64,000 nt of DNA from sequence record ON529860.1. The stretch is one strand, 5' to 3'. The notes under the pieces were generated by a model. It was not told the origin of the DNA. It worked only from the letters and a program-made list of their open reading frames with translations, and made no database searches. Below are positions 1-64,000 of this stretch, piece by piece. Within the stretch, counting starts at the first letter, position 1, and every line of letters starts with the position of its first letter. The position numbers were made by a program, and so were the translations under genes.

Positions 1-118
1 CGAACGCGACTTGGAAGGTGGCGGGGGCGTCGCCCACGTAGAGGGTCGCGCCGTCCGGCTTGACGCAGACGGCGGCCCCCTCGCGGACCTGAACGGTTCC
101 GATCAGGCGGCGGGCCAT
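1..118 (-). CDS. hypothetical protein (3' end outside window)
   Basis: ATG at 118 overlaps stop of next ORF (ATGA coupling); frame open to window edge. Confidence 0.55.
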   Translation of the reverse strand, partial: MARRLIGTVQVREGAAVCVKPDGATLYVGDAPATFQVAF

Positions 119-417
119 CAGGCGGCGGCCTTCTTGGCGGCGGGCTTATAGCCCTCGACGCGGCCTTCCAGCAGGGCGGACCCGTCCAGCGGACCCTCGA
201 ACGAGTCCACGTCGTCCATGGCCGCCATCGTCACGGCGCGGAAGGCCTTTTTGCGGACGACGGAATTCACCGCCCCGTCGTTGGCGCGGCTGACGGCGCG
301 GTAGCAGGCTTCGGGGTGAGATTGAGCGCGGACGGTCTGCTTATAGACGCCCATGTCGTCGCCCATCCAGAACAGGACGACGAACTCTTGGCGTTCGGGG
401 CGGATCGGGTGTTGCAT
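118..417 (-). CDS. hypothetical protein, 99 aa
   Basis: ORF downstream of CtrA-type promoter at 469; start set at MQHPIRPE. Confidence 0.7.
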   Translation of the reverse strand: MQHPIRPERQEFVVLFWMGDDMGVYKQTVRAQSHPEACYRAVSRANDGAVNSVVRKKAFRAVTMAAMDDVDSFEGPLDGSALLEGRVEGYKPAAKKAAA

Positions 418-545
418 CGCGGGTGGTCCCTTGCGGTGGTTTGTTCCCTTATACATAGGGGACAGAAGTTAACAAGAGGTTAAGACGCGAAAGTTTTTTG
501 GGCGGGGCAGGCGGGCGTTAACCTTAACGACGGGTTAATGGATCA

Positions 546-563
546 GCGGCCCCGAAGGGCCGC
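546..563 (-). terminator. GC hairpin with UUCG loop (example of the cassette terminators)
   Basis: GCGGCCC-TTCG-GGGCCGC just after stop at 569. Related hairpins recur near 10850,11720,14130,18620,20370,21900 (CGCCC(C)GGC-TTCG-GCCGG(G)GCG family) and 9355,16383,19227 (CCGGGTTGTCTCCCCCGG family). Confidence 0.7.
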
Positions 564-568
564 CCCTG

Positions 569-988
569 TCAGGCCGCGACCGGCTGGCGCAACAGGGTCC
601 ACAGGCGGTCCATCGCCTTGTTGACGACGTGGGGCGACCCGACGCCGAACGGCGTGACGTTGACCACGTCGGCGGACTTCCAGACATAGGCCCGGATCGT
701 CGCGACGCGGGGTCCGTGCGGCGGCTGTTCGGTGGTGACGAACAGGGTCACGCCCAAGCCGTGGAAGTCGTAGAAGCCGCCGGGGAACTTCGTGCCGAAG
801 CCCTTCATGGCGCCTTTGTCGAACCAATGGCCGCGACGGCGGCGGTCGTAATCGCGCTCGATGTTGGCGAGGCAATTGCTCGATCCCTCGAAGGCCGGGC
901 CTTCGTGCGGCGCGGGGGCGGCGGCGGCCAGCAAGCCCGGCAGGGCGGCGGCGGCGGCGAGGGCGATGCGTTCGGCTTGGGTGGTCAT
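569..988 (-). CDS. hypothetical protein, 139 aa
   Basis: ORF with GGAGA RBS, promoter at 1030, hairpin after stop. Confidence 0.8.
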   Translation of the reverse strand: MTTQAERIALAAAAALPGLLAAAAPAPHEGPAFEGSSNCLANIERDYDRRRRGHWFDKGAMKGFGTKFPGGFYDFHGLGVTLFVTTEQPPHGPRVATIRAYVWKSADVVNVTPFGVGSPHVVNKAMDRLWTLLRQPVAA

Positions 989-1135
989 GGTCGTCTCCGG
1001 TTTGATAGGTCCAACCTACAGGGGAGAAGTTAACAAAGCGTTAACGGCCGTCAAGGCCTTTCTGGCCGCGCGTTAAGGTTAACGGCGGGCGGGCGACAGG
1101 GATGCGCCCCGGCGCGAGGCCGGGGCGATCCTGGG

Positions 1136-1456
1136 TCAGCCGATCAGGCGCGTCTTGAGCGTCGCCCGGCCTTCCGGCGTCAGCTTGGCGCGTTGGGCGC
1201 GGAGGAAGTCAAGCCCCTTTTGATAGGAGTCGATCCTGCCGCCGTATTGGCGCTCCAACCACTTCAACGGCTCCGGGTAATGCGAGGCGTAGAAGGCCAC
1301 GCGACCCGGCCTGATGCGGGGGAACAGCTTGGCGCGGGCCTCTTTGATCGAGGTCGCGCCGGGGACGGGCAGTTCCGCGACCACGCGCCCCTTGCGGAGG
1401 ATATGGGCCGTGTTCAGTTCCGGCGCGTAGGCGTGGCGTTCGAGGATCAGTTTCAT
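1136..1456 (-). CDS. hypothetical protein, 106 aa
   Basis: RBS, promoter at 1499, hairpin after stop. Confidence 0.8.
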   Translation of the reverse strand: MKLILERHAYAPELNTAHILRKGRVVAELPVPGATSIKEARAKLFPRIRPGRVAFYASHYPEPLKWLERQYGGRIDSYQKGLDFLRAQRAKLTPEGRATLKTRLIG

Positions 1457-1509
1457 CGGTCGTCTCCGTTTCGATCCTTAGACCATAGGCGACAGAAGTT
1501 AACAAGAGG

Positions 1510-2151
1510 TTAAGAGGTGAAGTTTTCCAGATAGCGGCGGCGCATCCCCGCAACCGTCGTCGGCGTGACCCGGACAATGTCGGCGTTTTTGCGCATCATG
1601 TCCGCCCGCATGAACGACGTCGTCGCCAATTGCAGGGTGTGATTCACGCAGGAATGATAGCCGTCTTTCAGGCGTTCAATCGGCCACGTCGCCGGATGCA
1701 GCTTGGCGCGTTCCAAGGTCTCCAACGGGATAGGCACGGCGAGGTCGTCGCGATGCTGATCGGACTCCGTCCGCTCATAGGTCGCGCCGCGCGGATAGAC
1801 GCCCAAGATCAAATCCCCGTTGTTCAGCCGGAACCACGTCAGGCCGGAACGCCCGTCGTCGTCAACCGCTTGCGCCAGCACGTAGCGGGCCACGGCGGCG
1901 TCCGCCGGGACGGCCCACGCCACAACCGAATCGAGCATATTGCCGTCTTCGTCATGGGCGAAGATCGCGGACGGGGGGCCAGGTTCCTCCACGACGCCGG
2001 ACGGGTCTAGGCCATAGCGCCCTTCGAGCCAGACGGCGCGGGCCATGGTCAGGCCGTCGCGATAGGCGTCGCGTTCGGCCTCCGTCTCAAAGGGGCCGTG
2101 CAGGACGTTCGCCGGGCAACGCATGTAAAAGCCAACCGCTGAATCGGTCAT
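1510..2151 (-). CDS. hypothetical protein, 213 aa
   Basis: RBS, promoter at 2194; TAA stop lies inside the next CtrA box. Confidence 0.8.
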   Translation of the reverse strand: MTDSAVGFYMRCPANVLHGPFETEAERDAYRDGLTMARAVWLEGRYGLDPSGVVEEPGPPSAIFAHDEDGNMLDSVVAWAVPADAAVARYVLAQAVDDDGRSGLTWFRLNNGDLILGVYPRGATYERTESDQHRDDLAVPIPLETLERAKLHPATWPIERLKDGYHSCVNHTLQLATTSFMRADMMRKNADIVRVTPTTVAGMRRRYLENFTS

Positions 2152-2258
2152 CGGGGTCTCCCTTGATTGAGCCTCCTGTCTAGCACTGATTCGTTAACAA
2201 GAGGTTAACGTCGCGGAACGGACGGGCGTTAACCTTAACGGGCGGTAAGGGTAGAACG

Positions 2259-2489
2259 TCACCGGACAGGCCGGTAACGCTCCACGGGATAAGAGCCCGC
2301 TTTGGTGTAGATGGCGTAGGCGCCGTCGGCGTCGGGACCCAGGCAGGCAAAGGCGCCGCGCGAGGCATTGCGATTGCGCCGGTAGAACAGGGCGAGGAAT
2401 CCTGCGGGCGTTTTGGCTGCGGTCTCTTCAAGGTCCGGCAAGTCGCGGGAGCGACCATCCTCATAGTCGGTGACACTGTAGCGTTTCAA
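2259..2489 (-). CDS. hypothetical protein, about 76 aa (TTG start)
   Basis: GGAGG upstream of TTG, promoter at 2533. Confidence 0.65.
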   Translation of the reverse strand: MKRYSVTDYEDGRSRDLPDLEETAAKTPAGFLALFYRRNRNASRGAFACLGPDADGAYAIYTKAGSYPVERYRPVR

Positions 2490-2597
2490 GGGGCTTCCTC
2501 CATTGCTGCCCCATTCTTGTAGCACTGATTCGTTAACAAGAGGTTAACGCGTTTCGGCGGTGGGCGTTAACCTTAACGGGCGTTAGGAAAGCCAGGG

Positions 2598-3008
2598 TCA
2601 CAGGCCCCGGCAGGTGGGACCGAACCCGGACTCGATCGACACGGGATCGGTCAGGGGCAGGGCGCAGCGCCCGCAGCGGCCCTCATGATAGACCTTGAGG
2701 GCGGGCGGGATGCGCCCGGCGGCGAGGTGGGGCCACGCCCACGCGAAGGCGCGCGCGGACGGGGCGTCGGCGCCGATGGGGGCGCGGCGGCCATGCCGGA
2801 ACGAATCATCAGCGAAGATCGTGCCGAGGAAGGTGTAGTCGGCTTCGTTGTCCGCGCCGGTCAGGACCGACACGAACCAGACGCTATCCTTGGCGCCCAC
2901 GCGATAGGTGTAGCGGGCGCCGGTGGCCTCGCTGACCAGCGTGACGCGGGCGCGACCGGCGAGCATGAAGCGGCGGACGTTCTCGGCGGACATTTCAGCG
3001 GCGGACAT
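2598..3008 (-). CDS. DUF6011-like protein (C-terminal Cys motif)
   Basis: C-terminus CGRCALPLTDPVSIESGFGPTC resembles the DUF6011 signature. Confidence 0.7.
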   Translation of the reverse strand: MSAAEMSAENVRRFMLAGRARVTLVSEATGARYTYRVGAKDSVWFVSVLTGADNEADYTFLGTIFADDSFRHGRRAPIGADAPSARAFAWAWPHLAAGRIPPALKVYHEGRCGRCALPLTDPVSIESGFGPTCRGL

Positions 3009-3148
3009 GGGGTCGGCTCCGGGCGGGTGATCCTGTCACCCTAGAGCCGATTCGTTAACAAAAGGTTAAAGACAGATCGACGCCGGGACGCGTTAAGGTT
3101 AACGGCGGGCGGGCGCGGGAAGCCGCCCGGCGAACCGGGCGGCGGGGG

Positions 3149-3658
3149 TCACGGGGCCAGAGGATCGGGAGCCGGGATGATCTCGACGTGTCGCCTGCCC
3201 TGCTTGACGCGCCCGACCTTGATTCGCTTCTCGGCGGCGGCGCGCGCCCATTCGGTGCGCGTGGTCTCGGCGGCGTGGCGGCCCGTCTCATCAACGGCGC
3301 TATAGATGGAATAGAGCAGGCCGAACAACGCGACCTCCGGCATGGCCTTGATCGCCTCCAGCATTTCGCCGTTGTCATAGGCCCCGGACACTTCCACGAC
3401 GCGGGTGCCGGCGCCGTGGTGCATCAGGATATAGAAGGTCGATTTGCGGTCGCGGCGGCGCTCGCTTTCGCCGGTGCGGCGGACGGCCAGCTTGACGTCA
3501 TAGGCGCGGTAACAGACGCCGGTCCCCGGCTTGCCGTTGTCGCTTCCCAGGATGCGCATTTCGCGTTCCGGCAGGGGATGACGCAGGACCTCGAAGGGCT
3601 CGAAAGTCGTGTCGTCGGCGTAGCCCGATCCACGGGCGATGATGGCGCTTTTCAGCAT
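3149..3658 (-). CDS. hypothetical protein, 169 aa
   Basis: GGAGA RBS, hairpin after stop. Confidence 0.8.
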   Translation of the reverse strand: MLKSAIIARGSGYADDTTFEPFEVLRHPLPEREMRILGSDNGKPGTGVCYRAYDVKLAVRRTGESERRRDRKSTFYILMHHGAGTRVVEVSGAYDNGEMLEAIKAMPEVALFGLLYSIYSAVDETGRHAAETTRTEWARAAAEKRIKVGRVKQGRRHVEIIPAPDPLAP

Positions 3659-3712
3659 GAGGGGTCTCCGGTTGCGGGCCTGTTGAGAGACAGGCCCGGC
3701 GTGAATAGGGGC

Positions 3713-4150
3713 TTAACCCGTGATGTCTTCGGTGCGGTCGCGCAGGGCCTCGGCGTAGGTGTCGAAGGGCGCCGATTCGGCCTCTTGTTCTGCGTCATAC
3801 CAATGGAACCGCTTGACCGGGGCGGCGTCTTCCGTCGCGCCGGGGTAGGTGCGCTGAAAGACTTCCAAGTCGTCCAGATCGCCGTCTTCCGGGTCCAGTT
3901 GCAGGTTGAGGGGCGCGGGCGCCTCTGGAACCTTGCCGCTCGAATAGACGTCCACACAGACGCCCATGAAGGTCGCGATTTCGGTCGCCTGCGTCAGAAA
4001 CTGGCGTTGATACGAATCGGGCAGGGCTTGAGCCACGGCCACGGCGAAGGCGTCCGAGGCGAGGCACCAGACCAGTTCCGTAAAGGTCTCGACGCCGTCG
4101 TCCATGTCGGCGTAACCGATGACGGTGTAAAAGGCGGGGCGTTCAGCCAT
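3713..4150 (-). CDS. hypothetical acidic protein, 145 aa
   Basis: RBS, promoter at 4193. Confidence 0.8.
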   Translation of the reverse strand: MAERPAFYTVIGYADMDDGVETFTELVWCLASDAFAVAVAQALPDSYQRQFLTQATEIATFMGVCVDVYSSGKVPEAPAPLNLQLDPEDGDLDDLEVFQRTYPGATEDAAPVKRFHWYDAEQEAESAPFDTYAEALRDRTEDITG

Positions 4151-4340
4151 GGGGCTCTCCTGTTGCGTTGGGGATACCCTAGTCCGCAGAAGTTAACAAT
4201 AGGTTAAGATGCTGAAGATTTCCCGGCGGGCGGGGCGGGCGTTAACCTTAACGCGCCGTTAACCTTAACGGCGGACGGGCAGGGGCGGCCCCGGCCTAGA
4301 GCCGGGGCGCCGGGGCGGCGTCGTTCCGCCCCGTTCCCTG

Positions 4341-4538
4341 TCAGTCTTCGTCCGGGCGATAATCCGGGGCGGGATCGAAGCGACCGCAGAAGGTGCGGCC
4401 CTCCGATTCCATGCCGGGCTCAAAATCCCGGATGACGTAGAGCGCCCGGCCCACGGTGTTGAGGTTGAGCACCGCCACCGGGGCGCCCTTCCGGTTTGCG
4501 GTGCGTTGCGCGTCGCGCTTGACCTGATCGAGGCCCAT
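4341..4538 (-). CDS. hypothetical protein, 65 aa
   Basis: 3 nt after upstream stop; hairpin after stop. Confidence 0.7.
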   Translation of the reverse strand: MGLDQVKRDAQRTANRKGAPVAVLNLNTVGRALYVIRDFEPGMESEGRTFCGRFDPAPDYRPDED

Positions 4539-4541
4539 GGG

Positions 4542-4910
4542 TCAGCCCTCGTAACGGTCGTGAACCGAAACCGGGCCGCCGAAGCGGGGACCGCCGAGGC
4601 GTTCCACGGCTTCGTTGAAACGGCTGTCCGTCGTTCCGGCGTAGTTGCCGCCCGCCATCAGCCAGCGCGTGTCCATCTCGCCGGTGTCCGTCGCCGGGAC
4701 GATCTTGACCGCGCCGGGGACGTTGCCCTTGACCAGATAGGCGGCGGGGCGCGCCGGGTTGGGATCGAACGGGCCATCGACGTTGACCAAGGTCAGTTGC
4801 GCGACCTTGGACGACACGCCGCCGTTGGTGCAATCCACCGAGTCCAGCTTGATGATGTCGCCGGGGTGGTCGGCGGCGGCGCGGCGGTAGATGGAAACGA
4901 TCAGGCCCAT
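4542..4910 (-). CDS. conserved phage hypothetical protein (DCTNGGVS...GGNYAGTTDSRF motif)
   Basis: Motif pattern familiar from phage early-region proteins; AGGAG RBS; promoter at 4955. Confidence 0.75.
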   Translation of the reverse strand: MGLIVSIYRRAAADHPGDIIKLDSVDCTNGGVSSKVAQLTLVNVDGPFDPNPARPAAYLVKGNVPGAVKIVPATDTGEMDTRWLMAGGNYAGTTDSRFNEAVERLGGPRFGGPVSVHDRYEG

Positions 4911-4984
4911 GGGGCTCTCCTTTGTTTTGACCTTCACACCATAGCGCGAAGGTCTTAACAAGAGGTTAACGCCGGAAAGATTTT

Positions 4985-5152
4985 TCAGGCGGCGGAAAAC
5001 AGCGCGGCGGTCGAGACGCCGCCCAGCAGGGCGCGGCGGAACGGGTCGAGCGCGAGCGCCGGGGCGGCCTTGGCCTTGCGGGCGCGCGGCTTGGGGGCGG
5101 CCTTCGCGGCGGCGGGCTTGCGGGCGCGGGTCGTCTTCGGGGCGTCGGTCAT
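4985..5152 (-). CDS. 55-aa Lys/Ala-rich peptide ending in a Tat-signal-like segment
   Basis: Own degenerate promoter at 5209; basic N-part followed by FRRALLGGVSTAALFSAA. Confidence 0.65.
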   Translation of the reverse strand: MTDAPKTTRARKPAAAKAAPKPRARKAKAAPALALDPFRRALLGGVSTAALFSAA

Positions 5153-5310
5153 GGCGGGGCCTTTCAGCAGGGGTTGAAGTCCAGAGCCCCCAGCCTCGCA
5201 CTGATTCCTTACCAAAGGATTAACGGGCCAGGCCGCGCCGGGCGGGCGTTAACCTTAACGGCGCGGGCGGGACCGTTAACCACGGCGGAGGGGTCCGCCG
5301 TGGTCGTGGG

Positions 5311-5649
5311 TCACTTCACCCCGGCGATGATCGAGCAATCGCCGTAAAACTTGCCTTGGAACGGCAGGCAGTCGCCTTGCGGGGTGATGTGGTGCTCAAT
5401 CCAGAACCGGTCGTCGCCCTCGACCTTGGAGCCGTGCGCGTTGCTGTAGCCCTTGGCTTCCCACTCGGCGATGACTTCGGGGAAGGCGGCGCGGAAGGCC
5501 TCGCGCTCCATGGCGAACTTGAGTTCGCTCATGTAGGTGATCTGGATATAGCGGAAGGGGCCGATGGTCGGGCCTTCGAATCCCCAGTCTTCCATGTTTT
5601 GATCGGCGTCATCGCGGCCATGGAACAGGCGCAGGTGAACGTCGGACAT
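5311..5649 (-). CDS. hypothetical protein, 112 aa
   Basis: AGGAG RBS, promoter at 5694. Confidence 0.8.
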   Translation of the reverse strand: MSDVHLRLFHGRDDADQNMEDWGFEGPTIGPFRYIQITYMSELKFAMEREAFRAAFPEVIAEWEAKGYSNAHGSKVEGDDRFWIEHHITPQGDCLPFQGKFYGDCSIIAGVK

Positions 5650-5826
5650 TGGTCGTCTCCTCTTTCGATACAGACCACTATAGAGGCGATTCGTTAACAA
5701 GGGGTTAACGCCGGGACGATTTTTCGGGGGCGCGGGCGGGCGTTAACCTTAACAGCGCGTTAACCTTAACGACCGGTTTACGCCCCCGTTAACCATGGCG
5801 GGGGCGCCGCCATGGTCGGGGTCCGA

Positions 5827-6078
5827 TCAGGCCGCCGGGGGCGGCGGGATCGGGTGGCGCGCGGCGAGGCTCTTGGCGGTCCACGCGTCGGGGGTCGAGA
5901 GGTCGTAGGCCTCGGCGAACAGGCGGGCGCAGTCCTGCACCGTCTCGCCCGTCAGGTGGTCTTCATACCAGCTACGCAGTTGGTCTTCATCGGCCCCGGC
6001 GTCGCGGTAGTCGATGCCGTAGCCCGCCAGCAGGGCGGCGTTGGCGGCGGCGAGCCAGAGTTCAAACGTGGGATACAT
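5827..6078 (-). CDS. hypothetical protein, 83 aa
   Basis: RBS, promoter at 6125. Confidence 0.75.
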   Translation of the reverse strand: MYPTFELWLAAANAALLAGYGIDYRDAGADEDQLRSWYEDHLTGETVQDCARLFAEAYDLSTPDAWTAKSLAARHPIPPPPAA

Positions 6079-6266
6079 CGGGCGTCTCTCCTTGTTCCGA
6101 TGCTTAGACCATATCCGGCAGAAGTTAACAAGAGGTTAAGACCGGAAAGATTTTTCAGGGGTCGTCCGGGGCGGCGTTAACCTTAACAGGCCTTAAGGTT
6201 TTGTTAAGGTTAACGGGCGGGGCCTGGAAATGGTTAACGGCCGTTAACCACTCCCCTTAACCGTCC

Positions 6267-6551
6267 CTAGTTGGGACGGTCGTCGACGAACTCGATTTTC
6301 TGTTCCGTCGTGGCGATCAGGGCCGTGACGTCGGCGATGGCGTCGTCCAGTTTGGCGGCGCCCTTGTAGGTCTTGCCGGTCCAGCCGCCGACCATCGCCA
6401 GCAGGTTCTTGGCGGTGTAGGCCCGGTTGACCTTCATGCCGATCTTGAGGGCGCGCAGGCCTTGGCGAACAACGATCATCTGGTAGCGGGTGATGGCCGC
6501 GCCGGTGTGGGTGACGGCGCCGTGTTCGGAGATGTGGACTAGATCGGTCAT
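6267..6551 (-). CDS. hypothetical protein, 94 aa
   Basis: Promoter at 6596, plausible composition. Confidence 0.75.
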   Translation of the reverse strand: MTDLVHISEHGAVTHTGAAITRYQMIVVRQGLRALKIGMKVNRAYTAKNLLAMVGGWTGKTYKGAAKLDDAIADVTALIATTEQKIEFVDDRPN

Positions 6552-6747
6552 GTCTGTGTTCCCTTGTTGGTGAGATCACTATAGCGACCCAGTTCTTAAC
6601 AACAAGTTAAAATCGAAATAGATCGTGCTTAACGGGAATGGTTAATTTTTCGGGGCTGGGCGTTAACCTTAACAAGAGGTTAACGGCTGTTAAGGTTAAC
6701 GCCGGAGGGTCAGGCGAGACCGCCCCGGCGAACCGGGGCGGCGGGGA

Positions 6748-7371
6748 TCAGCCCAGTTGAATCGTGCCGTCGTCGGCGGTGTAGAGATAGACTTCTTCGG
6801 GGTATTTTTGCGCGGCTTCCGTCAGGGCCTCGCCCTCCGCTTCGGGCCAGTCGCCGTCTTCCCAGAACCCGACGCCGTTACGGGTCCGGGTCATGTAGAA
6901 GTCATATCCGGCCTGCTCTTGCACCGAACAATTGACCGCGCGGACCTCGCCCGACGCATAGGCCGCTTCCAAGGTGGCGGCGTTCTCGCGTTGGAAGCGT
7001 TCGCAGTCCGCGACCATTTCGCGCAAGCCGTCCGGGTGAATCTCTTCCGGGCAAATGGTGTTGTCACGGTCCGAATCGGCGGCGGGGTGTCCGGTCGGAT
7101 ACTCGGCGCCGTTCGAGGCGGCGGCGCCGATGTAGCCCCGCGTGAACGGATCGCACGGCGTCAGGACGGCCCAGGCATCGGCTTCATAGGCGGCGCGCGC
7201 CTTGGCGTTGGCCTCTTCGAGGGCGTCCACAACCGCGCGGGCTTCCGCGACCAGAGCGGCGGGTTCGGTGTGCGGAAATTGCATCACCGTCAGGGCGGCG
7301 ATCTGTTGCGCCGTCAGGGGGCTGTAGTCGGGGACCGTGGTTTCGGCGGTCAGCTTGGCGAGGGTCGTCAT
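6748..7371 (-). CDS. conserved phage hypothetical protein (AGYDFYMTRxRNGVGFW motif)
   Basis: Resembles the common phage motif GHDFWLTRNGHGAGFWD; promoter at 7416. Confidence 0.75.
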   Translation of the reverse strand: MTTLAKLTAETTVPDYSPLTAQQIAALTVMQFPHTEPAALVAEARAVVDALEEANAKARAAYEADAWAVLTPCDPFTRGYIGAAASNGAEYPTGHPAADSDRDNTICPEEIHPDGLREMVADCERFQRENAATLEAAYASGEVRAVNCSVQEQAGYDFYMTRTRNGVGFWEDGDWPEAEGEALTEAAQKYPEEVYLYTADDGTIQLG

Positions 7372-7738
7372 GGGGTTGCTCCCGTTGATGTGCGGGCATA
7401 TTGCACGCCAAGGTCTTAACAACAAGTTAACGCCGCGTAGATTTTTCAGGGCGGGCGGTCGTTAAGGTTAATGCGAAAGACTCGCACAGGGCGGCGTTAA
7501 CCTTAACGGAATCGTCCGAAAAATTAACCATGCCCGTTGACGCTTTCTTAACGACTCGGCGCTAGGCTCAAGGGTTCCATAGCCACGCCTCGCGCCGGGT
7601 CCGACCCCCCGCGCGCGGTGTCACGCGCTCGCCTCATCCGGGGCGGGGCGCCCGGCCACGCGCCCCGACATCAGGAGGCGCGAGCCCGCCCGGCTGGGCG
7701 GTCGATCGGTCATGCCGGCGACCGCCAGGGCGGGGGTG

Positions 7739-7918
7739 CGTCGAATCGAAACGGCGTCAGGTCAAGTCGGCCGGCGTCGAAACGAAACGGCGTCAGGTCA
7801 AGTGCGTGCGCGTCGAATCGAAATGGCGTCAAGTCAAGTTCGCTTGCGTCAAATCGAAATGGCGTCAGGTCAAGTGCGCTTGCATCAAATCGAAACGGCG
7901 TCAGGTCAAGTGCGCGGG
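7739..7918. repeat. 5 x 36-bp tandem repeat (CGTCRAATCGAAAYGGCGTCARGTCAAGT...)
   Basis: Units start at 7739,7775,7811,7847,7883; no spacers. Confidence 0.95.
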
Positions 7919-8007
7919 CGTCAAGTTCGCCTGGGCGGGACGCGCCGACGCCCGGCGGGCGAATGCCGACCGGGCGTCTTTTGATCAGGCGGGAGCCCGA
8001 TGAATTC

Positions 8008-8214
8008 GAGTCACGGAACCTAAAAACAGAGTCCGATGAGCACGAGGGCGAAAACCATCTTCGACGCGCTACAGAGTTTATCGAGCATATTCAGGGGCTT
8101 CCTTCTACTACGGAGTCACGTCTGGTGGAAAACGTGACAGGGAACCGCCGGAGTCATCGTTGGGGGCTAAACTGACTCCGAATTGGAGTCACGTCTGGTG
8201 GAAAACGTGACTCC
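8008..8214. repeat. GAGTCACG motif cluster with GAGTCAC-N14-GTGACTC palindromes
   Basis: Copies at 8008,8113,8151,8186; perfect 10-bp inverted repeat at 8185-8214; 27-bp direct repeat at 8112/8185. Confidence 0.9.
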
Positions 8215-8226
8215 GGGGTTTCGGTT

Positions 8227-9210
8227 TCAGGCCTCGGCTTGGAGGACGACCGTGGCGGCGGTCGTGCGGCTGGCGAACTGCTCGCTCGCGATGTCCCCCT
8301 TCAGACCCTCAAAAGCCATGATGCTCGCCCGCAGGTCCGGGGCGATGTAGTCGGTCCCCTCAGCGGTCGCGTCCGCCTGAAACAGGTCCAGCAGGCGCGC
8401 CCGCACCCCGGCGGCGTCGTCCGCATAGAGGATCGGCGCACCCTCTTGCTCGGGCTCGATCCGATACGGGCGGCGCTCCAGCCTAAGGTCGAAGGGTCCG
8501 CTCCACGTCTTGACTTCGGGCGGCGCCAGAGCGGCGTCGATCAGGGAGTCGCAGAGGTCCTTCGACAGGTCAGCGCAGGCGTCGGCCTCATTCTGCGAGA
8601 CGTAGAAGGTGTGACGGGCCTCATCGACCGCCAAGGCGTGATCGGCCACCCAGGCCTGGCCTTGGAAGGTCGCGCGGTAGGGCAGGGTCTCGGGCGCCGG
8701 CTGGGCGGGCGCCGGGGGATCGCGGTCCAGCCAGTAGCGGTAGAGGGCAGCCCACGCCCGCGCGCGCTGACGGTCGCCCGTCGTGGGCAGGTAGGCGTCG
8801 TGCAGGGCCTCGGCGGCGGCGGTGCGATCCGGCGTGTCCGGATCGGCCTGATCCGCATCAAAGGCGTCGAAGGTCAGCAGGACGGCCTGCGTATGGCGGG
8901 CGGTCCACTCACCGGCAGGACCTGCCGCCAGAACCTCGCGCACCTCGGGGAGCGTCAGGTGGGAAAACCGGGCAGGGTCCCCGGCGATAAATTCCGAAGG
9001 GTCCCCGACCTGCGATTCGGCAGGGTCCCCGGTGATGAATTGCGCAGGGTCCCCGGCGATGGATTCGGCAGGGTCCCCCCGCTCGATTCCGTCCGCGATG
9101 ACGTAGAGCCGGCCGATCAGGCCTTGGGCGGCCTCCGGCGTGGGGTTGTGGCGCAGCGCCAGCACTTGGGCGGCGGCGGCGCGGATCAGGGCGGGATAGG
9201 TGGTGCTCAT
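8227..9210 (-). CDS. hypothetical protein, 327 aa, with 5 x 8-aa GDPxxxxx repeat
   Basis: AGGAG RBS, promoter at 9263; repeat encoded by 24-bp GGGTCCC units at 8975-9077. Confidence 0.75.
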   Translation of the reverse strand: MSTTYPALIRAAAAQVLALRHNPTPEAAQGLIGRLYVIADGIERGDPAESIAGDPAQFITGDPAESQVGDPSEFIAGDPARFSHLTLPEVREVLAAGPAGEWTARHTQAVLLTFDAFDADQADPDTPDRTAAAEALHDAYLPTTGDRQRARAWAALYRYWLDRDPPAPAQPAPETLPYRATFQGQAWVADHALAVDEARHTFYVSQNEADACADLSKDLCDSLIDAALAPPEVKTWSGPFDLRLERRPYRIEPEQEGAPILYADDAAGVRARLLDLFQADATAEGTDYIAPDLRASIMAFEGLKGDIASEQFASRTTAATVVLQAEA

Positions 9211-9396
9211 AGGGGCTCCTCTTGGAGGGAGATGGTCAGAGGTCCTGTCTAGCGGCCAATCGTTAACATCCGGTTAACAGGCCGCATTCGGGGCCGGCGC
9301 CGGCGTTCACCCGGCGTTAAGGTTAACGGCGGCCGGGCGACCCGAAAGCGCCCGCCGGGGGAGACAACCCGGCGGGCGCGGACCTGACGGTGGGCG

Positions 9397-9876
9397 TCAG
9401 GCGGTCGGGGACAGTTCGTCCTCGAAGGCGTCGTATTCGGCCCCGTCGTCGGTGCGGACCTGATACATGGGGCCGACCTCCGCGTCGGCTTCGTCCTCGG
9501 TCAGGGCGCGCACGACCTCGGCGGGCGTATCGGGCGGCGTCGTCGCGTCCGAACAGGTCGAGGTGAACAGGACGCGGGCGCCGGGCTCGAACGCAGGGGC
9601 CTGGGGTTCGGCGGCGTCGTCGTCGTTCGACGCCTGGAACTCCGCCGACGACCCGTCGATCGAGGTGCCGGGCCAGGACGCGCCGGGATCGGCCAGCATC
9701 GTCAGACAGCCGCTGATGTCGGGCTGGGCGCGGGTGCCGATATAATCGCGATAGGCGTCCGGTTCGCCGACCGGGGTTCCGGGGTTCTCGGCGTGGAAGC
9801 GTTGCAGGGCCGCGTCGAACAGTTGGCGGGGGTCGGTCACGTCGAGGGTGATGGTGATCTGGTAGGCGTCGCGCAT
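9397..9876 (-). CDS. hypothetical protein, 159 aa
   Basis: RBS, promoter at 9926. Confidence 0.8.
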   Translation of the reverse strand: MRDAYQITITLDVTDPRQLFDAALQRFHAENPGTPVGEPDAYRDYIGTRAQPDISGCLTMLADPGASWPGTSIDGSSAEFQASNDDDAAEPQAPAFEPGARVLFTSTCSDATTPPDTPAEVVRALTEDEADAEVGPMYQVRTDDGAEYDAFEDELSPTA

Positions 9877-9945
9877 GGGGCTCTCCCGGCTGGGGTGTCG
9901 ATGATCTGACCCTAGAGGACAGAAGTTAACAGGCGGTTAACGCGC

Positions 9946-10719
9946 TCAGGTATTGAGCGCGGGGACCGGGGCGAGGAGGCCGAACAGCGTGTTATAGTCG
10001 TCGCCCTCGGGTGCCTTCTCGGCCGCGTTCATCTTGGCGTCATAGTCCTGCATCGCCTCAGCGGTGCGGTCGTAGGCGTCCGCCTTGGCCTTGAGCGCGG
10101 CGAGGGCGGTGTTCCCCGTCGAGGCGAGCAGGGCGGCGCGGGCGGCGTCGGGCAGGGCGTCCCACGCCTGTTCATCCAGACCAAAGGCCCGCATGGCGCG
10201 GCTGGCGTCGTCGCGCTCGGCCTCGTCCAGTTCATCCACGCGGGCCTTCAACAGGTCGCGCTGTTCGGCGTCGGCCAGATTGGCGAGGATGAAGCGCAGG
10301 TCCTCATCCGAAATCCCGTTGCCGCGCAGGTAGGCGACGACGCGATCCCAGGCGGCGACCTCGGCCACCGCGTCGCGCGGTTGCAGGTCGAACAGGCGGG
10401 CGGCGTGGTTGTCGCTGGCCTCGGACAGCATGGCGATCAGGTCTTCCGCCGTGACGTCATTCAGCAGGGCGGTGGGGCGGGGCAGGGTCCGACCGTCCGT
10501 CACCTGGGTATCCCAGTTGATGGTCGGCGTTATCGTCAGTTCCGACATGGCGGTCCAGCCGTCTTGCAGGTCGGAGTCGCCTCTGAGGGCGGCCACGGCC
10601 TGTTGAACCGCCTCCTGCGGGGTCTCCGCTGTGACGGCGACCGTCTTGTGGGCGAAGAGGGTGGCGTAGGCCGTGACCAGATAGTTGGTCTGGACCGAAG
10701 ATCGGACGGGGCTGGACAT
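9946..10719 (-). CDS. hypothetical protein, 257 aa
   Basis: AGGAG RBS, promoter at 10764. Confidence 0.8.
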   Translation of the reverse strand: MSSPVRSSVQTNYLVTAYATLFAHKTVAVTAETPQEAVQQAVAALRGDSDLQDGWTAMSELTITPTINWDTQVTDGRTLPRPTALLNDVTAEDLIAMLSEASDNHAARLFDLQPRDAVAEVAAWDRVVAYLRGNGISDEDLRFILANLADAEQRDLLKARVDELDEAERDDASRAMRAFGLDEQAWDALPDAARAALLASTGNTALAALKAKADAYDRTAEAMQDYDAKMNAAEKAPEGDDYNTLFGLLAPVPALNT

Positions 10720-10864
10720 GGTGTCTCCTGTCGTTGCGTTGAGGCTGTTCTAGCGCCAATCTCTTAACAAAAAGTTAACGCCGGTCAACTCTTTTCGACG
10801 GCCCAGGTCCGTTAACCTTAATGCGCGTTGCTCGCAAAACGCCCGGCCGAAGCCGGGCGCTGCG

Positions 10865-11611
10865 TCACTTGACCGGGGGCAGGTTGCGCAGATCGACGGT
10901 CGGCGGGGCGCCGTCCTTGGCGACCTTGGCGGCTTGGAGGATCGACTCCATCAGGGTCTTGGTCGCCGTGCCGGCGCGCAGACGGGCCGCCGCATCGGTC
11001 GATTCGACGTCATCAGGGATGATGGTCGGCGCCGCCTTCAACGCCTCCAGACAGGCCTTCATCGCGGCTTTCGCGCCGAGGGTGGCTTGCGCCGCCGCCG
11101 TGCGAAGGGCGGCGGCGTAATCGCCCTGCTCTTCGTCCGCCATCTGCAAGAGACGGTCCTGCTCCTTCAGCAACCGCGCCGCCTCATGGGCGGTGATGGC
11201 GATGGCGTTGGGCAGGGCTTGGGCCTCCTTGGCGTAGAGGGTCAGCAGCCGGGCCGCCTCCTCGGCGTCTTCGGCATAGACGGCGCCGGCGTCCGACCAG
11301 TTGTTGACCAGCACCGCCATGGCGGCCTCGGCGGCATAGTGAGGCAGGGAGGAGCCGCTGCCGATGTCTTCCAGCTTCTGGCACAGGCGCAGGGTCAGGG
11401 GGTCGGTGTTCTGGGCCAGGGCGAGGGTCAGGAACTCAGGCTGGACCTGAAACTCCGTGACGCAACCGGCGTCGTCGTCCGCCGACAGGCCTTCGGCGTC
11501 CCTGTAGTTCTGAATGGCGAACTCCAGCGAGCGTCGCACATGGGCGGGGTCCACCGCGCCGCCTTCGATCTGCAAGCTGACGATGTAGTTGATGTTGACG
11601 GGTGCGGTCAT
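10865..11611 (-). CDS. hypothetical protein, 248 aa
   Basis: AGGAG RBS, promoter at 11657. Confidence 0.8.
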   Translation of the reverse strand: MTAPVNINYIVSLQIEGGAVDPAHVRRSLEFAIQNYRDAEGLSADDDAGCVTEFQVQPEFLTLALAQNTDPLTLRLCQKLEDIGSGSSLPHYAAEAAMAVLVNNWSDAGAVYAEDAEEAARLLTLYAKEAQALPNAIAITAHEAARLLKEQDRLLQMADEEQGDYAAALRTAAAQATLGAKAAMKACLEALKAAPTIIPDDVESTDAAARLRAGTATKTLMESILQAAKVAKDGAPPTVDLRNLPPVK

Positions 11612-11749
11612 CGGTGTCTCCTGATGTGGCGTTGATCCTGTCCTAGCACCGATTCGTTAACAACAAGTTAACGCCACACTGCGAAACGCTCGCGTTAACC
11701 TTAACGGCCGGCGCCCCGAAAACGCCCCGGCCGAAGCCGGGGCGCAGGA

Positions 11750-12070
11750 TCAGCAGACGGTGTTCGCGCCGACCGTTTCGGAGACGTGGGTGGGCTCCTC
11801 GTCTTCTTCGTCTTCATCGTCCGCCTCGGAAGGCTCCATGTCAGGATAGGTCGCGACCATTTCGCTGGCCCATTCGTCCACGGCGCCCACGGCGGCGGCC
11901 AGGTTGCCTTGCTCCCAGTTGTCCCGAACGGCGGTCGCCAGCAACACGCCCTCGGCGGCGTCCTGATAGAGGCTCAGCAGCAGGGCCGTGGACAGGGTGA
12001 CGGTCTTTTCGCCCGCCGCCATGGCGGCGTCGAGGACGGAGTCGATGGTCGGTTCAGCGGCGTCGGTCAT
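11750..12070 (-). CDS. hypothetical acidic protein, 106 aa
   Basis: RBS, promoter at 12115. Confidence 0.8.
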   Translation of the reverse strand: MTDAAEPTIDSVLDAAMAAGEKTVTLSTALLLSLYQDAAEGVLLATAVRDNWEQGNLAAAVGAVDEWASEMVATYPDMEPSEADDEDEEDEEPTHVSETVGANTVC

Positions 12071-12125
12071 GGGTGTCTCCCGGTGGTTGATGATCTGACC
12101 CTACAGGCCAGAGGTTAACAAGCGG

Positions 12126-12545
12126 TTAATGGGTGCGAAGTTCGGCGGTCGGCGTTTCGACGCCGTCCCTGTAGGCGATAGAGCCGAGGACGCCGAGGAT
12201 CGGGTTATAGTCGCCGCGCTCTTTCTCGGCGGCGTAGAAGCGTTCGAGAATGGTGGGCTGGGCGGCGAAGCGGTTGTTCCGCCGCAGGGGCGTCAGTTTC
12301 GGCGGCAGGCCGTCGAAGATGAACCAGCCGCGTTCATTCGTCGCGCCGCCCATCCAACGCCGCTTGCGGCTGATGTAGATTTCACGCTCGCCGTTGCCCG
12401 CCAGCAGCCAGACCGTTCGCCCTGGCAGGGCCAGCGACAGGTCGCGCAGGGCGTCGCGCATCATCTGTTCCGACAGGGCGACTAGGCGGATTTCCGCCGC
12501 CTCGACCGCTTCGAGGGCGACGACGAAGGGGTCGCGGCGGCTCAT
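12126..12545 (-). CDS. hypothetical protein, 139 aa
   Basis: ATGA coupling to upstream gene; stop inside CtrA box. Confidence 0.75.
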   Translation of the reverse strand: MSRRDPFVVALEAVEAAEIRLVALSEQMMRDALRDLSLALPGRTVWLLAGNGEREIYISRKRRWMGGATNERGWFIFDGLPPKLTPLRRNNRFAAQPTILERFYAAEKERGDYNPILGVLGSIAYRDGVETPTAELRTH

Positions 12546-13147
12546 GCGGCGACCTTGCGCGGGCGGGTCGCCAGATCGGGCACCGTATCCATGAAATCGA
12601 GATAGGCCAGAGCGCGGTCGGCGTCGGACAGGAATTCGGCGTAAACCTCGGGCTTCTCGCGCGGTGAGAGGATTTCACCCGCGACCAGACGTTGACGGTG
12701 CGCAACCAGCAGCGGGCGCGCCGCGTCCAGTTCAGCGCGCAACGTCGGGGCCTCGCGCAGTCCTGCCCGCACGAAGGCGATGTCGGGTTGATAGCCGGAG
12801 CCCCAGCCCGACCAGATCACGTCCGACCGATAGTCGCTGAACGACGGCGCAGGATCGACCTCGACACAGCGGGTTCCGTCCGGCAGCTTGTCGAGGGCGG
12901 CGCCGGTGAAGTGGTGAATCAGCGGGCCGATCCAGTTTCCCATCATCACGCCGTCGGCGGCGGCGGTTCCCCGGCCGGTCGAGACGGACCCGGCGGGCGT
13001 GACATCGACCCAGTTGGGGGCGTCATAGAGAATCTTGATCCTCAGGGTGTTCGTGGTGTGCTGGATCAGAAAATACTCGGTCCCGTCCGGGCCGACGATC
13101 TTGTGCGTCGGCTTGGACAGCTTGGCGCTCGGGGGCAGGAAGGCCAT
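12542..13147 (-). CDS. hypothetical protein, 201 aa
   Basis: AAGGAG RBS, promoter at 13189. Confidence 0.8.
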   Translation of the reverse strand: MAFLPPSAKLSKPTHKIVGPDGTEYFLIQHTTNTLRIKILYDAPNWVDVTPAGSVSTGRGTAAADGVMMGNWIGPLIHHFTGAALDKLPDGTRCVEVDPAPSFSDYRSDVIWSGWGSGYQPDIAFVRAGLREAPTLRAELDAARPLLVAHRQRLVAGEILSPREKPEVYAEFLSDADRALAYLDFMDTVPDLATRPRKVAA

Positions 13148-13288
13148 GAGGTGTCTCCTTTGTTCCTGATCGTTCTAGCAGGGATTCGTTAACAATAGGT
13201 TAACGCGGTGCGGAAAATGCGTCGGGCCGGCGTTAACCTTAACGCGCGCAGGTCGCAGAAAGGCCGGGGCGAACCCCGGCCTTGCGCG

Positions 13289-13981
13289 TCACTCTTTGGC
13301 GTGGCCCGCGTCGATCTTCACCGCCAGTTCGTCCATCCGGTCGGCCTTGTGGCGCAGCCAGTCGGCGGCGCGCTCGATGACCTCGACCATCGGCAGACGG
13401 TGAACCAGACCGGACGGGAACGACCCCGACAGGTTGTCCAGCAGCTTGATCGGCGGGACGTGACCGCAGGCGATATAGGCCGCTGCAAGGTGGTCGGTCA
13501 GGTTCATGCCGCCGCCGGTCAGGGCGATCTCATAGGTCACGTCGTCGGCGTTCGTGCCGACCTCGATCAGGGAGCAGGCCAGCCCCCAGGCGTCAAAGCG
13601 CGCGGCGATTTCCTTGAGCGCGTCGGAGTCTTCAAAGCGCAGATCGACCGGCCAGCCGAAATTCATCATCGGATCGAAGCTGGCGCGCCACTCGTCACCG
13701 CCGTCCGCCTGCCAAAAGGCCTCGCGCAGGTCTTCGTCCGTCACCGGGGCGTCGCCGTCCACGTCGTAGAGGGCCTTTTCCTTCGGGTAGTCCTCCCACA
13801 GATCGGCGGCGTATTGATCCACGGCCGAACGGCTCACGACCGGCAGCACCGCCTGCCAGCCGGATTCGCCGGTGTCCGCGTTGTAGAACTCCGACCAATC
13901 GCGCTCAATCGAGTCGTTGGTGATCGAGGCCAGCGAGAAGGTCGCGTCGGCGGCGATGGGGCGGGGGAAGGGGTTCGACAT
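13289..13981 (-). CDS. hypothetical protein, 230 aa
   Basis: AGGAGG RBS, promoter at 14034. Confidence 0.8.
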   Translation of the reverse strand: MSNPFPRPIAADATFSLASITNDSIERDWSEFYNADTGESGWQAVLPVVSRSAVDQYAADLWEDYPKEKALYDVDGDAPVTDEDLREAFWQADGGDEWRASFDPMMNFGWPVDLRFEDSDALKEIAARFDAWGLACSLIEVGTNADDVTYEIALTGGGMNLTDHLAAAYIACGHVPPIKLLDNLSGSFPSGLVHRLPMVEVIERAADWLRHKADRMDELAVKIDAGHAKE

Positions 13982-13997
13982 GGTGCCTCCTGATTGG

Positions 13998-14076
13998 CAT
14001 ATGATCATATGCTGAGAATATGCACCTAATGTCTTAACAAGAAGTTAAAATCAAGCAGCATATGGGTCATATGCTG
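13998..14076. promoter_or_regulatory. pair of palindromic operator-like sites (GCATATG-N2/N3-CATATGC) flanking a CtrA box
   Basis: GCATATGATCATATGC near 13998 and GCATATGGGTCATATGC near 14058. Confidence 0.55.
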
Positions 14077-14154
14077 GAGAAAAGTGGTTAACCCCTCGTT
14101 AAGGTTAACGCCCGCTCCGGGCAAAAGAAAACCCGGCCGAAGCCGGGTCTCTCG

Positions 14155-14865
14155 TCAGGGCTGATCTGGTTCGGCCCCATTCATGTGATCGACCGCCCCC
14201 GCCCAGGCCTCTTCCTCGCTGACGGCCCAGACCACTTCATCGCCCTCGGGGTCGATGGCGGTGAAGGGGAGCGGGTCGCCCTCCTTCTCGGAGAAGACGA
14301 CCTGATAGCCCGCCGCCGAGGCGGTGGTCTCGTTGTCGTCCTCGTCGTCTTCGCTGCTGAAGAGGCCGTCGCCCGCCAGCAGGTCGTCAATCGCCTGATT
14401 GCCGCGCTCGGACAGGATGTCTTCGATGCGGCGGGCGTTGTCTCGCAGCCAGCTTTCCGGGTCGTCGCCGCCGTAACGGTCGGTCAGGTCGTCGGTGGTG
14501 AAGACGACCGGCACGGCGCCGGCGGCGCGGATGGCCTCGGTCAGGGTATAGACATCGACCTCGGCCCAGGTCGGGTAGATGTCCGACTGGAAATCCACGC
14601 GGGCCTCGGCCAGCTTCACCGTCTCGTCATCGGTCAGGTCGGCCAGGGTTTCGATCTGGTCAAGCGGCTTGATCGTTTCGATGTCATGGTCGGTCAGGGC
14701 GTCGCGCAGGGATTCCGGGCTGGCGTCCACAGAGCCCAGCCGGTCGGCGGCGGCTTGCACCTGCGCCCGGATGGCGAGGGCTTGCGAGGCGAAGGGCGCG
14801 CCGTCAGGACTGGCGTCACGCGACTGATAGGAAAGCTGGAAAAGCTGGATGCGGGCGGTGGTCAT
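14155..14865 (-). CDS. hypothetical acidic protein, 236 aa
   Basis: RBS, promoter at 14916. Confidence 0.8.
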   Translation of the reverse strand: MTTARIQLFQLSYQSRDASPDGAPFASQALAIRAQVQAAADRLGSVDASPESLRDALTDHDIETIKPLDQIETLADLTDDETVKLAEARVDFQSDIYPTWAEVDVYTLTEAIRAAGAVPVVFTTDDLTDRYGGDDPESWLRDNARRIEDILSERGNQAIDDLLAGDGLFSSEDDEDDNETTASAAGYQVVFSEKEGDPLPFTAIDPEGDEVVWAVSEEEAWAGAVDHMNGAEPDQP

Positions 14866-14902
14866 GACGGGTGTCTCCCGGTGAATGTCGATGGACTGAC
14901 CC

Positions 14903-15034
14903 TAGCGGTCAGAGGTTAACAAGAGGTTAACCGATGGTGTAGCGGCGCCAGATTTGTTGCCCCAGCATGACGGCGAACACCGCCAGCATGACCAGCACGG
15001 TCACGACCAGGGTCCGGGGTCCGGGGCGGGCCAT
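14903..15034 (-). CDS. small single-TM peptide, 43 aa (MARPGPRTLVVTVLVMLAVFAVMLG...)
   Basis: ATG overlaps upstream stop; hydrophobic core; not in ORF track. Confidence 0.45.
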
Positions 15035-15498
15035 CAGTAGGGCCTCGCCGCTTCGGGCTCGTCATACAGGATGTCCAGGTCATCGACCGAAACGACGACA
15101 GAACCGCCGCAGTCCAAAGACACCTCAGCGCGGGCGAATCCATCCGCAAAAGTGTCGGGCAGGATGGTGGTGATCTCGCCCCGGTCGGCGTGGGCCGGCA
15201 CGTCGCAGCGGTCGCCCTGTTCCCATCCCTTCGTCTCGACCTCGTCTTCTTCGGCCTCGTCTTCCTCATCCGTGAAGGCTTCCAGTGCGCGCATGGCGTC
15301 GGCCCAGGCCGTGACCGCCGCGACGTTGTCGCCGAGGATCGGGGTGGTGGAGCCCCATTGTTCATAGGAGCCTTCGTAATAGGAGGCCTTGATGAAGTGC
15401 TCCAGGCCGCCGGGCTCGCGGCGGTGGAACACGACCCAGGCGCCGTCTTCGGCTTCTTGCGCGCTCGGGCCGCGAATTTCGATCAGCTTGGAAGTCAT
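15034..15498 (-). CDS. hypothetical protein, 154 aa
   Basis: AGGAG RBS, promoter at 15549. Confidence 0.8.
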   Translation of the reverse strand: MTSKLIEIRGPSAQEAEDGAWVVFHRREPGGLEHFIKASYYEGSYEQWGSTTPILGDNVAAVTAWADAMRALEAFTDEEDEAEEDEVETKGWEQGDRCDVPAHADRGEITTILPDTFADGFARAEVSLDCGGSVVVSVDDLDILYDEPEAARPY

Positions 15499-15657
15499 GA
15501 CGGGTGTCTCCTGTCGGATGGCGTTGAAGCCTGTCTAGCAGGAAAGTCTTAACAAGAAGTTAACGCCGGGCCAAGGGAAGATTTTAACTTATCGTTAAGG
15601 TTAACGGGCGGCGGTCGGGAAAGAAGCGCCCGGCGGTTAAGCCGGGCGTTCGAAGCG

Positions 15658-16269
15658 TCAGGACAGGTCGCCGGTGACGCCGTCGAAGGGCTGGGCGCCC
15701 GCTGCGACGTCGCGCGCTTGGGCCTCGGTCAGGTTCTTGGCGATGGTGTAGCGTTCGCCGCCTTGCACCTCATCGACATACCAATAGGCGCCGCGTTCGG
15801 AGTATAAGGAGGTGCGCTCGCCTTCGCGGTCCTCCTTGATCGTCAGGATCGGGTCGTCTTCGCCGATGCGGTAGAGATAGACCGACACATCGCGGTCGGG
15901 CTGGGCGAAGCCCTGCTGATTCCAGATCATCCCGGCGAAATGCTCGGCGGCCTCGCGCTCCCGCGTGTCGGCGATCCGGTTGTCCAGCACCGTGTCCGTG
16001 CGGTGGTCGAAGGCGACGACGCGGAAGCCGGGCAGGGCGGTGGGCTGCACCGTGAACTCATAGCGCACGTCTTCTTCGGCGATCCAGTGGCTGATGTCTT
16101 CGATGGTCGGCAGCAGATCGTCCGGGGCGTCGTTGTCGGCTTGCAGTTCGCGCACGACGTCGTTCAGGGCCTCAGCCTCGCTGACATGGATCGAGGCGCC
16201 CAGGCCGCCCGAAGTGGACGTGACCAGAATGACCAGGGCGGGCAGGCCGGAAATGGCGGAAAGCTTCAT
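15658..16269 (-). CDS. hypothetical protein, 203 aa
   Basis: AAGGAG RBS, promoter at 16311. Confidence 0.8.
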   Translation of the reverse strand: MKLSAISGLPALVILVTSTSGGLGASIHVSEAEALNDVVRELQADNDAPDDLLPTIEDISHWIAEEDVRYEFTVQPTALPGFRVVAFDHRTDTVLDNRIADTREREAAEHFAGMIWNQQGFAQPDRDVSVYLYRIGEDDPILTIKEDREGERTSLYSERGAYWYVDEVQGGERYTIAKNLTEAQARDVAAGAQPFDGVTGDLS

Positions 16270-16410
16270 GGGGGTCTCCTTCGTTGAGGCTCCCTTGTCG
16301 CACGGATTCGTTAACAAGAGGTTAACGCGGCGCGTTTATTTTCCGTTAAGGTTAACGGCCGGGCGGGGGCCGAAAAAGCCCGCCGGGGGAGACAACCCGG
16401 CGGGCTCGGT

Positions 16411-16494
16411 TCAGATCAGCGCCAGCAGGCTGAGCGCGATCAGAAGGTTCATGGCGATGACCGGGCGGACGTGCGTCCTCAGGACGGCGGTCAA
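16411..16494 (-). CDS. small single-TM peptide, 27 aa (MTAVLRTHVRPVIAMNLLIALSLLALI)
   Basis: TTG overlaps upstream TGA; followed by hairpin. Confidence 0.5.
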   Translation of the reverse strand: MTAVLRTHVRPVIAMNLLIALSLLALI

Positions 16495-16802
16495 GCGGCG
16501 GTCTCGGGGAAGCGCATGCCGTCGCCGGTCACGACTTCCAGCGCGGTCGCGGCGGGCTTCAGCCCGGACTGTTCCAGATCGACGCCCAGCGAGCGGACGG
16601 CGTCCTTTTCATCCTCGCGCCAGGCCCCGGCGACCGGGATCGCGCGTTCCAGCACCTTCTTGCGGTCGTCCTGATAGGCGCCGAGCGCCCGGAACTGAAC
16701 CGGCGAGGCCTTGGTGCGCTGGCGGCTGAGCATGGTCACGACCAGCCGACGCTGCGGCGAGACGGTGATGCGGAAGGTTCGCGTGACGGTGGGTGACGGC
16801 AT
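16491..16802 (-). CDS. hypothetical protein, 103 aa
   Basis: AGGAGG RBS; adjacent to upstream stop. Confidence 0.75.
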   Translation of the reverse strand: MPSPTVTRTFRITVSPQRRLVVTMLSRQRTKASPVQFRALGAYQDDRKKVLERAIPVAGAWREDEKDAVRSLGVDLEQSGLKPAATALEVVTGDGMRFPETAA

Positions 16803-16967
16803 TCAGGCCTCCTTTCGGGGGAGTTGTTTCAGAGCCCAGCGCCGGGCCGCCCCTCGGGACGGCAGCGGGCTGGACATGGCGATCAGGGTGTCGTCGCCGT
16901 TCCAGGCGGCGCCGTAGTAGGTCCCGTCAGGACAGGCGGCGGTGGTGACGTAGGCGGGGGCGCGCAA
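16803..16967 (-). CDS. hypothetical protein, about 54 aa (TTG start)
   Basis: Fills the gap between two coupled genes; GAGGA upstream. Confidence 0.5.
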   Translation of the reverse strand: MRAPAYVTTAACPDGTYYGAAWNGDDTLIAMSSPLPSRGAARRWALKQLPRKEA

Positions 16968-16969
16968 GG

Positions 16970-17344
16970 TCAGTCCTCATCCCCAAAGGCCAGAGCGAAC
17001 TCGCTGTCGGGGTCGTTGAACTCCAAGGCCGTGGATTCGGCATAGGTGGCGGTGCGCGAGTGGCCGAAGACGCCGGTCGCCTCGTCCTGCGAGACGACCG
17101 TGTAGGTCATGCGGACATCGGTGATGTTGGCGAAGTCGCCGAAGTGCTGATCGCGGCGGATCAGGCCCGAGATCGCGGCAACCTTGGCCGAGGCCAGCAG
17201 TTCGCGGCGAAGCGACTGGACGGCGTCGCGGGCCTCGGCCGAGCCGTTGAACGGCCGAACCAGTTCCAGCGTCTCGATGAGGCTGATCGTCTGGTTCATC
17301 CAGCCGGTCCCGACCAGATAGAGTTTCAAGGCAGCGTGGCTCAT
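16970..17344 (-). CDS. hypothetical protein, 124 aa
   Basis: AAGGAG RBS, promoter at 17394. Confidence 0.8.
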   Translation of the reverse strand: MSHAALKLYLVGTGWMNQTISLIETLELVRPFNGSAEARDAVQSLRRELLASAKVAAISGLIRRDQHFGDFANITDVRMTYTVVSQDEATGVFGHSRTATYAESTALEFNDPDSEFALAFGDED

Positions 17345-17404
17345 GCGGGGTCTCCTTCCCGGTGGTCGATGGGCTGACCCTACAGGCCAGAGGTTAACAA
17401 GAGG

Positions 17405-17941
17405 TTAATCGGCGAAGATTTCCGACAGGGGCGGGATGATTTTGTAGGGGATCGCCTCGACGCTGGCCTTGTTGAAGGCGCCCAGATAGGTCTTGTAGTA
17501 GCGGGCGCGCTTGCCGTCCGTCATCAGCTTCCACTTGGTCGCGTGACCCGGAATCCACTGCTGATTGTCGGCGGCCTCAATCGCGGCGATGAACTGATCG
17601 ACGGTCATCCCGTCGTGGTCCTGCCGGGTCGGGGAGATGCTGTTCAGTTCGTGCCAGGGGTGGTCGTCGGCGTAGTGGGCGCCGCCGCCGTCGCTGGACC
17701 ATGAGGCCGATTCCATCCCCAGCAGGACGGGCAGGAAGTCGTCGCCGTCGCCGGTCAGCAGGGAACAGACCTTGACCGCCTGCTCCATGGTCATCAGGCC
17801 ATCCAGAATGAACTCCAGATGCTCCTTATAGTTGGAGGCGTCGCGATACATATAGGACAGGCGCGTGTTCTGCCCCGGATGGCCCGCCCAGACGGACGGG
17901 TTGATCTGGTGGGGCAGGGCGGCGGGGGTCAGGTCGGTCAT
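17405..17941 (-). CDS. conserved phage hypothetical protein (YMYRDASNYK motif)
   Basis: Motif familiar from phage proteins; RBS; promoter at 17994; stop inside CtrA box. Confidence 0.8.
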   Translation of the reverse strand: MTDLTPAALPHQINPSVWAGHPGQNTRLSYMYRDASNYKEHLEFILDGLMTMEQAVKVCSLLTGDGDDFLPVLLGMESASWSSDGGGAHYADDHPWHELNSISPTRQDHDGMTVDQFIAAIEAADNQQWIPGHATKWKLMTDGKRARYYKTYLGAFNKASVEAIPYKIIPPLSEIFAD

Positions 17942-18004
17942 GGCGTCTCCTCCATGGGGTGATCTCGATTGAGACCACCCTACAGGCAAGAAGTTAACAA
18001 GAGG

Positions 18005-18487
18005 TTAATCGGCGGCGGAGACTTTGAGGTCCACCCCAAAGACGTGAACCAGTTCGCCGCTCGGCTTGCGCACGATCACGCCCAGCCACTGCTCCTCGAC
18101 AAAATAGCCCGTCACCTCGGCTTCGCCGATGCGATTGACGGCGACGCGCACGGTCGCGCCGACCTGGGGCGGTGAGTCCTCGCCGGACCACAGGACCGCG
18201 CCTTCGATGCCCGGCGGAAGCAGGCGGCCGTCTTTCCAGCGCGCCAGTTCATAGGCGGGCAGGTGCGGACGCCACAGGGGCGCATAGACATCCATCAGCC
18301 ACGACGGGCCGTAGGTGTTGCGGATCGCGCGCAGGAGATTGCCCGCGTCCTCCTGCGTGTCGCCGCCGGTGGCCCACAGGACGGTCAGATGCTCTTTCCA
18401 ACCGCCTTCGACCTTGGCGTATTTGTCGGCGAAGTTCAGCAGGGCGGCGGACGCCTCGGGCGTCAGGGCGGGGTAGGTGTCAGGCAT
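18005..18487 (-). CDS. hypothetical protein, 160 aa
   Basis: RBS, promoter at 18531; stop inside CtrA box. Confidence 0.8.
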   Translation of the reverse strand: MPDTYPALTPEASAALLNFADKYAKVEGGWKEHLTVLWATGGDTQEDAGNLLRAIRNTYGPSWLMDVYAPLWRPHLPAYELARWKDGRLLPPGIEGAVLWSGEDSPPQVGATVRVAVNRIGEAEVTGYFVEEQWLGVIVRKPSGELVHVFGVDLKVSAAD

Positions 18488-18641
18488 GGGGCGTCTCCCT
18501 TGTTCGATGATCCCTTGTAGCGGCGATTCCTTAACAAGAGGTTAACGCCGCGACAAGGGCGTGCGGCGTTAACCTTAACGCGGTGTTTAGGTTAATGCGG
18601 TCAGATCGCAGGAAGGTCCCCGGCCGAAGCCGGGGACGGGA

Positions 18642-19106
18642 TCAGGCGGCGTCCTTGTATTTGGGGAACTTGGCGATCAGGGCGGCGACCGTCTCCTCGA
18701 CCGACTTCATGTTGGGGAAGTAGTGGTCGGCCGGATCGGCGAAGTCCAAAGCGAAGTCGCAGATGAAGGGAATCGCGTCCCACTGCCAGCAGCGGCAGCA
18801 GTCGAACCAGTCCCGCCCGTCTTGATTGTAGGCGGTCCAGACCGCCTCGAAATAGGGGCCGAGGCGCATCATCACGTCGCGCATCTCGGCGGAGCCGTAG
18901 CCGTCGATGGCGTCGTCCCAGCGGGCGAAGGCCGCACGCAGCGGCTTGTCTTTGGTGCGGGCGTTGCGCGGGTCGAGGGCGTGACAGACATACTCCCACG
19001 CCGCCATGGACGCGTGGATCGCGCCGGGCGGATAGCTGGCTCGCATCTTGCAATACTTCTTGGCCGTGGGCGTGGGTTTGAACGTGCTGCGGTGCTTATA
19101 GGGCAT
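18642..19106 (-). CDS. hypothetical protein, 154 aa
   Basis: GGAGG RBS, promoter at 19153. Confidence 0.8.
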   Translation of the reverse strand: MPYKHRSTFKPTPTAKKYCKMRASYPPGAIHASMAAWEYVCHALDPRNARTKDKPLRAAFARWDDAIDGYGSAEMRDVMMRLGPYFEAVWTAYNQDGRDWFDCCRCWQWDAIPFICDFALDFADPADHYFPNMKSVEETVAALIAKFPKYKDAA

Positions 19107-19264
19107 GGGGCGTCTCCTCCCGGTTGATCCTAGCGACCATAGGGCCGAATCGTTAACAATAGGTTAACGCCGCGCGACTTAATTCGCTGTTAAGGTTAAC
19201 GGCCGGCGCTAGGGAAAGGCGCGCCACCGGGGGAGACAACCCGGCGGCGCGACAGGCGGCGGCC

Positions 19265-19825
19265 TCAGACGTCGAAGTCGCCGTATTGCGTCCCGCACTG
19301 GACGATTTCGCCGGTGGCGTCATCCCAGTGGATGCGGTTCAGGCGCAGCTTGTTGCCGGTGCGGGCGTGGGTCCATTCCACCTGACAGGTGATCATGTCG
19401 TCGAAGATCGCCGAGGGCTCGCCGTATTGCGACCAGTCCACGCCGCCCCGGTCGTCAACCTGCTGCTTGGCGTCGGACAGGATGCGGGCCAGCACCTCGG
19501 GCATCAGGCGGCCGGGCGCCTTCTTGAGGCCGTAGGCGCCGCGTCCGTTGTTCGCCATATTGCTGAAGTTGCTGAAGTCCTGCGTGTAGTTCTCGACCTC
19601 GACCGACCCCGGCTGGGGCAGGTCATACATGAGGTCCGACAGCATGTCGCCGACCGTATAGGTCTCGGTGGCGGCGTCCAGCTTGTCGGCCAATTCGGCG
19701 CCCTCGTCGCCCGGCTGGACATAGAGTTCGGCGCCGTCAGCGCGGCGCGCCAGGACGCCGCCCATCGAATCACGCCACGCCTTGAACGCGCCGTCATCGC
19801 TTTCCCAGGTGGGGGCCTTGCTCAT
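19265..19825 (-). CDS. hypothetical protein, 186 aa
   Basis: ATGA coupling, GAGGAGG RBS. Confidence 0.8.
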   Translation of the reverse strand: MSKAPTWESDDGAFKAWRDSMGGVLARRADGAELYVQPGDEGAELADKLDAATETYTVGDMLSDLMYDLPQPGSVEVENYTQDFSNFSNMANNGRGAYGLKKAPGRLMPEVLARILSDAKQQVDDRGGVDWSQYGEPSAIFDDMITCQVEWTHARTGNKLRLNRIHWDDATGEIVQCGTQYGDFDV

Positions 19826-20238
19826 GCCTCGGCCTCCTCTTCGACTTCGGCATAGGCGCTGGGGATGCGCTTGTTCGTGTGGTCGCAGAACAGATCAGGG
19901 TCCTCATAGTTGATCTGGACGCTGTCGAGGCGCCAGCCGGTCGAGGCGTCGTGCAGGTGGTCGTCACAGACCAGCGTGAAGTTCGCCTGCACCGCGTCGA
20001 ACGACAGGGCGACGCCGTCGCGGGTGGCGAAATAGAGCGGATAGCCGCCGAGGTCCGTGTAAGGCCCGGCGCGCAGCGCGGCCTTGACCTGCTGAAGCGC
20101 CTTGACCGGATCGGCGTCGAAGCGGGCGGCCGAACCCTTATAGGCGGCGCGCAGCGGCTTGGCGGTTCCCCAGCCGGGCTGGCGGGTGTCGTAGAGGGCG
20201 CCATCGGACGAGGCGAAAAGGTGGGCGGGCAATGTCAT
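19822..20238 (-). CDS. conserved phage hypothetical protein, 138 aa (GGYPLYF...DLFCDHT motif)
   Basis: RBS, promoter at 20284. Confidence 0.8.
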   Translation of the reverse strand: MTLPAHLFASSDGALYDTRQPGWGTAKPLRAAYKGSAARFDADPVKALQQVKAALRAGPYTDLGGYPLYFATRDGVALSFDAVQANFTLVCDDHLHDASTGWRLDSVQINYEDPDLFCDHTNKRIPSAYAEVEEEAEA

Positions 20239-20401
20239 GGGGTCTCCTCCCGTTGCTGACCCTCCCTGTATCGCATGAAGTTCTTAACAACAAGTTAACG
20301 CCGCGTTTTATTTCCGGCGGCGGGCGTTAACCTTAACGCGCTGTTAAGGTTAACGCGAGCCGGTCGCAGGAAAACGCCCGGCCGAAGCCGGGCGCTTGTG
20401 T

Positions 20402-20812
20402 TCAGCCCTCGCCCGCTTCCCAGAGCGCGACGCCGCAGCCGTAGCCCAGGGCGTAGGCCGCGTAACGGGCCGTGCCGGATTCGTATTTCGGTCGGCCGAA
20501 CCAGTCGTTATGTCGCGCCATGTCTTTAGGCGCGGCATGGGAGGCGTCCCGCCCTTCACCGAAAATCATCGCCAGCAGGTAATAGTCGTCGTCGGGGGTC
20601 GTCGCGCAGGCGGCGACGATCAGGTCGTAGAACTTGCGGGACAGACCTTTCATCAGGGGGAACTCAGGGATCAGCGCGACGGTGGTCGTGCGGTAGCGGG
20701 TGTGACCCTGGTCCCAGCGGTAGGCCTCGGCCGATCCGCTTTCGTAGGGGTTGTCCCACCAGTTGACGCCTGCACGGGCGGCGGCGAGGCCTTCGCGCCA
20801 GATCGGGTCCAT
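20402..20812 (-). CDS. hypothetical protein, 136 aa
   Basis: Coupled ORF, hairpin after stop. Confidence 0.75.
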   Translation of the reverse strand: MDPIWREGLAAARAGVNWWDNPYESGSAEAYRWDQGHTRYRTTTVALIPEFPLMKGLSRKFYDLIVAACATTPDDDYYLLAMIFGEGRDASHAAPKDMARHNDWFGRPKYESGTARYAAYALGYGCGVALWEAGEG

Positions 20813-21057
20813 CAGGCGCCGATCCGGTGGGCCGGGCAGAAGCCCGTCACGACCTTGACGCGACCGCGCTTGAAGCCGGGGCGCAGGGCGCGCGCCGAGC
20901 GTTCGGCGTCGGCGGTCTTCATGTGACCGCAGGCGCAGGACGCGCCGGGGTCGCGGGTCTGGGCCTCGCGCACCTTGTCGGCGCCGGCCTGTGTGCCGAG
21001 CCAGCCGCAGAAGGGCTCGCCGCCGACCGTGATGTGAGCGGGTTGGGTGTTCGTCAT
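20812..21057 (-). CDS. hypothetical Cys-containing protein, 81 aa
   Basis: AGGAGG RBS. Confidence 0.7.
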   Translation of the reverse strand: MTNTQPAHITVGGEPFCGWLGTQAGADKVREAQTRDPGASCACGHMKTADAERSARALRPGFKRGRVKVVTGFCPAHRIGA

Positions 21058-21066
21058 CGGGGCCTC

Positions 21067-21264
21067 CTATAGGTTCAGGGCGGCGTCGAACGCCTGGGAT
21101 TGCAGTTTCTTGGCGGCTTCGGCCTCGGCGGGGTAGAGCCGGGCCAGGCCGTCAAAGCGTTCTTTCTGATGCGAGCGCTCGCCCTCGGCGGCGGTCATAT
21201 GCATGACCTCGCCCCACAGGTGGGCCATTTCGAGGATCAGGACAGAGCGGCGGGAAGCGTTCAT
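21067..21264 (-). CDS. hypothetical protein, 65 aa
   Basis: AAGGAG RBS, promoter at 21306. Confidence 0.7.
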   Translation of the reverse strand: MNASRRSVLILEMAHLWGEVMHMTAAEGERSHQKERFDGLARLYPAEAEAAKKLQSQAFDAALNL

Positions 21265-21316
21265 GGCGGTCTCCTTGTTGACCTCGCCACCCTAGCAGAG
21301 AGGTCTTAACAAGAGG

Positions 21317-21793
21317 TTAACAGCGGCGAAGCATTTCGCGCATCAGGGCTTCCTCGTTGCGGGCGATGTCCAGCGCGGCGCGGTCGTGGCCTTGCTCATG
21401 CGCCTGCTTGGCCTGCTGTCGGCAGATGTCCTGGCGCTTGCGGATGTCGGCCTCCGACAGGGTGCGGAACAGGGCGTCGGCCTCCTGATCGACCTTGACG
21501 GTCCAGTGCTGCTGCGATTCGTCGTCGGCGCGGAGATGGGCGGGGAAGTAGAGGTCCGCCACGTCCTGTGCGAAGAACGACCCGTCGTTGCCGATCTTGA
21601 GCAGTTCGGCCTCGACCTCGACCGGCGCGATCTCTTCGGCGGCGACGACCGTATAGGCGCCGATCCCGTCGCCGTCGGTGATGAAGTGGGCGATGTCCGC
21701 CAGCGTCATGTCCGCGACCAGCCGCTCGGCGGCGGCGGTGTCGGCGGCGTGATACACGACCAGGGAGAGTGTCGTCTTGATGATCTTGGGCAT
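21317..21793 (-). CDS. hypothetical protein, 158 aa
   Basis: AAGGAG RBS, promoter at 21835; stop inside CtrA box. Confidence 0.8.
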   Translation of the reverse strand: MPKIIKTTLSLVVYHAADTAAAERLVADMTLADIAHFITDGDGIGAYTVVAAEEIAPVEVEAELLKIGNDGSFFAQDVADLYFPAHLRADDESQQHWTVKVDQEADALFRTLSEADIRKRQDICRQQAKQAHEQGHDRAALDIARNEEALMREMLRRC

Positions 21794-21927
21794 GGGGTCT
21801 CCTTTGCGACTGATCCTGTTCTAGCAGTGATTCGTTAACAAGAGGTTAACGCGGCGCGCGGTAGTCCGGGGCGTTAACCTTAACAGGGTCAGGCCGGAAA
21901 ACGCCCCGGCCGAAGCCGGGGCGCGGT

Positions 21928-22818
21928 TCAGCCGATCCGCTCCTTCTTGAGGTGGTAGGACCGTCCGTGGGTCATCAGGGTGCGGAACCCGCCCAACCGG
22001 GTCTCGCCCGGCGCTGGGCTGACGACATAGACCGGATCAAGGAAGTCGTCGTTCCAGCGGATCACGTCGTCGAACGACTGGGGCGTATGCAGCACGACCT
22101 TATAGGGTTCGCCCTCGGGCGCGACCAGATCGGTGGTGTGGTCCTCGTCGCCCCTGTAACCGAACACCGACAGGACCGCGACCGGCAGGCCGTCGTCAAG
22201 CGTCGTGAGGTCTTGCAGGGCGCGGGCCTCGGCCAGCCGCTGATGCGGTTCATAGAGGGCGCAGTCGCGCTTGAGCAGATCGGCGCGCAAGGCGACGACG
22301 CGCTGGGGCGTCAGGTCCAGAGCCGCGCAGGCCCCGATGACGACGCCGTAGATGAAGCCGAGTTCGTGCTGCGTGAGTGACACCATGCCGTCCATTCCCG
22401 CCGTCGCGACCTCCTGATTTTTCAGGCCGAACGCCGCCAGGGCGCCGGCGACGTCGCGGCACTCCTGCCGGGTCGGGGCGGTCTTGGACTCGATGTGAAG
22501 GCGCAGGGTTTCGCGGGCCTTCATCAGGTCCACAATCGCCAGCGACAGGCCGGTGTAGCGGCCGTCTTCGACCGGGGCGGGCTTGGGCTTCGGGGCCGGG
22601 TAGGTCTCGACGCACAGCAGGCGGGCGCGGGTTTCCTCGACCGTATAGACCTCGACCTGATAGGTCATGCCAAGCGCCGCGCGTAGTTCGTTGCGGATCG
22701 CCAGACCGGCTTCGGGGTCGGTGGTGGTCAGGCGCAGTTCGCCGATCCGGCGGTCCTCGCCCTTGGCGGGGTGGCGGCGCGACAGTTCAAGGCGCAGGTC
22801 GTAGGGGGCGTCTGTCAT
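21928..22818 (-). CDS. hypothetical protein, 296 aa
   Basis: RBS, promoter at 22861. Confidence 0.8.
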   Translation of the reverse strand: MTDAPYDLRLELSRRHPAKGEDRRIGELRLTTTDPEAGLAIRNELRAALGMTYQVEVYTVEETRARLLCVETYPAPKPKPAPVEDGRYTGLSLAIVDLMKARETLRLHIESKTAPTRQECRDVAGALAAFGLKNQEVATAGMDGMVSLTQHELGFIYGVVIGACAALDLTPQRVVALRADLLKRDCALYEPHQRLAEARALQDLTTLDDGLPVAVLSVFGYRGDEDHTTDLVAPEGEPYKVVLHTPQSFDDVIRWNDDFLDPVYVVSPAPGETRLGGFRTLMTHGRSYHLKKERIG

Positions 22819-22871
22819 CGGTGTCTCCCGTGGTTGAGCGTCTGGTGTAGCCGAGATTCGTTAACAAGAGG

Positions 22872-23063
22872 TTAACGCGGCGTGTTTTTCTCGATCCAGG
22901 TTTCGGCGGCGCGGCGCGTCTGGCGCATGGCGGCGAAGGTGTGGCGCACCTTCCCGTCCGGTCCCGGCGGCGGCACGAACTCGCCCGCGCTGACGATGGC
23001 GTAGTAGGGGCCGTGACCGGAGAAGAAGTCGTAGTATTCGACGACGCGGTGCGGGGGTTCCAT
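22872..23063 (-). CDS. hypothetical protein, 63 aa
   Basis: AAGGAGG RBS; stop inside CtrA box. Confidence 0.7.
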   Translation of the reverse strand: MEPPHRVVEYYDFFSGHGPYYAIVSAGEFVPPPGPDGKVRHTFAAMRQTRRAAETWIEKNTPR

Positions 23064-23098
23064 CGGGCCTCCTTGGCAGGGGTTGTGTCGGGCTGGGC

Positions 23099-23458
23099 TC
23101 AGCTTAGGCGGGCGAGGATTTCGTCGTTCGTCATGGTGTCCATCAGGGCCTGGACCCGCTGGGCCTTTTCATCCTCGACCGCCTGGGCCGCCGTCTTGGC
23201 GCGGCGATGCTCGGCCAGCGCCGCCTTGCCGGCCTCGGTGGTCTCCGGGTCGATGGTCATGTAAAGGCTGACCTCGCGGCCCTGACGGTCCACGAAGGTC
23301 AGGCTTCCAGACGGCCGCACCTTGACGGTGAAGTGATGCTTGACCAGACGCTCGGCGGTCTCCTGACCGAAGTCGCCGCCGAAGCAGCCGCCCGCCGCCT
23401 TGACGGTGTTGTCGCTCTTGAGCCGGGTGTGATAGCCGATGTTCTTATGGGCGTGCAT
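23099..23458 (-). CDS. hypothetical protein, 119 aa
   Basis: AAGGAG RBS before MHAHKNIG. Confidence 0.75.
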   Translation of the reverse strand: MHAHKNIGYHTRLKSDNTVKAAGGCFGGDFGQETAERLVKHHFTVKVRPSGSLTFVDRQGREVSLYMTIDPETTEAGKAALAEHRRAKTAAQAVEDEKAQRVQALMDTMTNDEILARLS

Positions 23459-23468
23459 GGGGCGCTCC

Positions 23469-23807
23469 TTAGAAGGGAATGTCGTCGTCGAACGACGGGG
23501 GCGGGGCGTAGGTCTGGGCGGCGCGCGCGCGGCGGGCGGCGTCCATCTCGGCGCGCTCCTCGTCCGTCGCGCTCCAATACTCGTCGTCTTCCGGGTGGGC
23601 GCCGGGCTCGCCGCGATAGTGCGGGTTCTTGACCCACGCATCCAGCGGATGCAGCAGCCATTCCTGATCCGGGACCTCGCGGCCTTCCGTGTGCGCGAAG
23701 CCCGACACGGCCAGGCTCATGTATTCGCCCTGGCTCAGCGACTCCATCGCCAGAGCGTCTTCCTTTTCGCGGCGGGCCTCTTCGGCCATTTCGATCACAT
23801 CGCGCAT
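23469..23807 (-). CDS. hypothetical acidic protein, 112 aa
   Basis: AAGGAG RBS, promoter at 23849. Confidence 0.75.
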   Translation of the reverse strand: MRDVIEMAEEARREKEDALAMESLSQGEYMSLAVSGFAHTEGREVPDQEWLLHPLDAWVKNPHYRGEPGAHPEDDEYWSATDEERAEMDAARRARAAQTYAPPPSFDDDIPF

Positions 23808-23983
23808 CGGCGTCTCTCCTTGTGAGCCCCCTTTATGCCAGACAGAAGTTAACAACAAGTTAACGCCGACGCTTTTCTGCATTTTCTTCGGGCGGCGGCT
23901 GCGGGCGTTAACCTTAACGGCGTGTTAAGGTTAACGGTCGGGGTCCAGCCTGGGAAACGGCGTCCCGGAACGGGACGCCTCTC

Positions 23984-24052
23984 CTAGAAGGTGAGCAGGA
24001 TGACCAGCAGGGCCAGAAAGAGGCGGGAGGCGCCGGCCAGCTTGTCGATCAA
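23984..24052 (-). CDS. small single-TM peptide, 22 aa (MIDKLAGASRLFLALLVILLTF)
   Basis: TTG overlaps upstream TGA; hairpin follows. Confidence 0.5.
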   Translation of the reverse strand: MIDKLAGASRLFLALLVILLTF

Positions 24053-24519
24053 GTCGCGTTGTCCGCCTTCATCGCCGCGCACAGGGTCTCGACCAGCCGC
24101 TTGTGGCGCGCCAGAGCGGCGGGGTCCGTGCGGTCGCCTTGGAAGGGGACCAGCACCAGAGGTGTGGCCGAGGGGTCCAGCGCCCAGAAGATTTCCGTCT
24201 CGCCGTCCGTCATCTGGTAGGTGAAGACGTTCAGGTCGGCTGGGGCGTGGTCGAGGAAATAGACGCGTCCGTTGAACCGGGCGTTGAAGGGCTGTTCCGG
24301 CGTCGCCAAGTCGATCTCAGCCAGCACGGCGTCGCGCACGGCGTCAATCGGGTGGACGCCGTCTTCGCTGGTTTCATCAGGACGGGATTCGGCCTCGGCC
24401 TCCGCGTCGCGCTTGATGTCCTCGACCACGGCGGCGCGCGCCTCCTCCCAAGTCGCGCTGGCGCTGGGCTCCTCGTCGGGCATGAAGCCCGAGACGTTCG
24501 ATCCGGTCACATAAGGCAT
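24049..24519 (-). CDS. hypothetical protein, 156 aa
   Basis: RBS, promoter at 24567. Confidence 0.75.
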   Translation of the reverse strand: MPYVTGSNVSGFMPDEEPSASATWEEARAAVVEDIKRDAEAEAESRPDETSEDGVHPIDAVRDAVLAEIDLATPEQPFNARFNGRVYFLDHAPADLNVFTYQMTDGETEIFWALDPSATPLVLVPFQGDRTDPAALARHKRLVETLCAAMKADNAT

Positions 24520-24671
24520 CGGGGTCTCCCTTGTTGATGCGAGGCTGCAATCTACCCGACGAGGTCTTAACAAAAAGTTAACAGCGACGCAATCGCTTTT
24601 CTTCGCGGCGTTAACCTCTTGTTAACTTCTTCGTGGGATAAGGGACAGGTCAACAACACAGGAGATCGCCG

Positions 24672-24917
24672 ATGGGCGAAGTCATCCCGCACCGCGTCTG
24701 GCGCAACACCCGGACCGAACGCACCGCTGGCGTGTTCGGCGCCGTGCCTTGGGTCTCGGACGCGGAGAAGCATGAATGGGAACTGGTCACGGTCGGCTGG
24801 ACCGTCCGCCACCCGGACGGCACGACCGGGGTCGGCCGCTTCGCCTTCCAGACGAAGGACGAGGCGCAGGCTTGGGTCGATAAGAATCCCAACTTCCCCG
24901 GCATGAGCCAAGGCTAG
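24672..24917 (+). CDS. hypothetical protein, 81 aa
   Basis: AGGAG RBS; inverted copy of the CtrA promoter at 24611; hairpin after stop. Confidence 0.8.
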   Translation: MGEVIPHRVWRNTRTERTAGVFGAVPWVSDAEKHEWELVTVGWTVRHPDGTTGVGRFAFQTKDEAQAWVDKNPNFPGMSQG

Positions 24918-25167
24918 TCACAGGGGCGTCGGTCGCAAGGCCGGCGCCCTTCGTTGTTGCGACCCGCTCGCGTTAACCTTAACAGAGCGTTAACCTTAAT
25001 GCCCCTGCCCGCTCTAGGGGTATGACCGGGTATGACCAGGTCATACCGGGGCGGATTCCCGCTGAAAATCACCCGAATTTGCCGAATTGCGCTCGAAATC
25101 GCCGGATTTTGACCCTAAATCACTGTTTTTACTAGATTTTTCGGGTTTTCTGGCGGTCCAGAGGCCG

Positions 25168-25320
25168 TTAACCTTAACGGGGCGTTAACCTTAACGCGGT
25201 TTTGGTTAACGGGGCATTAACCTTAACGCCTGGATGGTTAACGAGGCGTTAACCTTAACGCGGTGATGGTTAACGGGCCGTTTACCTTGACGGCGGGAGG
25301 GTTAACGGCCCCAGGGTTAA
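25168..25320. repeat. dense TTAA half-site array, 32-bp period (TTAA-N7-TTAA-N2-TTAA-N11)
   Basis: N7 pairs start at 25174,25206,25238,25270. Confidence 0.9.
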
Positions 25321-25329
25321 TCGGGGCGG

Positions 25330-25533
25330 CGTCAAATCGCGCTCCCGTCAAATTCGGCCGGCGTCAAATCGAAACGGCGTCAAGTCAAATCTGTCGCGTT
25401 GAAGCGCGCTCGCGTCAAATCGGCCGATCGTCAAATCGCGCTCGCGTCAAATCCAGATCGCGTCAAATTCGCGGGGCGTCAAATCGCGCTCCCGTCAAAT
25501 CGATCGCGCGTCAAATCGGCGAGGCGTCAAGTC
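25330..25533. repeat. 16-bp-period CGTCAAAT array (about 13 units)
   Basis: GTCAA(A/G)T at 25331,25347,25363,25379 then 25414,25430,25446,25462,25478,25494,25510,25526; includes one copy of the 36-bp unit from 7.7 kb. Confidence 0.95.
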
Positions 25534-25766
25534 GACCGGGCGGCCTGAAGCGGGCCGGCGTCCAGTCGGGCTGCCAGGGCGCGCCCGAGCGGGCTTGCGC
25601 GGCGCTCCGCCTCCCAGGGAGGACACCTGGAAGAAACGGCCTGAAGCGCGCCCTGGCGCCTCTTTCTAACCTGAGCCGGGGCAGGGTCAAGCCGAACAGG
25701 GTCGAGAAGGCCGTTTTCCGGGCCGTGGAGCGCCCTGGCGCGGGCGGGGCGACCGCAGGGCCGCTG

Positions 25767-26216
25767 GAGTCACGAAACCCATCCACGGGCCGGAAAACCA
25801 GCCAGGACGGGCGATTGTCAGTCACGATACCCACCATCTGTGACTCTGCCGGGATTTTTGTCAGTCACGAAACCCGGAGGCGGGCTTCGCCGGCGATCCT
25901 GGCGCCCAGGCGGATCAGTGTCAGCGGTTGTGTCAATGCGGGACACAATAAGGCGGGATTAGGGCGAAATGGGATTTCAGGGCGGAGTCACGTTTGCCGA
26001 AACGGGCGCTCGGGACTTCTGTTGATTTCATTGAGGTTTTTCGCCGGAGCCGGGCGTTTTGGAGTCACGATTGCCGTTGTGCGGTGCAGCAATGCGCCGG
26101 ATTTGAGCGGGTCCAGGCGGGGCGAAACAGAGTCACGTTTTCCTAAGCTGTTGGGTTCATTACGCTTTTTAGGGTGGGCCAGCACCTGAGTCACGTTTGA
26201 CACGAACGATGACTCC
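25767..26216. repeat. GAGTCACGWWWNCC motif cluster
   Basis: Copies near 25767,25820,25863,25985,26062,26130,26188; two form N14 palindromes. Confidence 0.85.
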
Positions 26217-26295
26217 GTCAGCCGAGGCGCAAAAACAGGCAAAATCACAGTAAAATCAGTGATTTAGGGGCGTTTTTCGGGATTTAGGGGTGAAA

Positions 26296-26478
26296 TTAGC
26301 GGCGATTCCGGTGAAATCGGTCGATGGCGGTGTCGTGAGGGGCTTGCCGCCCGTCAAAACGCCCTGCACGCTCCCGATGACGCCGTTTGCGCTCCCAGGG
26401 ACCGGGCCAGATGATCTGGACGGTCCAGACCAGCAGCAGGAGGAACACAAAGGCCCCCATGACGATCGCTACCCACAT
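26296..26478 (-). CDS. small membrane protein, 60 aa
   Basis: GGAGAG RBS; N-terminal TM helix, basic tail. Confidence 0.55.
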   Translation of the reverse strand: MWVAIVMGAFVFLLLLVWTVQIIWPGPWERKRRHRERAGRFDGRQAPHDTAIDRFHRNRR

Positions 26479-26509
26479 CGCGCGCTCTCCGTGACCTGGT
26501 GAATGACCA

Positions 26510-26714
26510 GGGTCCCCGCCGGATGAATCTGGAGGGTCCCCCGACCGAAAATTCGCCAGGGTCCCTGGACGAAAAATTCCAAAGGGTCCCCGGCCGTTAA
26601 TTCAGCAGGGTCCCCCGGTCGAAAAATCCCGAGGGGTCCCCGCGTTGAATTCGCCAGGGTCCCTGGGCGATGAATCCAGACGGGTCCCCGGTCCAGAAAA
26701 TCCGGAAGGGTCCC
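26510..26714. repeat. 9 x about 25-bp AATT/AATC...AGGGTCCC array
   Basis: GGGTCCC at 26510,26534,26559,26584,26608,26634,26657,26682,26708. Confidence 0.95.
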
Positions 26715-27020
26715 CGCAGGCTATCACGGTCGGGCCGGCGCCGCCATGGGCGCGCGGCGTTAACCTTAATGGCGCGTTAACCATGCCTGTTAAGGTTAAC
26801 GCGGGGCCGGCCGCCGTTAACCCTCTGATCGTTAAGGTTAATGCCGCCGGGTGGCTGGCGCGAGATCGTTGACAGGGGACTCAGTTGGTCTGTCGCACTT
26901 ATGACACAGTCCGAGGGCGCCGTTGTCTGTCAACAAATCGCGTCTGGAATGCGCTTCCAGCGGAGCCCCGATTTTGAACCCTCTCCTATTCTTTCATGGA
27001 TCATATCCCAACATCCAAAG

Positions 27021-27046
27021 AAAAAGGCCGGTGCAGCGCACCGACC
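27021..27046 (-). terminator. intrinsic terminator after terL
   Basis: GGTCGGTGC-GCT-GCACCGGCC followed by TTTTT on minus strand. Confidence 0.8.
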
Positions 27047-27075
27047 CCTTTCGAGTCAGATTGTGGAGAGGCTGA

Positions 27076-29799
27076 TCAGCCGAACGAGCCGATCTTGCGG
27101 GAGCCGAAGCGGGTCCGGGACCCCTTCATCCACTGGAGGGCCTGGGTCATGGCGTCCACCTGGTCGTCGTGTGCGCCTTCGGGGAACTGCCCGACTTCCT
27201 TGGTGAAGGCGTCCATCCATTCGGCCTTCTTGGGCAGGAAGACGTCGCCGGCCGTGATCAGCGGACTGACCTCGTCGAAGCGGAATTCCTTGGACTGGCC
27301 CTTGGGGTCGATGCCGACGATGGGGGCCGGCGCCAGGCGGCGGTGACTGGTCGTCTGCCCCCGGTTCTGGATGTAGGCGGTGCCCTGGCCCTTGTCTTCG
27401 ACCAGGATCACATCGACGCCGTCCTTGACCGCCTGCTGTTCGATCATCTCGATCATGGCGTCGAACTCGACCTTCTTGCGGGTCTGGCGCAGCAGGTAAT
27501 ACTGCCGGTCGTTGGTCTCGCCCCAGGTCTGCACGACCGTGTAGTCGGCCCGCTGATTGACCTTGGCGGCGCAGTCGACCGACAGGACGATGCGGCGGAA
27601 GTGGGCGCGCTTGTTCGGGATCGCCTTGCCGTGCTCGTCGACATGGCCCTCGGCGCGCTGCTTCTTCAGCGCCTCCTCGGTCAGGTGCGGGGGCCGCTCG
27701 TAATACTGGAAGCGGCCGGCGATCGAGTCGTCGGAGGTCGCGGTGGCGTTCTGCTGGTAGACCAGGGCGAAACGCTGGTAGGACCATTCGGTCTTCTTCG
27801 TCTTGAAGAAGGACAGATCGTAGTAGTCCCACAGGACGTCGCCCAGCTTGCGCCCGAGCACGTCGGTGTCCTCGTCGATGCACAGCGCCGGCGCCTCGAC
27901 CTGGGTCCACTGGGCGTAGGCCGGCAGGCGCGGGTTCATCTCCATCAGGTGGCCCGTCAGGTCGTGCTCGTGGAAGCGCGTCATGATCAGGAACATCTTG
28001 CCGAAGGGCAGCATCCGCGAACCGATGTCGCCGACGAACCAGGTGTTGACCTTCTCGCGGGCGGCGGCGGATTCCGCCTCCTCGATCTTGGCGTAGGGGT
28101 CATCGACGCAGGCGAAGTTGGCGCGGAAACCGTGGACGGCCTGCCCGGTGCCCTTGGCGACATACTGTCCGCCGTAGCCGGCGATGGCCCACTGGTCGGC
28201 GGCGCGGGTGGCGTAGTCGACCACCACCTCGGGGAAGACCCGACGGAACTCCTGACCGCCGACCAGGGAGCGAATCTTCTTGGAGAACTCGTTCTCGACG
28301 AAGCGCTGGCTGTGGCCGCCGCCGATGATCTTCAGCTTGGGATTGCGGCCCAGACGCCAGGCGACGAACAGGCGCGAGGCGTAGGTCGAGTTGTGCACCA
28401 CGACGCCGTCGGCGGTGAAGGTGTGGTCGCCGAACACGGTCAGGCAGCGGCACTCGCCGGAGCCGGCCGCCTCGACCATCAGCACCTTGTCCGTCACCTT
28501 CGAGCCGTAGGGCAGACGCTTGGCGACGAAGTCCGGTTCGTGGCGGCCGTGGAAGCTGATGCCGGAATCGAGCAGGCGTTCGATCGCCGGACCCTTGACG
28601 ATGAGCGCGGCGCGACGGTTCGGCTGCGGGTGATCGACCACGGCGTCGACGTCGTAGCGCGCCAGCAGCTTTTGCAGGTCCTGGGCGAAGCCGACCGACT
28701 TGATCCAAGCGATCAACGTGGCCTGGCTATACTTCTTCGGCGTCTCGCCGCGCAGGCGGAAGTAGGTCGTCAGGAAGTGCTTGATCTTCTCGTCGTCGCC
28801 CCGGAACACGAACTCGGGCACGCGGCGTTCGCCGGCGCGCTTGGTCATACCGAGTAGTTCCTGGTAGGGCCGGGTCGTCTTCGAGCGCAGACGGATCAGG
28901 TGGCGCTTGTTCGCCGGGACCCAGCGGCGGGCGTAGCGGATGCCCAGAGCGTCCAGCACGCCTTCAGCCTCCTCGACATGGGCCAGGGAGGAGAACCACA
29001 TCTGGAGGTTCTGGTAGGGCGTGCCGTTCGGGGCCGTCGCGTCGGTGAAGGAGCCGAAGGCGGCGACGAAGGCCGCCAGCGCGAAGACATCCTTGGTATG
29101 ACCGGAGGTGTCCTCGGGTTTTTCCGGGGTATGGCTGGTCATACCGACCACGCTCAGGTTCATGCGCGGGCGCAGGTTCTGGGCTTCGATCCAGTCGCCG
29201 TCGACCAGGAAGGGATGGTCCGGGGCCGACAGGATCGTGCGACCCTTTTCGGTCGTGATCTTCAGCAGCGGCAGTTCGCCCTGGACGTGAACCGCCTCGA
29301 CCTTGCGGCGGCGGCCGGCGTGGGTGACGACCTCCTCGCCGACTTCGATGTCGCCCAGGGCCTTGTAGGCGCCCGACCCCATCAGGACCGGGGTGGAGAC
29401 GTGCAGCGGCTTGGCGTGGCCGGGCGGGCAGTTCAGGATGAAGCGATCCAGTTCGGGATCGTTCTCGATCTTCTGGAGCAGTTCGGTCAGGTAGATGTGC
29501 CACTTCGATTCCGGCGGCTCATCGGGCGAGACGTATTCGCAGAAGGCGTTGAAGTCGTCGCGGGCCAGCGGCAGCAGCCGCTCCAGGTGACGCTTTTGCA
29601 GTTCGTCGCTCAGCCCCATCAGGGCGTCGATCTGCTGGTTGGTCTCGTGCACCCCGGTGATCTTGATGATCCCCTGGCGGGTGTTGTCGGGCAGGATCAG
29701 GCCGCGTTCCGCCGAACGCTTGGCTTCGGCCGCGAGGCTCTGGAGTTGGTTGACGGCCTGGCGCGCTTTGATGCGGTCGGCGATGATGTAGTCGGACAT
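27076..29799 (-). CDS. terL: terminase large subunit with intein (907-aa precursor)
   Basis: Walker A NCPPGHAK|STY split by intein, Walker B-like CVDDP, nuclease motifs SVDCA and HDDQVDAMTQAL. Confidence 0.93.
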   Translation of the reverse strand: MSDYIIADRIKARQAVNQLQSLAAEAKRSAERGLILPDNTRQGIIKITGVHETNQQIDALMGLSDELQKRHLERLLPLARDDFNAFCEYVSPDEPPESKWHIYLTELLQKIENDPELDRFILNCPPGHAKPLHVSTPVLMGSGAYKALGDIEVGEEVVTHAGRRRKVEAVHVQGELPLLKITTEKGRTILSAPDHPFLVDGDWIEAQNLRPRMNLSVVGMTSHTPEKPEDTSGHTKDVFALAAFVAAFGSFTDATAPNGTPYQNLQMWFSSLAHVEEAEGVLDALGIRYARRWVPANKRHLIRLRSKTTRPYQELLGMTKRAGERRVPEFVFRGDDEKIKHFLTTYFRLRGETPKKYSQATLIAWIKSVGFAQDLQKLLARYDVDAVVDHPQPNRRAALIVKGPAIERLLDSGISFHGRHEPDFVAKRLPYGSKVTDKVLMVEAAGSGECRCLTVFGDHTFTADGVVVHNSTYASRLFVAWRLGRNPKLKIIGGGHSQRFVENEFSKKIRSLVGGQEFRRVFPEVVVDYATRAADQWAIAGYGGQYVAKGTGQAVHGFRANFACVDDPYAKIEEAESAAAREKVNTWFVGDIGSRMLPFGKMFLIMTRFHEHDLTGHLMEMNPRLPAYAQWTQVEAPALCIDEDTDVLGRKLGDVLWDYYDLSFFKTKKTEWSYQRFALVYQQNATATSDDSIAGRFQYYERPPHLTEEALKKQRAEGHVDEHGKAIPNKRAHFRRIVLSVDCAAKVNQRADYTVVQTWGETNDRQYYLLRQTRKKVEFDAMIEMIEQQAVKDGVDVILVEDKGQGTAYIQNRGQTTSHRRLAPAPIVGIDPKGQSKEFRFDEVSPLITAGDVFLPKKAEWMDAFTKEVGQFPEGAHDDQVDAMTQALQWMKGSRTRFGSRKIGSFG
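28390..29409 (-). mobile_element. intein (340 aa), Pro1 class-3-like, degenerate LAGLIDADG domain
   Basis: Starts PLHVSTPV; block B DHPF..W; block F CRCLTV; ends VVHN followed by Ser; in-frame in Walker A. Confidence 0.88.
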
Positions 29800-29803
29800 G
29801 CTG

Positions 29804-30040
29804 TCAGTGGGTCTCGTGAGTGTCGAGCGCAACGGCCGCCAGCAGGTCGTCGACATGGTAGATGAGGTCCGCATCGCCGAGATGGCGCGTCAGGTGACGA
29901 ATGGTGCGGAGGGTGTTTTCAAGCCGCAGGATGCGGCGGCGAAGGCGCGAGGCGCGGAGCATCAGCCCCGCCACCCCGATCAGGTAGACCGCGCTCATCG
30001 TGAGCATGGCCCACAGGAAGATCGGCGGCAGTTCAGGCAT
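29804..30040 (-). CDS. small membrane protein, 78 aa
   Basis: N-terminal TM segment; coupled to terS stop. Confidence 0.7.
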   Translation of the reverse strand: MPELPPIFLWAMLTMSAVYLIGVAGLMLRASRLRRRILRLENTLRTIRHLTRHLGDADLIYHVDDLLAAVALDTHETH

Positions 30041-30729
30041 CAGGAGAAGTCCGGCTCATCGAAGGCTTCGAGCGGCTCCAGGGCGTCCAGCTTGCCCATC
30101 ACGTCGGCGGCGCGCGCGTCGTCCATCAGGGCGACGTCGGTCTCCGATCCGGTCGTCAGCTTGCGATCCTTGGGATCGATCCGCTCCTTCTTGACGTGGC
30201 CCTGGATCAACTCCATCGCCGTGTCGTGACCGAACTCACGGCTCAGTTCCGCCTCGGACTTCTCCGACTGCGGCAGGGCGCCGATGGCGTCGCCCAGAAC
30301 CGCATCCAGTTTGTCCAGGTCGAAGGATTGCGGCACGCTCGACCCGGTGTCGTCGCCCTGACCGCCCGAGAACATGCCCAGGTCCTTGCCGATCAGTTCC
30401 AGGGCCGCGTTGGATTCCTTGAACTGCCCGTCGGCGGCGGCGTTCTGCGCGTTCTCGGCCAGCTTCTGGATGACGAAGGCGCGGCTGACGCCGGTCATCT
30501 GTCCGACGACCTTGGCGGCCTCGACGGCGGCGAGCCGCTGGGCCTCGCGCTGGGCCTTCTGGTCCTCGTAAAGTTCTTCGATCCGGGCGATGACGTCCGG
30601 GTCGGTCTCCAGGTGCTGGGTGGAGGAGCCCGGCGCGTAACCGGCCGCCATGGCGGCCTTGGCGGCGTTCATTCCCTTGGCGCGGTGGCGCGCGTAGAGT
30701 TCGTTGCGTTCGTTGGCGAGTCTTGCCAC
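30040..30729 (-). CDS. terS: terminase small subunit
   Basis: N-terminal AAKAAMAAGY...L..DPDV..RIEEL pattern typical of TerS; position upstream of terL. Confidence 0.75.
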   Translation of the reverse strand: MARLANERNELYARHRAKGMNAAKAAMAAGYAPGSSTQHLETDPDVIARIEELYEDQKAQREAQRLAAVEAAKVVGQMTGVSRAFVIQKLAENAQNAAADGQFKESNAALELIGKDLGMFSGGQGDDTGSSVPQSFDLDKLDAVLGDAIGALPQSEKSEAELSREFGHDTAMELIQGHVKKERIDPKDRKLTTGSETDVALMDDARAADVMGKLDALEPLEAFDEPDFS

Positions 30730-30738
30730 TGTGGTTTA

Positions 30739-30990
30739 CTACTTCGAAAGGTCAGCCAGCATTCGGGTCAGCTTGCCAATACGGATGTTGATGTCGAGGA
30801 AGGCTTCGTAATAGAAGGTCGCCTTGTCGCGGTTCTCTTCGATCACTTCATCGGTCACATCCTGGAACACCAGGGACACGACCGAAGACTGGAATGAGGT
30901 GAAGGCGTCGGCCGTCAGTTCAGCCCGATCCTGAAGCGCCTTGATCTCCTTGCGGAGCCGCTGGCGTTCGGAGCGGACCGCGTCAGGCAT
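30739..30990 (-). CDS. hypothetical protein, 83 aa
   Basis: Coupled ORF in packaging operon. Confidence 0.7.
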   Translation of the reverse strand: MPDAVRSERQRLRKEIKALQDRAELTADAFTSFQSSVVSLVFQDVTDEVIEENRDKATFYYEAFLDINIRIGKLTRMLADLSK

Positions 30991-31477
30991 CGGCCCCGAC
31001 CTCGACTTCGCCGGCGTCGACAAAATCGACGTCGACGTTGACGCGGATGCCCTGGGCGCCCAGGGCCGAGAGCACCTCGGACAGGTTGACGGTCGAACCG
31101 TCCTCATCGTCGTCGTCATCGGCCTCGGGCGGGACGTGGTCGACGCCGGCGCCGATGTCGGAGATCGACAGCATGTCCTCGGGGATGATCGCCTCGACCT
31201 CTTCGGGCTCCTGGTTCTCCCACACCTTGTGGAAGCCCATCGGCACCTTGATCGGGATGCGCACGCGCACCAGCATCATGCCGCGATGGTCGAGCACGCC
31301 GACCGGGGTGATGATCGGTTCGCGCGGATCGTCGACCAGGTGATCGGCGGTCCAGGAGATCGAGCCGTCGTCGGACGGGATCGGTCCGGCCGTCTGGCGC
31401 TCGGCCAGGTAGCGCCGCAGCGGCTTGCCCGAGAACTCACGCAGGGCGGCGCGGATGGTGGTGGTGTAATCGGTCAC
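30983..31477 (-). CDS. hypothetical acidic protein, 164 aa (GTG start)
   Basis: GTGA overlap with upstream stop. Confidence 0.7.
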   Translation of the reverse strand: MTDYTTTIRAALREFSGKPLRRYLAERQTAGPIPSDDGSISWTADHLVDDPREPIITPVGVLDHRGMMLVRVRIPIKVPMGFHKVWENQEPEEVEAIIPEDMLSISDIGAGVDHVPPEADDDDDEDGSTVNLSEVLSALGAQGIRVNVDVDFVDAGEVEVGADA

Positions 31478-31986
31478 AGGCTCGGGAACTCTGCCAGGGT
31501 GAGGGGTTGCGGCGGCGCGGTCCGCAGAACTTGCAGCACGGCGTAGAAGGCGATCATCGCTGCTTCGGCCCGGCCGTCGTCCTTGACGCGGGAGAACAGA
31601 TCGTAGGCGCAGGGGAAGACCTGCATGGCGCGGCGGCGCGCTTCGTTCTTGTCCTTGGGCGTCTTGGTCAGGGTCTTCCACTCCTGCGGACGCACCTTGG
31701 TCAGCATCGCCCGGCTGGCGGACGCGCCTTCCAGGATGCCGAGGTTGCGGCCGAAGTTGAACGCCGAGACGACGCCCATCTGCGGGCTGGACCAGACGTC
31801 TTCGATGTAGACGTGATCGGGCGCGGTCGCGTCGAACAGGCGCGCGACGCCGGCCGGAGACACCGCCTCCTTGCCGCCCTTGCCCGGCTCCTTGGGCATG
31901 TCGGTGATGGCGACGGTCCAGACCTCGGTGTCGATCAGGGCCAAGGCCCCGTTCTTGCCGGGGTCAATTCCGATAATGCGGCTCAT
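31474..31986 (-). CDS. RuvC-like Holliday junction resolvase
   Basis: IGIDPG, YIEDV, SAFNFG, V.PQEWK, DDGRAEA motifs. Confidence 0.9.
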   Translation of the reverse strand: MSRIIGIDPGKNGALALIDTEVWTVAITDMPKEPGKGGKEAVSPAGVARLFDATAPDHVYIEDVWSSPQMGVVSAFNFGRNLGILEGASASRAMLTKVRPQEWKTLTKTPKDKNEARRRAMQVFPCAYDLFSRVKDDGRAEAAMIAFYAVLQVLRTAPPQPLTLAEFPSL

Positions 31987-32336
31987 GCGTCGTTCAGCAG
32001 TTCAGGGTGGGCGGCCGCCATGCGGTCGGCGGCGCGGCGGATGATCTCCATCGCGTTGGAGTCGTCGGCGGCCTGGGCGGCGAAGGGCGGCGCGTCGCGC
32101 AGATGCGGCCCCAGGGCGAAATCGCCGCGTCGGACCTGGCTTTGCTTGATCATCTGCCAGGCGAGGTCTTCCGCGTAGCGGTGGATGGTCTCGTGGAAGA
32201 CCGTCAGGTCGTCCTGGCGCAGGCTCGACAGATCGACGCCGTCGGGCATCTCGACCGCCACGGTGAAGCCGCGATCATGCGTGGCGATGGTGTAGTGGCT
32301 GCCGGGCGTCGAGCAGGGCGTCTTCAGGCGGCTCAC
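31983..32336 (-). CDS. hypothetical protein, 117 aa
   Basis: Coupled ORF, GTG start. Confidence 0.65.
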   Translation of the reverse strand: MSRLKTPCSTPGSHYTIATHDRGFTVAVEMPDGVDLSSLRQDDLTVFHETIHRYAEDLAWQMIKQSQVRRGDFALGPHLRDAPPFAAQAADDSNAMEIIRRAADRMAAAHPELLNDA

Positions 32337-32467
32337 AGGCTTTCCGCCTTTTCTTCGAGCGCCGCCAGCGCGGCTTCCAGGGCGGCGATCTCGACGCGGT
32401 TCATGTGTTGCTCCGCCAAGGCCTGTCGCCAGATGCGCAGCACGCGGATGGCGTTGGCGGGGGTCAT
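32333..32467 (-). CDS. hypothetical protein, 44 aa
   Basis: Overlaps both neighbours by 4 nt. Confidence 0.55.
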   Translation of the reverse strand: MTPANAIRVLRIWRQALAEQHMNRVEIAALEAALAALEEKAESL

Positions 32468-32682
32468 GAGGGGCGGAATCCCTGCTCGGCGAACTTGCGC
32501 TCGACAATGGCGTGCAGGTTCGCCGCCACGGCGCGACTGCGTGCATCAGCGAGGTTCAGCAGGTCGTAGGCGGTGCGCAGCGCAAACGCGGCGTCAACCA
32601 CGACAGCGACCTGCGCCGGGGTCAGGGTGGCGTCGGCCGCCATGGCGTCGACCCGAACCATGAGACGGTCAAAGGCGGTCAA
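32464..32682 (-). CDS. hypothetical protein, 72 aa
   Basis: Coupled ORF. Confidence 0.65.
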   Translation of the reverse strand: MTAFDRLMVRVDAMAADATLTPAQVAVVVDAAFALRTAYDLLNLADARSRAVAANLHAIVERKFAEQGFRPS

Positions 32683-32903
32683 GCGAAATCCTGCCCGAAA
32701 CGCAACGACAGTCGATCGCTCTCGGCGTTGTCGTCCTGGCGCTGCTGCATGCGCAGGAACGACGCCTCGAAGGCGAGGCGCTGCATCTCGGCCAGATAGT
32801 CGCGCAGCACCTGGGCGTCAGGCGAACCGGCGGCCTCCAGCGTCTCGACGTGTTGTTCGATCAGGGTCCGGCCGGCGGAACGGATGGCGGCGCTGTCGGT
32901 CAC
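32679..32903 (-). CDS. hypothetical protein, 74 aa
   Basis: Coupled ORF with RBS. Confidence 0.65.
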   Translation of the reverse strand: MTDSAAIRSAGRTLIEQHVETLEAAGSPDAQVLRDYLAEMQRLAFEASFLRMQQRQDDNAESDRLSLRFGQDFA

Positions 32904-33061
32904 CAGGCGCTCTCCTCGGCGCGGACCTTGTGCGCGATTTCGGCGTAGTCGTCCGTGGGGTCGTAGTCGGAATCGAACTCATCGAAGGCGCGGTGCAGGA
33001 CGCGTTGCGGCGGCGGGGTCTGCGGGGCCGGCGCGCGGCGGTTAACCTTAACGTCGGTCAC
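32900..33061 (-). CDS. hypothetical protein, 53 aa
   Basis: GTGA coupling, AAGGGA RBS. Confidence 0.6.
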   Translation of the reverse strand: MTDVKVNRRAPAPQTPPPQRVLHRAFDEFDSDYDPTDDYAEIAHKVRAEESAW

Positions 33062-33663
33062 GCGGCGGTTCCCTTGCGGTCGGGCAGGGTCGAGACGCCG
33101 TGTTCGTCGGTGGTGATGTTGGAGACGACGCGTTCGGCCAGCACGCGGCGCGGTTCGCCCGCCTTGACCAGGCCCTCGAAGCCCTGCACCAGGGCCGAGG
33201 CGTAGCAGTTGTCCACCGCCACGATGGTGCCCGAGCGCAGCTTGTCGTTGTGATCCGCCCAGACGATCTGCTGGTTCGATTTCCCAGGGAAACGGAAGCC
33301 GGTGCGCATGGCCCATTCGGAGGTCTCGATCCGCAGCGAGAAGGCGAGGCTCTCGGTGACGTCGCGCAGCAGCAGGGCCAGGCCCATGTCGGCGGGCCAG
33401 GAGAACTCGTTCTTCAGAACGACCGCCATCCGAAACCCGTCCGCGCCGGCGGCGCGCAGGGCGGTGGTGACCGCCTTGGCGACTTCGGCGTCATCCAGCG
33501 CAGGGATGCGCGGCTTCAGCCAGGCCTGGAAACCGTCGAGGTGGCGATCGACCGCGCGAGCGATGACGCGATCGGAAAGAGGATCGGGACGGCCGTCGCC
33601 CTGGGGCGGCGTGCGCAAGAAACCGTGAGCCATGAGGCGGAGAACTCGGCAGACCCCGGACAT
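33058..33663 (-). CDS. hypothetical protein, about 190-200 aa (start uncertain)
   Basis: First gene of packaging operon; TTGACA upstream near 33710. Confidence 0.75.
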   Translation of the reverse strand: MSGVCRVLRLMAHGFLRTPPQGDGRPDPLSDRVIARAVDRHLDGFQAWLKPRIPALDDAEVAKAVTTALRAAGADGFRMAVVLKNEFSWPADMGLALLLRDVTESLAFSLRIETSEWAMRTGFRFPGKSNQQIVWADHNDKLRSGTIVAVDNCYASALVQGFEGLVKAGEPRRVLAERVVSNITTDEHGVSTLPDRKGTAA

Positions 33664-33849
33664 GAGGTCTGTTACGAGGCCGATTTCTTACATAAAATCC
33701 GCCATCTGTCAAGATTTACGGCAGACGGAGTCAGCCTTACTGACAATCGAGGGCGGCCGCAAGCCTTTTCCGCCAGGGCCGCCCAACGATCGGCGAGACC
33801 ACCGCGAAGGCGGCGGAAGAGGGTGGAAAGGCGGCGGGGAGGTAATTCT

Positions 33850-34275
33850 GAATTGTTGGCCTCAAGAGAGCAATTACCCTATCTCCTTACCCCCCATACT
33901 GCGAGTTTGGGATATTATAAATGAAAGATAAAGGAAGAGGGCAAGGCCGCCCCGAGGTCATCATTAAATGTCATTAAACGTATCCCAAAATGGTAATAGA
34001 GAGTATAGGGGTGGTGCCCGGTGCCTCAGACGCTTTGTGTGCACTTCCATTAAAAATAGCCCATAACGGCAATAGAGAGTATAGGGTGCCCCGGCCTCGT
34101 GGGTCGGACTTCCGTTATCTTCCTTTAAGCATATCCCATAATGGCGTTGGTGGTGGTGTGGGCTCTGGTCTGCACCTCATTTCCATAACCTTCCATGGCG
34201 GATAACCCAACAATCCCTCCACTCTGTCACTCGGTGGTGTTGTTTTAATCTCCATTAAACATAACCCAACATTTC
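33850..34275. repeat. AT-rich region with five imperfect CCATTAAA-N-TA(T/A)CCCA repeats and duplicated AATAGAGAGTATAGGG
   Basis: Units near 33971,34047,34122,34193,34252; 16-bp duplicate at 33995 and 34071. Confidence 0.75.
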
Positions 34276-34351
34276 AATGGGTGTGGCGGCGCACAGCAAA
34301 AAGCCCCAGGCGGTGAACCTGGGGCTCTGCTCTAACCACCGCCTGGGCGGT

Positions 34352-35602
34352 CTAAGTCATGCGCGCTTCTCGGTAGGCTTCGATCTCCGACATGCGCATC
34401 GCGTCGGGCGTCTCCCGGTTCGGCCGCAACTTCTCACCACGGAAATCGAGCATCATGACGCCCCGGCTCGCCATCACCGGGTCAATCCCCAGTTCGCGCG
34501 CCAGTGTCTCATAGAAGCTGACCGGCGCCCAGCAGTGGATGTTGATGCCGCAGCCGATCTCCGGGCTCTCGAACCGGTCCAGCAGGTCCAGCAGCAACGA
34601 CAGGCCTTCACGGCTGTTTCGGCGGTCCTCCCGGAAGTCCGCCACCTGGTCGGCCGTCGCGCCCTGCTCCAGCATGGCGTCGACCTTGGCCTGGGTCTCG
34701 CCGGCGAACCAGTCGTGGGTCTCGCGCTTGATCGCCTTGTGCTGCATCAGCGCGTAGAGCGCGGCGGCGATCTTCGGCTTGCGCACGAAGTCCTCGCGCT
34801 TGATCCCCATGGAGCGCCGCGCGGCGTTGTAGACCGACCCCACCTGGACGAAGAAGTCGTCGCGCGCCGCCGCCTGCTTCTTCTCGCTGCCGCCCAGTTC
34901 GGCGATGGTCATCTTGATCATCAGCCCGCCGAAATAGCCCCGCAGGGTCATCTGGTTCAGTTCGTCCTGGGGCAGGTTGTAGAGGCCGATGCGCAGCAGG
35001 TCCTGGCGGATCACTTCGCTCTCGCGCAGCAGCTTCTTGATCTGGGCGTAGCCGGTGGTGTCGCGCGGGTCGTAGGCGGTGCGCAGCGCATTATCCTCGG
35101 CGGTGTCGGTGCCGTAGCGCCGCCGCGTCGCCTGCTTGCGCACCTGGGTGAAGTCTTCGCCGGCCGGGCGCAGGCCGTGGTCGTCCATGATCTCGGCGAA
35201 GGTGGCGAAACCACCGCGCTTGCGGATCGAGTCCAGGATCGACTGCTCGATCTGATCTGAGGTCCCCACACCCTTACGGCTGAAACCACCGCTGACGGTG
35301 TAAGTGCCGCGCTGCCCCTCGACGCGATTAAGCACGCCGGACTTCCACATGTTGATCAGGGTCTGCGACACCACCTTACGCCCGGCCGGCGTATCCCATT
35401 CCTCGCCCAGGAACGGCAGCACGTCGAGCGCGCCACCGCCTGCTTCCATACGGCTCAAGGCGTCCGCGATCGCTCGTTTGAAGTTGTTCTGGGTCGCAGG
35501 CTTGCCGTGGAGGGTCTTTTCGAGGTTGTCGGAGCCGGTGGTGCGCATGTAAAAGCCTCTATGAGAAGCCTGCATGTTAATCCCACTGACATTCACTGTC
35601 AA
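34352..35602 (-). CDS. hypothetical protein, up to 416 aa, possible winged-helix DNA-binding segments
   Basis: Long ORF; segment SQTLINMWKSGVLNRVEGQRGTYTV is wHTH-like; start uncertain. Confidence 0.7.
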   Translation of the reverse strand: MTVNVSGINMQASHRGFYMRTTGSDNLEKTLHGKPATQNNFKRAIADALSRMEAGGGALDVLPFLGEEWDTPAGRKVVSQTLINMWKSGVLNRVEGQRGTYTVSGGFSRKGVGTSDQIEQSILDSIRKRGGFATFAEIMDDHGLRPAGEDFTQVRKQATRRRYGTDTAEDNALRTAYDPRDTTGYAQIKKLLRESEVIRQDLLRIGLYNLPQDELNQMTLRGYFGGLMIKMTIAELGGSEKKQAAARDDFFVQVGSVYNAARRSMGIKREDFVRKPKIAAALYALMQHKAIKRETHDWFAGETQAKVDAMLEQGATADQVADFREDRRNSREGLSLLLDLLDRFESPEIGCGINIHCWAPVSFYETLARELGIDPVMASRGVMMLDFRGEKLRPNRETPDAMRMSEIEAYREARMT

Positions 35603-35677
35603 GATTTTGGGATATAAATAATGTCAGTTAATGGAAAAATAGGCGCACGCCGGCAGGACCACCGCCCGAAACGACAT

Positions 35678-35730
35678 CACTCGTGCGCTTCGCGCCCTCG
35701 TGACTGGCTTCGCCAGCCCTCCTTCGGAAC
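35678..35730. repeat. 53-bp triple-hairpin dispersed element, copy 1
   Basis: Homologous to copies at 36503, 44784, 55075 with compensatory stem changes. Confidence 0.8.
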
Positions 35731-35757
35731 TCCCTGCGGTCGCTACTGCGTGAACCT

Positions 35758-36020
35758 GAATCGGTCGTGTCGGTCGAAACGGTCAAGGGTTGGTAGGGCT
35801 GAATCGGTTGTGTCGGTCAAGACGGTCAAGGGTTGGTAGGGCTGGATCGGTCAAGGGTTGGCAGGGCTGGATCGGTCAGGGGTTGGCACGGCTGGATCGG
35901 GCATAAGCGATCAAGGACGGGCATGGCTGGATCGGTCAAGGCCTGGCACTCGAACGTGTTCGAGCCGGCTGGATCGGACATCCTCGTTCAAGGCCTGGCA
36001 CTCGAACGTGGTCGAGCCGG
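35758..36020. repeat. tandem 25-bp units (CGGTCAAGGGTTGGYAGGGCTGGAT) plus 43-bp and about 52-bp duplications
   Basis: Units at 35780,35823,35848,35873; CAAGGCCTGGCACTCGAACGTG twice. Confidence 0.9.
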
Positions 36021-36502
36021 TTGGATCGTAGCCTCGCCCAGCAGCGTTTCAGCACCACCGTCTGGACGGCGTCACAGCACTCGGACCTCCACGACGGGGC
36101 GGCCGAACCGAGTCCAGGGCGACCGGAGGTTGGCTGGCGAAGCCAGTCACGACGGAACGCCGCAGGCGTTCAGGAGTGGAAGCGAGCGATGACATTAGGA
36201 TTTGTCACCGTGCCCTTACAATCTGTCTCTGTCATTTTCCACGGCGGTGGTTGACAGCACCACCGGCAGTCCGTAGACAACCTGGGCCGGGAGCGTTCTG
36301 CTCAGTCCGTGACCGGCTCTGGAAGAGAAGAGCGGCCGGCGCCTCCCGTACAGAGGATGCTGGTCGCTCCGATCTCACCCCTGGCAGGCTCGGACTTTCC
36401 TGAACTTTCCTGAAAACTATCCCAACATTCCGAAGGGTCCCGCAGGACCACCGCCGTGTTGCATGTGGGACCACCGTCCGCATCGCTGCGCCAGGGCGGC
36501 TT

Positions 36503-36555
36503 CACTCGTGGGCTTCGCCCCCTCGTGACCGGCTCCGCCGGCCGCACCTCCGGTC
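36503..36555. repeat. 53-bp triple-hairpin dispersed element, copy 2
   Basis: Alignment with the other three copies. Confidence 0.85.
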
Positions 36556-36736
36556 TCCTGGTTCCGACAAGGCCTGGCACGGCTGAAGCGCAGGACCGGC
36601 CGCTGCGTCAACACGGTGGTCCGTCAAGGCCCGGCACGGCCGTGTATTGCTTAGACTTCCCTGAAAACTATCCCAACAAATCGCAACACCCGAGCCGGTC
36701 AAACCGATTTTCAACCGACTCGGGCTCACGCCGGAC

Positions 36737-37573
36737 CTATCCTGCCTTGGCGCGGGCGATCAGCCGCGAGATGTCCGCCGGCCCCTGCCCCAGGTGCTCG
36801 CCCAGGGCGTCCCGGAAGGCTTCGCGCCAGGAGCGGTTTCGGCGGTATCCGGGGATCGCGTAGAAGGTGCGGATCGCCGTCATGATCGTATGCTCGTCGG
36901 CGTCCTCGGGCAGCCCGTAGACGATCTCGCTGATGATGGCGGGGCTCGGCGCGATGATGATCTCGGGATCGGCGCCCGGCGCGACGTAGCGGTGGTGGAT
37001 GGTGGTGAACTCGCGGTGGTTCGGATGGATCGCGATACGATCGGTCGCCTGCCCGGCCTCGGTGCGTCGCCGGATCACCTCGGCCAGCATCAGCCCGACC
37101 TCGTCCTGGGTGAAGCGGGATTCGCTGCCGCTGGCGCCGTGGTGGTGATGCGGCGTCAGGGGTTTGAAGTGGACGACCTCGTCGTCCTCGTCGAGCCAGT
37201 CCACGCCGAGCAGGTCCGCGCCGGTCGAGCCGGCCCCGCGCACGGTGGTGTGCTGATAGACCGGCCGCAGCCGCAGTTCCGCCCGGACGCTGACGACGTC
37301 TGACAGGTCGAAGCGCCGGAACATCGGGTACTTGCCGCCGGCGTGGTCCTGCTTCTCCATGCGGTCGGCGGTGCGCACGATGGCCTCGCCGATATAGCGG
37401 GCCATCTGGGCGGTGCCCAACGGCAGGCTGATCCGGGCGCCGTGGTCGATCTCCAGCGTATGGAGGGTGGCGTCGGGATCGTAGCCGGGGCGCTTTTCGA
37501 GGATGCGCACGGTCATGCTGGCGCCGTGCGTGCCGGAGAAGTGCATCTCCTCCAGGGTCGTCGTCTTTTTCAT
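36737..37573 (-). CDS. hypothetical protein, 278 aa
   Basis: GAGAG RBS; long ORF. Confidence 0.8.
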   Translation of the reverse strand: MKKTTTLEEMHFSGTHGASMTVRILEKRPGYDPDATLHTLEIDHGARISLPLGTAQMARYIGEAIVRTADRMEKQDHAGGKYPMFRRFDLSDVVSVRAELRLRPVYQHTTVRGAGSTGADLLGVDWLDEDDEVVHFKPLTPHHHHGASGSESRFTQDEVGLMLAEVIRRRTEAGQATDRIAIHPNHREFTTIHHRYVAPGADPEIIIAPSPAIISEIVYGLPEDADEHTIMTAIRTFYAIPGYRRNRSWREAFRDALGEHLGQGPADISRLIARAKAG

Positions 37574-37750
37574 GGTGGTCTCTCATCACAGGCTCTAGGC
37601 CCGAGCCGACCATGAGGGGCGCTGCCGACGCTGTCAATCCGTGTCAGGTTTCCTGAACTTCCCTAAGCCGTATCCCAAATCTCAGGAGAGGCCGGCGCGT
37701 CCAAATCGATTTTCAACCGACTCGGGCTCGCGCCGACCCTTTGTCTCGGG

Positions 37751-38053
37751 TTAAGCCTCGGGCGCTGCCGAGCCTTCGGGGATCGTCGAGCCGCCGTTCA
37801 GGACCGCGTCGAACTGGTCGATCAGGTCCCAGATCGGCTTCATCTCGCCGTCGATCTCGACCTCGTCCAGGTTCCAGTCCGAGGCGATGCGGGCAAGCTG
37901 CCGGGCGACGCGGACCGCTTCGAGCGCGTCGAGCAGACGCTGGTAGTCGTGATCGTCCAGGATCAGGTCCTGGTCGTCGGGGCGGACGCCGATCAGGCGG
38001 GTGCGGATGAAGCCGGCGAGGATGTCGGCCTGGGTCGGGGGTGCTGATGTCAT
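37751..38053 (-). CDS. hypothetical protein, about 100 aa (ORF may extend to 38248)
   Basis: Phage-like composition from MTSAPPTQ. Confidence 0.6.
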   Translation of the reverse strand: MTSAPPTQADILAGFIRTRLIGVRPDDQDLILDDHDYQRLLDALEAVRVARQLARIASDWNLDEVEIDGEMKPIWDLIDQFDAVLNGGSTIPEGSAAPEA

Positions 38054-38369
38054 TGACAATCTATGTCGGGTATCTTGACCTGGGTCAAGAGGATCGCCGC
38101 CCGCCCCGGTGCATCGGGGCGGGCGCGCGGCCTGGTCAACCAGCAAACCCAGGCGGGCGCACCACAGGGGCGCCTCGATCTTGCGCTCACCGAAGAGCGC
38201 CACGGCCGCCGCAGCTAGGAACGGAACTGCGCGGACGGACCTGGACATTGCCGTCGATCCTGACAAAGGTCAAGCGAAATCCCCGCATGTCCACAGGCAC
38301 GTCGCCCAGACCGGTCAAGCGAAATGTCCGTATGTCCACAGGCGCGTGGGCGCGGTGGTCCAGGCAAGC

Positions 38370-38510
38370 AAAAACCCGCCGGCGTGGGGCCGGCGGGTTC
38401 TCAGGAGCGCTTCTGTTCAGGGAAGCCGTGCTCGTGAAGAGCACCGCAGCCGCCTATGCCGGGTATGGGTGCATGGAAGGAGTCGCGGACCCCGGCGCGA
38501 CCGGACCTCG
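38370..38510 (-). ncRNA. candidate sRNA (promoter, hairpins, anti-SD-like CUCCUUCC, terminator)
   Basis: TTGACA at 38533-38; terminator at 38370-38399; no convincing ORF. Confidence 0.4.
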
Positions 38511-38607
38511 ACAATGCCATACTGACAGTGTGTGTCAATGGGGCCGACATAGAAAAAGACCCGCCGGCGAACCGACGGGCCTGGATGCTGTTCGTCTCTG
38601 GGGTGCC

Positions 38608-38637
38608 TTAGCCCCAGGGGAATCCCTCGCGGTACAT
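38608..38637 (-). CDS. 9-aa micro-ORF MYREGFPWG in its own transcription unit
   Basis: GGAGG 5 nt upstream; TGGACA-N17-TAGACT promoter; terminator near 38552-38582. Confidence 0.4.
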   Translation of the reverse strand: MYREGFPWG

Positions 38638-38711
38638 GCGGGCCTCCACTCTGGATAAGTATGACAAAAAGAAGTCTACCACGGCGGCTGCGGTGTGTCC
38701 AGATTCACAGC

Positions 38712-38828
38712 AAAAGGCCCGCCGGCGAACCGACGGGCCTGGATCGATCAAGATGCTGGGACCTGTAAAGGACCACTTGCTCGGAAGCCGAAGCCCCGGA
38801 CGACACAGGATACGCGTGTCTTGATCCC
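38712..38828 (-). ncRNA. candidate structured sRNA closed by GAUCAAGA/UCUUGAUC stem
   Basis: TTGACA-N17-CATAAG promoter; internal hairpins incl. UUCG; terminator at 38712-38740. Confidence 0.45.
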
Positions 38829-38939
38829 CTTATGGGGCGAACCGCTGCGGGTGTCAAGAATCCAGGCAGCCGAGATTCCTCCCGAGGGCGGGCGCCGCGT
38901 CAAAAGACGGGGCAGTCGGCGTTGCGGCTGGTGCGGCCT

Positions 38940-39392
38940 TTAAGGGGTCCCGAGCACGGTAACACGGCGGACGGCGGTCGCATAGTTGTCGAACGCATTG
39001 CCTCGGATGCAGAAGGAGACGATGTCCCCCGGCTTGAACCGGTTGTCAGCCTCGGCGATCCAGGCGTCCCCGTCGACAGGGCCTGTGCGGCGCGCGTAGA
39101 GGCGTCCCGAGGGGTGGGTGCGCACGATCCCCCTGTAGCGGTTGTTCCTCAGCTTACGAACATCAACCGCGTGGACGGCTCCGTCCTCGGTGACCTGGAG
39201 ATCGAACGCCACGCGCTCCCCCGCATACAGGGGTGGGCGGTCGGGGCGGAACGCCTGGTCCGTGAGCAGGGGAACGACCACGTCTCCTGTGGTGGTGTCC
39301 GTGATGATGCTATAGGCCCCATCGCGCCGGTCGAGGTAGCCATCCCTGACGTATTCCTTGCGGAAGGCGTACTCTTGTGGTGTCTCAGTCAT
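38940..39392 (-). CDS. protein with two cold-shock-like OB domains, 150 aa
   Basis: LYAGERVAFDLQVTEDGAVHAVDV and FKPGDIVSF resemble the CSD C-terminal strands. Confidence 0.65.
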   Translation of the reverse strand: MTETPQEYAFRKEYVRDGYLDRRDGAYSIITDTTTGDVVVPLLTDQAFRPDRPPLYAGERVAFDLQVTEDGAVHAVDVRKLRNNRYRGIVRTHPSGRLYARRTGPVDGDAWIAEADNRFKPGDIVSFCIRGNAFDNYATAVRRVTVLGTP

Positions 39393-40105
39393 TAGTCTTC
39401 CCTTCTCTCGGGCACGCCGAACACCGCGTCCGGGTATTGGTCGTGGCTGTAGTCCTCGACCGCGTCGAAGCCTTGCTCCTTGGCGATCTCCAGGGCCTCG
39501 TCGGCGCTGCTGGCGCGGATCGTCCACTGGTCGCGGTTGGTCCAGGTCACGTCGATGTCGTAGAGGCCTTCGCCTTCCGGCTCAGGTTCCGGCGTCGGGT
39601 CGGGCACGGTGATCGTTATGGCGGTGGTCTCGGCCGCCTGGCCCTGGACCGTTTCCCGAAGGGTGACGACACCTTCGTTGGTCGCCGAGAGGACTTCGAC
39701 ACGGTGACCCTGGAGCGCGCTCAGGCGCCCTTCTTCTCTGGCCGCCGCGATGACCCGATTGAGGTAGTAGCGCGACACCCCGTCCATGAAGACCTTGAAC
39801 TCGGGCTCCAGCAGCACGCGGCGGATGAAGGCTTCGTCGGTCACATAGGCGCCGATGTTCGACCGCAGGAAGCGGTGGCGGTAGTCCGGCAGCGTCTCGG
39901 GCGCGACCGCGATCAGATCATGCGCGACCAACTCGGACCCCTCGCCCCGCAGGGCGAACTCGACCTGGGCGTTGCGAGGCAGATCGGTCAGGCCCTGCTG
40001 AGCGCCGTCGGCGACGCGCACCGTTCTTACTGTGGGTTCGCGCTGTGCGATGAACCAGCGGTTGTTGAACTGGAAGAGTCCACCGCTATTAGGGCGTTCG
40101 GTCAT
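39392..40105 (-). CDS. protein with N-terminal cold-shock-like domain, 237 aa
   Basis: LPRNAQVEFALRGEGSELVAHDL segment. Confidence 0.6.
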   Translation of the reverse strand: MTERPNSGGLFQFNNRWFIAQREPTVRTVRVADGAQQGLTDLPRNAQVEFALRGEGSELVAHDLIAVAPETLPDYRHRFLRSNIGAYVTDEAFIRRVLLEPEFKVFMDGVSRYYLNRVIAAAREEGRLSALQGHRVEVLSATNEGVVTLRETVQGQAAETTAITITVPDPTPEPEPEGEGLYDIDVTWTNRDQWTIRASSADEALEIAKEQGFDAVEDYSHDQYPDAVFGVPERRED

Positions 40106-40160
40106 GGGGTTTCCTTGGTGATCAGATCGGCGTTGAAGTGGACGCGGCCCCACCGATCGA

Positions 40161-40367
40161 TCATGGGTAGACCTGCTTGACGTCGGCTGCTCGGTCGCCG
40201 CCCTCGCACACAGTCGCCAGGCGATAGGAGACAATGTCGCCGGGCGCGAAGACCTTGTCGTCCACGCCGCCTTCAATGGGAAGCCAATCCTCATAGCCCG
40301 ACACCTGGGTGGTCAGGAAGGCGTTCGGACCTGCGCGGTGCAGGATTCCTTGAAGACGTTCGGTCAT
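40161..40367 (-). CDS. single cold-shock-like domain protein, 68 aa
   Basis: LQGIL...AFLTT...FAPGDIVSYRL...GGDRAADV; CSD length. Confidence 0.65.
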   Translation of the reverse strand: MTERLQGILHRAGPNAFLTTQVSGYEDWLPIEGGVDDKVFAPGDIVSYRLATVCEGGDRAADVKQVYP

Positions 40368-41440
40368 GCGGCGGCCTCGATCTCGACCGCGAAGAGGTGA
40401 CCGTCCGTCGCACGCTCCAGGCGATAGGTGACCGCACCCATGGTATCAGGGTAGAAGCCGCCTGCCACGGCGATCCAGTTCTGGTAGTTGGACTCCTGGG
40501 TCATCACGAAGACCTGTCCGGCAGAGCGGATCAGGATGCCGCGCTTGCGCTCCAGGATCGACGTCTCGACCGGGTCACGCGGCTGCACGGTGACGACCCG
40601 CTCACACCCATAGACGAGGCGCGTGCTGAACCGCACCCGCGTGCCGTTCGGGAATTCGGTCGTGGCCGATTGGATCGGGATCAACCGCGCCGTGCCTTCA
40701 ATCGTAGCGACGAACCGCCGGTCCCCCACATGCATGTAGAAGCCGTTCTCCATCTCAGGCGCAGCGCCGTCGGCCTGGCCGCAGGCGTCATAGGTGCTGT
40801 CCGGCAGGGGCTTCCTCGGGGCGCAGGGTCGGAGGGCGGTCGCGTAGCGCTGCCCGGAATTCCCTTCAATCACCGCGTAGGAGACGCGTTCGTGCCGGCG
40901 CAAACCGAGTTCCTGGCCTGCGCTCAGCCTGATCGCGTCGCTGCCGTCCTCGGGGTAGATCACGGCCCAGGCGTGCGTCATGCCCGGCGTGTCCGAGGGT
41001 TCCCGCTGCATTCCGATGATGCCGGTGAACCGGGCGGGCTCCCGCACCGTCTCGGGCGTCACGCCCTGAATGAAGAACTCGCCGCGTTCCTGCACCTCGA
41101 ACAGGTAATCTAGGCGCTTGCGCTCGTCGGGCGACCCATAGGAACGCCCCTGACTGCACCAAGAGATCATGCCGGCCCACTCGATGAAGTTGACCACAGC
41201 CTGGGTGCGCGGCGTGCCGTTGTTCATCCGGGCGCCCAAAGCGAGCCCCATCAGTTCACGCACCGCCAGTTGACAGAGCGCGCCGCGAGTCTGGCATCCC
41301 TTCAGACCCAACTCCAACGCGCGTTCGATGCCGGCGCGCACCGACAGCGAAGCGCGCGCCTTGAAGTAGTCGGCCTTCATCATGTCGTCGTGCAGATACT
41401 GGATCAGGGCGGCGTGCTGCTCGCGCGTCTTCTCGGTCAT
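40364..41440 (-). CDS. 358-aa protein with three C-terminal cold-shock-like repeats
   Basis: RFTGII..WAVIYPEDGSDAI..LRRHERVSYAVIEGNSGQRYAT plus two further similar units. Confidence 0.7.
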   Translation of the reverse strand: MTEKTREQHAALIQYLHDDMMKADYFKARASLSVRAGIERALELGLKGCQTRGALCQLAVRELMGLALGARMNNGTPRTQAVVNFIEWAGMISWCSQGRSYGSPDERKRLDYLFEVQERGEFFIQGVTPETVREPARFTGIIGMQREPSDTPGMTHAWAVIYPEDGSDAIRLSAGQELGLRRHERVSYAVIEGNSGQRYATALRPCAPRKPLPDSTYDACGQADGAAPEMENGFYMHVGDRRFVATIEGTARLIPIQSATTEFPNGTRVRFSTRLVYGCERVVTVQPRDPVETSILERKRGILIRSAGQVFVMTQESNYQNWIAVAGGFYPDTMGAVTYRLERATDGHLFAVEIEAAA

Positions 41441-41451
41441 CGGGGCTCCTC

Positions 41452-42276
41452 TTGTCTGTCAACGAACGACGTAGCAGCCGCCGTCAGGATATGCAACAGC
41501 GATTGACAGGATCGGCGGCACACGCTTATGGTCGCGCCATGATCCTGACCGACCTCGCCCAGCATAACCAGAAGCGGCTGAAGAAGCACGACGTCATGTC
41601 GATCGCCCGCTCGGTGAAGAAGCACCTCTCGCGCCTGACCTCCATGGGCTACACCGCCGGCGCCGTCTCTGAAGGCGAGCGCGGCATCGTCAAGGTGACC
41701 ACGCCGCAGGGCCGGCGCTTCGAAATCGCCGTGCGCGAGATTTCCTGCGACGAGGAGATCATGCAGGCCCAGGCCTATTGCGCCGCGCTTGACGACCTCG
41801 ATCCTAAGAATCTGCCGCCGGTCTCCGGGCCTGCCCCCGAGGGCGTCATCCAGACGCTCGCCGCCGAAGCGCGCGGCTGCCCGATCAAGACCTGGGTCTC
41901 CGAACCTCAGCCTGCGGTGATCACCGGCAAGGCGACGCGCGTCCTGGAGCGCCGAAGCAGCCTGGCTGGGCTCAACATCGACGGCGAGTACGTCTATCGC
42001 AACTACGCGGTCAACTATGACGGCCGGACCTGGGACGACCTGTCGCCGAGCGAACGCCTGTCGTGGGATGATCAGGCGGCGCTGCTCGTCGGCCGCCTCG
42101 CCCGGAAGAAGGCCCCGGAGCCCGTCGCGGCGGTCAAGACGCCCGAGCCGGTCACCGGCCGCGACCTCTACATGACGATGATCGACAACTCCGGCGTCCA
42201 CTGCAACCGCTTCCCCGCCTGGAATGAACTGGACGAGGCTGCCCAGGCGGACTGGAATCGAAAGGCGCAGAACTGA
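41452..42276 (+). CDS. hypothetical protein, 274 aa (start uncertain)
   Basis: Long ORF coupled to next gene. Confidence 0.7.
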   Translation: MSVNERRSSRRQDMQQRLTGSAAHAYGRAMILTDLAQHNQKRLKKHDVMSIARSVKKHLSRLTSMGYTAGAVSEGERGIVKVTTPQGRRFEIAVREISCDEEIMQAQAYCAALDDLDPKNLPPVSGPAPEGVIQTLAAEARGCPIKTWVSEPQPAVITGKATRVLERRSSLAGLNIDGEYVYRNYAVNYDGRTWDDLSPSERLSWDDQAALLVGRLARKKAPEPVAAVKTPEPVTGRDLYMTMIDNSGVHCNRFPAWNELDEAAQADWNRKAQN

Positions 42277-43076
42277 TGCACTGGGTCCTGCAAGAGAACA
42301 TGTTCGGCGAACTCGCCTACGCTGAGTTCTGCCGCACGCTGGGCCGGCTCGGGCTGCCCTATTCGGTCCACCGGGTCGTCCCCTTCATCGGGACCTTCCT
42401 GGAAGAACCACAGATCGAAACGAACAACGCCATCTGCATGGGCTCCTACTCGATGCGCTACAAGGCCGCCGAGATGGGGTGGAACCCTGGCGTGTTCGAT
42501 CTGGAGCCGTTCGACTTCCCCGTCCAGCACGCCCACTGGGGCGCCAACATGCTGAACGCGGCGTCTCGCGTCCTGCCGCTGCGCGAGGTCGACCTGGGCG
42601 AGGCGCGCGCCTTCATCCGCCCGAGCCGCGACACCAAGGCCTTCCCGGCGAAGGTCTATGACCCGTTCGAGTTCCGCGACTGGCAGGCCAAGGTCGAGAA
42701 GCTGGGCGACATGCCTCTGGCACTGCTGGACCGGAACACCCTGGTCCAGGTCAGTCCCGTGCGGGAAATCTATGAGGAATACCGCTTCTGGGTGATCCGG
42801 GGCGAGATCGTCTGCGCCTCGCTCTACAAGCGCGGCGATCGGGCGCTCCATGACGCCGACGTGCCGCTGGCCTACCACGAGTACGTCCGCGCCATGATCG
42901 ACATCTGGCAGCCGCAGGAGGCCTTCGTGATCGACGTGGCGAACGTGCCCGACGACGGCGACGGCTGGCGCGGGATCAAGATCATCGAGATCAACTCGAT
43001 CAACTCGGCGGGCTTCTATGCGGCGAACCTGCCGAAGCTGGCGATGGCGTTCGAAGACGCCTTCAACGAGGACTGA
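42276..43076 (+). CDS. ATP-grasp domain protein, R2K/DUF4343-like
   Basis: FIRPSRDTKAF, EEYRFWVI, FVIDVA, KIIEINSINSAGFY motifs. Confidence 0.85.
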   Translation: MHWVLQENMFGELAYAEFCRTLGRLGLPYSVHRVVPFIGTFLEEPQIETNNAICMGSYSMRYKAAEMGWNPGVFDLEPFDFPVQHAHWGANMLNAASRVLPLREVDLGEARAFIRPSRDTKAFPAKVYDPFEFRDWQAKVEKLGDMPLALLDRNTLVQVSPVREIYEEYRFWVIRGEIVCASLYKRGDRALHDADVPLAYHEYVRAMIDIWQPQEAFVIDVANVPDDGDGWRGIKIIEINSINSAGFYAANLPKLAMAFEDAFNED

Positions 43077-43077
43077 C

Positions 43078-43230
43078 ATGGTCCCTTCCCTGCCCCCTCA
43101 CCTACCGGCGCCGAAGCCACACTGTGCCTATGTGATCAACCATGATGGAGTTTGGTGGCTTCACTCAGGGTATGGGACGGCGCGCCCCTTGACGCTGGCC
43201 GAGATCGCGGCTGGTGGCCTGAAATGCTGA
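43078..43230 (+). CDS. hypothetical protein, 50 aa
   Basis: GAGGA RBS. Confidence 0.5.
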   Translation: MVPSLPPHLPAPKPHCAYVINHDGVWWLHSGYGTARPLTLAEIAAGGLKC

Positions 43231-43574
43231 AGCTGTTCCGCCGTCCCAAACCGCCGGCGCCGCCGGCCTTTCAACCACCGCTGCCGGTCGAGATCGTCGA
43301 GACCTATGACGGCTACCTGATCCGCAAGACGGGGACCGACCTCTACGCCTGGTTCGCCTCCTCGGACACGCCGCACTGGCGCCCGCGCGACTGGCGCAAT
43401 CATGACCAGCCGTTCGGTTACGCCTACTCGCTCTACCGCACCAAAGACCTCGAACTCGCCCGCACCGCCTGCGCCCAGGTCGAGACCTACATGGGACGGG
43501 AGGCGGAGCGCGCACACAGCGCGGCCGTGGAGGCCTTCGAGCGCGCCAACTACGCCGAGCGGGTGATCGCGTGA
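43224..43574 (+). CDS. hypothetical protein, 116 aa
   Basis: Coupled ORF from MLKLFRRP. Confidence 0.7.
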   Translation: MLKLFRRPKPPAPPAFQPPLPVEIVETYDGYLIRKTGTDLYAWFASSDTPHWRPRDWRNHDQPFGYAYSLYRTKDLELARTACAQVETYMGREAERAHSAAVEAFERANYAERVIA

Positions 43575-43738
43575 CGTTCGGCGCCAGACCGCCCATCCCT
43601 GGTGACGTGATTCGCCACATCCGCAGCACCGCGACCGCCGGCAAGACCCTGTGCGGGCGCACCATAAGCCGGGTCTACACGGAGCGGTCCGGCTCCCCCG
43701 CCACCTGCGTCAAGTGCATCGGTCTCAGAGACGCATGA
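43571..43738 (+). CDS. small Zn-binding protein, 55 aa
   Basis: H...TLCG...TCVKC; 4-nt overlaps on both sides. Confidence 0.55.
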   Translation: MTFGARPPIPGDVIRHIRSTATAGKTLCGRTISRVYTERSGSPATCVKCIGLRDA

Positions 43739-43986
43739 CCACCGAAACCTACATCTGCCTCAACTGCCGGAAGGACTTCACGGCCCGCACCGCCGACCGA
43801 CTGCGCGGTTGGGCCAGGTACTGCTGCAAGTCCTGCAAGGCCAAGCAAATGAAGCCGGGCATCCGAGGCCGCCGCATCACCCACGTCGTCGTTGACGAAT
43901 ACGCCCTGGGCGGCTCGGTCGCCAACGGCGCCTATCACGACTTCGACGACACCCACCCCTTCTCGGGCGACGCCTTGGAGCCATAG
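43735..43986 (+). CDS. small Zn-binding protein, 83 aa
   Basis: CLNCRKDF...RGWARYCCKSC motif. Confidence 0.7.
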   Translation: MTTETYICLNCRKDFTARTADRLRGWARYCCKSCKAKQMKPGIRGRRITHVVVDEYALGGSVANGAYHDFDDTHPFSGDALEP

Positions 43987-43988
43987 CG

Positions 43989-44363
43989 ATGCAGATCAAG
44001 ATGAACGGACGGGTGGTCTATAACGGCAGGCCCCTGGCGATTGACGGCTTCACTGTCTCCAATCCGCTGGACCCGTCGCCGCCGACCGAAATCCCCGAGA
44101 CCCTCACCTTAACCGGTGAACTGGTCATGACGGAGACGCAACGCGCCCGTTTCGAGGCCTGGGCCGAGGAGATGCGGGCGAAGGAACTGGCGCGGGTCAA
44201 GCTGTTCGCGGCGACGACCGGGCTTCCCGTGGTCTATGACACCACCATGTTCGGCATGGCGTGGTCGCCCCGTTATGGCGCCGGCGGCGCCGTACTGGGC
44301 TGGAGCCACAACACCACCCATGACTACCGCACCGGCCCTGACTATCCTGGAGACGACGCGTGA
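43989..44363 (+). CDS. hypothetical protein, 124 aa
   Basis: Adjacent ORF in operon. Confidence 0.7.
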   Translation: MQIKMNGRVVYNGRPLAIDGFTVSNPLDPSPPTEIPETLTLTGELVMTETQRARFEAWAEEMRAKELARVKLFAATTGLPVVYDTTMFGMAWSPRYGAGGAVLGWSHNTTHDYRTGPDYPGDDA

Positions 44364-44470
44364 CCATCGCCCTCGTGATCCTCATTCCGCTGGCTGTTTC
44401 CGTCCTGCTTGAACTCATGTGCTGTGTGTCAGCGCCGAACCCTGTCCTCCCTGGAGACGAACGCCCGTGA
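44360..44470 (+). CDS. small membrane peptide, 36 aa
   Basis: GTGA overlaps on both sides; hydrophobic N-half. Confidence 0.45.
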   Translation: MTIALVILIPLAVSVLLELMCCVSAPNPVLPGDERP

Positions 44471-44763
44471 CCCGACGCAAGCGCTTCGACGCTTTGAAGC
44501 ACGGCGATCTCTTCTGGCTGGACCTGGACAAAAGCGTCGTCGCGCAGGCGTATGGCGTCACCGCGTTGACCGCGCCTGACTGGGTTCAGGTTCATTACGT
44601 CCTGCCCGGCGACCCGGTCCCCTATCGACGCACGGTCCTGGCGGCGCACCAGGTCTTCATCCTGTCGAAACCACCGAAGGGCGAAATCAAGGAACTGAAG
44701 GCGTTGAACGGATTGCACGGGACCGCTCTGCCCGACGACACCGCCCTGGTGTTCGGCCAGTAA
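44467..44763 (+). CDS. hypothetical protein, 98 aa
   Basis: GGAGA RBS, GTG start. Confidence 0.7.
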   Translation: MTRRKRFDALKHGDLFWLDLDKSVVAQAYGVTALTAPDWVQVHYVLPGDPVPYRRTVLAAHQVFILSKPPKGEIKELKALNGLHGTALPDDTALVFGQ

Positions 44764-44783
44764 GACCACCGCCAAGGCGACTT

Positions 44784-44836
44784 CACTCCTGCGCTTCGCG
44801 CCGTCGTGCCCGGCTCCGCCGGCCGCACCTCCGGTC
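44784..44836. repeat. 53-bp triple-hairpin dispersed element, copy 3
   Basis: At a convergent operon junction. Confidence 0.85.
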
Positions 44837-44956
44837 GCCTGAAGTAGACGACGTGGTTGACTCAGGCGATACGCCGATGCGGCTCACGCCCGGCACCGCC
44901 TCTCAGGATCGCCGGCTGAAACGTCGAACCGCCGCAGGGCTAGGCCCGGCACGCCA

Positions 44957-45424
44957 TCACGGCTTTAGTCCCACGTATGGGTTGGGGCGTCCAGTCTTCG
45001 CGGCTTTGGCGATCTCCCTGTCCAGGAAGTACCGGCGGCGAAGACCGTGGACAGCGCCCTCCTGGTAACCCTTCCCGAGCCCCTCATGGACGACGCACGG
45101 CTGATCTTTCTTGGCGCGACATTGCGGACAGGGCACTGAAAAGGCTTCACGCGGACCATTCCGCACCGTCCGCGACCGATATTCGTCCTCAGTGTAGGGT
45201 TCGATGGGGACATCTCGCGTCGAAATGACCAACCGCTTGATTTTGAAAGGGAGCCCCACCCCCTCCCCGTAACCTCTGTCAGAGGCGAGGAACGCGGCCT
45301 CTCGCGGATCGGCGTTACTCCACGCCGCCTCGGGATCGGAAGTCCAAAAATGAGGACCGCCGACGCCGCCAAACCGACGCAGGAACATCCCCGTTGCGGG
45401 GTCTTCGATCAGAAATTTCGCCAT
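44957..45424 (-). CDS. hypothetical protein with C-terminal CPQC..PC Zn finger, 155 aa
   Basis: GAGGGG RBS before MAKFLIED. Confidence 0.7.
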   Translation of the reverse strand: MAKFLIEDPATGMFLRRFGGVGGPHFWTSDPEAAWSNADPREAAFLASDRGYGEGVGLPFKIKRLVISTRDVPIEPYTEDEYRSRTVRNGPREAFSVPCPQCRAKKDQPCVVHEGLGKGYQEGAVHGLRRRYFLDREIAKAAKTGRPNPYVGLKP

Positions 45425-45551
45425 GATAGCCCCTCTCGTTATGGGTTCCGCTGAACCTGTCCTCGGTCCCAGGACACAGGACACCAGGCCCGGCACAGCG
45501 ACTGCGTCACCGTGGCGGCGCAGCACTCGAACGCAGTTCGAGCGGCACGCC

Positions 45552-45827
45552 CTATTCGGCAGCCTCGACCGGATCGCCTTCCCCGTTCAGGCCCGGCACG
45601 ACCGTAACGACCTCTCGGCCGGACCGCCTGCACGTCTCCAGCAGCGTCTCCTCCAGTCGACCGGCCCGGTTCCTGAACCGCCACACGATGTCGACCTGGC
45701 GGATGAAGGGCTGGTTGTTCAAGATGCGGTCAGCGCGTGCGCGGGCCGAGTCCATGTCGAACGCCTCCGACAGCGGCTCCAGCCGCTTGACGTAATGCTG
45801 TTCGTGATGACGACGGGTCCCGATCAT
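45552..45827 (-). CDS. hypothetical protein, 91 aa
   Basis: ATGA coupling. Confidence 0.65.
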   Translation of the reverse strand: MIGTRRHHEQHYVKRLEPLSEAFDMDSARARADRILNNQPFIRQVDIVWRFRNRAGRLEETLLETCRRSGREVVTVVPGLNGEGDPVEAAE

Positions 45828-45991
45828 CGGCCCATCGCCCAGACGGCAAGCAGGAAGGTGGCGGTGGCGAGGTTGAGCGGGTTGAAGTCGAACGGTCCGA
45901 CTCCGAAGCCCATCAGGTAGCCACCGATGACCAACACGGCGACACCGACGTCGACGCCGTAGCGGATGACGCGGTCGACATCCATCTTCAT
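45824..45991 (-). CDS. small two-TM membrane protein, 55 aa
   Basis: GGGAG RBS; hydrophobic segments. Confidence 0.65.
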   Translation of the reverse strand: MKMDVDRVIRYGVDVGVAVLVIGGYLMGFGVGPFDFNPLNLATATFLLAVWAMGR

Positions 45992-46008
45992 GTTGTTCTC
46001 CCTGGTGA

Positions 46009-46749
46009 TCATTCGACGATCAGGCCGTGCTTCAAGGCCTCCTCGCGGGTCAGGTTCTGCTGCTCGTCCAGGATCAACACCGGTTCGGCTTTCGCCGCGA
46101 TCGGATACCGGCACTGGATCGAGATACGGTGCCCGTGGTTGTAGGCCCAGAAGTGGCCGCGCCCATACTGGGCGTCCAGCGCCGCTTGCAGGTCCGTGCG
46201 GATGTCGTTGATGTGGCGGCCGTCACGGGGCGTGTCGTTACAGATCAACCACTGCATCGGCGCCAGCGGCGCGGCGTCCAGAAGCATGCGATCGAAGTCA
46301 GCGAACTGCGACGGCTTCTTGTCCCAGTTCGGCCGGCGCGCCGGAGGCTGATTGTCGGTCATGTTCCAGGGCCGATCGGGCGCCTTGAACGGCACGGCCT
46401 CGATCCAGTAGGTCTGGAGCGACGTGCTCCAACGTAGGCGCTGCTCCAACCCGGACGCGTCTTCCAACGCCTTCAGCCGCTCCAGGGCGGCGGCGCGGGC
46501 GAGGTCGCGTGCATCGCTCCCCGCCCGGACGGCTTCGTCGGCGAAGTCGGCGCACATGAACACGTCGGGTCCTCGGGTCAGGATCGGCTCGACGATATAG
46601 GCTTCCTGGTCAGGGTCCCACCGCCGGCGAAACTGGGTTGATCCCGTTCGCTCCAGAGCCTTGATGCGGTCGGCGGCCGCCATCGCGGCCTGCGCCATAC
46701 CATCATCGGCGCCCTTCTGGGGATAGTCGGCTGCGCGGTAGATGGGCAT
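46009..46749 (-). CDS. hypothetical protein, 246 aa
   Basis: GAGGAG RBS; promoter at 46780-46806. Confidence 0.8.
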   Translation of the reverse strand: MPIYRAADYPQKGADDGMAQAAMAAADRIKALERTGSTQFRRRWDPDQEAYIVEPILTRGPDVFMCADFADEAVRAGSDARDLARAAALERLKALEDASGLEQRLRWSTSLQTYWIEAVPFKAPDRPWNMTDNQPPARRPNWDKKPSQFADFDRMLLDAAPLAPMQWLICNDTPRDGRHINDIRTDLQAALDAQYGRGHFWAYNHGHRISIQCRYPIAAKAEPVLILDEQQNLTREEALKHGLIVE

Positions 46750-46810
46750 CTGGGCGTCTCCTCTTCAGTTGAGGCGACCTGTAAAGGAATGTTTTGAGGC
46801 CGTCAAGCCG

Positions 46811-47026
46811 TCAATCGGTGGTCTCGGCCGGGACGAAACAGACCCAGGCGAACGCCATGCTGAGCAAGGCGCACGGCATCAGGGCGAGCCCCGCCGGCCC
46901 GCACGTCACGGTGAGGAAGACGCTCGTCAGCGACACGAGGACGGCGATAACCACGAAAGCGATGCAGGGGACGTTCGCCACCGCACTGAGGGGTCGGCGC
47001 TCGCCCTTATAGTCACGGGTGTCCAT
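46811..47026 (-). CDS. small membrane protein, 71 aa
   Basis: AGGAGG RBS; two TM segments. Confidence 0.65.
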   Translation of the reverse strand: MDTRDYKGERRPLSAVANVPCIAFVVIAVLVSLTSVFLTVTCGPAGLALMPCALLSMAFAWVCFVPAETTD

Positions 47027-47034
47027 TGGCCCTC

Positions 47035-47127
47035 CTAGTTGATCGACAGGATTTCCCTGATCAGCATGAAGAGGATGATCAGGTAGATGATGATGACGAC
47101 GCCCAGGGTTACGTAGAGGCCGGACAT
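47035..47127 (-). CDS. small membrane peptide, 30 aa
   Basis: AAGGA RBS; MSGLYVTLGVVIIIYLIILFMLIREILSIN. Confidence 0.55.
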   Translation of the reverse strand: MSGLYVTLGVVIIIYLIILFMLIREILSIN

Positions 47128-47238
47128 GGTCTGTCCTTCTTGTCCGAAGCGGCCATCAGCCGCTTGAAGAAGTCGTCCGGCGCCGGACGTAGCGCCGGCA
47201 TGAGATAGTAGGGATCGCCGTCGCGGGTCCAGTAGGGT

Positions 47239-47538
47239 TCAGTCGGCATCGGCGACCGCCAGTCGTTTGTCGCGGGCGTCCATCGTCGCCAGCATCATGG
47301 ACAGACTGCCAATGCACGCAAACGCCCTGGGGTAGCTGTTCGGCTCCGCCTCGGCGTCCCTACAAACCGCCTTCACGCCCGCCGCCATGTCTTTGACCGC
47401 CAGCGTGCGCTCGGCGGCCAATCGCTCGTTGGCGCGCTCCTGCATGACGTGATGCGTCACGAGGAAGGTGATGGAGATCGCGAACGCCATGGCGATCCCG
47501 ACCAGCGCCCACAGGGCGGCCTTGTCATTCTTCGACAC
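47239..47538 (-). CDS. membrane-anchored hypothetical protein, 99 aa
   Basis: N-terminal TM segment. Confidence 0.7.
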   Translation of the reverse strand: MSKNDKAALWALVGIAMAFAISITFLVTHHVMQERANERLAAERTLAVKDMAAGVKAVCRDAEAEPNSYPRAFACIGSLSMMLATMDARDKRLAVADAD

Positions 47539-47833
47539 TGGCGCGGAACTCCTCTTTCAAACTGTAGAGGCGCAGCACGCGATTACGCCCCAGGCTGTCG
47601 CAGGCGTGGAACCGCCCGATCTCGAAGCGCTCGTCCCGGCCGAGCCAGGACGCCGCGACCTGCGCGCGGTTCATCGGGTGCGGGCTCATGCCCTTCCACA
47701 GCTTGGGCTCAGGCACGGCGTCGCAGAAGGCTGAATTCATCCACCCGTCCATGATACAGACGCTCCAGACGACGCCGCCCCCTTCGCGGCGCATCAGGGC
47801 GACCATGGCGTCGCCTACCGGATTGGTCTTCAT
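47525..47833 (-). CDS. hypothetical protein, 102 aa
   Basis: ATGA coupling. Confidence 0.7.
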   Translation of the reverse strand: MKTNPVGDAMVALMRREGGGVVWSVCIMDGWMNSAFCDAVPEPKLWKGMSPHPMNRAQVAASWLGRDERFEIGRFHACDSLGRNRVLRLYSLKEEFRASVEE

Positions 47834-48114
47834 GCCGACACCTGCGCGCGGTTCTTGCCGATGTGGTAGCCGTCGCAGAACGCGCACTTGTAGGGGCGAA
47901 ACTCGCCACCGTGCTTGCGCTGCATGGAATCGGCAGCCTTCTGGGCGCTCTCGGGCGAACCGTACATCACCTTGGGCTTGCCCGACCCCTGGGCGATGTG
48001 GGAGTGGCGGCTGAACAGCCCCCAGGCGTTGCCGGTGATGAAGAAGTTGCGCAGCAGACGCTTGAGCGGCAACTGGCTCTTGAGCGCCAGGAAGAGGTTG
48101 CGCGGTCGGATCAT
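47830..48114 (-). CDS. hypothetical protein with C-terminal YKCAFCDGYH Zn-ribbon, 94 aa
   Basis: ATGA coupling; Cys/His motif. Confidence 0.7.
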   Translation of the reverse strand: MIRPRNLFLALKSQLPLKRLLRNFFITGNAWGLFSRHSHIAQGSGKPKVMYGSPESAQKAADSMQRKHGGEFRPYKCAFCDGYHIGKNRAQVSA

Positions 48115-48485
48115 GCCGTAATCCCCATGCGGCGCATCAGGCCGCTGATGTAGCGGGCGCCGAAGGTGTGGTAGACGAAGAAGAGCGACGGGTGTCCGAA
48201 GCAGTCGTCGTTGCGGCCGACCTCGTTGCGGGCGGCGCGCTCGCGGGCGTCGCTCGGCACGATGCAGCCGTTGGCGGCCGTGTGCAGGGCGCCGACGCAG
48301 TAGGCGGTCTCGGGGTTCTCCGGGCCATGGTCGCGCAGATGGCAGGACGGAACCTGGTTCTCCTGCACCACGTCGGCATACCATTGCGCCTCGTGCCCGC
48401 CCAGGTAGCCCTGGAGGGCGTCCTTGCGCCACGGGCACTCGTTGCAGGGGGACTTGTGGATCAGGCGGCGGTTGTCGGTGGTCAC
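48111..48485 (-). CDS. DUF6283-like Cys-rich protein, 124 aa
   Basis: PCNECPWRKD...PSCH...CVGAL pattern. Confidence 0.6.
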   Translation of the reverse strand: MTTDNRRLIHKSPCNECPWRKDALQGYLGGHEAQWYADVVQENQVPSCHLRDHGPENPETAYCVGALHTAANGCIVPSDARERAARNEVGRNDDCFGHPSLFFVYHTFGARYISGLMRRMGITA

Positions 48486-48760
48486 GAAGGCTCCTGGATT
48501 TCGCGGTGGCTCAAGCGCGCCCAGACGAAGGCACGCATCCGTCCGGCGCCGACGCATTGTTCGCGCGAGGCGTTCGGGGCGGGCTCGGTGCAGATCATCT
48601 GCTCGGCGTCCGCGAGGTCCTTGAGCACGGCGCGGCGTTCGTCGACCTCTCCCTGCTGGGTCTGGCTGGAGACCCCGGCGGCGAGGCCGACCACGAAGAT
48701 GATGGCGGCGGCGAGAAACGCCACCACCGTCACCAAGGGGGTAGTCCGGCTGTCGCCCAT
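48482..48760 (-). CDS. membrane-anchored hypothetical protein, 92 aa
   Basis: N-terminal TM segment. Confidence 0.7.
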   Translation of the reverse strand: MGDSRTTPLVTVVAFLAAAIIFVVGLAAGVSSQTQQGEVDERRAVLKDLADAEQMICTEPAPNASREQCVGAGRMRAFVWARLSHREIQEPS

Positions 48761-49368
48761 CAGATCGTCTCCAGCTTCTTGCCCGTCAGGGCTTCCAGCG
48801 CGGCGGCGGCCGCGCGATAGTTTTCCAGTCGGAACACCGACGTGGCGGGTCCGCCGACGAAGCCGTGGTCGGTCCAGATTTCATGGCTGCCGTCTTCGGC
48901 CGCGTCGTAGCTGCGCACGACGGCCGCGAACGGGGCCAGCGCCGCGATCGCCTGTTCGAGCGTTTCCACCGAAGGGGTGGGCGGCGGCGTGTAGGGGCGG
49001 ATGTAGGAGATGATGCACTGCCAGGCGACGTCGGGGAAATCGCAGGCGCGGCCGCGCATCACCGCCCCCGTCACCAGCCAGGCCTCGATCACCGTCTCGC
49101 CGACGGGGTTGACGCCGCCTGTGAACTTCAACCAGCCGTCCCGACGGGGCCGCCCGATGAAGGTGTAGTAGGTCAGCGGTCCCGCCATCCCGCCGATGCC
49201 GATGGCGCCGCCCTTCGCGGCGCTGGGGTCCCGCTCAAGGGTTCGGATCGCACCGAAGCACGGACGGCCGCGATGCGTCGCCCATACAAAATCGCCCACC
49301 TGGATATGAGCCGAGTTCTGGATCGTCAGGCGCTCGCCGAGCGCGGGGAGGGTCATGGTGTCGGTCAT
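48760..49368 (-). CDS. hypothetical protein, 202 aa
   Basis: Coupled ORF. Confidence 0.75.
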   Translation of the reverse strand: MTDTMTLPALGERLTIQNSAHIQVGDFVWATHRGRPCFGAIRTLERDPSAAKGGAIGIGGMAGPLTYYTFIGRPRRDGWLKFTGGVNPVGETVIEAWLVTGAVMRGRACDFPDVAWQCIISYIRPYTPPPTPSVETLEQAIAALAPFAAVVRSYDAAEDGSHEIWTDHGFVGGPATSVFRLENYRAAAAALEALTGKKLETI

Positions 49369-49733
49369 GCTTTAAAGCCTGCGTTTCCAATGGACAGGCC
49401 CACGGCGGCGGCCATGCGGTCGCTGATCTCGCGCAGCGTGGTGGTTTCGCCGGCGATGAAGGTGTTGCGCTCGGCGACCCATTCCCGGACCAGAGCCTCC
49501 AGGTCCGGCGCGTTGTGCGGACGGATCACGAAGGGCTCGTCGCAGGGGTCCTCGAAAATCGAGTCCTTGGCCTTGGCGTACCACTGGTAGAGGTCGGTCC
49601 CGTCGTAGCGGAACAGGCGCGGGTCGCGGACGCCGACCTTCGGCATCTGGTTGTAGGCGAAGGATTCCATGTCGGGGACGTGGGTCCGGTCCGCCGAAGC
49701 CGGGAAATCATGCGTCAGGTGCGTGTCGCTCAT
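49365..49733 (-). CDS. hypothetical protein, 122 aa
   Basis: GGAGGA RBS; promoter at 49761. Confidence 0.75.
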   Translation of the reverse strand: MSDTHLTHDFPASADRTHVPDMESFAYNQMPKVGVRDPRLFRYDGTDLYQWYAKAKDSIFEDPCDEPFVIRPHNAPDLEALVREWVAERNTFIAGETTTLREISDRMAAAVGLSIGNAGFKA

Positions 49734-49783
49734 GCGGTCCTCCTTCGTGGTCCGGGGGTGTGTAAAGGAATGATTTGCGGCTG

Positions 49784-51373
49784 TCAACTCTTTGCGGCTG
49801 CCTGATCGTGCTTCACAAGCGACTCGATGAAATCCGCCCACAGCCCCTCGTTGACGATGTAGTCGTCTCGCCGCCGCAGCAGGTCCGACCACTCGGCCAT
49901 AGACCGCCACGGGTTTTCCTCGTCCTCCGGCTTGATCTTCAGTTCGTCCAGCACGATGCGGGCATGGGCGTGCGCCTGGCGGGCTCCGGCTTCGGCCTGT
50001 TTCCAGGCGTTGGTGTCCAGATGGCGCTGGCCGGGATCGTAGAAGGCCAGGACGAAGTTGAGCGCGCCCCAGCACTTCTCCAGCGCCTCGCTCGCGGCCT
50101 TGTAGGCGTCCGACCGAACGACGCGCCCTGCTTCCAGAATCTCTTCGACCACAGCCTCGAATTCCCGCTGGGCGATGGGGTCTCCGGGCGTCCGGTATCC
50201 CGCACGGTCCTCCAACCCCAGGGCCTTCCACCACCCGTAGCGGCGCCCGATGCGGTACAGGGCTTCGGCGGCGACCTCGACAGCCGGCACGTCTTCCGAC
50301 AGCACCAGAGTCGCCTCGGTCTCCAGTTCCTGCGCCGACGCGTCCAGACCGGCGTTGTAGTCCGCCGCGCCGCGTTTCAGGTAATCCGTCCAGTCGGTTT
50401 CGATGCAGCGCTCGAAGTAGGCGGGATCATCCGCCGGCAGGGCGGCGTTCGTGCGCCAGCCGGCCCGGAACGCCGCGAACTGATCAGACGCCGCTTGCAG
50501 GCCGATCATCGTCCACAGGTCATCCGTCAGCAGGCGGATGGCGCCCACGGGCGCCGACTTGTGCGGATGGTCGAACAGGCCGCCCGCGATCAGGTCGAAC
50601 AGGTGATCGGCAGACCGCAGGCCTTCCTTCGGCCCCGCCGTCGCCTGCGCCAGGATGTCGCCGATCCAGGCGTTCATCTTCTTGCCGCTGGCGAGCGCCG
50701 CCGCCTGGGTCGGGTCGACGGCGTTGCGCAGCAGCGGCCACAGGGCGTTCGCCACGTCGTCCGCCATCAGGTCGTAGTCGCCGGCGCGGCGGTGCGTGAT
50801 CAGGTCCTTCACCGTCGCTTTCAGCGCCGCCTCATCCTTGAACGCCGGGGTATGCGGCGCCGCCTTCAAGGCCTCGGACGCCATGTCGCAGGCGCGCAAG
50901 GCGGCGGCCCGGAACTTCTCGTCGCCGCTATCGCAGCGGGCGATCCACAGCTTGTCCTGGCACTCGCGCAGAGCGCCGCACAAGCGTTCCACGGTGAGCG
51001 GGGCGGACAGCGCGTGCGCCCACTTCCGAAACTCCGTCGCTGTTTTTCGGCACTGCGCCGCGACCGAGCGGCTGTTGTCCGCCCGCTTGGCCTTGAAGGG
51101 GTCAGGGTTCTGCGCCCAGTCAGCCGCATCCTCGTCGTAGCGGACGGCGGCGTCGTCATTCGATTCCGCCTGACGCAGGCAGAAAGCGTGCAGGGCGGCG
51201 ATGCTGGGATCGGCGGAGAGTTCGGCCGCGACAGCGTCGGCCTGGGCCTGTGCAGGCTCGCCATAGATGGCGAAGCCTTCGCCGGGCTCCCAGTGGACGG
51301 GGTAGTCGGCGCCCCACCAGGTGACTTCGCGGTCGTTGCGGACCCAGCCGAGCGGCGTGCGGGTGTTGGTCAT
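49784..51373 (-). CDS. hypothetical protein, 529 aa (probably multi-domain)
   Basis: AAGGAG RBS; long ORF. Confidence 0.8.
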   Translation of the reverse strand: MTNTRTPLGWVRNDREVTWWGADYPVHWEPGEGFAIYGEPAQAQADAVAAELSADPSIAALHAFCLRQAESNDDAAVRYDEDAADWAQNPDPFKAKRADNSRSVAAQCRKTATEFRKWAHALSAPLTVERLCGALRECQDKLWIARCDSGDEKFRAAALRACDMASEALKAAPHTPAFKDEAALKATVKDLITHRRAGDYDLMADDVANALWPLLRNAVDPTQAAALASGKKMNAWIGDILAQATAGPKEGLRSADHLFDLIAGGLFDHPHKSAPVGAIRLLTDDLWTMIGLQAASDQFAAFRAGWRTNAALPADDPAYFERCIETDWTDYLKRGAADYNAGLDASAQELETEATLVLSEDVPAVEVAAEALYRIGRRYGWWKALGLEDRAGYRTPGDPIAQREFEAVVEEILEAGRVVRSDAYKAASEALEKCWGALNFVLAFYDPGQRHLDTNAWKQAEAGARQAHAHARIVLDELKIKPEDEENPWRSMAEWSDLLRRRDDYIVNEGLWADFIESLVKHDQAAAKS

Positions 51374-51384
51374 CAGGGGCTCCT

Positions 51385-51933
51385 TCAGATCATGTCCATT
51401 GCGCGCAGACGCGCGGCGGCGCCGTAGACCCGGACGGTCTCACGGGTGATTCGGGGGTCGCTCAGGCTGCTGGTCACCAGAGGCGCATGGCATTCGTCGG
51501 TCGGCTCGAACACGCCCAGCGACATGGCGCGCCCGGTGTAGATTTGCTGGAAGGACAGCGGGAACGGGTAGGGGTAGTGCCCCTCCGGCCTGTCGCCGGC
51601 GCAGAACATGCGCAGATAGCCGAGGGGCTCGGGGTCGCGCACGTCATCGACGCCGGTCTCCTCGCGCAGTTCTCGCAGCGCGGCGTCCAGCATTCCTTCG
51701 CCGGCCTCGATATGACCGCCCGCCATCTCGATTCCGCGCCGGGTGTTATGCGCCAGGACCACCGCCCAGGTGTCCAGATAGGGGACCATGAAGGCGGTCC
51801 GGGTCAGGTCTTCAGGGGCCTCGTCGTCCGACAGGATCAGATCAACCCGGTTCGGGCGCGGCAGCCAGTCGACGTCAAACTCGGTGCGTGCGATCACGGC
51901 GCCGGGCGGCAAGGTGGTCTTGGGGGTGGGCAT
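51385..51933 (-). CDS. Nudix hydrolase
   Basis: Nudix box GGHIEAGEGMLDAALRELREETGV. Confidence 0.9.
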   Translation of the reverse strand: MPTPKTTLPPGAVIARTEFDVDWLPRPNRVDLILSDDEAPEDLTRTAFMVPYLDTWAVVLAHNTRRGIEMAGGHIEAGEGMLDAALRELREETGVDDVRDPEPLGYLRMFCAGDRPEGHYPYPFPLSFQQIYTGRAMSLGVFEPTDECHAPLVTSSLSDPRITRETVRVYGAAARLRAMDMI

Positions 51934-52099
51934 CGGCGCTCCTTCAACGGTTCCTTCGCCGTGTAAAGGAACGGTGTGAGGAATACAAGCAGAACTTCTT
52001 GCCGCCTGACAAGATTCATGTCACTCAGGATTTACCGTCAGGGATGACCCCTGCCGGCGCCAGGCGGCTGCGGCCGTCGATCGAAAGGACCACCGCCCC

Positions 52100-53284
52100 A
52101 TGAGCGGCACTGACCTGCGCGTCCGCGCGCACATCACCTATTCCGTCGCGTCCTACCGAGATACGGGCAAGACCGGCACGAGCCGGGAAGTAGGCTCTGG
52201 TTTCACGGCCGACGTCGCAAACGAAATCGCTAAGGCCGTGCATGCCGTCGCCGACGCCCCGCGCGACCTGACCCTGGTCAACGTCACCGACGCCACTTAT
52301 GAAATCGCGAAGGCTGCGCATCACGTCAGTCAGATCGTCGATGCCCCTGAAGGGACAGCCTACCTCATTGAGCGCCTGTCCCCGCGCCAAGTCCGCCTGA
52401 CCGAAGTCACGCCGCAAACGCAGCGCTACACGCTCGACGCCACGGTCTTTGACCTGAAGAGCAGCCTGGGTAACCTCCAGACCGTCGCCGATACGGTCAA
52501 GGATTCCGTCATGCGTGAGATCAGCCGCATCAACCTGCCCGAGCGGTGGGATGACCTGTCGAGCGAGACCACCCGGCGTGGGCTGGAGGCCTTCATGGCG
52601 GTCCAGACGGTGGGCAAAGATGCCTGGCGGGATCATGAGATCGAGGGGATGGTGAATCGCATCGCTCAGCGCACCGGCAAGGCCAAGATCGACCTGCGGC
52701 GTATGTTTGAGAACGCCCAGGAGCGGGTGATGGAAGCCAAACGCATCCTGGCGGACGCCGTACCCACCTCGGCGCCCCTGACCGCGCGTGAAGAACACTA
52801 CTGCAAGAACCGCGCGAAGGGCTGCACGCCCCACGACGCCGCGCGCTATGCGGGGTTCCTCAACGATCCGACGTCGCCGTTCAATACCGCCCTGCTGGAA
52901 AACTCACCCCCGATCCAGGCGCGGATCGCGGAACTGATCACCGCCCAGGCGCCAGCCGACGCCTCAACCACGATCAAGACGCCGTCGGCAGACGCCTTCC
53001 GTAAAGGCGTCGTCCAGAAGACTGCTGAGGCGGAGTTTGCGGTGGGGGCCGCCGTCTGGGAAGTTCCGGCCGATCAGGTGCCGCCCAACGGCTCCTACCG
53101 CCTGGACAACGCCACGCAGGAGTTCTTCGCCATGAACATCGGCTTCTACGGCATGACGGTCGAAGCGGCCGCCAAGCAGATGAGCCTGCCGCTGGAAACA
53201 GCGGACGGTCTGATGCAGATGCCGTCGGTGAAGGCGCGGATCAAGTTCTTCCAGCGCTGCGCCGCCTGGGGCGAACGCGGATGA
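52100..53284 (+). CDS. hypothetical protein, 394 aa
   Basis: AAGGA RBS; long ORF. Confidence 0.8.
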   Translation: MSGTDLRVRAHITYSVASYRDTGKTGTSREVGSGFTADVANEIAKAVHAVADAPRDLTLVNVTDATYEIAKAAHHVSQIVDAPEGTAYLIERLSPRQVRLTEVTPQTQRYTLDATVFDLKSSLGNLQTVADTVKDSVMREISRINLPERWDDLSSETTRRGLEAFMAVQTVGKDAWRDHEIEGMVNRIAQRTGKAKIDLRRMFENAQERVMEAKRILADAVPTSAPLTAREEHYCKNRAKGCTPHDAARYAGFLNDPTSPFNTALLENSPPIQARIAELITAQAPADASTTIKTPSADAFRKGVVQKTAEAEFAVGAAVWEVPADQVPPNGSYRLDNATQEFFAMNIGFYGMTVEAAAKQMSLPLETADGLMQMPSVKARIKFFQRCAAWGERG

Positions 53285-53628
53285 AGCGCGTCTTCGACGA
53301 CCATGGGCTCTGGAACCCGGAGGCTCACGCCGCCGGGCTCCGGGTGTCTCCTCTGGTGAAACAGGCGTTCGAACTACTGCTGAACGAAGGCTACAATCCT
53401 CGCGAGGCGCAGGCCCTGATCACCGTCACCGTTGATGAAGAGACCCTGGACCGCGTCCTCGCTGTCAAGCATCGGCTGCGCCTAAAACAGGCGGGCCACG
53501 CCGAGGCGGAGCGTGTCGGCAACCTGCGCCGGCATGTGCCGTTCCCGCCGGCCGACCACCCCGTCTTCACGCCCGAGCATAAGGCGAAGGCCTTCGACCT
53601 GGTGCGGCCTGAGGGAGAATCGACGTGA
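53281..53628 (+). CDS. hypothetical protein, 115 aa
   Basis: ATGA coupling. Confidence 0.75.
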   Translation: MKRVFDDHGLWNPEAHAAGLRVSPLVKQAFELLLNEGYNPREAQALITVTVDEETLDRVLAVKHRLRLKQAGHAEAERVGNLRRHVPFPPADHPVFTPEHKAKAFDLVRPEGEST

Positions 53629-53903
53629 GCCCTGGGTACAAGGCGGTGGCCGTCCAGGACGGCGTCCTTCGAAACCGCTACGGATACGAGCAACGTGTCG
53701 CGCCGGGCTGCTTCACCATTGCGGACGAGCACGACAACCCGATCCGCACCCATGACGGCTTCGCGGTCTTTGCCAGCCTCAAGGAGGCGGCCTGGTGCGC
53801 CGAGTTGATGCAAAGTGCCTATTTCGAGGGCGAGGCCAGCGTCAAGGCGGCCATGCGGAACCTGCTCGACATCCCTGAACCACCGGACGACGAAGACGGC
53901 TGA
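53625..53903 (+). CDS. hypothetical protein, 92 aa
   Basis: GTGA coupling, GAGGGAG RBS. Confidence 0.75.
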   Translation: MSPGYKAVAVQDGVLRNRYGYEQRVAPGCFTIADEHDNPIRTHDGFAVFASLKEAAWCAELMQSAYFEGEASVKAAMRNLLDIPEPPDDEDG

Positions 53904-53907
53904 AGGC

Positions 53908-53936
53908 TTGACGGTATGGAGGCGGCCGTGCTAAAC
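53908..53936 (+). promoter_or_regulatory. sigma70-type promoter TTGACG-N16-GCTAAAC
   Basis: Matches the Caulobacter housekeeping consensus TTGACG...GCTANAWC. Confidence 0.75.
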
Positions 53937-53944
53937 AACGCCCC

Positions 53945-53977
53945 ATGCTGACCGCCCTGAGACTCAGGACTGCCTAA
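53945..53977 (+). CDS. leader micro-ORF MLTALRLRTA (AGA and AGG codons)
   Basis: ATG at the expected start site (leaderless); stop overlaps terminator. Confidence 0.5.
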   Translation: MLTALRLRTA

Positions 53978-54003
53978 GCGCCCCAGACCACCGGGGCGCT
54001 TTT
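53976..54003 (+). terminator. intrinsic terminator directly before the tRNA
   Basis: AAGCGCCCC-N8-GGGGCGCTT followed by TT. Confidence 0.75.
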
Positions 54004-54005
54004 CG

Positions 54006-54080
54006 GCGTCTATGGTGTAGCGGACAGCACATCGATCTTCTAAATCGAGAGCCCTGGTTCGAATCCAGGTAGACGCGCCA
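54006..54080 (+). tRNA. tRNA-Arg (UCU)
   Basis: Acceptor GCGTCTA/TAGACGC, D stem GTGT/GCAC with A20, anticodon loop CTTCTAA, T loop TTCGAAT, encoded CCA. Confidence 0.95.
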
Positions 54081-54134
54081 CTGTTCAGTCGTCAGTCATA
54101 TTGACAATGACTGTCTGGATGGTAATCAACCGAC

Positions 54135-55100
54135 ATGGCTAAGTTGACTGGGCGTGAGGAAGAAGTCGTTCGGCGCGTGCGCGCCGGCGAACGGCAGACG
54201 GAAATCGCACGCGATCTTGGGGTGACGATCTCGTCGATCAGTCTCTGTGTTCGTCGCCATGCCCCTGAACTCAGTCGAACGAACCCGACCCCCGCTCAAC
54301 GCGCCGTCATCATCAAGGCAATCAAGGCGGGCATGCCCGTGGCGGAAGCGGCGCTGAAATACGGCTATGCCGCCCATACGTTGTCGTTGTGGCTCAAGCG
54401 CGGTGTGGGCACCCGCGAGCCCGTCGACGCCGCCTACATCGTCCAACTCTACGAGACCGGCGACTACACCATGACGGCGTTGGGGGCGGCCTACGGCGTC
54501 TCGCGTGAACGCGTCCGCCAGATCATAGCGGCGGCGAACCTCTCCAAGTCCCGGCGAGAGATACAAATTCAACGTGTGGCTTCCCAAGCCGCCGACATTC
54601 GCCAGCGCTACCTCGCGGGCGAGGAGCCCGCTGACCTGGCGCTGGCGTTGGATGTGGATCGGCCGGTCATCGAGTTTTACGTCGAAGGGTGCTCCAGGCA
54701 GGCGGCGGCGCGCATGTTCAACTATGAGGACATGATCGCCGACTATCGTTCTGGGACTTACACCACCACCGCCCTGGCTGAAAAATACAACACCAGCCAG
54801 ACCAACATCAGCGCAGTGCTCCAGCGCCACGGGGTGGACACCAAAGAGGCGCGCTGCGCCGAGAAACGCCGGCATATCCCAGAGCGCTTCCGCGCCAAGT
54901 GCAGCAGCCTGCGCCAACTTCTCGACACCACCGCCGTCGTGACGTGGTTCCAGGAGGATGAGAGCCGCACGGCGCTCGACCTCGCAGAACTCTGCGGAGT
55001 GACCCCGGCGACGATCTTGCGCATCACCACCACCGCCGGAGTAAAGACGGGGCGCAAGCGCCGACGTCGAAAGCCACTCCTGCGCTGCGCGCCGTCGTGA
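54135..55100 (+). CDS. protein with six tandem helix-turn-helix motifs, 321 aa
   Basis: QTEIARDLGVTISSIS, VAEAALKYGYAAHTLS, MTALGAAYGVSRERVRQ, PADLALALDVDRPVI, TTALAEKYNTSQTNIS, ALDLAELCGVTPATIL. Confidence 0.85.
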   Translation: MAKLTGREEEVVRRVRAGERQTEIARDLGVTISSISLCVRRHAPELSRTNPTPAQRAVIIKAIKAGMPVAEAALKYGYAAHTLSLWLKRGVGTREPVDAAYIVQLYETGDYTMTALGAAYGVSRERVRQIIAAANLSKSRREIQIQRVASQAADIRQRYLAGEEPADLALALDVDRPVIEFYVEGCSRQAAARMFNYEDMIADYRSGTYTTTALAEKYNTSQTNISAVLQRHGVDTKEARCAEKRRHIPERFRAKCSSLRQLLDTTAVVTWFQEDESRTALDLAELCGVTPATILRITTTAGVKTGRKRRRRKPLLRCAPS

Positions 55101-55127
55101 CCGGCTCCGCCGGCCGCACCTTCGGTC
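55075..55127. repeat. 53-bp triple-hairpin dispersed element, copy 4
   Basis: Overlaps last codons of the HTH gene at a convergent junction. Confidence 0.85.
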
Positions 55128-55236
55128 GACCCCACGCTCAGAATGACCACGCCCGGCACAGCCCTTTCGGCTGTTCCCGTTCGGGATCATCTCGCCCTAA
55201 AAGATAACGCCCGGCACGATCTGCTCCCGAACGGGA

Positions 55237-55662
55237 TCAGACCGCTTGCGGTCGAACCGGCGCCACGTCCGTCTCGTGGCGACGCACCAACGGCGTGTCG
55301 ACGAAACGCTCGTCGGCGAACATCACCCCGACCAGCGCATAGAGGTCGGGATCAGCGGCGAATTCTTCCACCACGTCCATGACGAACATCTCGGCCGTCC
55401 AGCCCCAGCCGTTCGCCTGAACGATGGCCTGGTTCAGATCAAGCAGGCGCTGCACGGCTCGCTCGTCCCACACATAGAGGGCGCCGCCGAAGACGTTGCT
55501 TTCGGCTTCCGTGAAGACACGGTGCTTGAGATCGGTGGTCTGGAGCCAGGCCAGAGCCCGCTCCAGGGTCCACCCCGCCATAACGATGGTGCCCAGCGGC
55601 AGATACCCCATGGGCTTGTCGCGACCGACCCGCAGGAGATCGTTCATATAGGCTTCGGACAT
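55237..55662 (-). CDS. hypothetical protein, 141 aa
   Basis: AGGAGGA RBS. Confidence 0.8.
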   Translation of the reverse strand: MSEAYMNDLLRVGRDKPMGYLPLGTIVMAGWTLERALAWLQTTDLKHRVFTEAESNVFGGALYVWDERAVQRLLDLNQAIVQANGWGWTAEMFVMDVVEEFAADPDLYALVGVMFADERFVDTPLVRRHETDVAPVRPQAV

Positions 55663-55747
55663 GGGTCCTCCTGGTTCAGATATGACGCGTTCGGCCGCGC
55701 AAGGCGTCAGATATGACGCAGACGGGCAAGGTCACGCGGTTGTTGGG

Positions 55748-56089
55748 TCAAGCCGCGAGCGCGGCGATGGTCAGGGAGACCGCCGCCATAAGGACCATCT
55801 TGTGGGCGCCGCCGATCAGGCTGTCGCCGTAGGAGAGCGAGGCCGGGTCGCCCCAACTCCGGCGCTCCCGCCCCGCCAGCGTCAACATGCCCGCGAACAG
55901 GACGAGGAAGCCGGCGGTCGCCAGGAAGGTCAGGACGACCCAGCCCGCCGACAGTGGGAAGAAGGCGAACATGCCCCAGACCAGAAACAGGCCCAGGCTG
56001 AACCCGCCTTCGATGTCGCGGTGCAGGGGTTCGTAGTCGGCGGCCGCCATGCGGGCCGAGGCGAGACGCAGGTGAGTTTCACGATCCAT
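55748..56089 (-). CDS. membrane protein, 113 aa
   Basis: Three hydrophobic segments. Confidence 0.75.
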   Translation of the reverse strand: MDRETHLRLASARMAAADYEPLHRDIEGGFSLGLFLVWGMFAFFPLSAGWVVLTFLATAGFLVLFAGMLTLAGRERRSWGDPASLSYGDSLIGGAHKMVLMAAVSLTIAALAA

Positions 56090-56612
56090 GCAGGGGTCCT
56101 TTCAAGGCGTTGAGCACCGCCGCGACCGCGACGGGGTTCATGGTGAGCGGCTCGCCCTCGCCGCGCAGGCGGGCGGTCCAGTAGGCGTCCTGTTCCCGAA
56201 CATGGGCGCCCCAGTCCCGGACGTGCTGATCGGGTTGAGCCGGCAGTTCGGCGGTTCCGGCGCGGATGTCGCAGATCACGCCGAACTGCTCCAGGCAGAA
56301 GGTCTCGGCCATCTGGATGGCTTGATCCGTCGCGGGGCCTGGGGCGGCCTCGTAGAGGATCATGGCGTGCCACAGGGTCTCCTGCCCGACGGCGAAGGTC
56401 TGGCGGACATCTTCGCTGATCTCGGCCCCGACGATCTGCAACACGCCTGCGTGGAACCCTTGCAGGAAGTCGAAGGCGGCCCGACGCCCGTCATCATCGG
56501 CCGCATCCGCCACCGCGTAGATGCGCTCCAGCGCGTCCAGCACCAAGGCGTCTTCAGTCCCCCGCTGGCAGGCGTAGGCGAACGTCGCGAGGTCGTCAGC
56601 GCGATGGGTCAT
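56079..56612 (-). CDS. hypothetical protein, 177 aa
   Basis: ATGA coupling. Confidence 0.75.
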   Translation of the reverse strand: MTHRADDLATFAYACQRGTEDALVLDALERIYAVADAADDDGRRAAFDFLQGFHAGVLQIVGAEISEDVRQTFAVGQETLWHAMILYEAAPGPATDQAIQMAETFCLEQFGVICDIRAGTAELPAQPDQHVRDWGAHVREQDAYWTARLRGEGEPLTMNPVAVAAVLNALKGPLHGS

Positions 56613-56917
56613 CCCTGAGGCATGTCCATGGCGGGGCTGTCGCGCAAAATGCCGAAGGCCTCGGCGTCCGACAGGTTGCTGTCGAGTAGCTGTTGGGCCA
56701 TCCAGTGGCGGGTGGCGGAGATCGGGTGCGGTCCATCGGCGGCGCGGTTCAACGACAGGACCTTGACGGCCTCTTCGATCGTCAGGGCGTCCACCAGAGC
56801 CGCCGACGGCGTCGGCCCGCCGATGGTGGTCTGGAACAGCCTCTGGTCAACCACACGCAGGGTCGAGGCCATGGCGCGCAGGCGGTCCAGCAGGGAGGAG
56901 GCTTGGTCGTGGGTCAT
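56609..56917 (-). CDS. hypothetical protein, 102 aa
   Basis: Coupled ORF. Confidence 0.7.
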   Translation of the reverse strand: MTHDQASSLLDRLRAMASTLRVVDQRLFQTTIGGPTPSAALVDALTIEEAVKVLSLNRAADGPHPISATRHWMAQQLLDSNLSDAEAFGILRDSPAMDMPQG

Positions 56918-57327
56918 CAGGTCTCTTTCAGTTCGGGCGGAAGTTCAAACAGGCGGCGCTCGCCGGCCCGGTCGCGCCAGGCGTTGATCATCGCGACGGA
57001 CGCCGCGTAGCCGGTGATCTCGGCGTTCATCGTCGGGGTCAGCTTGAAGGCGGCGCGCAGGGCCTTCGCCCTGGGGTCTTCCCGCATCTGGACCAGATGC
57101 TCCGAAAGGGCCTTCATCGGGTGCGGACGGAACAGCAGGATGTCGAGGATGATCGACAGGTGCGACTGACCTGCCTGGTTCATGACCGCCTCGTGGATGG
57201 CGGTGTTCGCGGCCGAGGCGCCCATCCCAGGCTTGACGCCGAAGGCCCGGCACACGGGCGCCGCGATCTCGGGGTTCGCCCGAAGGTAACGCACGAAGAC
57301 GTCCACCGCGTCAGGACGTCCGCTCAT
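56917..57327 (-). CDS. hypothetical protein, 136 aa
   Basis: ATGA coupling. Confidence 0.75.
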   Translation of the reverse strand: MSGRPDAVDVFVRYLRANPEIAAPVCRAFGVKPGMGASAANTAIHEAVMNQAGQSHLSIILDILLFRPHPMKALSEHLVQMREDPRAKALRAAFKLTPTMNAEITGYAASVAMINAWRDRAGERRLFELPPELKET

Positions 57328-57629
57328 GCGCCGACCTCTTCAACGGGGTCCTGGCGCACACGGAAGACGCCGGGCGCGATCCGTTCGAAATGCGGACTGT
57401 TGGCGAGATGGTATCCGAACGGTTGGCCGGCGTCGGCCAGCTTGAAGGCGCCCGGCTGACCCTTGACCTCCTCCGCCAGTTCACATTCCACAAGCACACG
57501 CATCGAGCGCTTGTCGTAGCCGGTCGGGACGACCGCCTTGTGTGGGGCCGCGCGGCGTAGCCTAGCGAACAGCAGAGCCTGGCGATGGCTCAGGCCATAG
57601 GATCGGACGATGTTGTTGACGCTCGCCAT
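57324..57629 (-). CDS. hypothetical protein, 101 aa
   Basis: TGATG coupling from MASVNNIV. Confidence 0.7.
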   Translation of the reverse strand: MASVNNIVRSYGLSHRQALLFARLRRAAPHKAVVPTGYDKRSMRVLVECELAEEVKGQPGAFKLADAGQPFGYHLANSPHFERIAPGVFRVRQDPVEEVGA

Positions 57630-57961
57630 CACGCGTCGCCCTGGTAGGCCGCGAAGAGGCGCTGCGCTTCGGCGGCGCGCTTCAGCCGCCCGGCGATGCC
57701 GTCCTGGATGACCTGCTCGCAGTAGGCCTTGGCGGCGTCCGCCGACTCGAAGCCCAGCTTGCCGCTGTTGTTGACCACCGCGCCCCATTTATACTTGTAG
57801 AAGTCGAAGCCGATGTTCACACGGGCCTCGTAGTCGCCATGGATCAGCTTCCAGACGGGCTCGCCGTTGTTCTCTCCGGCGTTGCGCCACGTCATGGTGC
57901 GGTCGCCGACCGGCTCGGGGGTGAAGCGCTCCTGGGCCAGCGGATTAGGGGCGTCGGTCAT
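57629..57961 (-). CDS. hypothetical protein, 110 aa
   Basis: GAGGAG RBS. Confidence 0.75.
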   Translation of the reverse strand: MTDAPNPLAQERFTPEPVGDRTMTWRNAGENNGEPVWKLIHGDYEARVNIGFDFYKYKWGAVVNNSGKLGFESADAAKAYCEQVIQDGIAGRLKRAAEAQRLFAAYQGDA

Positions 57962-58203
57962 GCGATCTCCTCGAAGTTGATGCGGGCGATGAAGTAGCGC
58001 TGAGGGACCCGATCCCAGGCATCCTTGGTGGTCTTCAGGCGTTCGGTGCGGCGATCGTTCGCGCTCCTCAGAAATGCCTGGGCCTCGGCGAGGTCCATAG
58101 GGACCGAAACGCTCCAGACCTTTCCACTCCTCTCGATACGGACGACGTAAATCTTGTCCTGCTCAACAGGGGCGGGCGAAACAGATACTGATACAGCAGT
58201 CAT
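57958..58203 (-). CDS. hypothetical protein, 81 aa
   Basis: AAGGGA RBS; promoter at 58230. Confidence 0.7.
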   Translation of the reverse strand: MTAVSVSVSPAPVEQDKIYVVRIERSGKVWSVSVPMDLAEAQAFLRSANDRRTERLKTTKDAWDRVPQRYFIARINFEEIA

Positions 58204-58318
58204 GGGGTCCCTTCGGTTGATGCGGTCGGTGTAAAGGAACGATTTGCAGATGTCAATCGGAATATCACACAATGTCAGCCCGAGAGAGTTGACAGACGTC
58301 AATCACCCCGCTAGGAGT

Positions 58319-58478
58319 GCCGTCGTTGGTGGCGCTCCCACCCTCTCCCGAGGCGACGGCCAGACGGATCAAGAGGGTGACGTGGTAGGAGCCATGATTT
58401 TGATGAGGCCCGCCGGATCGCCGGCGTGAACGCGGGCCAGTCCGAGACATGCGGGTTCGACTCCCGGCCGCCGACCCA
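58319..58478 (+). ncRNA. candidate tRNA-like structured RNA (about 155 nt)
   Basis: TTGACA-N17-TAGGAG promoter; 3' T arm GGGTTCGACTCCC, CCGCCGA-C-CCA end pairing with TTGGTGG at 58326; extra long arms. Confidence 0.5.
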
Positions 58479-58496
58479 AATTCACTGGAGGGCCGC

Positions 58497-58943
58497 ATGA
58501 CCACGATCGCCGAACTGCTGGAGCAGACCCCTGCTCGCATTGACACCGGCATCGAGAAGCTGGTCGCCTCACGCTACAACCACGTCTCGGAGGTCGAGGA
58601 TCACCACCTCTACGGCGTGATCTACCGCGACGACTTCTGCCCTCTGATCGAGCAGCACATCTTCCACGAGGCGGTGTACGACTACCGCCGGGCCTGGGTG
58701 CTGTTCGGCGTGCGCTTCAACGGCGCCTGGGTCATGCTGTGCTCGAATGCCGGCCGTGAACTGGACGACTACGCCCAACGTCAGGTCCTGGACGCCGAGG
58801 CCTATGTCGCCATGATCGCCTACATTCGGTCCGAACTCGTGCGGCATGGCGAGACGCCGCTGCCCGAGGTCACGCCGCTGGACACCGAAGTCCAATTCAC
58901 CTTCTACGGGCATGACGTCCGTGAGCCGCACTACCACTTCTAG
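58497..58943 (+). CDS. hypothetical protein, 148 aa
   Basis: GGAGG RBS. Confidence 0.8.
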   Translation: MTTIAELLEQTPARIDTGIEKLVASRYNHVSEVEDHHLYGVIYRDDFCPLIEQHIFHEAVYDYRRAWVLFGVRFNGAWVMLCSNAGRELDDYAQRQVLDAEAYVAMIAYIRSELVRHGETPLPEVTPLDTEVQFTFYGHDVREPHYHF

Positions 58944-58950
58944 GAGCCCC

Positions 58951-59457
58951 ATGAACTTCGCCGACCTCAAGAACCTGCTGGCCCGACACGGCTTCGGCAA
59001 CATCACCGCGATCAACCATGTCGCGGGATCGCTGCGCGAGGCTGGGCTGATCCAGGCCGGCACGAAGACGCCCATGACGGCCGAGGACGCCGTGGCGATG
59101 ATCCTGGGTATGTCGTGCCGGGGGACGGTGCGCGAGAAGTTCCACAACGTCGAGGCGCTGCTGGCGATGCGCGGGATTAGCTACGGGCACGCGTGGACGG
59201 ATGAAAACCGCACTTTCGGCGCGTTGTTCGCCCACTTGCTTCGGGCCTATCAGCCGGACCAACGCCGCCACAGCCTGTCGATTTCGCCCGATCGCCCTGT
59301 GGCGACCTACACCTGCCATGACACCTATACAGCGGATTCCTCGGGGATCGCCTACGGCAAAGGGGTGAGTGCGACCGCGCCCCTGGCGCCGGTGATCTGG
59401 ACCGTGTCGATCAGTCACGACGTCCTGCATGACGTCGCCCTGTCTCTGCGCGCCTAA
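58951..59457 (+). CDS. hypothetical protein, 168 aa
   Basis: AGGAG RBS. Confidence 0.75.
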   Translation: MNFADLKNLLARHGFGNITAINHVAGSLREAGLIQAGTKTPMTAEDAVAMILGMSCRGTVREKFHNVEALLAMRGISYGHAWTDENRTFGALFAHLLRAYQPDQRRHSLSISPDRPVATYTCHDTYTADSSGIAYGKGVSATAPLAPVIWTVSISHDVLHDVALSLRA

Positions 59458-59475
59458 TCCCTCAAGACGCCCAAC

Positions 59476-59512
59476 AAAAAGGCCCTGCCCGTTCCCAGGT
59501 CAGGGCCTTTAT
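59476..59512. terminator. bidirectional intrinsic terminator
   Basis: AAAAAGGCCCTG...CAGGGCCTTT between convergent genes. Confidence 0.75.
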
Positions 59513-59532
59513 TAGCAGTCGAGCCGCCTATA

Positions 59533-60156
59533 TTAGACGCCGTAGCCCGGCTCAAGCGCGCGCCGCATGTTCTGGCGCGCCTGCACTTCCAGCGGCTTGA
59601 ACTGCTCGGTGAAGAAGATCGACGGCTGCTCCAGGGTGTGCTGGAGAAAGGCGCGACGCCCCTTCTCATAGGCGTCGGGGTCCAGCCCGCCCGACAGGAA
59701 CTCCAGCTTCAGGTTCTCGCTGTTGCGGTCGTATTCGTCAGGGTCGGCCGCCAGCGGCGCCATGTCCAGGTCGACCATGTGGCGGATCATGTGGCGCACC
59801 GACGGGTCGTCATGCTGGAACTCGTCCGGATTGTGATTGATCGTCACCAGGATCAGCGCCTCGGCGATCTCCGGCCGAACGAACAGGCCCTTCGCGCGCC
59901 ACGCCTCCAGGCTCTGGCGCTCGTTCCACCCCTTCTCGCGTCCGATCTGGTAGACGCAGTCGTGCGCGGCCACGGCGGTGCGGAAGATCACCTCCAGGTA
60001 GGCCGGGAAGTAGGGCTTGCGGTAGCCGAGGACGCGCAGACCGCGCGTGGCGCCGCTGTCGTGCATTTCCAGCATCTCCAGGACGTGGAAGACGCTGTGG
60101 TAGCGGCGGTGCGGCTCGTCGTAGAGGCGCAGGAGTTCGAGTTGGGTGAGGTTCAT
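59533..60156 (-). CDS. HD-superfamily metal-dependent phosphohydrolase (COG4339-like)
   Basis: YDEPHRRYHSVFH, AAHDCVY, NERQS, DLDMAPLA motifs. Confidence 0.85.
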   Translation of the reverse strand: MNLTQLELLRLYDEPHRRYHSVFHVLEMLEMHDSGATRGLRVLGYRKPYFPAYLEVIFRTAVAAHDCVYQIGREKGWNERQSLEAWRAKGLFVRPEIAEALILVTINHNPDEFQHDDPSVRHMIRHMVDLDMAPLAADPDEYDRNSENLKLEFLSGGLDPDAYEKGRRAFLQHTLEQPSIFFTEQFKPLEVQARQNMRRALEPGYGV

Positions 60157-60168
60157 GTGGGCCTGCGG

Positions 60169-60402
60169 TTACCGGTTGAGCGAGAGGCGTCCCGCATGGA
60201 ACGCCCGGATCGGGTTGAGCCCGTCGTCCAGTGGCTGGAACGCCTTCCACAGGTCTGTGCGCCAGGGCTTGGTCAGGGCGAGGATGCGGTCGCGTTCGGC
60301 GCCCTCCAGCACTTCGCCGGTGTCGGGATCGACGACATAGAAGTCGTGCGTCATCAGCCGGCGGAAGGCGTCGCACATCTGTTCGGAGGGGTTTGTCCGC
60401 AT
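60169..60402 (-). CDS. hypothetical protein, 77 aa
   Basis: AAGGTG RBS; TTGACA upstream. Confidence 0.7.
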   Translation of the reverse strand: MRTNPSEQMCDAFRRLMTHDFYVVDPDTGEVLEGAERDRILALTKPWRTDLWKAFQPLDDGLNPIRAFHAGRLSLNR

Positions 60403-60450
60403 AGCTTCACCTTGCGCATGCCGCCGCGAATGTCAAGGATACCGACAATG

Positions 60451-60655
60451 CAAAACGCCCCCGGCGAACCGGAGGCGTCAGGGTGGCGTAGAACAAACGA
60501 CACGATCCGAAAAGGGTCCGGGCTCCACTCCCCCGTTAGCTGTTCGGCCGGCTCACCGTAAGGCCCGACGGTGATCGTCGCCGGGTTGCAGTCCTACCCC
60601 CGGCTGGCTTGGCTTAATCCAGGGACTCAAGGTCCCCAGTTGCTGCGCCGCTATG
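60451..60655 (-). ncRNA. candidate stand-alone structured RNA (about 200 nt with terminator)
   Basis: TTGACT at 60685-90; several hairpins; terminator GACGCCTCCGG-TTCG-CCGGGGCGTTTT at 60451-80; no ORF. Confidence 0.45.
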
Positions 60656-60686
60656 CCTGTATATGGTGCCTGAATAGGCGTAAAAG

Positions 60687-60896
60687 TCAAGCTTTCAGCG
60701 CCGCCTTGCGCATCCGGGCCGCCAGAGGATCGTCGGCGCCGCGAGGCTCGACGCCGTCCGGCAGCACGCTATAGGCGACGAACGGATTGCGCCGGTGCGC
60801 CCCGACCTTGATCATCGACAGCACGGTCTTCTCGCGCAGGACCAGGTAGCAGGGTTCGTCCCGAAACCAGACCTCATAGCGCCGACGTTTCGACAT
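60687..60896 (-). CDS. hypothetical protein, 69 aa
   Basis: Coupled ORF. Confidence 0.65.
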   Translation of the reverse strand: MSKRRRYEVWFRDEPCYLVLREKTVLSMIKVGAHRRNPFVAYSVLPDGVEPRGADDPLAARMRKAALKA

Positions 60897-61081
60897 CAGC
60901 CGGGAAACATCGCCGAGCGCTGTTCCGGCGTCAGGCGCGGACTCGGCAGGCGTGTCCGTAGACGTGTGGCGATCCGCCGGGCCAGGTCATAGTCGGCCTC
61001 CTCCAGGAACTCGGGGGTCACGTCTTCCAGCGCGTTGAACCACTGGCGCAGCAGGTCGATCTCTTCATCGCTGAAAATCAC
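60896..61081 (-). CDS. hypothetical protein, 61 aa
   Basis: Coupled ORF. Confidence 0.65.
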   Translation of the reverse strand: MIFSDEEIDLLRQWFNALEDVTPEFLEEADYDLARRIATRLRTRLPSPRLTPEQRSAMFPG

Positions 61082-61602
61082 AGCTTCACAATCCCCTCGC
61101 AGGTGCGGGTGTAATAGAGCGCGCCCTGGACGGCCGGGTGCTGGTAGTAGGAGAAGCCGCAGCGGCAGACGACGTCGCCGCCGGCGCGTGGCACGCCGAC
61201 CTCGTCGATGTAGTGACGATCGGCCTCGGCCAGCAGGTGCGGCGCGTTGCCGTTCTGGTCATAGCCCAGGCTCTCGCGCATGGTGTCGGGGATGCCGAAC
61301 AGGCGCTTGTCGCGCCGGGCCTCGATCTCCTTGCACAGGTCGCTGTAGGCTTTGATGATCCACAGCGACGCGTCGCGTTGGGCGCTCGGGTCGCCCTCGT
61401 AGTAGGCGATGACTGGGTTCATCTCGTTGAGGTAGACAGTCCACCCCGGCCCTTTCGCCTTGGTCCCCTCTACCTGGACGCCGTAGATGTCCCCTTGATA
61501 CCGGCGCAGCACGGTCCTCAACAGGTCCCCGCCGGACCCAGGCTCCATCTCCACCACGCCTTCCGGCAGGAACTTCGCCCGCCGCTCGCGCACTGTCGTC
61601 AT
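61078..61602 (-). CDS. hypothetical protein with C-terminal CRCG..HP..C motif, 174 aa
   Basis: ATGA coupling. Confidence 0.75.
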   Translation of the reverse strand: MTTVRERRAKFLPEGVVEMEPGSGGDLLRTVLRRYQGDIYGVQVEGTKAKGPGWTVYLNEMNPVIAYYEGDPSAQRDASLWIIKAYSDLCKEIEARRDKRLFGIPDTMRESLGYDQNGNAPHLLAEADRHYIDEVGVPRAGGDVVCRCGFSYYQHPAVQGALYYTRTCEGIVKL

Positions 61603-61796
61603 CCGTATCGTCCTTCATCTTCACGCCGACGCGGCATGTCATGATCTTCGCGGCGGTCCTCGAAGACCTCGATCGCCCGCGTCAGGCGCTCTCGCACATG
61701 CTGCCGCCGCGCGTCTTTCCTGATCTTCGGCAGTTCATCTAGCGCCAGGCGCAGGGCGTCCTCGATCATGTCGCCGTAGTCGTCGTCGATGATCAC
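61599..61796 (-). CDS. hypothetical protein, 65 aa
   Basis: GTGA coupling. Confidence 0.65.
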   Translation of the reverse strand: MIIDDDYGDMIEDALRLALDELPKIRKDARRQHVRERLTRAIEVFEDRREDHDMPRRREDEGRYG

Positions 61797-62044
61797 GCGG
61801 GGTCCGCCTTCGGCAGCGAATCCACGATGACGTGCCCCGCGACGTCGAGCCGCAGGCCTTGACCGTCCCCCGCGAACTCGCCCGCCAACTGCTGGGCCGC
61901 GCCGGACGGATCAGGCTTGTGCCAGACCTGCCAGCCGCCGGCGCGGGTGCAGGTGATCTCGACATTGTAGGGCAGGTCGAAGATCGACGTGCGCTCCATG
62001 TCCTCGGTCGTCAGGTGCAGGTCGTGATATGAGGGCGCGGTCAC
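61793..62044 (-). CDS. hypothetical protein, 83 aa
   Basis: GTGA coupling from MTAPSYHD. Confidence 0.65.
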   Translation of the reverse strand: MTAPSYHDLHLTTEDMERTSIFDLPYNVEITCTRAGGWQVWHKPDPSGAAQQLAGEFAGDGQGLRLDVAGHVIVDSLPKADPA

Positions 62045-62343
62045 CGCTTGACCTCGAAGGTCGTGCCGTTGGGGCTCTGGAGGATTTCGCCGTAGAGCGG
62101 CACGACGTCGAACACCTCGGTCGAGCCGTCGGCCCAGCCCTTCGCCCCGCGCAGGTCCCGCGTTTGCAGCAGGCGCAGGTGCGCTTCGCCGATGTCGAAG
62201 TCGTGGAAGATCGTGCCGTGGTGGGGCGCTCGGGTCCAAGTCGACGGCGTCATGTAATAACGGACCTGGACGGCGCCGTCGGGCGCAGTCTTGGTCGAGC
62301 GCAGGACGTAGCAGTTCTCTTCCAGCAGGGTGATCTTGCTCAC
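62041..62343 (-). CDS. hypothetical protein, 100 aa
   Basis: Coupled ORF. Confidence 0.7.
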   Translation of the reverse strand: MSKITLLEENCYVLRSTKTAPDGAVQVRYYMTPSTWTRAPHHGTIFHDFDIGEAHLRLLQTRDLRGAKGWADGSTEVFDVVPLYGEILQSPNGTTFEVKR

Positions 62344-62651
62344 AGTCCGGCCGCCTGGCGCGCCGCCTTGATGTCGCCGATGCGCACCGAGACCTGATTG
62401 AGCATGACCCGGTCATTGTCCTTCAGCCCGTGCCAATCCCCGTCGCTCGGCCCGCCGTAATACCCGGCAGCGGTCTTGGCGACCTGATCCAAGGCGCCAA
62501 GACGCACGAACGCCGCGCTCAACAGATCACGGGCGTGCCCGCCTAGTCCGTGCGGCACCAGGGCGTCGGCCTCGTCCAGGGCCAGTACGGCGCCGATGCT
62601 GCCCAGGAGGTTGGCGTTGTCGCCCCGGAAGGTGTCGGTGATTTCGGTCAT
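62340..62651 (-). CDS. hypothetical protein, 103 aa
   Basis: Coupled ORF. Confidence 0.7.
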   Translation of the reverse strand: MTEITDTFRGDNANLLGSIGAVLALDEADALVPHGLGGHARDLLSAAFVRLGALDQVAKTAAGYYGGPSDGDWHGLKDNDRVMLNQVSVRIGDIKAARQAAGL

Positions 62652-62654
62652 GGC

Positions 62655-63092
62655 TTATCCAATACGGAAGACGATGCGTTCGACGCCGAGCGCCCGCATC
62701 TGGTGAAGGTCAGAGAAGTAGGCCTCGCCCAGGTGTTCGCGCACCGACATGGACACGCCGGCGTCAGGCGGCCGCTGATTGACGAAGGTCTGATCGTAGT
62801 CGAACGCCAGCATCTCCTCCAGCGTCAGCCAGGACTTGACCCCGTCCCCGAGATCGTAGGCGTCGGCCCAGGCGGTCCAGCGGGCGAACCCGCCCATCTC
62901 GTAGGGCGGTTCGTCGGGCCAGTCGGCGGGCAGGTGCCGGGGTTCTGCGATGCTGGGCGCGGCCGCGTAGTTGCGTTGGTTCGCCAGGACGCCGAAGATG
63001 TCATAGGCGCCCCATTCCGGATCGAACGCGATCGGCTCCCAGACCCCGGCGCCGTTACGGCGTTGTGCGACCAGTTTGAGAGAGGCGCTCAC
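62655..63092 (-). CDS. conserved phage hypothetical protein, 145 aa (YDIFGVLANQRN...KSWLTLEEML)
   Basis: Motif pattern familiar from phage proteins; coupled. Confidence 0.75.
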   Translation of the reverse strand: MSASLKLVAQRRNGAGVWEPIAFDPEWGAYDIFGVLANQRNYAAAPSIAEPRHLPADWPDEPPYEMGGFARWTAWADAYDLGDGVKSWLTLEEMLAFDYDQTFVNQRPPDAGVSMSVREHLGEAYFSDLHQMRALGVERIVFRIG

Positions 63093-63412
63093 GACACCAT
63101 ATCCGCAAGCACCGTCTGCGCTTTCCTGTATTCGATCTCCAGGAGCCCGGCGATGTGGGCCTCAGGATCGTATTGAAGGGCGAAGTCCGGGTGGAACCAG
63201 AACCGGGCATGGTTGGAAATCCCGTCCGGCTCGCGGTAGGTCCAGAGCCCGCCATGGCCCTGCATCAGTCCTTCCGACAGGCTGTAGCCGGGGCGCCGCG
63301 TGATGCCGTCGAAATGCCCGCCGTCGATGTAGCCGGGTGTCGCCGCCCCGCCGAACGCCGCGTAGATGGCCTGGAACATGAGACGTTCCTTTTCCGTGGC
63401 GTAGCGGATCAT
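63089..63412 (-). CDS. hypothetical protein, 107 aa
   Basis: GGGAGG RBS, ATGA coupling. Confidence 0.7.
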   Translation of the reverse strand: MIRYATEKERLMFQAIYAAFGGAATPGYIDGGHFDGITRRPGYSLSEGLMQGHGGLWTYREPDGISNHARFWFHPDFALQYDPEAHIAGLLEIEYRKAQTVLADMVS

Positions 63413-63696
63413 GCGGCGGCCTCCCGCGCCAGGAACCGCCGCCTCGCCTCGCGCGCCTTCATCCCGCACTCGGTCGTGATGGAGCCGAACGGCTCACCGA
63501 CGCCCTCCAGGCAGGCGTCCTCGTCGTTGGCGTAGCGCGCCAGCGCTTCATCGACCAGGGCCAGTTCGGCCTCCAGAGCCGCGATATGTTGGGCGGCGTC
63601 CTTGACCACGGCCGGTCCGCGCCAGTTATCGCAGCCCAGCTTGCCCGACTTGTCGAGGAAGTAGGCGGCGCGGGGTTTGATCAGATCAGGACCCAT
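63409..63696 (-). CDS. hypothetical protein, 95 aa
   Basis: GGGGA RBS before MGPDLIKP. Confidence 0.65.
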   Translation of the reverse strand: MGPDLIKPRAAYFLDKSGKLGCDNWRGPAVVKDAAQHIAALEAELALVDEALARYANDEDACLEGVGEPFGSITTECGMKAREARRRFLAREAAA

Positions 63697-64000
63697 AGTC
63701 GTCCCCCAGCTTGATTTCCAGGTTGGCGTACAGGTCCTCGGCGGCGGCCTTGAACCATTCATGTCCGGGCCGGAAGGCGTTGAAGTCGATCTCCGACCCG
63801 GTCTCGCGAGGCTGTAGCGCGGCGTTGTGCCAGTTGTTCGGATCGATGCCGGCCTTGCGCGCCAGGGCGAAAGAGATTTGCCGGATGGCGCCGGGGCGTT
63901 TGACCATGGAGCCGTGCTCCAGCGCCGACACCATCACCTCGACCAGATCGACCAGAGCCATGACCACCGAAGGATCGGCCTCGGCGGCGAAGGCGTTCTC
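63686..64000 (-). CDS. hypothetical protein (5' end outside window)
   Basis: Frame open to window edge. Confidence 0.6.
   Translation of the reverse strand, partial: ENAFAAEADPSVVMALVDLVEVMVSALEHGSMVKRPGAIRQISFALARKAGIDPNNWHNAALQPRETGSEIDFNAFRPGHEWFKAAAEDLYANLEIKLGDDYGS

Follow-up and report, generated by a model that had tools for sequence, protein, structure and literature searches.

In the attenuators of the trp, his, leu, thr, and pheST operons, a short leader ORF rich in the codons it reports on is followed by a hairpin with a U tract, and a mutually exclusive antiterminator decides on the expression of biosynthetic enzymes or a synthetase. In pyrBI, the end of the leader ORF overlaps the base of the hairpin, so that a ribosome standing there would block it; coupling proceeds via UTP-sensitive polymerase pausing. 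Translational attenuation of ermC, cat, and cmlA relies on pairing of the leader with a downstream functional RNA—the ribosome-binding site—which a ribosome held on the leader by an antibiotic would set free. T-box leaders, with conserved motifs and a length of at least about 200 nt, carry a terminator and the codon of a specific tRNA, the supply of which they sense by direct binding with no ribosome involved; the genes under their control encode synthetases or transporters. Phages are also known to carry short ORFs or early AGA/AGG codons—the AGA-AGG pair of lambda int and the bar minigenes—which act through the tRNA-Arg pool and peptidyl-tRNA drop-off; these elements deplete tRNA or limit the translation of protein genes and are not placed before a tRNA gene. 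A spacer of a tRNA precursor may have a function of its own, as does the 3' external spacer of glyW-cysT-leuZ, which acts in trans on sRNAs. Phage tRNAs themselves are usually viewed as constitutive codon-usage helpers and, lately, as spare parts against tRNA-cutting defences. We know of no tRNA gene whose expression depends on a leader ORF containing the codons read by that tRNA, and our literature search for such a gene found none.

The locus analyzed here lies in a window of 64,000 nucleotides—the whole stretch of DNA under analysis—which is 100% identical to bases 62001–126000 of Brevundimonas phage vB_BpoS-Papperlapapp (ON529860.1). Papperlapapp belongs to Dolichocephalovirinae, has a genome of 356,874 bp, and has B. 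pondensis LVF1 as its host; 24 tRNA genes were reported for it (PMC10070969). Twenty Papperlapapp tRNA genes form two minus-strand clusters distant from the window, while tRNA-Arg(UCU), isolated, is the sole tRNA found in the window by ARAGORN. The G+C content of the window is about 65% and is even along its length. A first-pass annotation of this DNA had listed a promoter, a leader ORF, two hairpins, and the tRNA, all of which were found in place. The features of the locus are as follows:

53625..53903, plus strand: upstream gene (92 aa), the final member of a three-gene plus-strand unit
53908..53914, plus strand: −35 box TTGACGG, a 7/7 match to the Caulobacter RpoD element TTGaCgS
53930..53937, plus strand: −10 box GCTAAACA of the GCtANAWC type, a 6/8 match, with the hexamer TAAACA at 53932–53937
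53945..53977, plus strand: predicted leaderless mini-ORF, MLTALRLRTA and stop
53946..53974, plus strand: anti-tRNA segment, leader nt 2–30, antisense to tRNA nt 1–24
53956..53968, plus strand: small hairpin CCTGA-GAC-TCAGG over AGA and AGG, arms 53956–53960 and 53964–53968
53976..54003, plus strand: terminator-like hairpin (9 bp, 8-nt loop) and TTTT
54006..54080, plus strand: tRNA-Arg(UCU) with encoded CCA end (ARAGORN, TCT anticodon; Rfam tRNA model, 65 bits)
54094..54128, plus strand: predicted promoter from sequence reading, hairpin CAGTCAT/ATGACTG with TTGACA (54101–54106), then TAATCA (54123–54128)
54135..55100, plus strand: protein with several HTH/sigma-70 region 4-like domains, annotated as 'RNA polymerase'
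55072..55131, plus strand: copy of a repeated structured element of about 55 nt

The comparison set comprised seven phages of two (at most three) independent lineages: Papperlapapp, Domovoi, Bambus, Marchewka, and Kabachok (lineage 1), and Kikimora and Gurke (lineage 2). BLAST against phage records retrieved these seven Brevundimonas phages only. Scanning IMG/VR, JGI metagenomes, and GTDB genomes with the tRNA pattern of the seven phages gave no further relatives; its 25 matches were unrelated tRNAs, mostly from A+T-rich DNA, none of them with this leader or promoter. The promoter and leader of Domovoi, Bambus, Marchewka, and Kabachok are 90–97% identical to those of Papperlapapp, and leader identity in these close relatives equals or exceeds that of the upstream gene (93% vs 79% in Bambus). 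Two alleles of the tRNA, 72–76% identical and separated by compensatory stem changes, are distributed out of step with the relationships of the flanking genes, and the sequence 3' of the tRNA is unrelated among three groups. Judged by these identities, the leader is a conserved block bordering a recombining, variable region. In Kikimora and Gurke, the genomic surroundings of the tRNA are different, with a separate strong terminator upstream, and about half of the ORF positions of the leader are identical to lineage 1 without gaps.

The promoter had been called a consensus one in the first-pass annotation. This is valid for Caulobacter RpoD, whose consensus is TTGaCgS/GCtANAWC (PMC8144410), and not for the E. 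coli type: an E. coli-type promoter scan of the window did not list the promoter at 53908, the hexamer of which has no T at position 6. The relaxed motif TTGAC-N17-20-GCTANA occurs once in 64 kb vs 0.07 expected. The −35 box is invariant in five phages, and the −10 box changes among the relatives at the N and W positions only; Kikimora and Gurke have TTGCTT-N17-TATGCT, followed by six bases and ATG. In both lineages, the boxes are kept and the spacer and discriminator vary, a pattern of conservation that looks functional.

The A of the ATG (53945) is the eighth base after TAAACA and the sole purine nearby; in both lineages, the spacing from the −10 box places the predicted start at or adjacent to this A. 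A leaderless transcript from 53945 is reasonable as a prediction, with this spacing as its sole basis, and to that extent the earlier description of the ORF as leaderless stands. RNA folding predicts leader nt 1–11 to be unpaired. Caulobacter is documented to use leaderless mRNAs whose 5' AUG is accessible (PMC8459731; PMC4117421). An acceptable −35/−10 pair of an internal promoter was not found by eye between the ORF and the tRNA.

The mini-ORF reads ATG CTG ACC GCC CTG AGA CTC AGG ACT GCC TAA (53945–53977), with AGA (53960–53962) and AGG (53966–53968) both in frame. Their rarity, claimed earlier for high-GC genes, was confirmed in the 97 annotated genes of the window: among 15,451 codons, AGA occurs 8 times (0.52 per 1000, 0.7% of Arg codons) and AGG 38 times (2.46 per 1000, 3.1% of Arg codons). 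The near-absence of AGA may itself count against a need for fine control of the tRNA. The three genes richest in AGR codons (25266–26189, 39392–40105, and 38940–39392) had no match in a Pfam search. Both codons are present in 3.3% of the short ATG ORFs of the window in any frame, so the observation is only suggestive for a single genome, and its weight derives from conservation.

The ORF of Kikimora is ATG CTG ACG ATC AGA CAC AGG ATG ACC GCT TAG, and that of Gurke is ATG CTG AAA ATC AGA CGC AGG ATG ATC GCT TAG; in the latter, the codon between AGA and AGG is the common Arg codon CGC. A 10-codon ORF at the predicted start, an in-frame AGA-x-AGG, and a stop codon at the hairpin base were found in 7/7 phages; thus, the cognate codons are kept before the tRNA in both lineages, as the first-pass annotation had proposed to verify. 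Between the lineages, the position of the AGACNCAGGA block differs by exactly 3 nt, the total length being restored downstream, and the pairs ACC/ACG, ACT/ACC, GCC/GCT, and TAA/TAG differ in the third position only. Within the lineages, all ORF substitutions are non-synonymous, including three amino-acid-changing ones among the close relatives, which counts against a coding reading.

Ordinary packing of genes might produce a similar picture: the terminator of the upstream operon would happen to lie 3' of the tRNA promoter, and the mini-ORF would have arisen by chance. The 3.3% frequency and the lack of any other terminator of the upstream gene in lineage 1 agree with this explanation. However, Kikimora and Gurke, with their other context and separate strong terminator, still keep the hairpin, the ORF, and the codons; in addition, the leader is conserved no less than the neighbouring gene, and its structure covaries. 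We regard chance packing as improbable.

The small CCTGA/TCAGG hairpin covers both arginine codons, as noted previously, in lineage 1 only; it is not conserved in Kikimora or Gurke. The terminator-like hairpin is formed by AAGCGCCCC (53976–53984) with GGGGCGCTT (53993–54001) and has about −17 kcal/mol as a part of the −23.6 kcal/mol leader fold. The stop codon (53975–53977) overlaps its base at 53976, and the same overlap was found in lineage 2. The T run reaches 54003 and is followed by CG and the tRNA start. Among the seven phages, the hairpin has 7–9 bp, is G+C-rich, shows covariation, is followed by 3–5 U, and is located 5–6 nt before tRNA-Arg(UCU). It is kept through one compensatory and two wobble changes across the relatives: its arms are GCGCCTC/GGGGCGC in Kikimora and GCACCTC/GGGGTGC in Gurke—a compensatory double change of G-C to A-U—with TTTACT between the hairpin and the tRNA in both phages. 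The E. coli-type terminator scan did not call the hairpin at 53976, which has 4 T only, and with a U tract of 3–5 U it would be a leaky terminator at best. Of the 9-bp terminator described earlier, the hairpin itself, its overlap with the stop codon, and its position 2 nt before the tRNA are thus retained, while its role as a terminator is putative.

Like the amino-acid-operon attenuators, the locus combines a short leader ORF containing reporting codons with a hairpin and U tract before the regulated gene. Unlike them, it has the tRNA itself as the product, a 10-codon, leaderless ORF by prediction, and stall sites too distant to open the hairpin. An antiterminator—a conserved alternative pairing of either hairpin arm—was not found in the seven phages, just as a classical one had not been found in the first-pass annotation. 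One candidate, the inverted repeat 53934–53944/53993–54003, was rejected since it extends upstream of the predicted start and is absent from lineage 2. The leader is not a trp-type attenuator because it has no antiterminator. Neither is it a T-box, although both would sense the supply of a specific tRNA in a 5' leader with its codon and a terminator: tRNA was the sole family in the Rfam search (E up to 10), with no T-box match, and the leader has just 61 nt.

The reach of a ribosome on the leader was inferred from the sequence and standard footprint sizes. With the A site on AGA, the ribosome front would stand at about leader nt 24–28, and on AGG, at about nt 30–34 (lineage 1; 3 nt less in lineage 2); on the stop codon, it would stand at nt 39–43. 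The 5' arm of the hairpin occupies nt 32–40, and its G+C core begins at nt 34. A stall at AGA or AGG would therefore leave the hairpin intact, and only a ribosome at the stop codon would cover the 5' arm. With stalls falling short of the hairpin, direct occlusion would make read-through rise, not fall, with the AGR-decoding capacity. On this geometry, direct occlusion would give less tRNA at scarcity, the reverse of what the depletion-sensing idea of the first-pass annotation would call for. Its suggestion that the leader senses anticodon-nuclease attack found no support here.

This geometry corresponds to a pyrBI-like attenuation, the simplest form in which the model of the first-pass annotation could work: a ribosome at the stop codon would cover the 5' arm and allow polymerase to read through into the tRNA, while slow decoding of AGA/AGG would free the hairpin and transcription would end. 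The result would be a licensing switch or positive feedback. Consistent with this, the stop codon keeps its position relative to the hairpin in both lineages; as in pyrBI, the end of the ORF overlaps the hairpin base, and the small hairpin of lineage 1 could be a pause site. However, that hairpin is not conserved in Kikimora or Gurke, and in contrast to the UTP-sensitive pausing of pyrBI, coupling here would depend on the AGA/AGG decoding speed with no conserved pause element. The U tract is short and the scan gave no terminator call; in the time that polymerase needs for about 45 nt, leaderless initiation and the decoding of 10 codons would both have to be completed. It is hard to see what a rare tRNA would gain from positive feedback, and the model leaves the complementarity of the leader to the tRNA out of account. 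Occlusion of this type seems unlikely.

The leader was found to be complementary to its own tRNA: in precursor folding, it pairs with the tRNA in 7/7 phages. Leader UGCUG (nt 2–6) pairs with the invariant D-stem CAGCA (tRNA nt 20–24), nt 8–11 with the D-loop (tRNA nt 15–18), nt 16–26, the AGACNCAGG(AC) block, with tRNA nt 3–13, and about nt 27–30 with about tRNA nt 1–3; the terminator-like hairpin forms the tip of this long leader:tRNA stem. The minimum-energy fold of the precursor lies 2–10 kcal/mol below the leader and tRNA folded separately. Against 1000 dinucleotide-shuffled leaders, the duplex was significant in Marchewka (p = 0.008), Kabachok (0.013), Kikimora (0.001), Gurke (<0.001), and Bambus (0.027), and not in Papperlapapp (p = 0.065) or Domovoi (0.23). 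In Marchewka, Kikimora, and Gurke, the leader prefers its own tRNA over all 20 other phage tRNAs. Substitutions in the leaders of Domovoi and Bambus were considered as an adaptation to the Papperlapapp-type tRNA, and this was rejected: those of Bambus strengthen the duplex, while those of Domovoi weaken it.

The RNAalifold consensus includes long-range leader:tRNA helices with two covarying pairs, 10/77 and 11/76; the two pairs changing on both sides between the lineages are G-C/A-U/G-U and C-G/U-A. In the named structure, 96.6% of cells are paired vs 32–54% in slid controls, and its covariation score was reached by 0/500 shuffles. These pairing and covariation statistics come from seven related sequences and are supportive, not conclusive. 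The use of G-U pairs points to RNA of the plus strand rather than to a DNA repeat. Cloverleaves are frequently scored as too unstable by ViennaRNA; the misfolded precursor may therefore not be populated at all.

Other tRNA leaders of Papperlapapp showed no complementarity to their tRNAs above shuffles. tRNA-Trp has a plain promoter. Upstream of tRNA-Glu/Asp there is a predicted leaderless 21-codon ORF with GAA, GAG, and GAT; it was rejected as a parallel case, being uninformative because these amino acids are common. A terminator-like hairpin is located 10 nt upstream of tRNA-Pro(CGG).

Of the systems described above, translational attenuation of the ermC/cat/cmlA type resembles the locus in that the leader pairs with a downstream functional RNA that a held ribosome would free. 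The pairing that characterizes such control is present here, with a duplex stronger than shuffles in 5/7 phages and two covarying pairs. In ermC, a ribosome-binding site is sequestered and an antibiotic gives the stall signal; here, the leader would sequester the 5' acceptor strand and D arm of a tRNA, and stalling would report on tRNA supply. The R-x-R motif of the mini-ORF peptide bears at most a resemblance to macrolide arrest peptides. The glyW-cysT-leuZ spacer differs in being 3' and acting in trans; here, a 5' leader is matched to its own tRNA.

In the reading that we prefer, with a probability of about 0.35, whether the tRNA folds and matures depends on ribosome occupancy of the leader. 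The locus would be a self-contained tRNA-Arg(UCU) expression cassette with the 61-nt 5' leader as its regulatory element. A host-type (RpoD) promoter would initiate at the A of AUG, and the first 33 nt would form a leaderless 10-codon ORF with AGA and AGG, the codons read by this tRNA, the stop codon of which enters the G+C-rich hairpin and short U tract—the putative leaky terminator, which in Papperlapapp may also terminate the upstream operon. In read-through transcripts, leader nt 2–30 would pair with tRNA nt 1–24 (5' acceptor strand and D arm), and the duplex together with the hairpin would make one long stem that rivals the cloverleaf and masks the RNase P substrate. The 5' acceptor strand would emerge about 65 nt ahead of its true partner, so the leader would win unless covered. 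A ribosome on the leader would keep the anti-tRNA segment single-stranded, and the nascent tRNA could fold and mature. The leader:tRNA pairing would supply the competing structure that had not been found in the first-pass annotation, acting after the terminator and not on it.

Ribosomes would dwell longest under slow AGA/AGG decoding, the consequence of a shortage of tRNA-Arg(UCU); longer dwell at scarcity would yield more mature tRNA and, consequently, negative feedback. We tentatively propose that a ribosome awaiting tRNA-Arg(UCU) chaperones the next tRNA-Arg(UCU) and that the tRNA gene regulates itself through its own codons. The earlier idea that tRNA output is tuned by AGA/AGG decoding is thereby retained in part: the conserved layout speaks for it, and the missing antiterminator, the short U tract, and the antisense pairing as a non-coding reason for the codons speak against it.

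This last point leads to a purely RNA-level leader, which is almost as likely as control by ribosome occupancy, though doubtful when taken by itself. The leader would be an untranslated pro-sequence, and the ORF with AGA/AGG would be a by-product of complementarity to tRNA nt 5–13 and 20–24; the hairpin would insulate or terminate the upstream unit and stabilise the cut-off leader, while the antisense match would delay or gate the folding of the tRNA and its processing by RNase P, RNase III, or RNase E. Opposite AGG stands C5-C6-U7 of the tRNA, and opposite the two A's of AGA stand U13 and U11, in both lineages, so pairing with tRNA nt 5–13 alone largely accounts for the conserved AGACNCAGG block—for AGG, and partly for AGA. 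The UGCUG that follows the first A complements the invariant D-stem CAGCA exactly, and AUG could consist of a purine for the start site and the bases complementary to CA of the D-stem. Pairs 10/77 and 11/76 covary, the within-lineage substitutions change amino acids and fall in several cases at unpaired or wobble-tolerant positions, and a hairpin such as that before tRNA-Pro(CGG) needs no cognate-codon logic.

Several features are left unexplained by pairing alone. The middle G of AGA forms a G-G mismatch in the duplex and is kept in 7/7 phages, while C, giving ACA, would pair. The same holds for the block shift of exactly 3 nt after which the length is restored, for the stop codon that closes the frame at the base of the hairpin in both lineages, and for the third-position differences between them, as well as for the predicted +1 on AUG in a host family translating leaderless mRNAs.

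The same conserved unit might also be an independent small RNA, about 59 nt long, that acts as an 'anti-tRNA' or regulates some other target, with the tRNA produced only from read-through or upstream transcripts. The layout is that of an sRNA (single-stranded 5' end, small hairpin, terminator hairpin, and U tail), and every base is highly conserved in five phages despite the two tRNA alleles. On the other hand, no Rfam family was found for it (ncS54 scored 18.8 bits vs a threshold of 43), no other target was found, and the 5' half is poorly conserved between the lineages save where it matches the tRNA. Moreover, the unit always lies directly on the tRNA. A small RNA is accordingly a long shot.

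If control by ribosome occupancy is true, the locus would amount to a pre-tRNA switch gated by the ribosome, a mode of regulation not known from any tRNA gene. If the leader senses the decoding of the tRNA's own codons, this would be the first demonstrated case of a tRNA gene governed by a leader ORF; attenuation logic would be extended from enzymes and synthetases to the tRNA itself, in the form of a compact AGA/AGG decoding-capacity sensor of about 140 nt. If the leader acts at the RNA level only, the pre-tRNA would still be controlled in an unusual way, by a 5' leader that masks the tRNA behind it.

The stop codon of the upstream gene (53625..53903) is 5 nt upstream of the −35 box; its product had no match in a Pfam search. 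The promoter predicted at 54094..54128 would place +1 on the ATG of the next gene. This gene, 54135..55100, is limited to Papperlapapp, where it separates the tRNA from the repeated element of about 55 nt; Domovoi, Bambus, Kikimora, and Gurke have this element directly 3' of the tRNA. Papperlapapp also encodes a peptidyl-tRNA hydrolase. Public runs with this stretch comprised three wastewater libraries (contigs, probably DNA), with a few short low-coverage pieces over 52000–56000 that carry no information on RNA ends. One 150-nt wastewater contig has the GCTACACA variant of the −10 box.

The tRNA-Arg(UCU) gene of the window (54006-54080) was compared with those in two pieces from relatives (L004, 4423-4497; L005, 4638-4712). 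Two alleles were distinguished, with an identity of 72-76% and compensatory changes in the stems. Their distribution across the five close phages contradicts the relationships of the flanking gene; this sequence comparison thus indicates that the alleles have been exchanged by recombination at the conserved leader. The following features were also noted:

Window 36500-36560, 44781-44840, and 55072-55131, plus strand: repeated element of about 55 nt
Kikimora piece (L006) 2594-2654 and piece from a relative (L002) 4726-4790: further copies of this element
Window 54135-55100, plus strand: gene annotated as 'RNA polymerase'
Kikimora piece (L006) 2287-2370 and Gurke piece (L007) 2184-2267: unannotated 27-codon ORF

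The repeated element had three small conserved hairpins and no match in Rfam; its core, CCGGCTCCGCCGGCCGCACC, occurred three times without mismatch in the window, versus 0.09 expected. The element was present in 4-9 copies per genome, and Caulobacter phages CcrColossus and CcrPW also carry it. Of its three copies in the window, two were located at the ends of plus-strand units. The element lies directly 3' of tRNA-Arg in Domovoi, Bambus, Kikimora, and Gurke; in Papperlapapp, the two are separated by the insertion of the 54135-55100 gene, which was found only in this phage. Its product (321 aa) contained several HTH/sigma-70 region 4-like domains. The gene was preceded by a promoter-like TTGACA-N16-TAATCA-N6-ATG, suggesting that its own transcript is leaderless. 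The 27-codon ORF of Kikimora and Gurke (MKANTTVIGDPGTTCIEGWPAKGTTSI), followed by a strong terminator, was located immediately 5' of the tRNA-Arg cassette.

Two other tRNA units of Papperlapapp, both outside the window, were noted:

L035 5670-5730, minus strand: hairpin upstream of tRNA-Pro(CGG)
L035 7026-7140, minus strand: region upstream of tRNA-Glu/tRNA-Asp

Upstream of the tRNA-Pro(CGG) gene, the first in a tRNA group, was a strong hairpin of terminator type that included seven T's and stopped 10 nt short of the tRNA. Since such a hairpin occurs here too, the synthesis of tRNAs through terminators may be a wider habit of Papperlapapp. In front of the tRNA-Glu/tRNA-Asp pair were TTGACA-N17-TACAAG-N6-ATG and a 21-codon ORF absent from the annotation (MTYRLTSYEREAFQGRDTTAA), with GAA, GAG, and GAT among its codons.

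Several further loci of the Papperlapapp genome were considered:

Window 25266-26189, plus strand: gene of 307 codons, function unassigned
Window 35549-36736 and 38054-38939: stretches without an annotated gene
ON529860.1 162247-162675 (L034) and 340-882 (L035), outside the window: peptidyl-tRNA hydrolase and peptide deformylase genes

The 97 genes of the window contained 46 AGA/AGG codons. Nine of these fell within the 307-codon gene, which is located in a lower-G+C stretch at 24-28 kb and whose product had no match in Pfam. Both stretches devoid of annotated genes (about 0.9-1.2 kb each) interrupt an otherwise densely packed genome, and one of them contained a copy of the repeated element. 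The peptidyl-tRNA hydrolase and deformylase encoded by the phage could be relevant if translation of very short ORFs, such as that of the tRNA-Arg leader, takes place and ends in peptidyl-tRNA drop-off.
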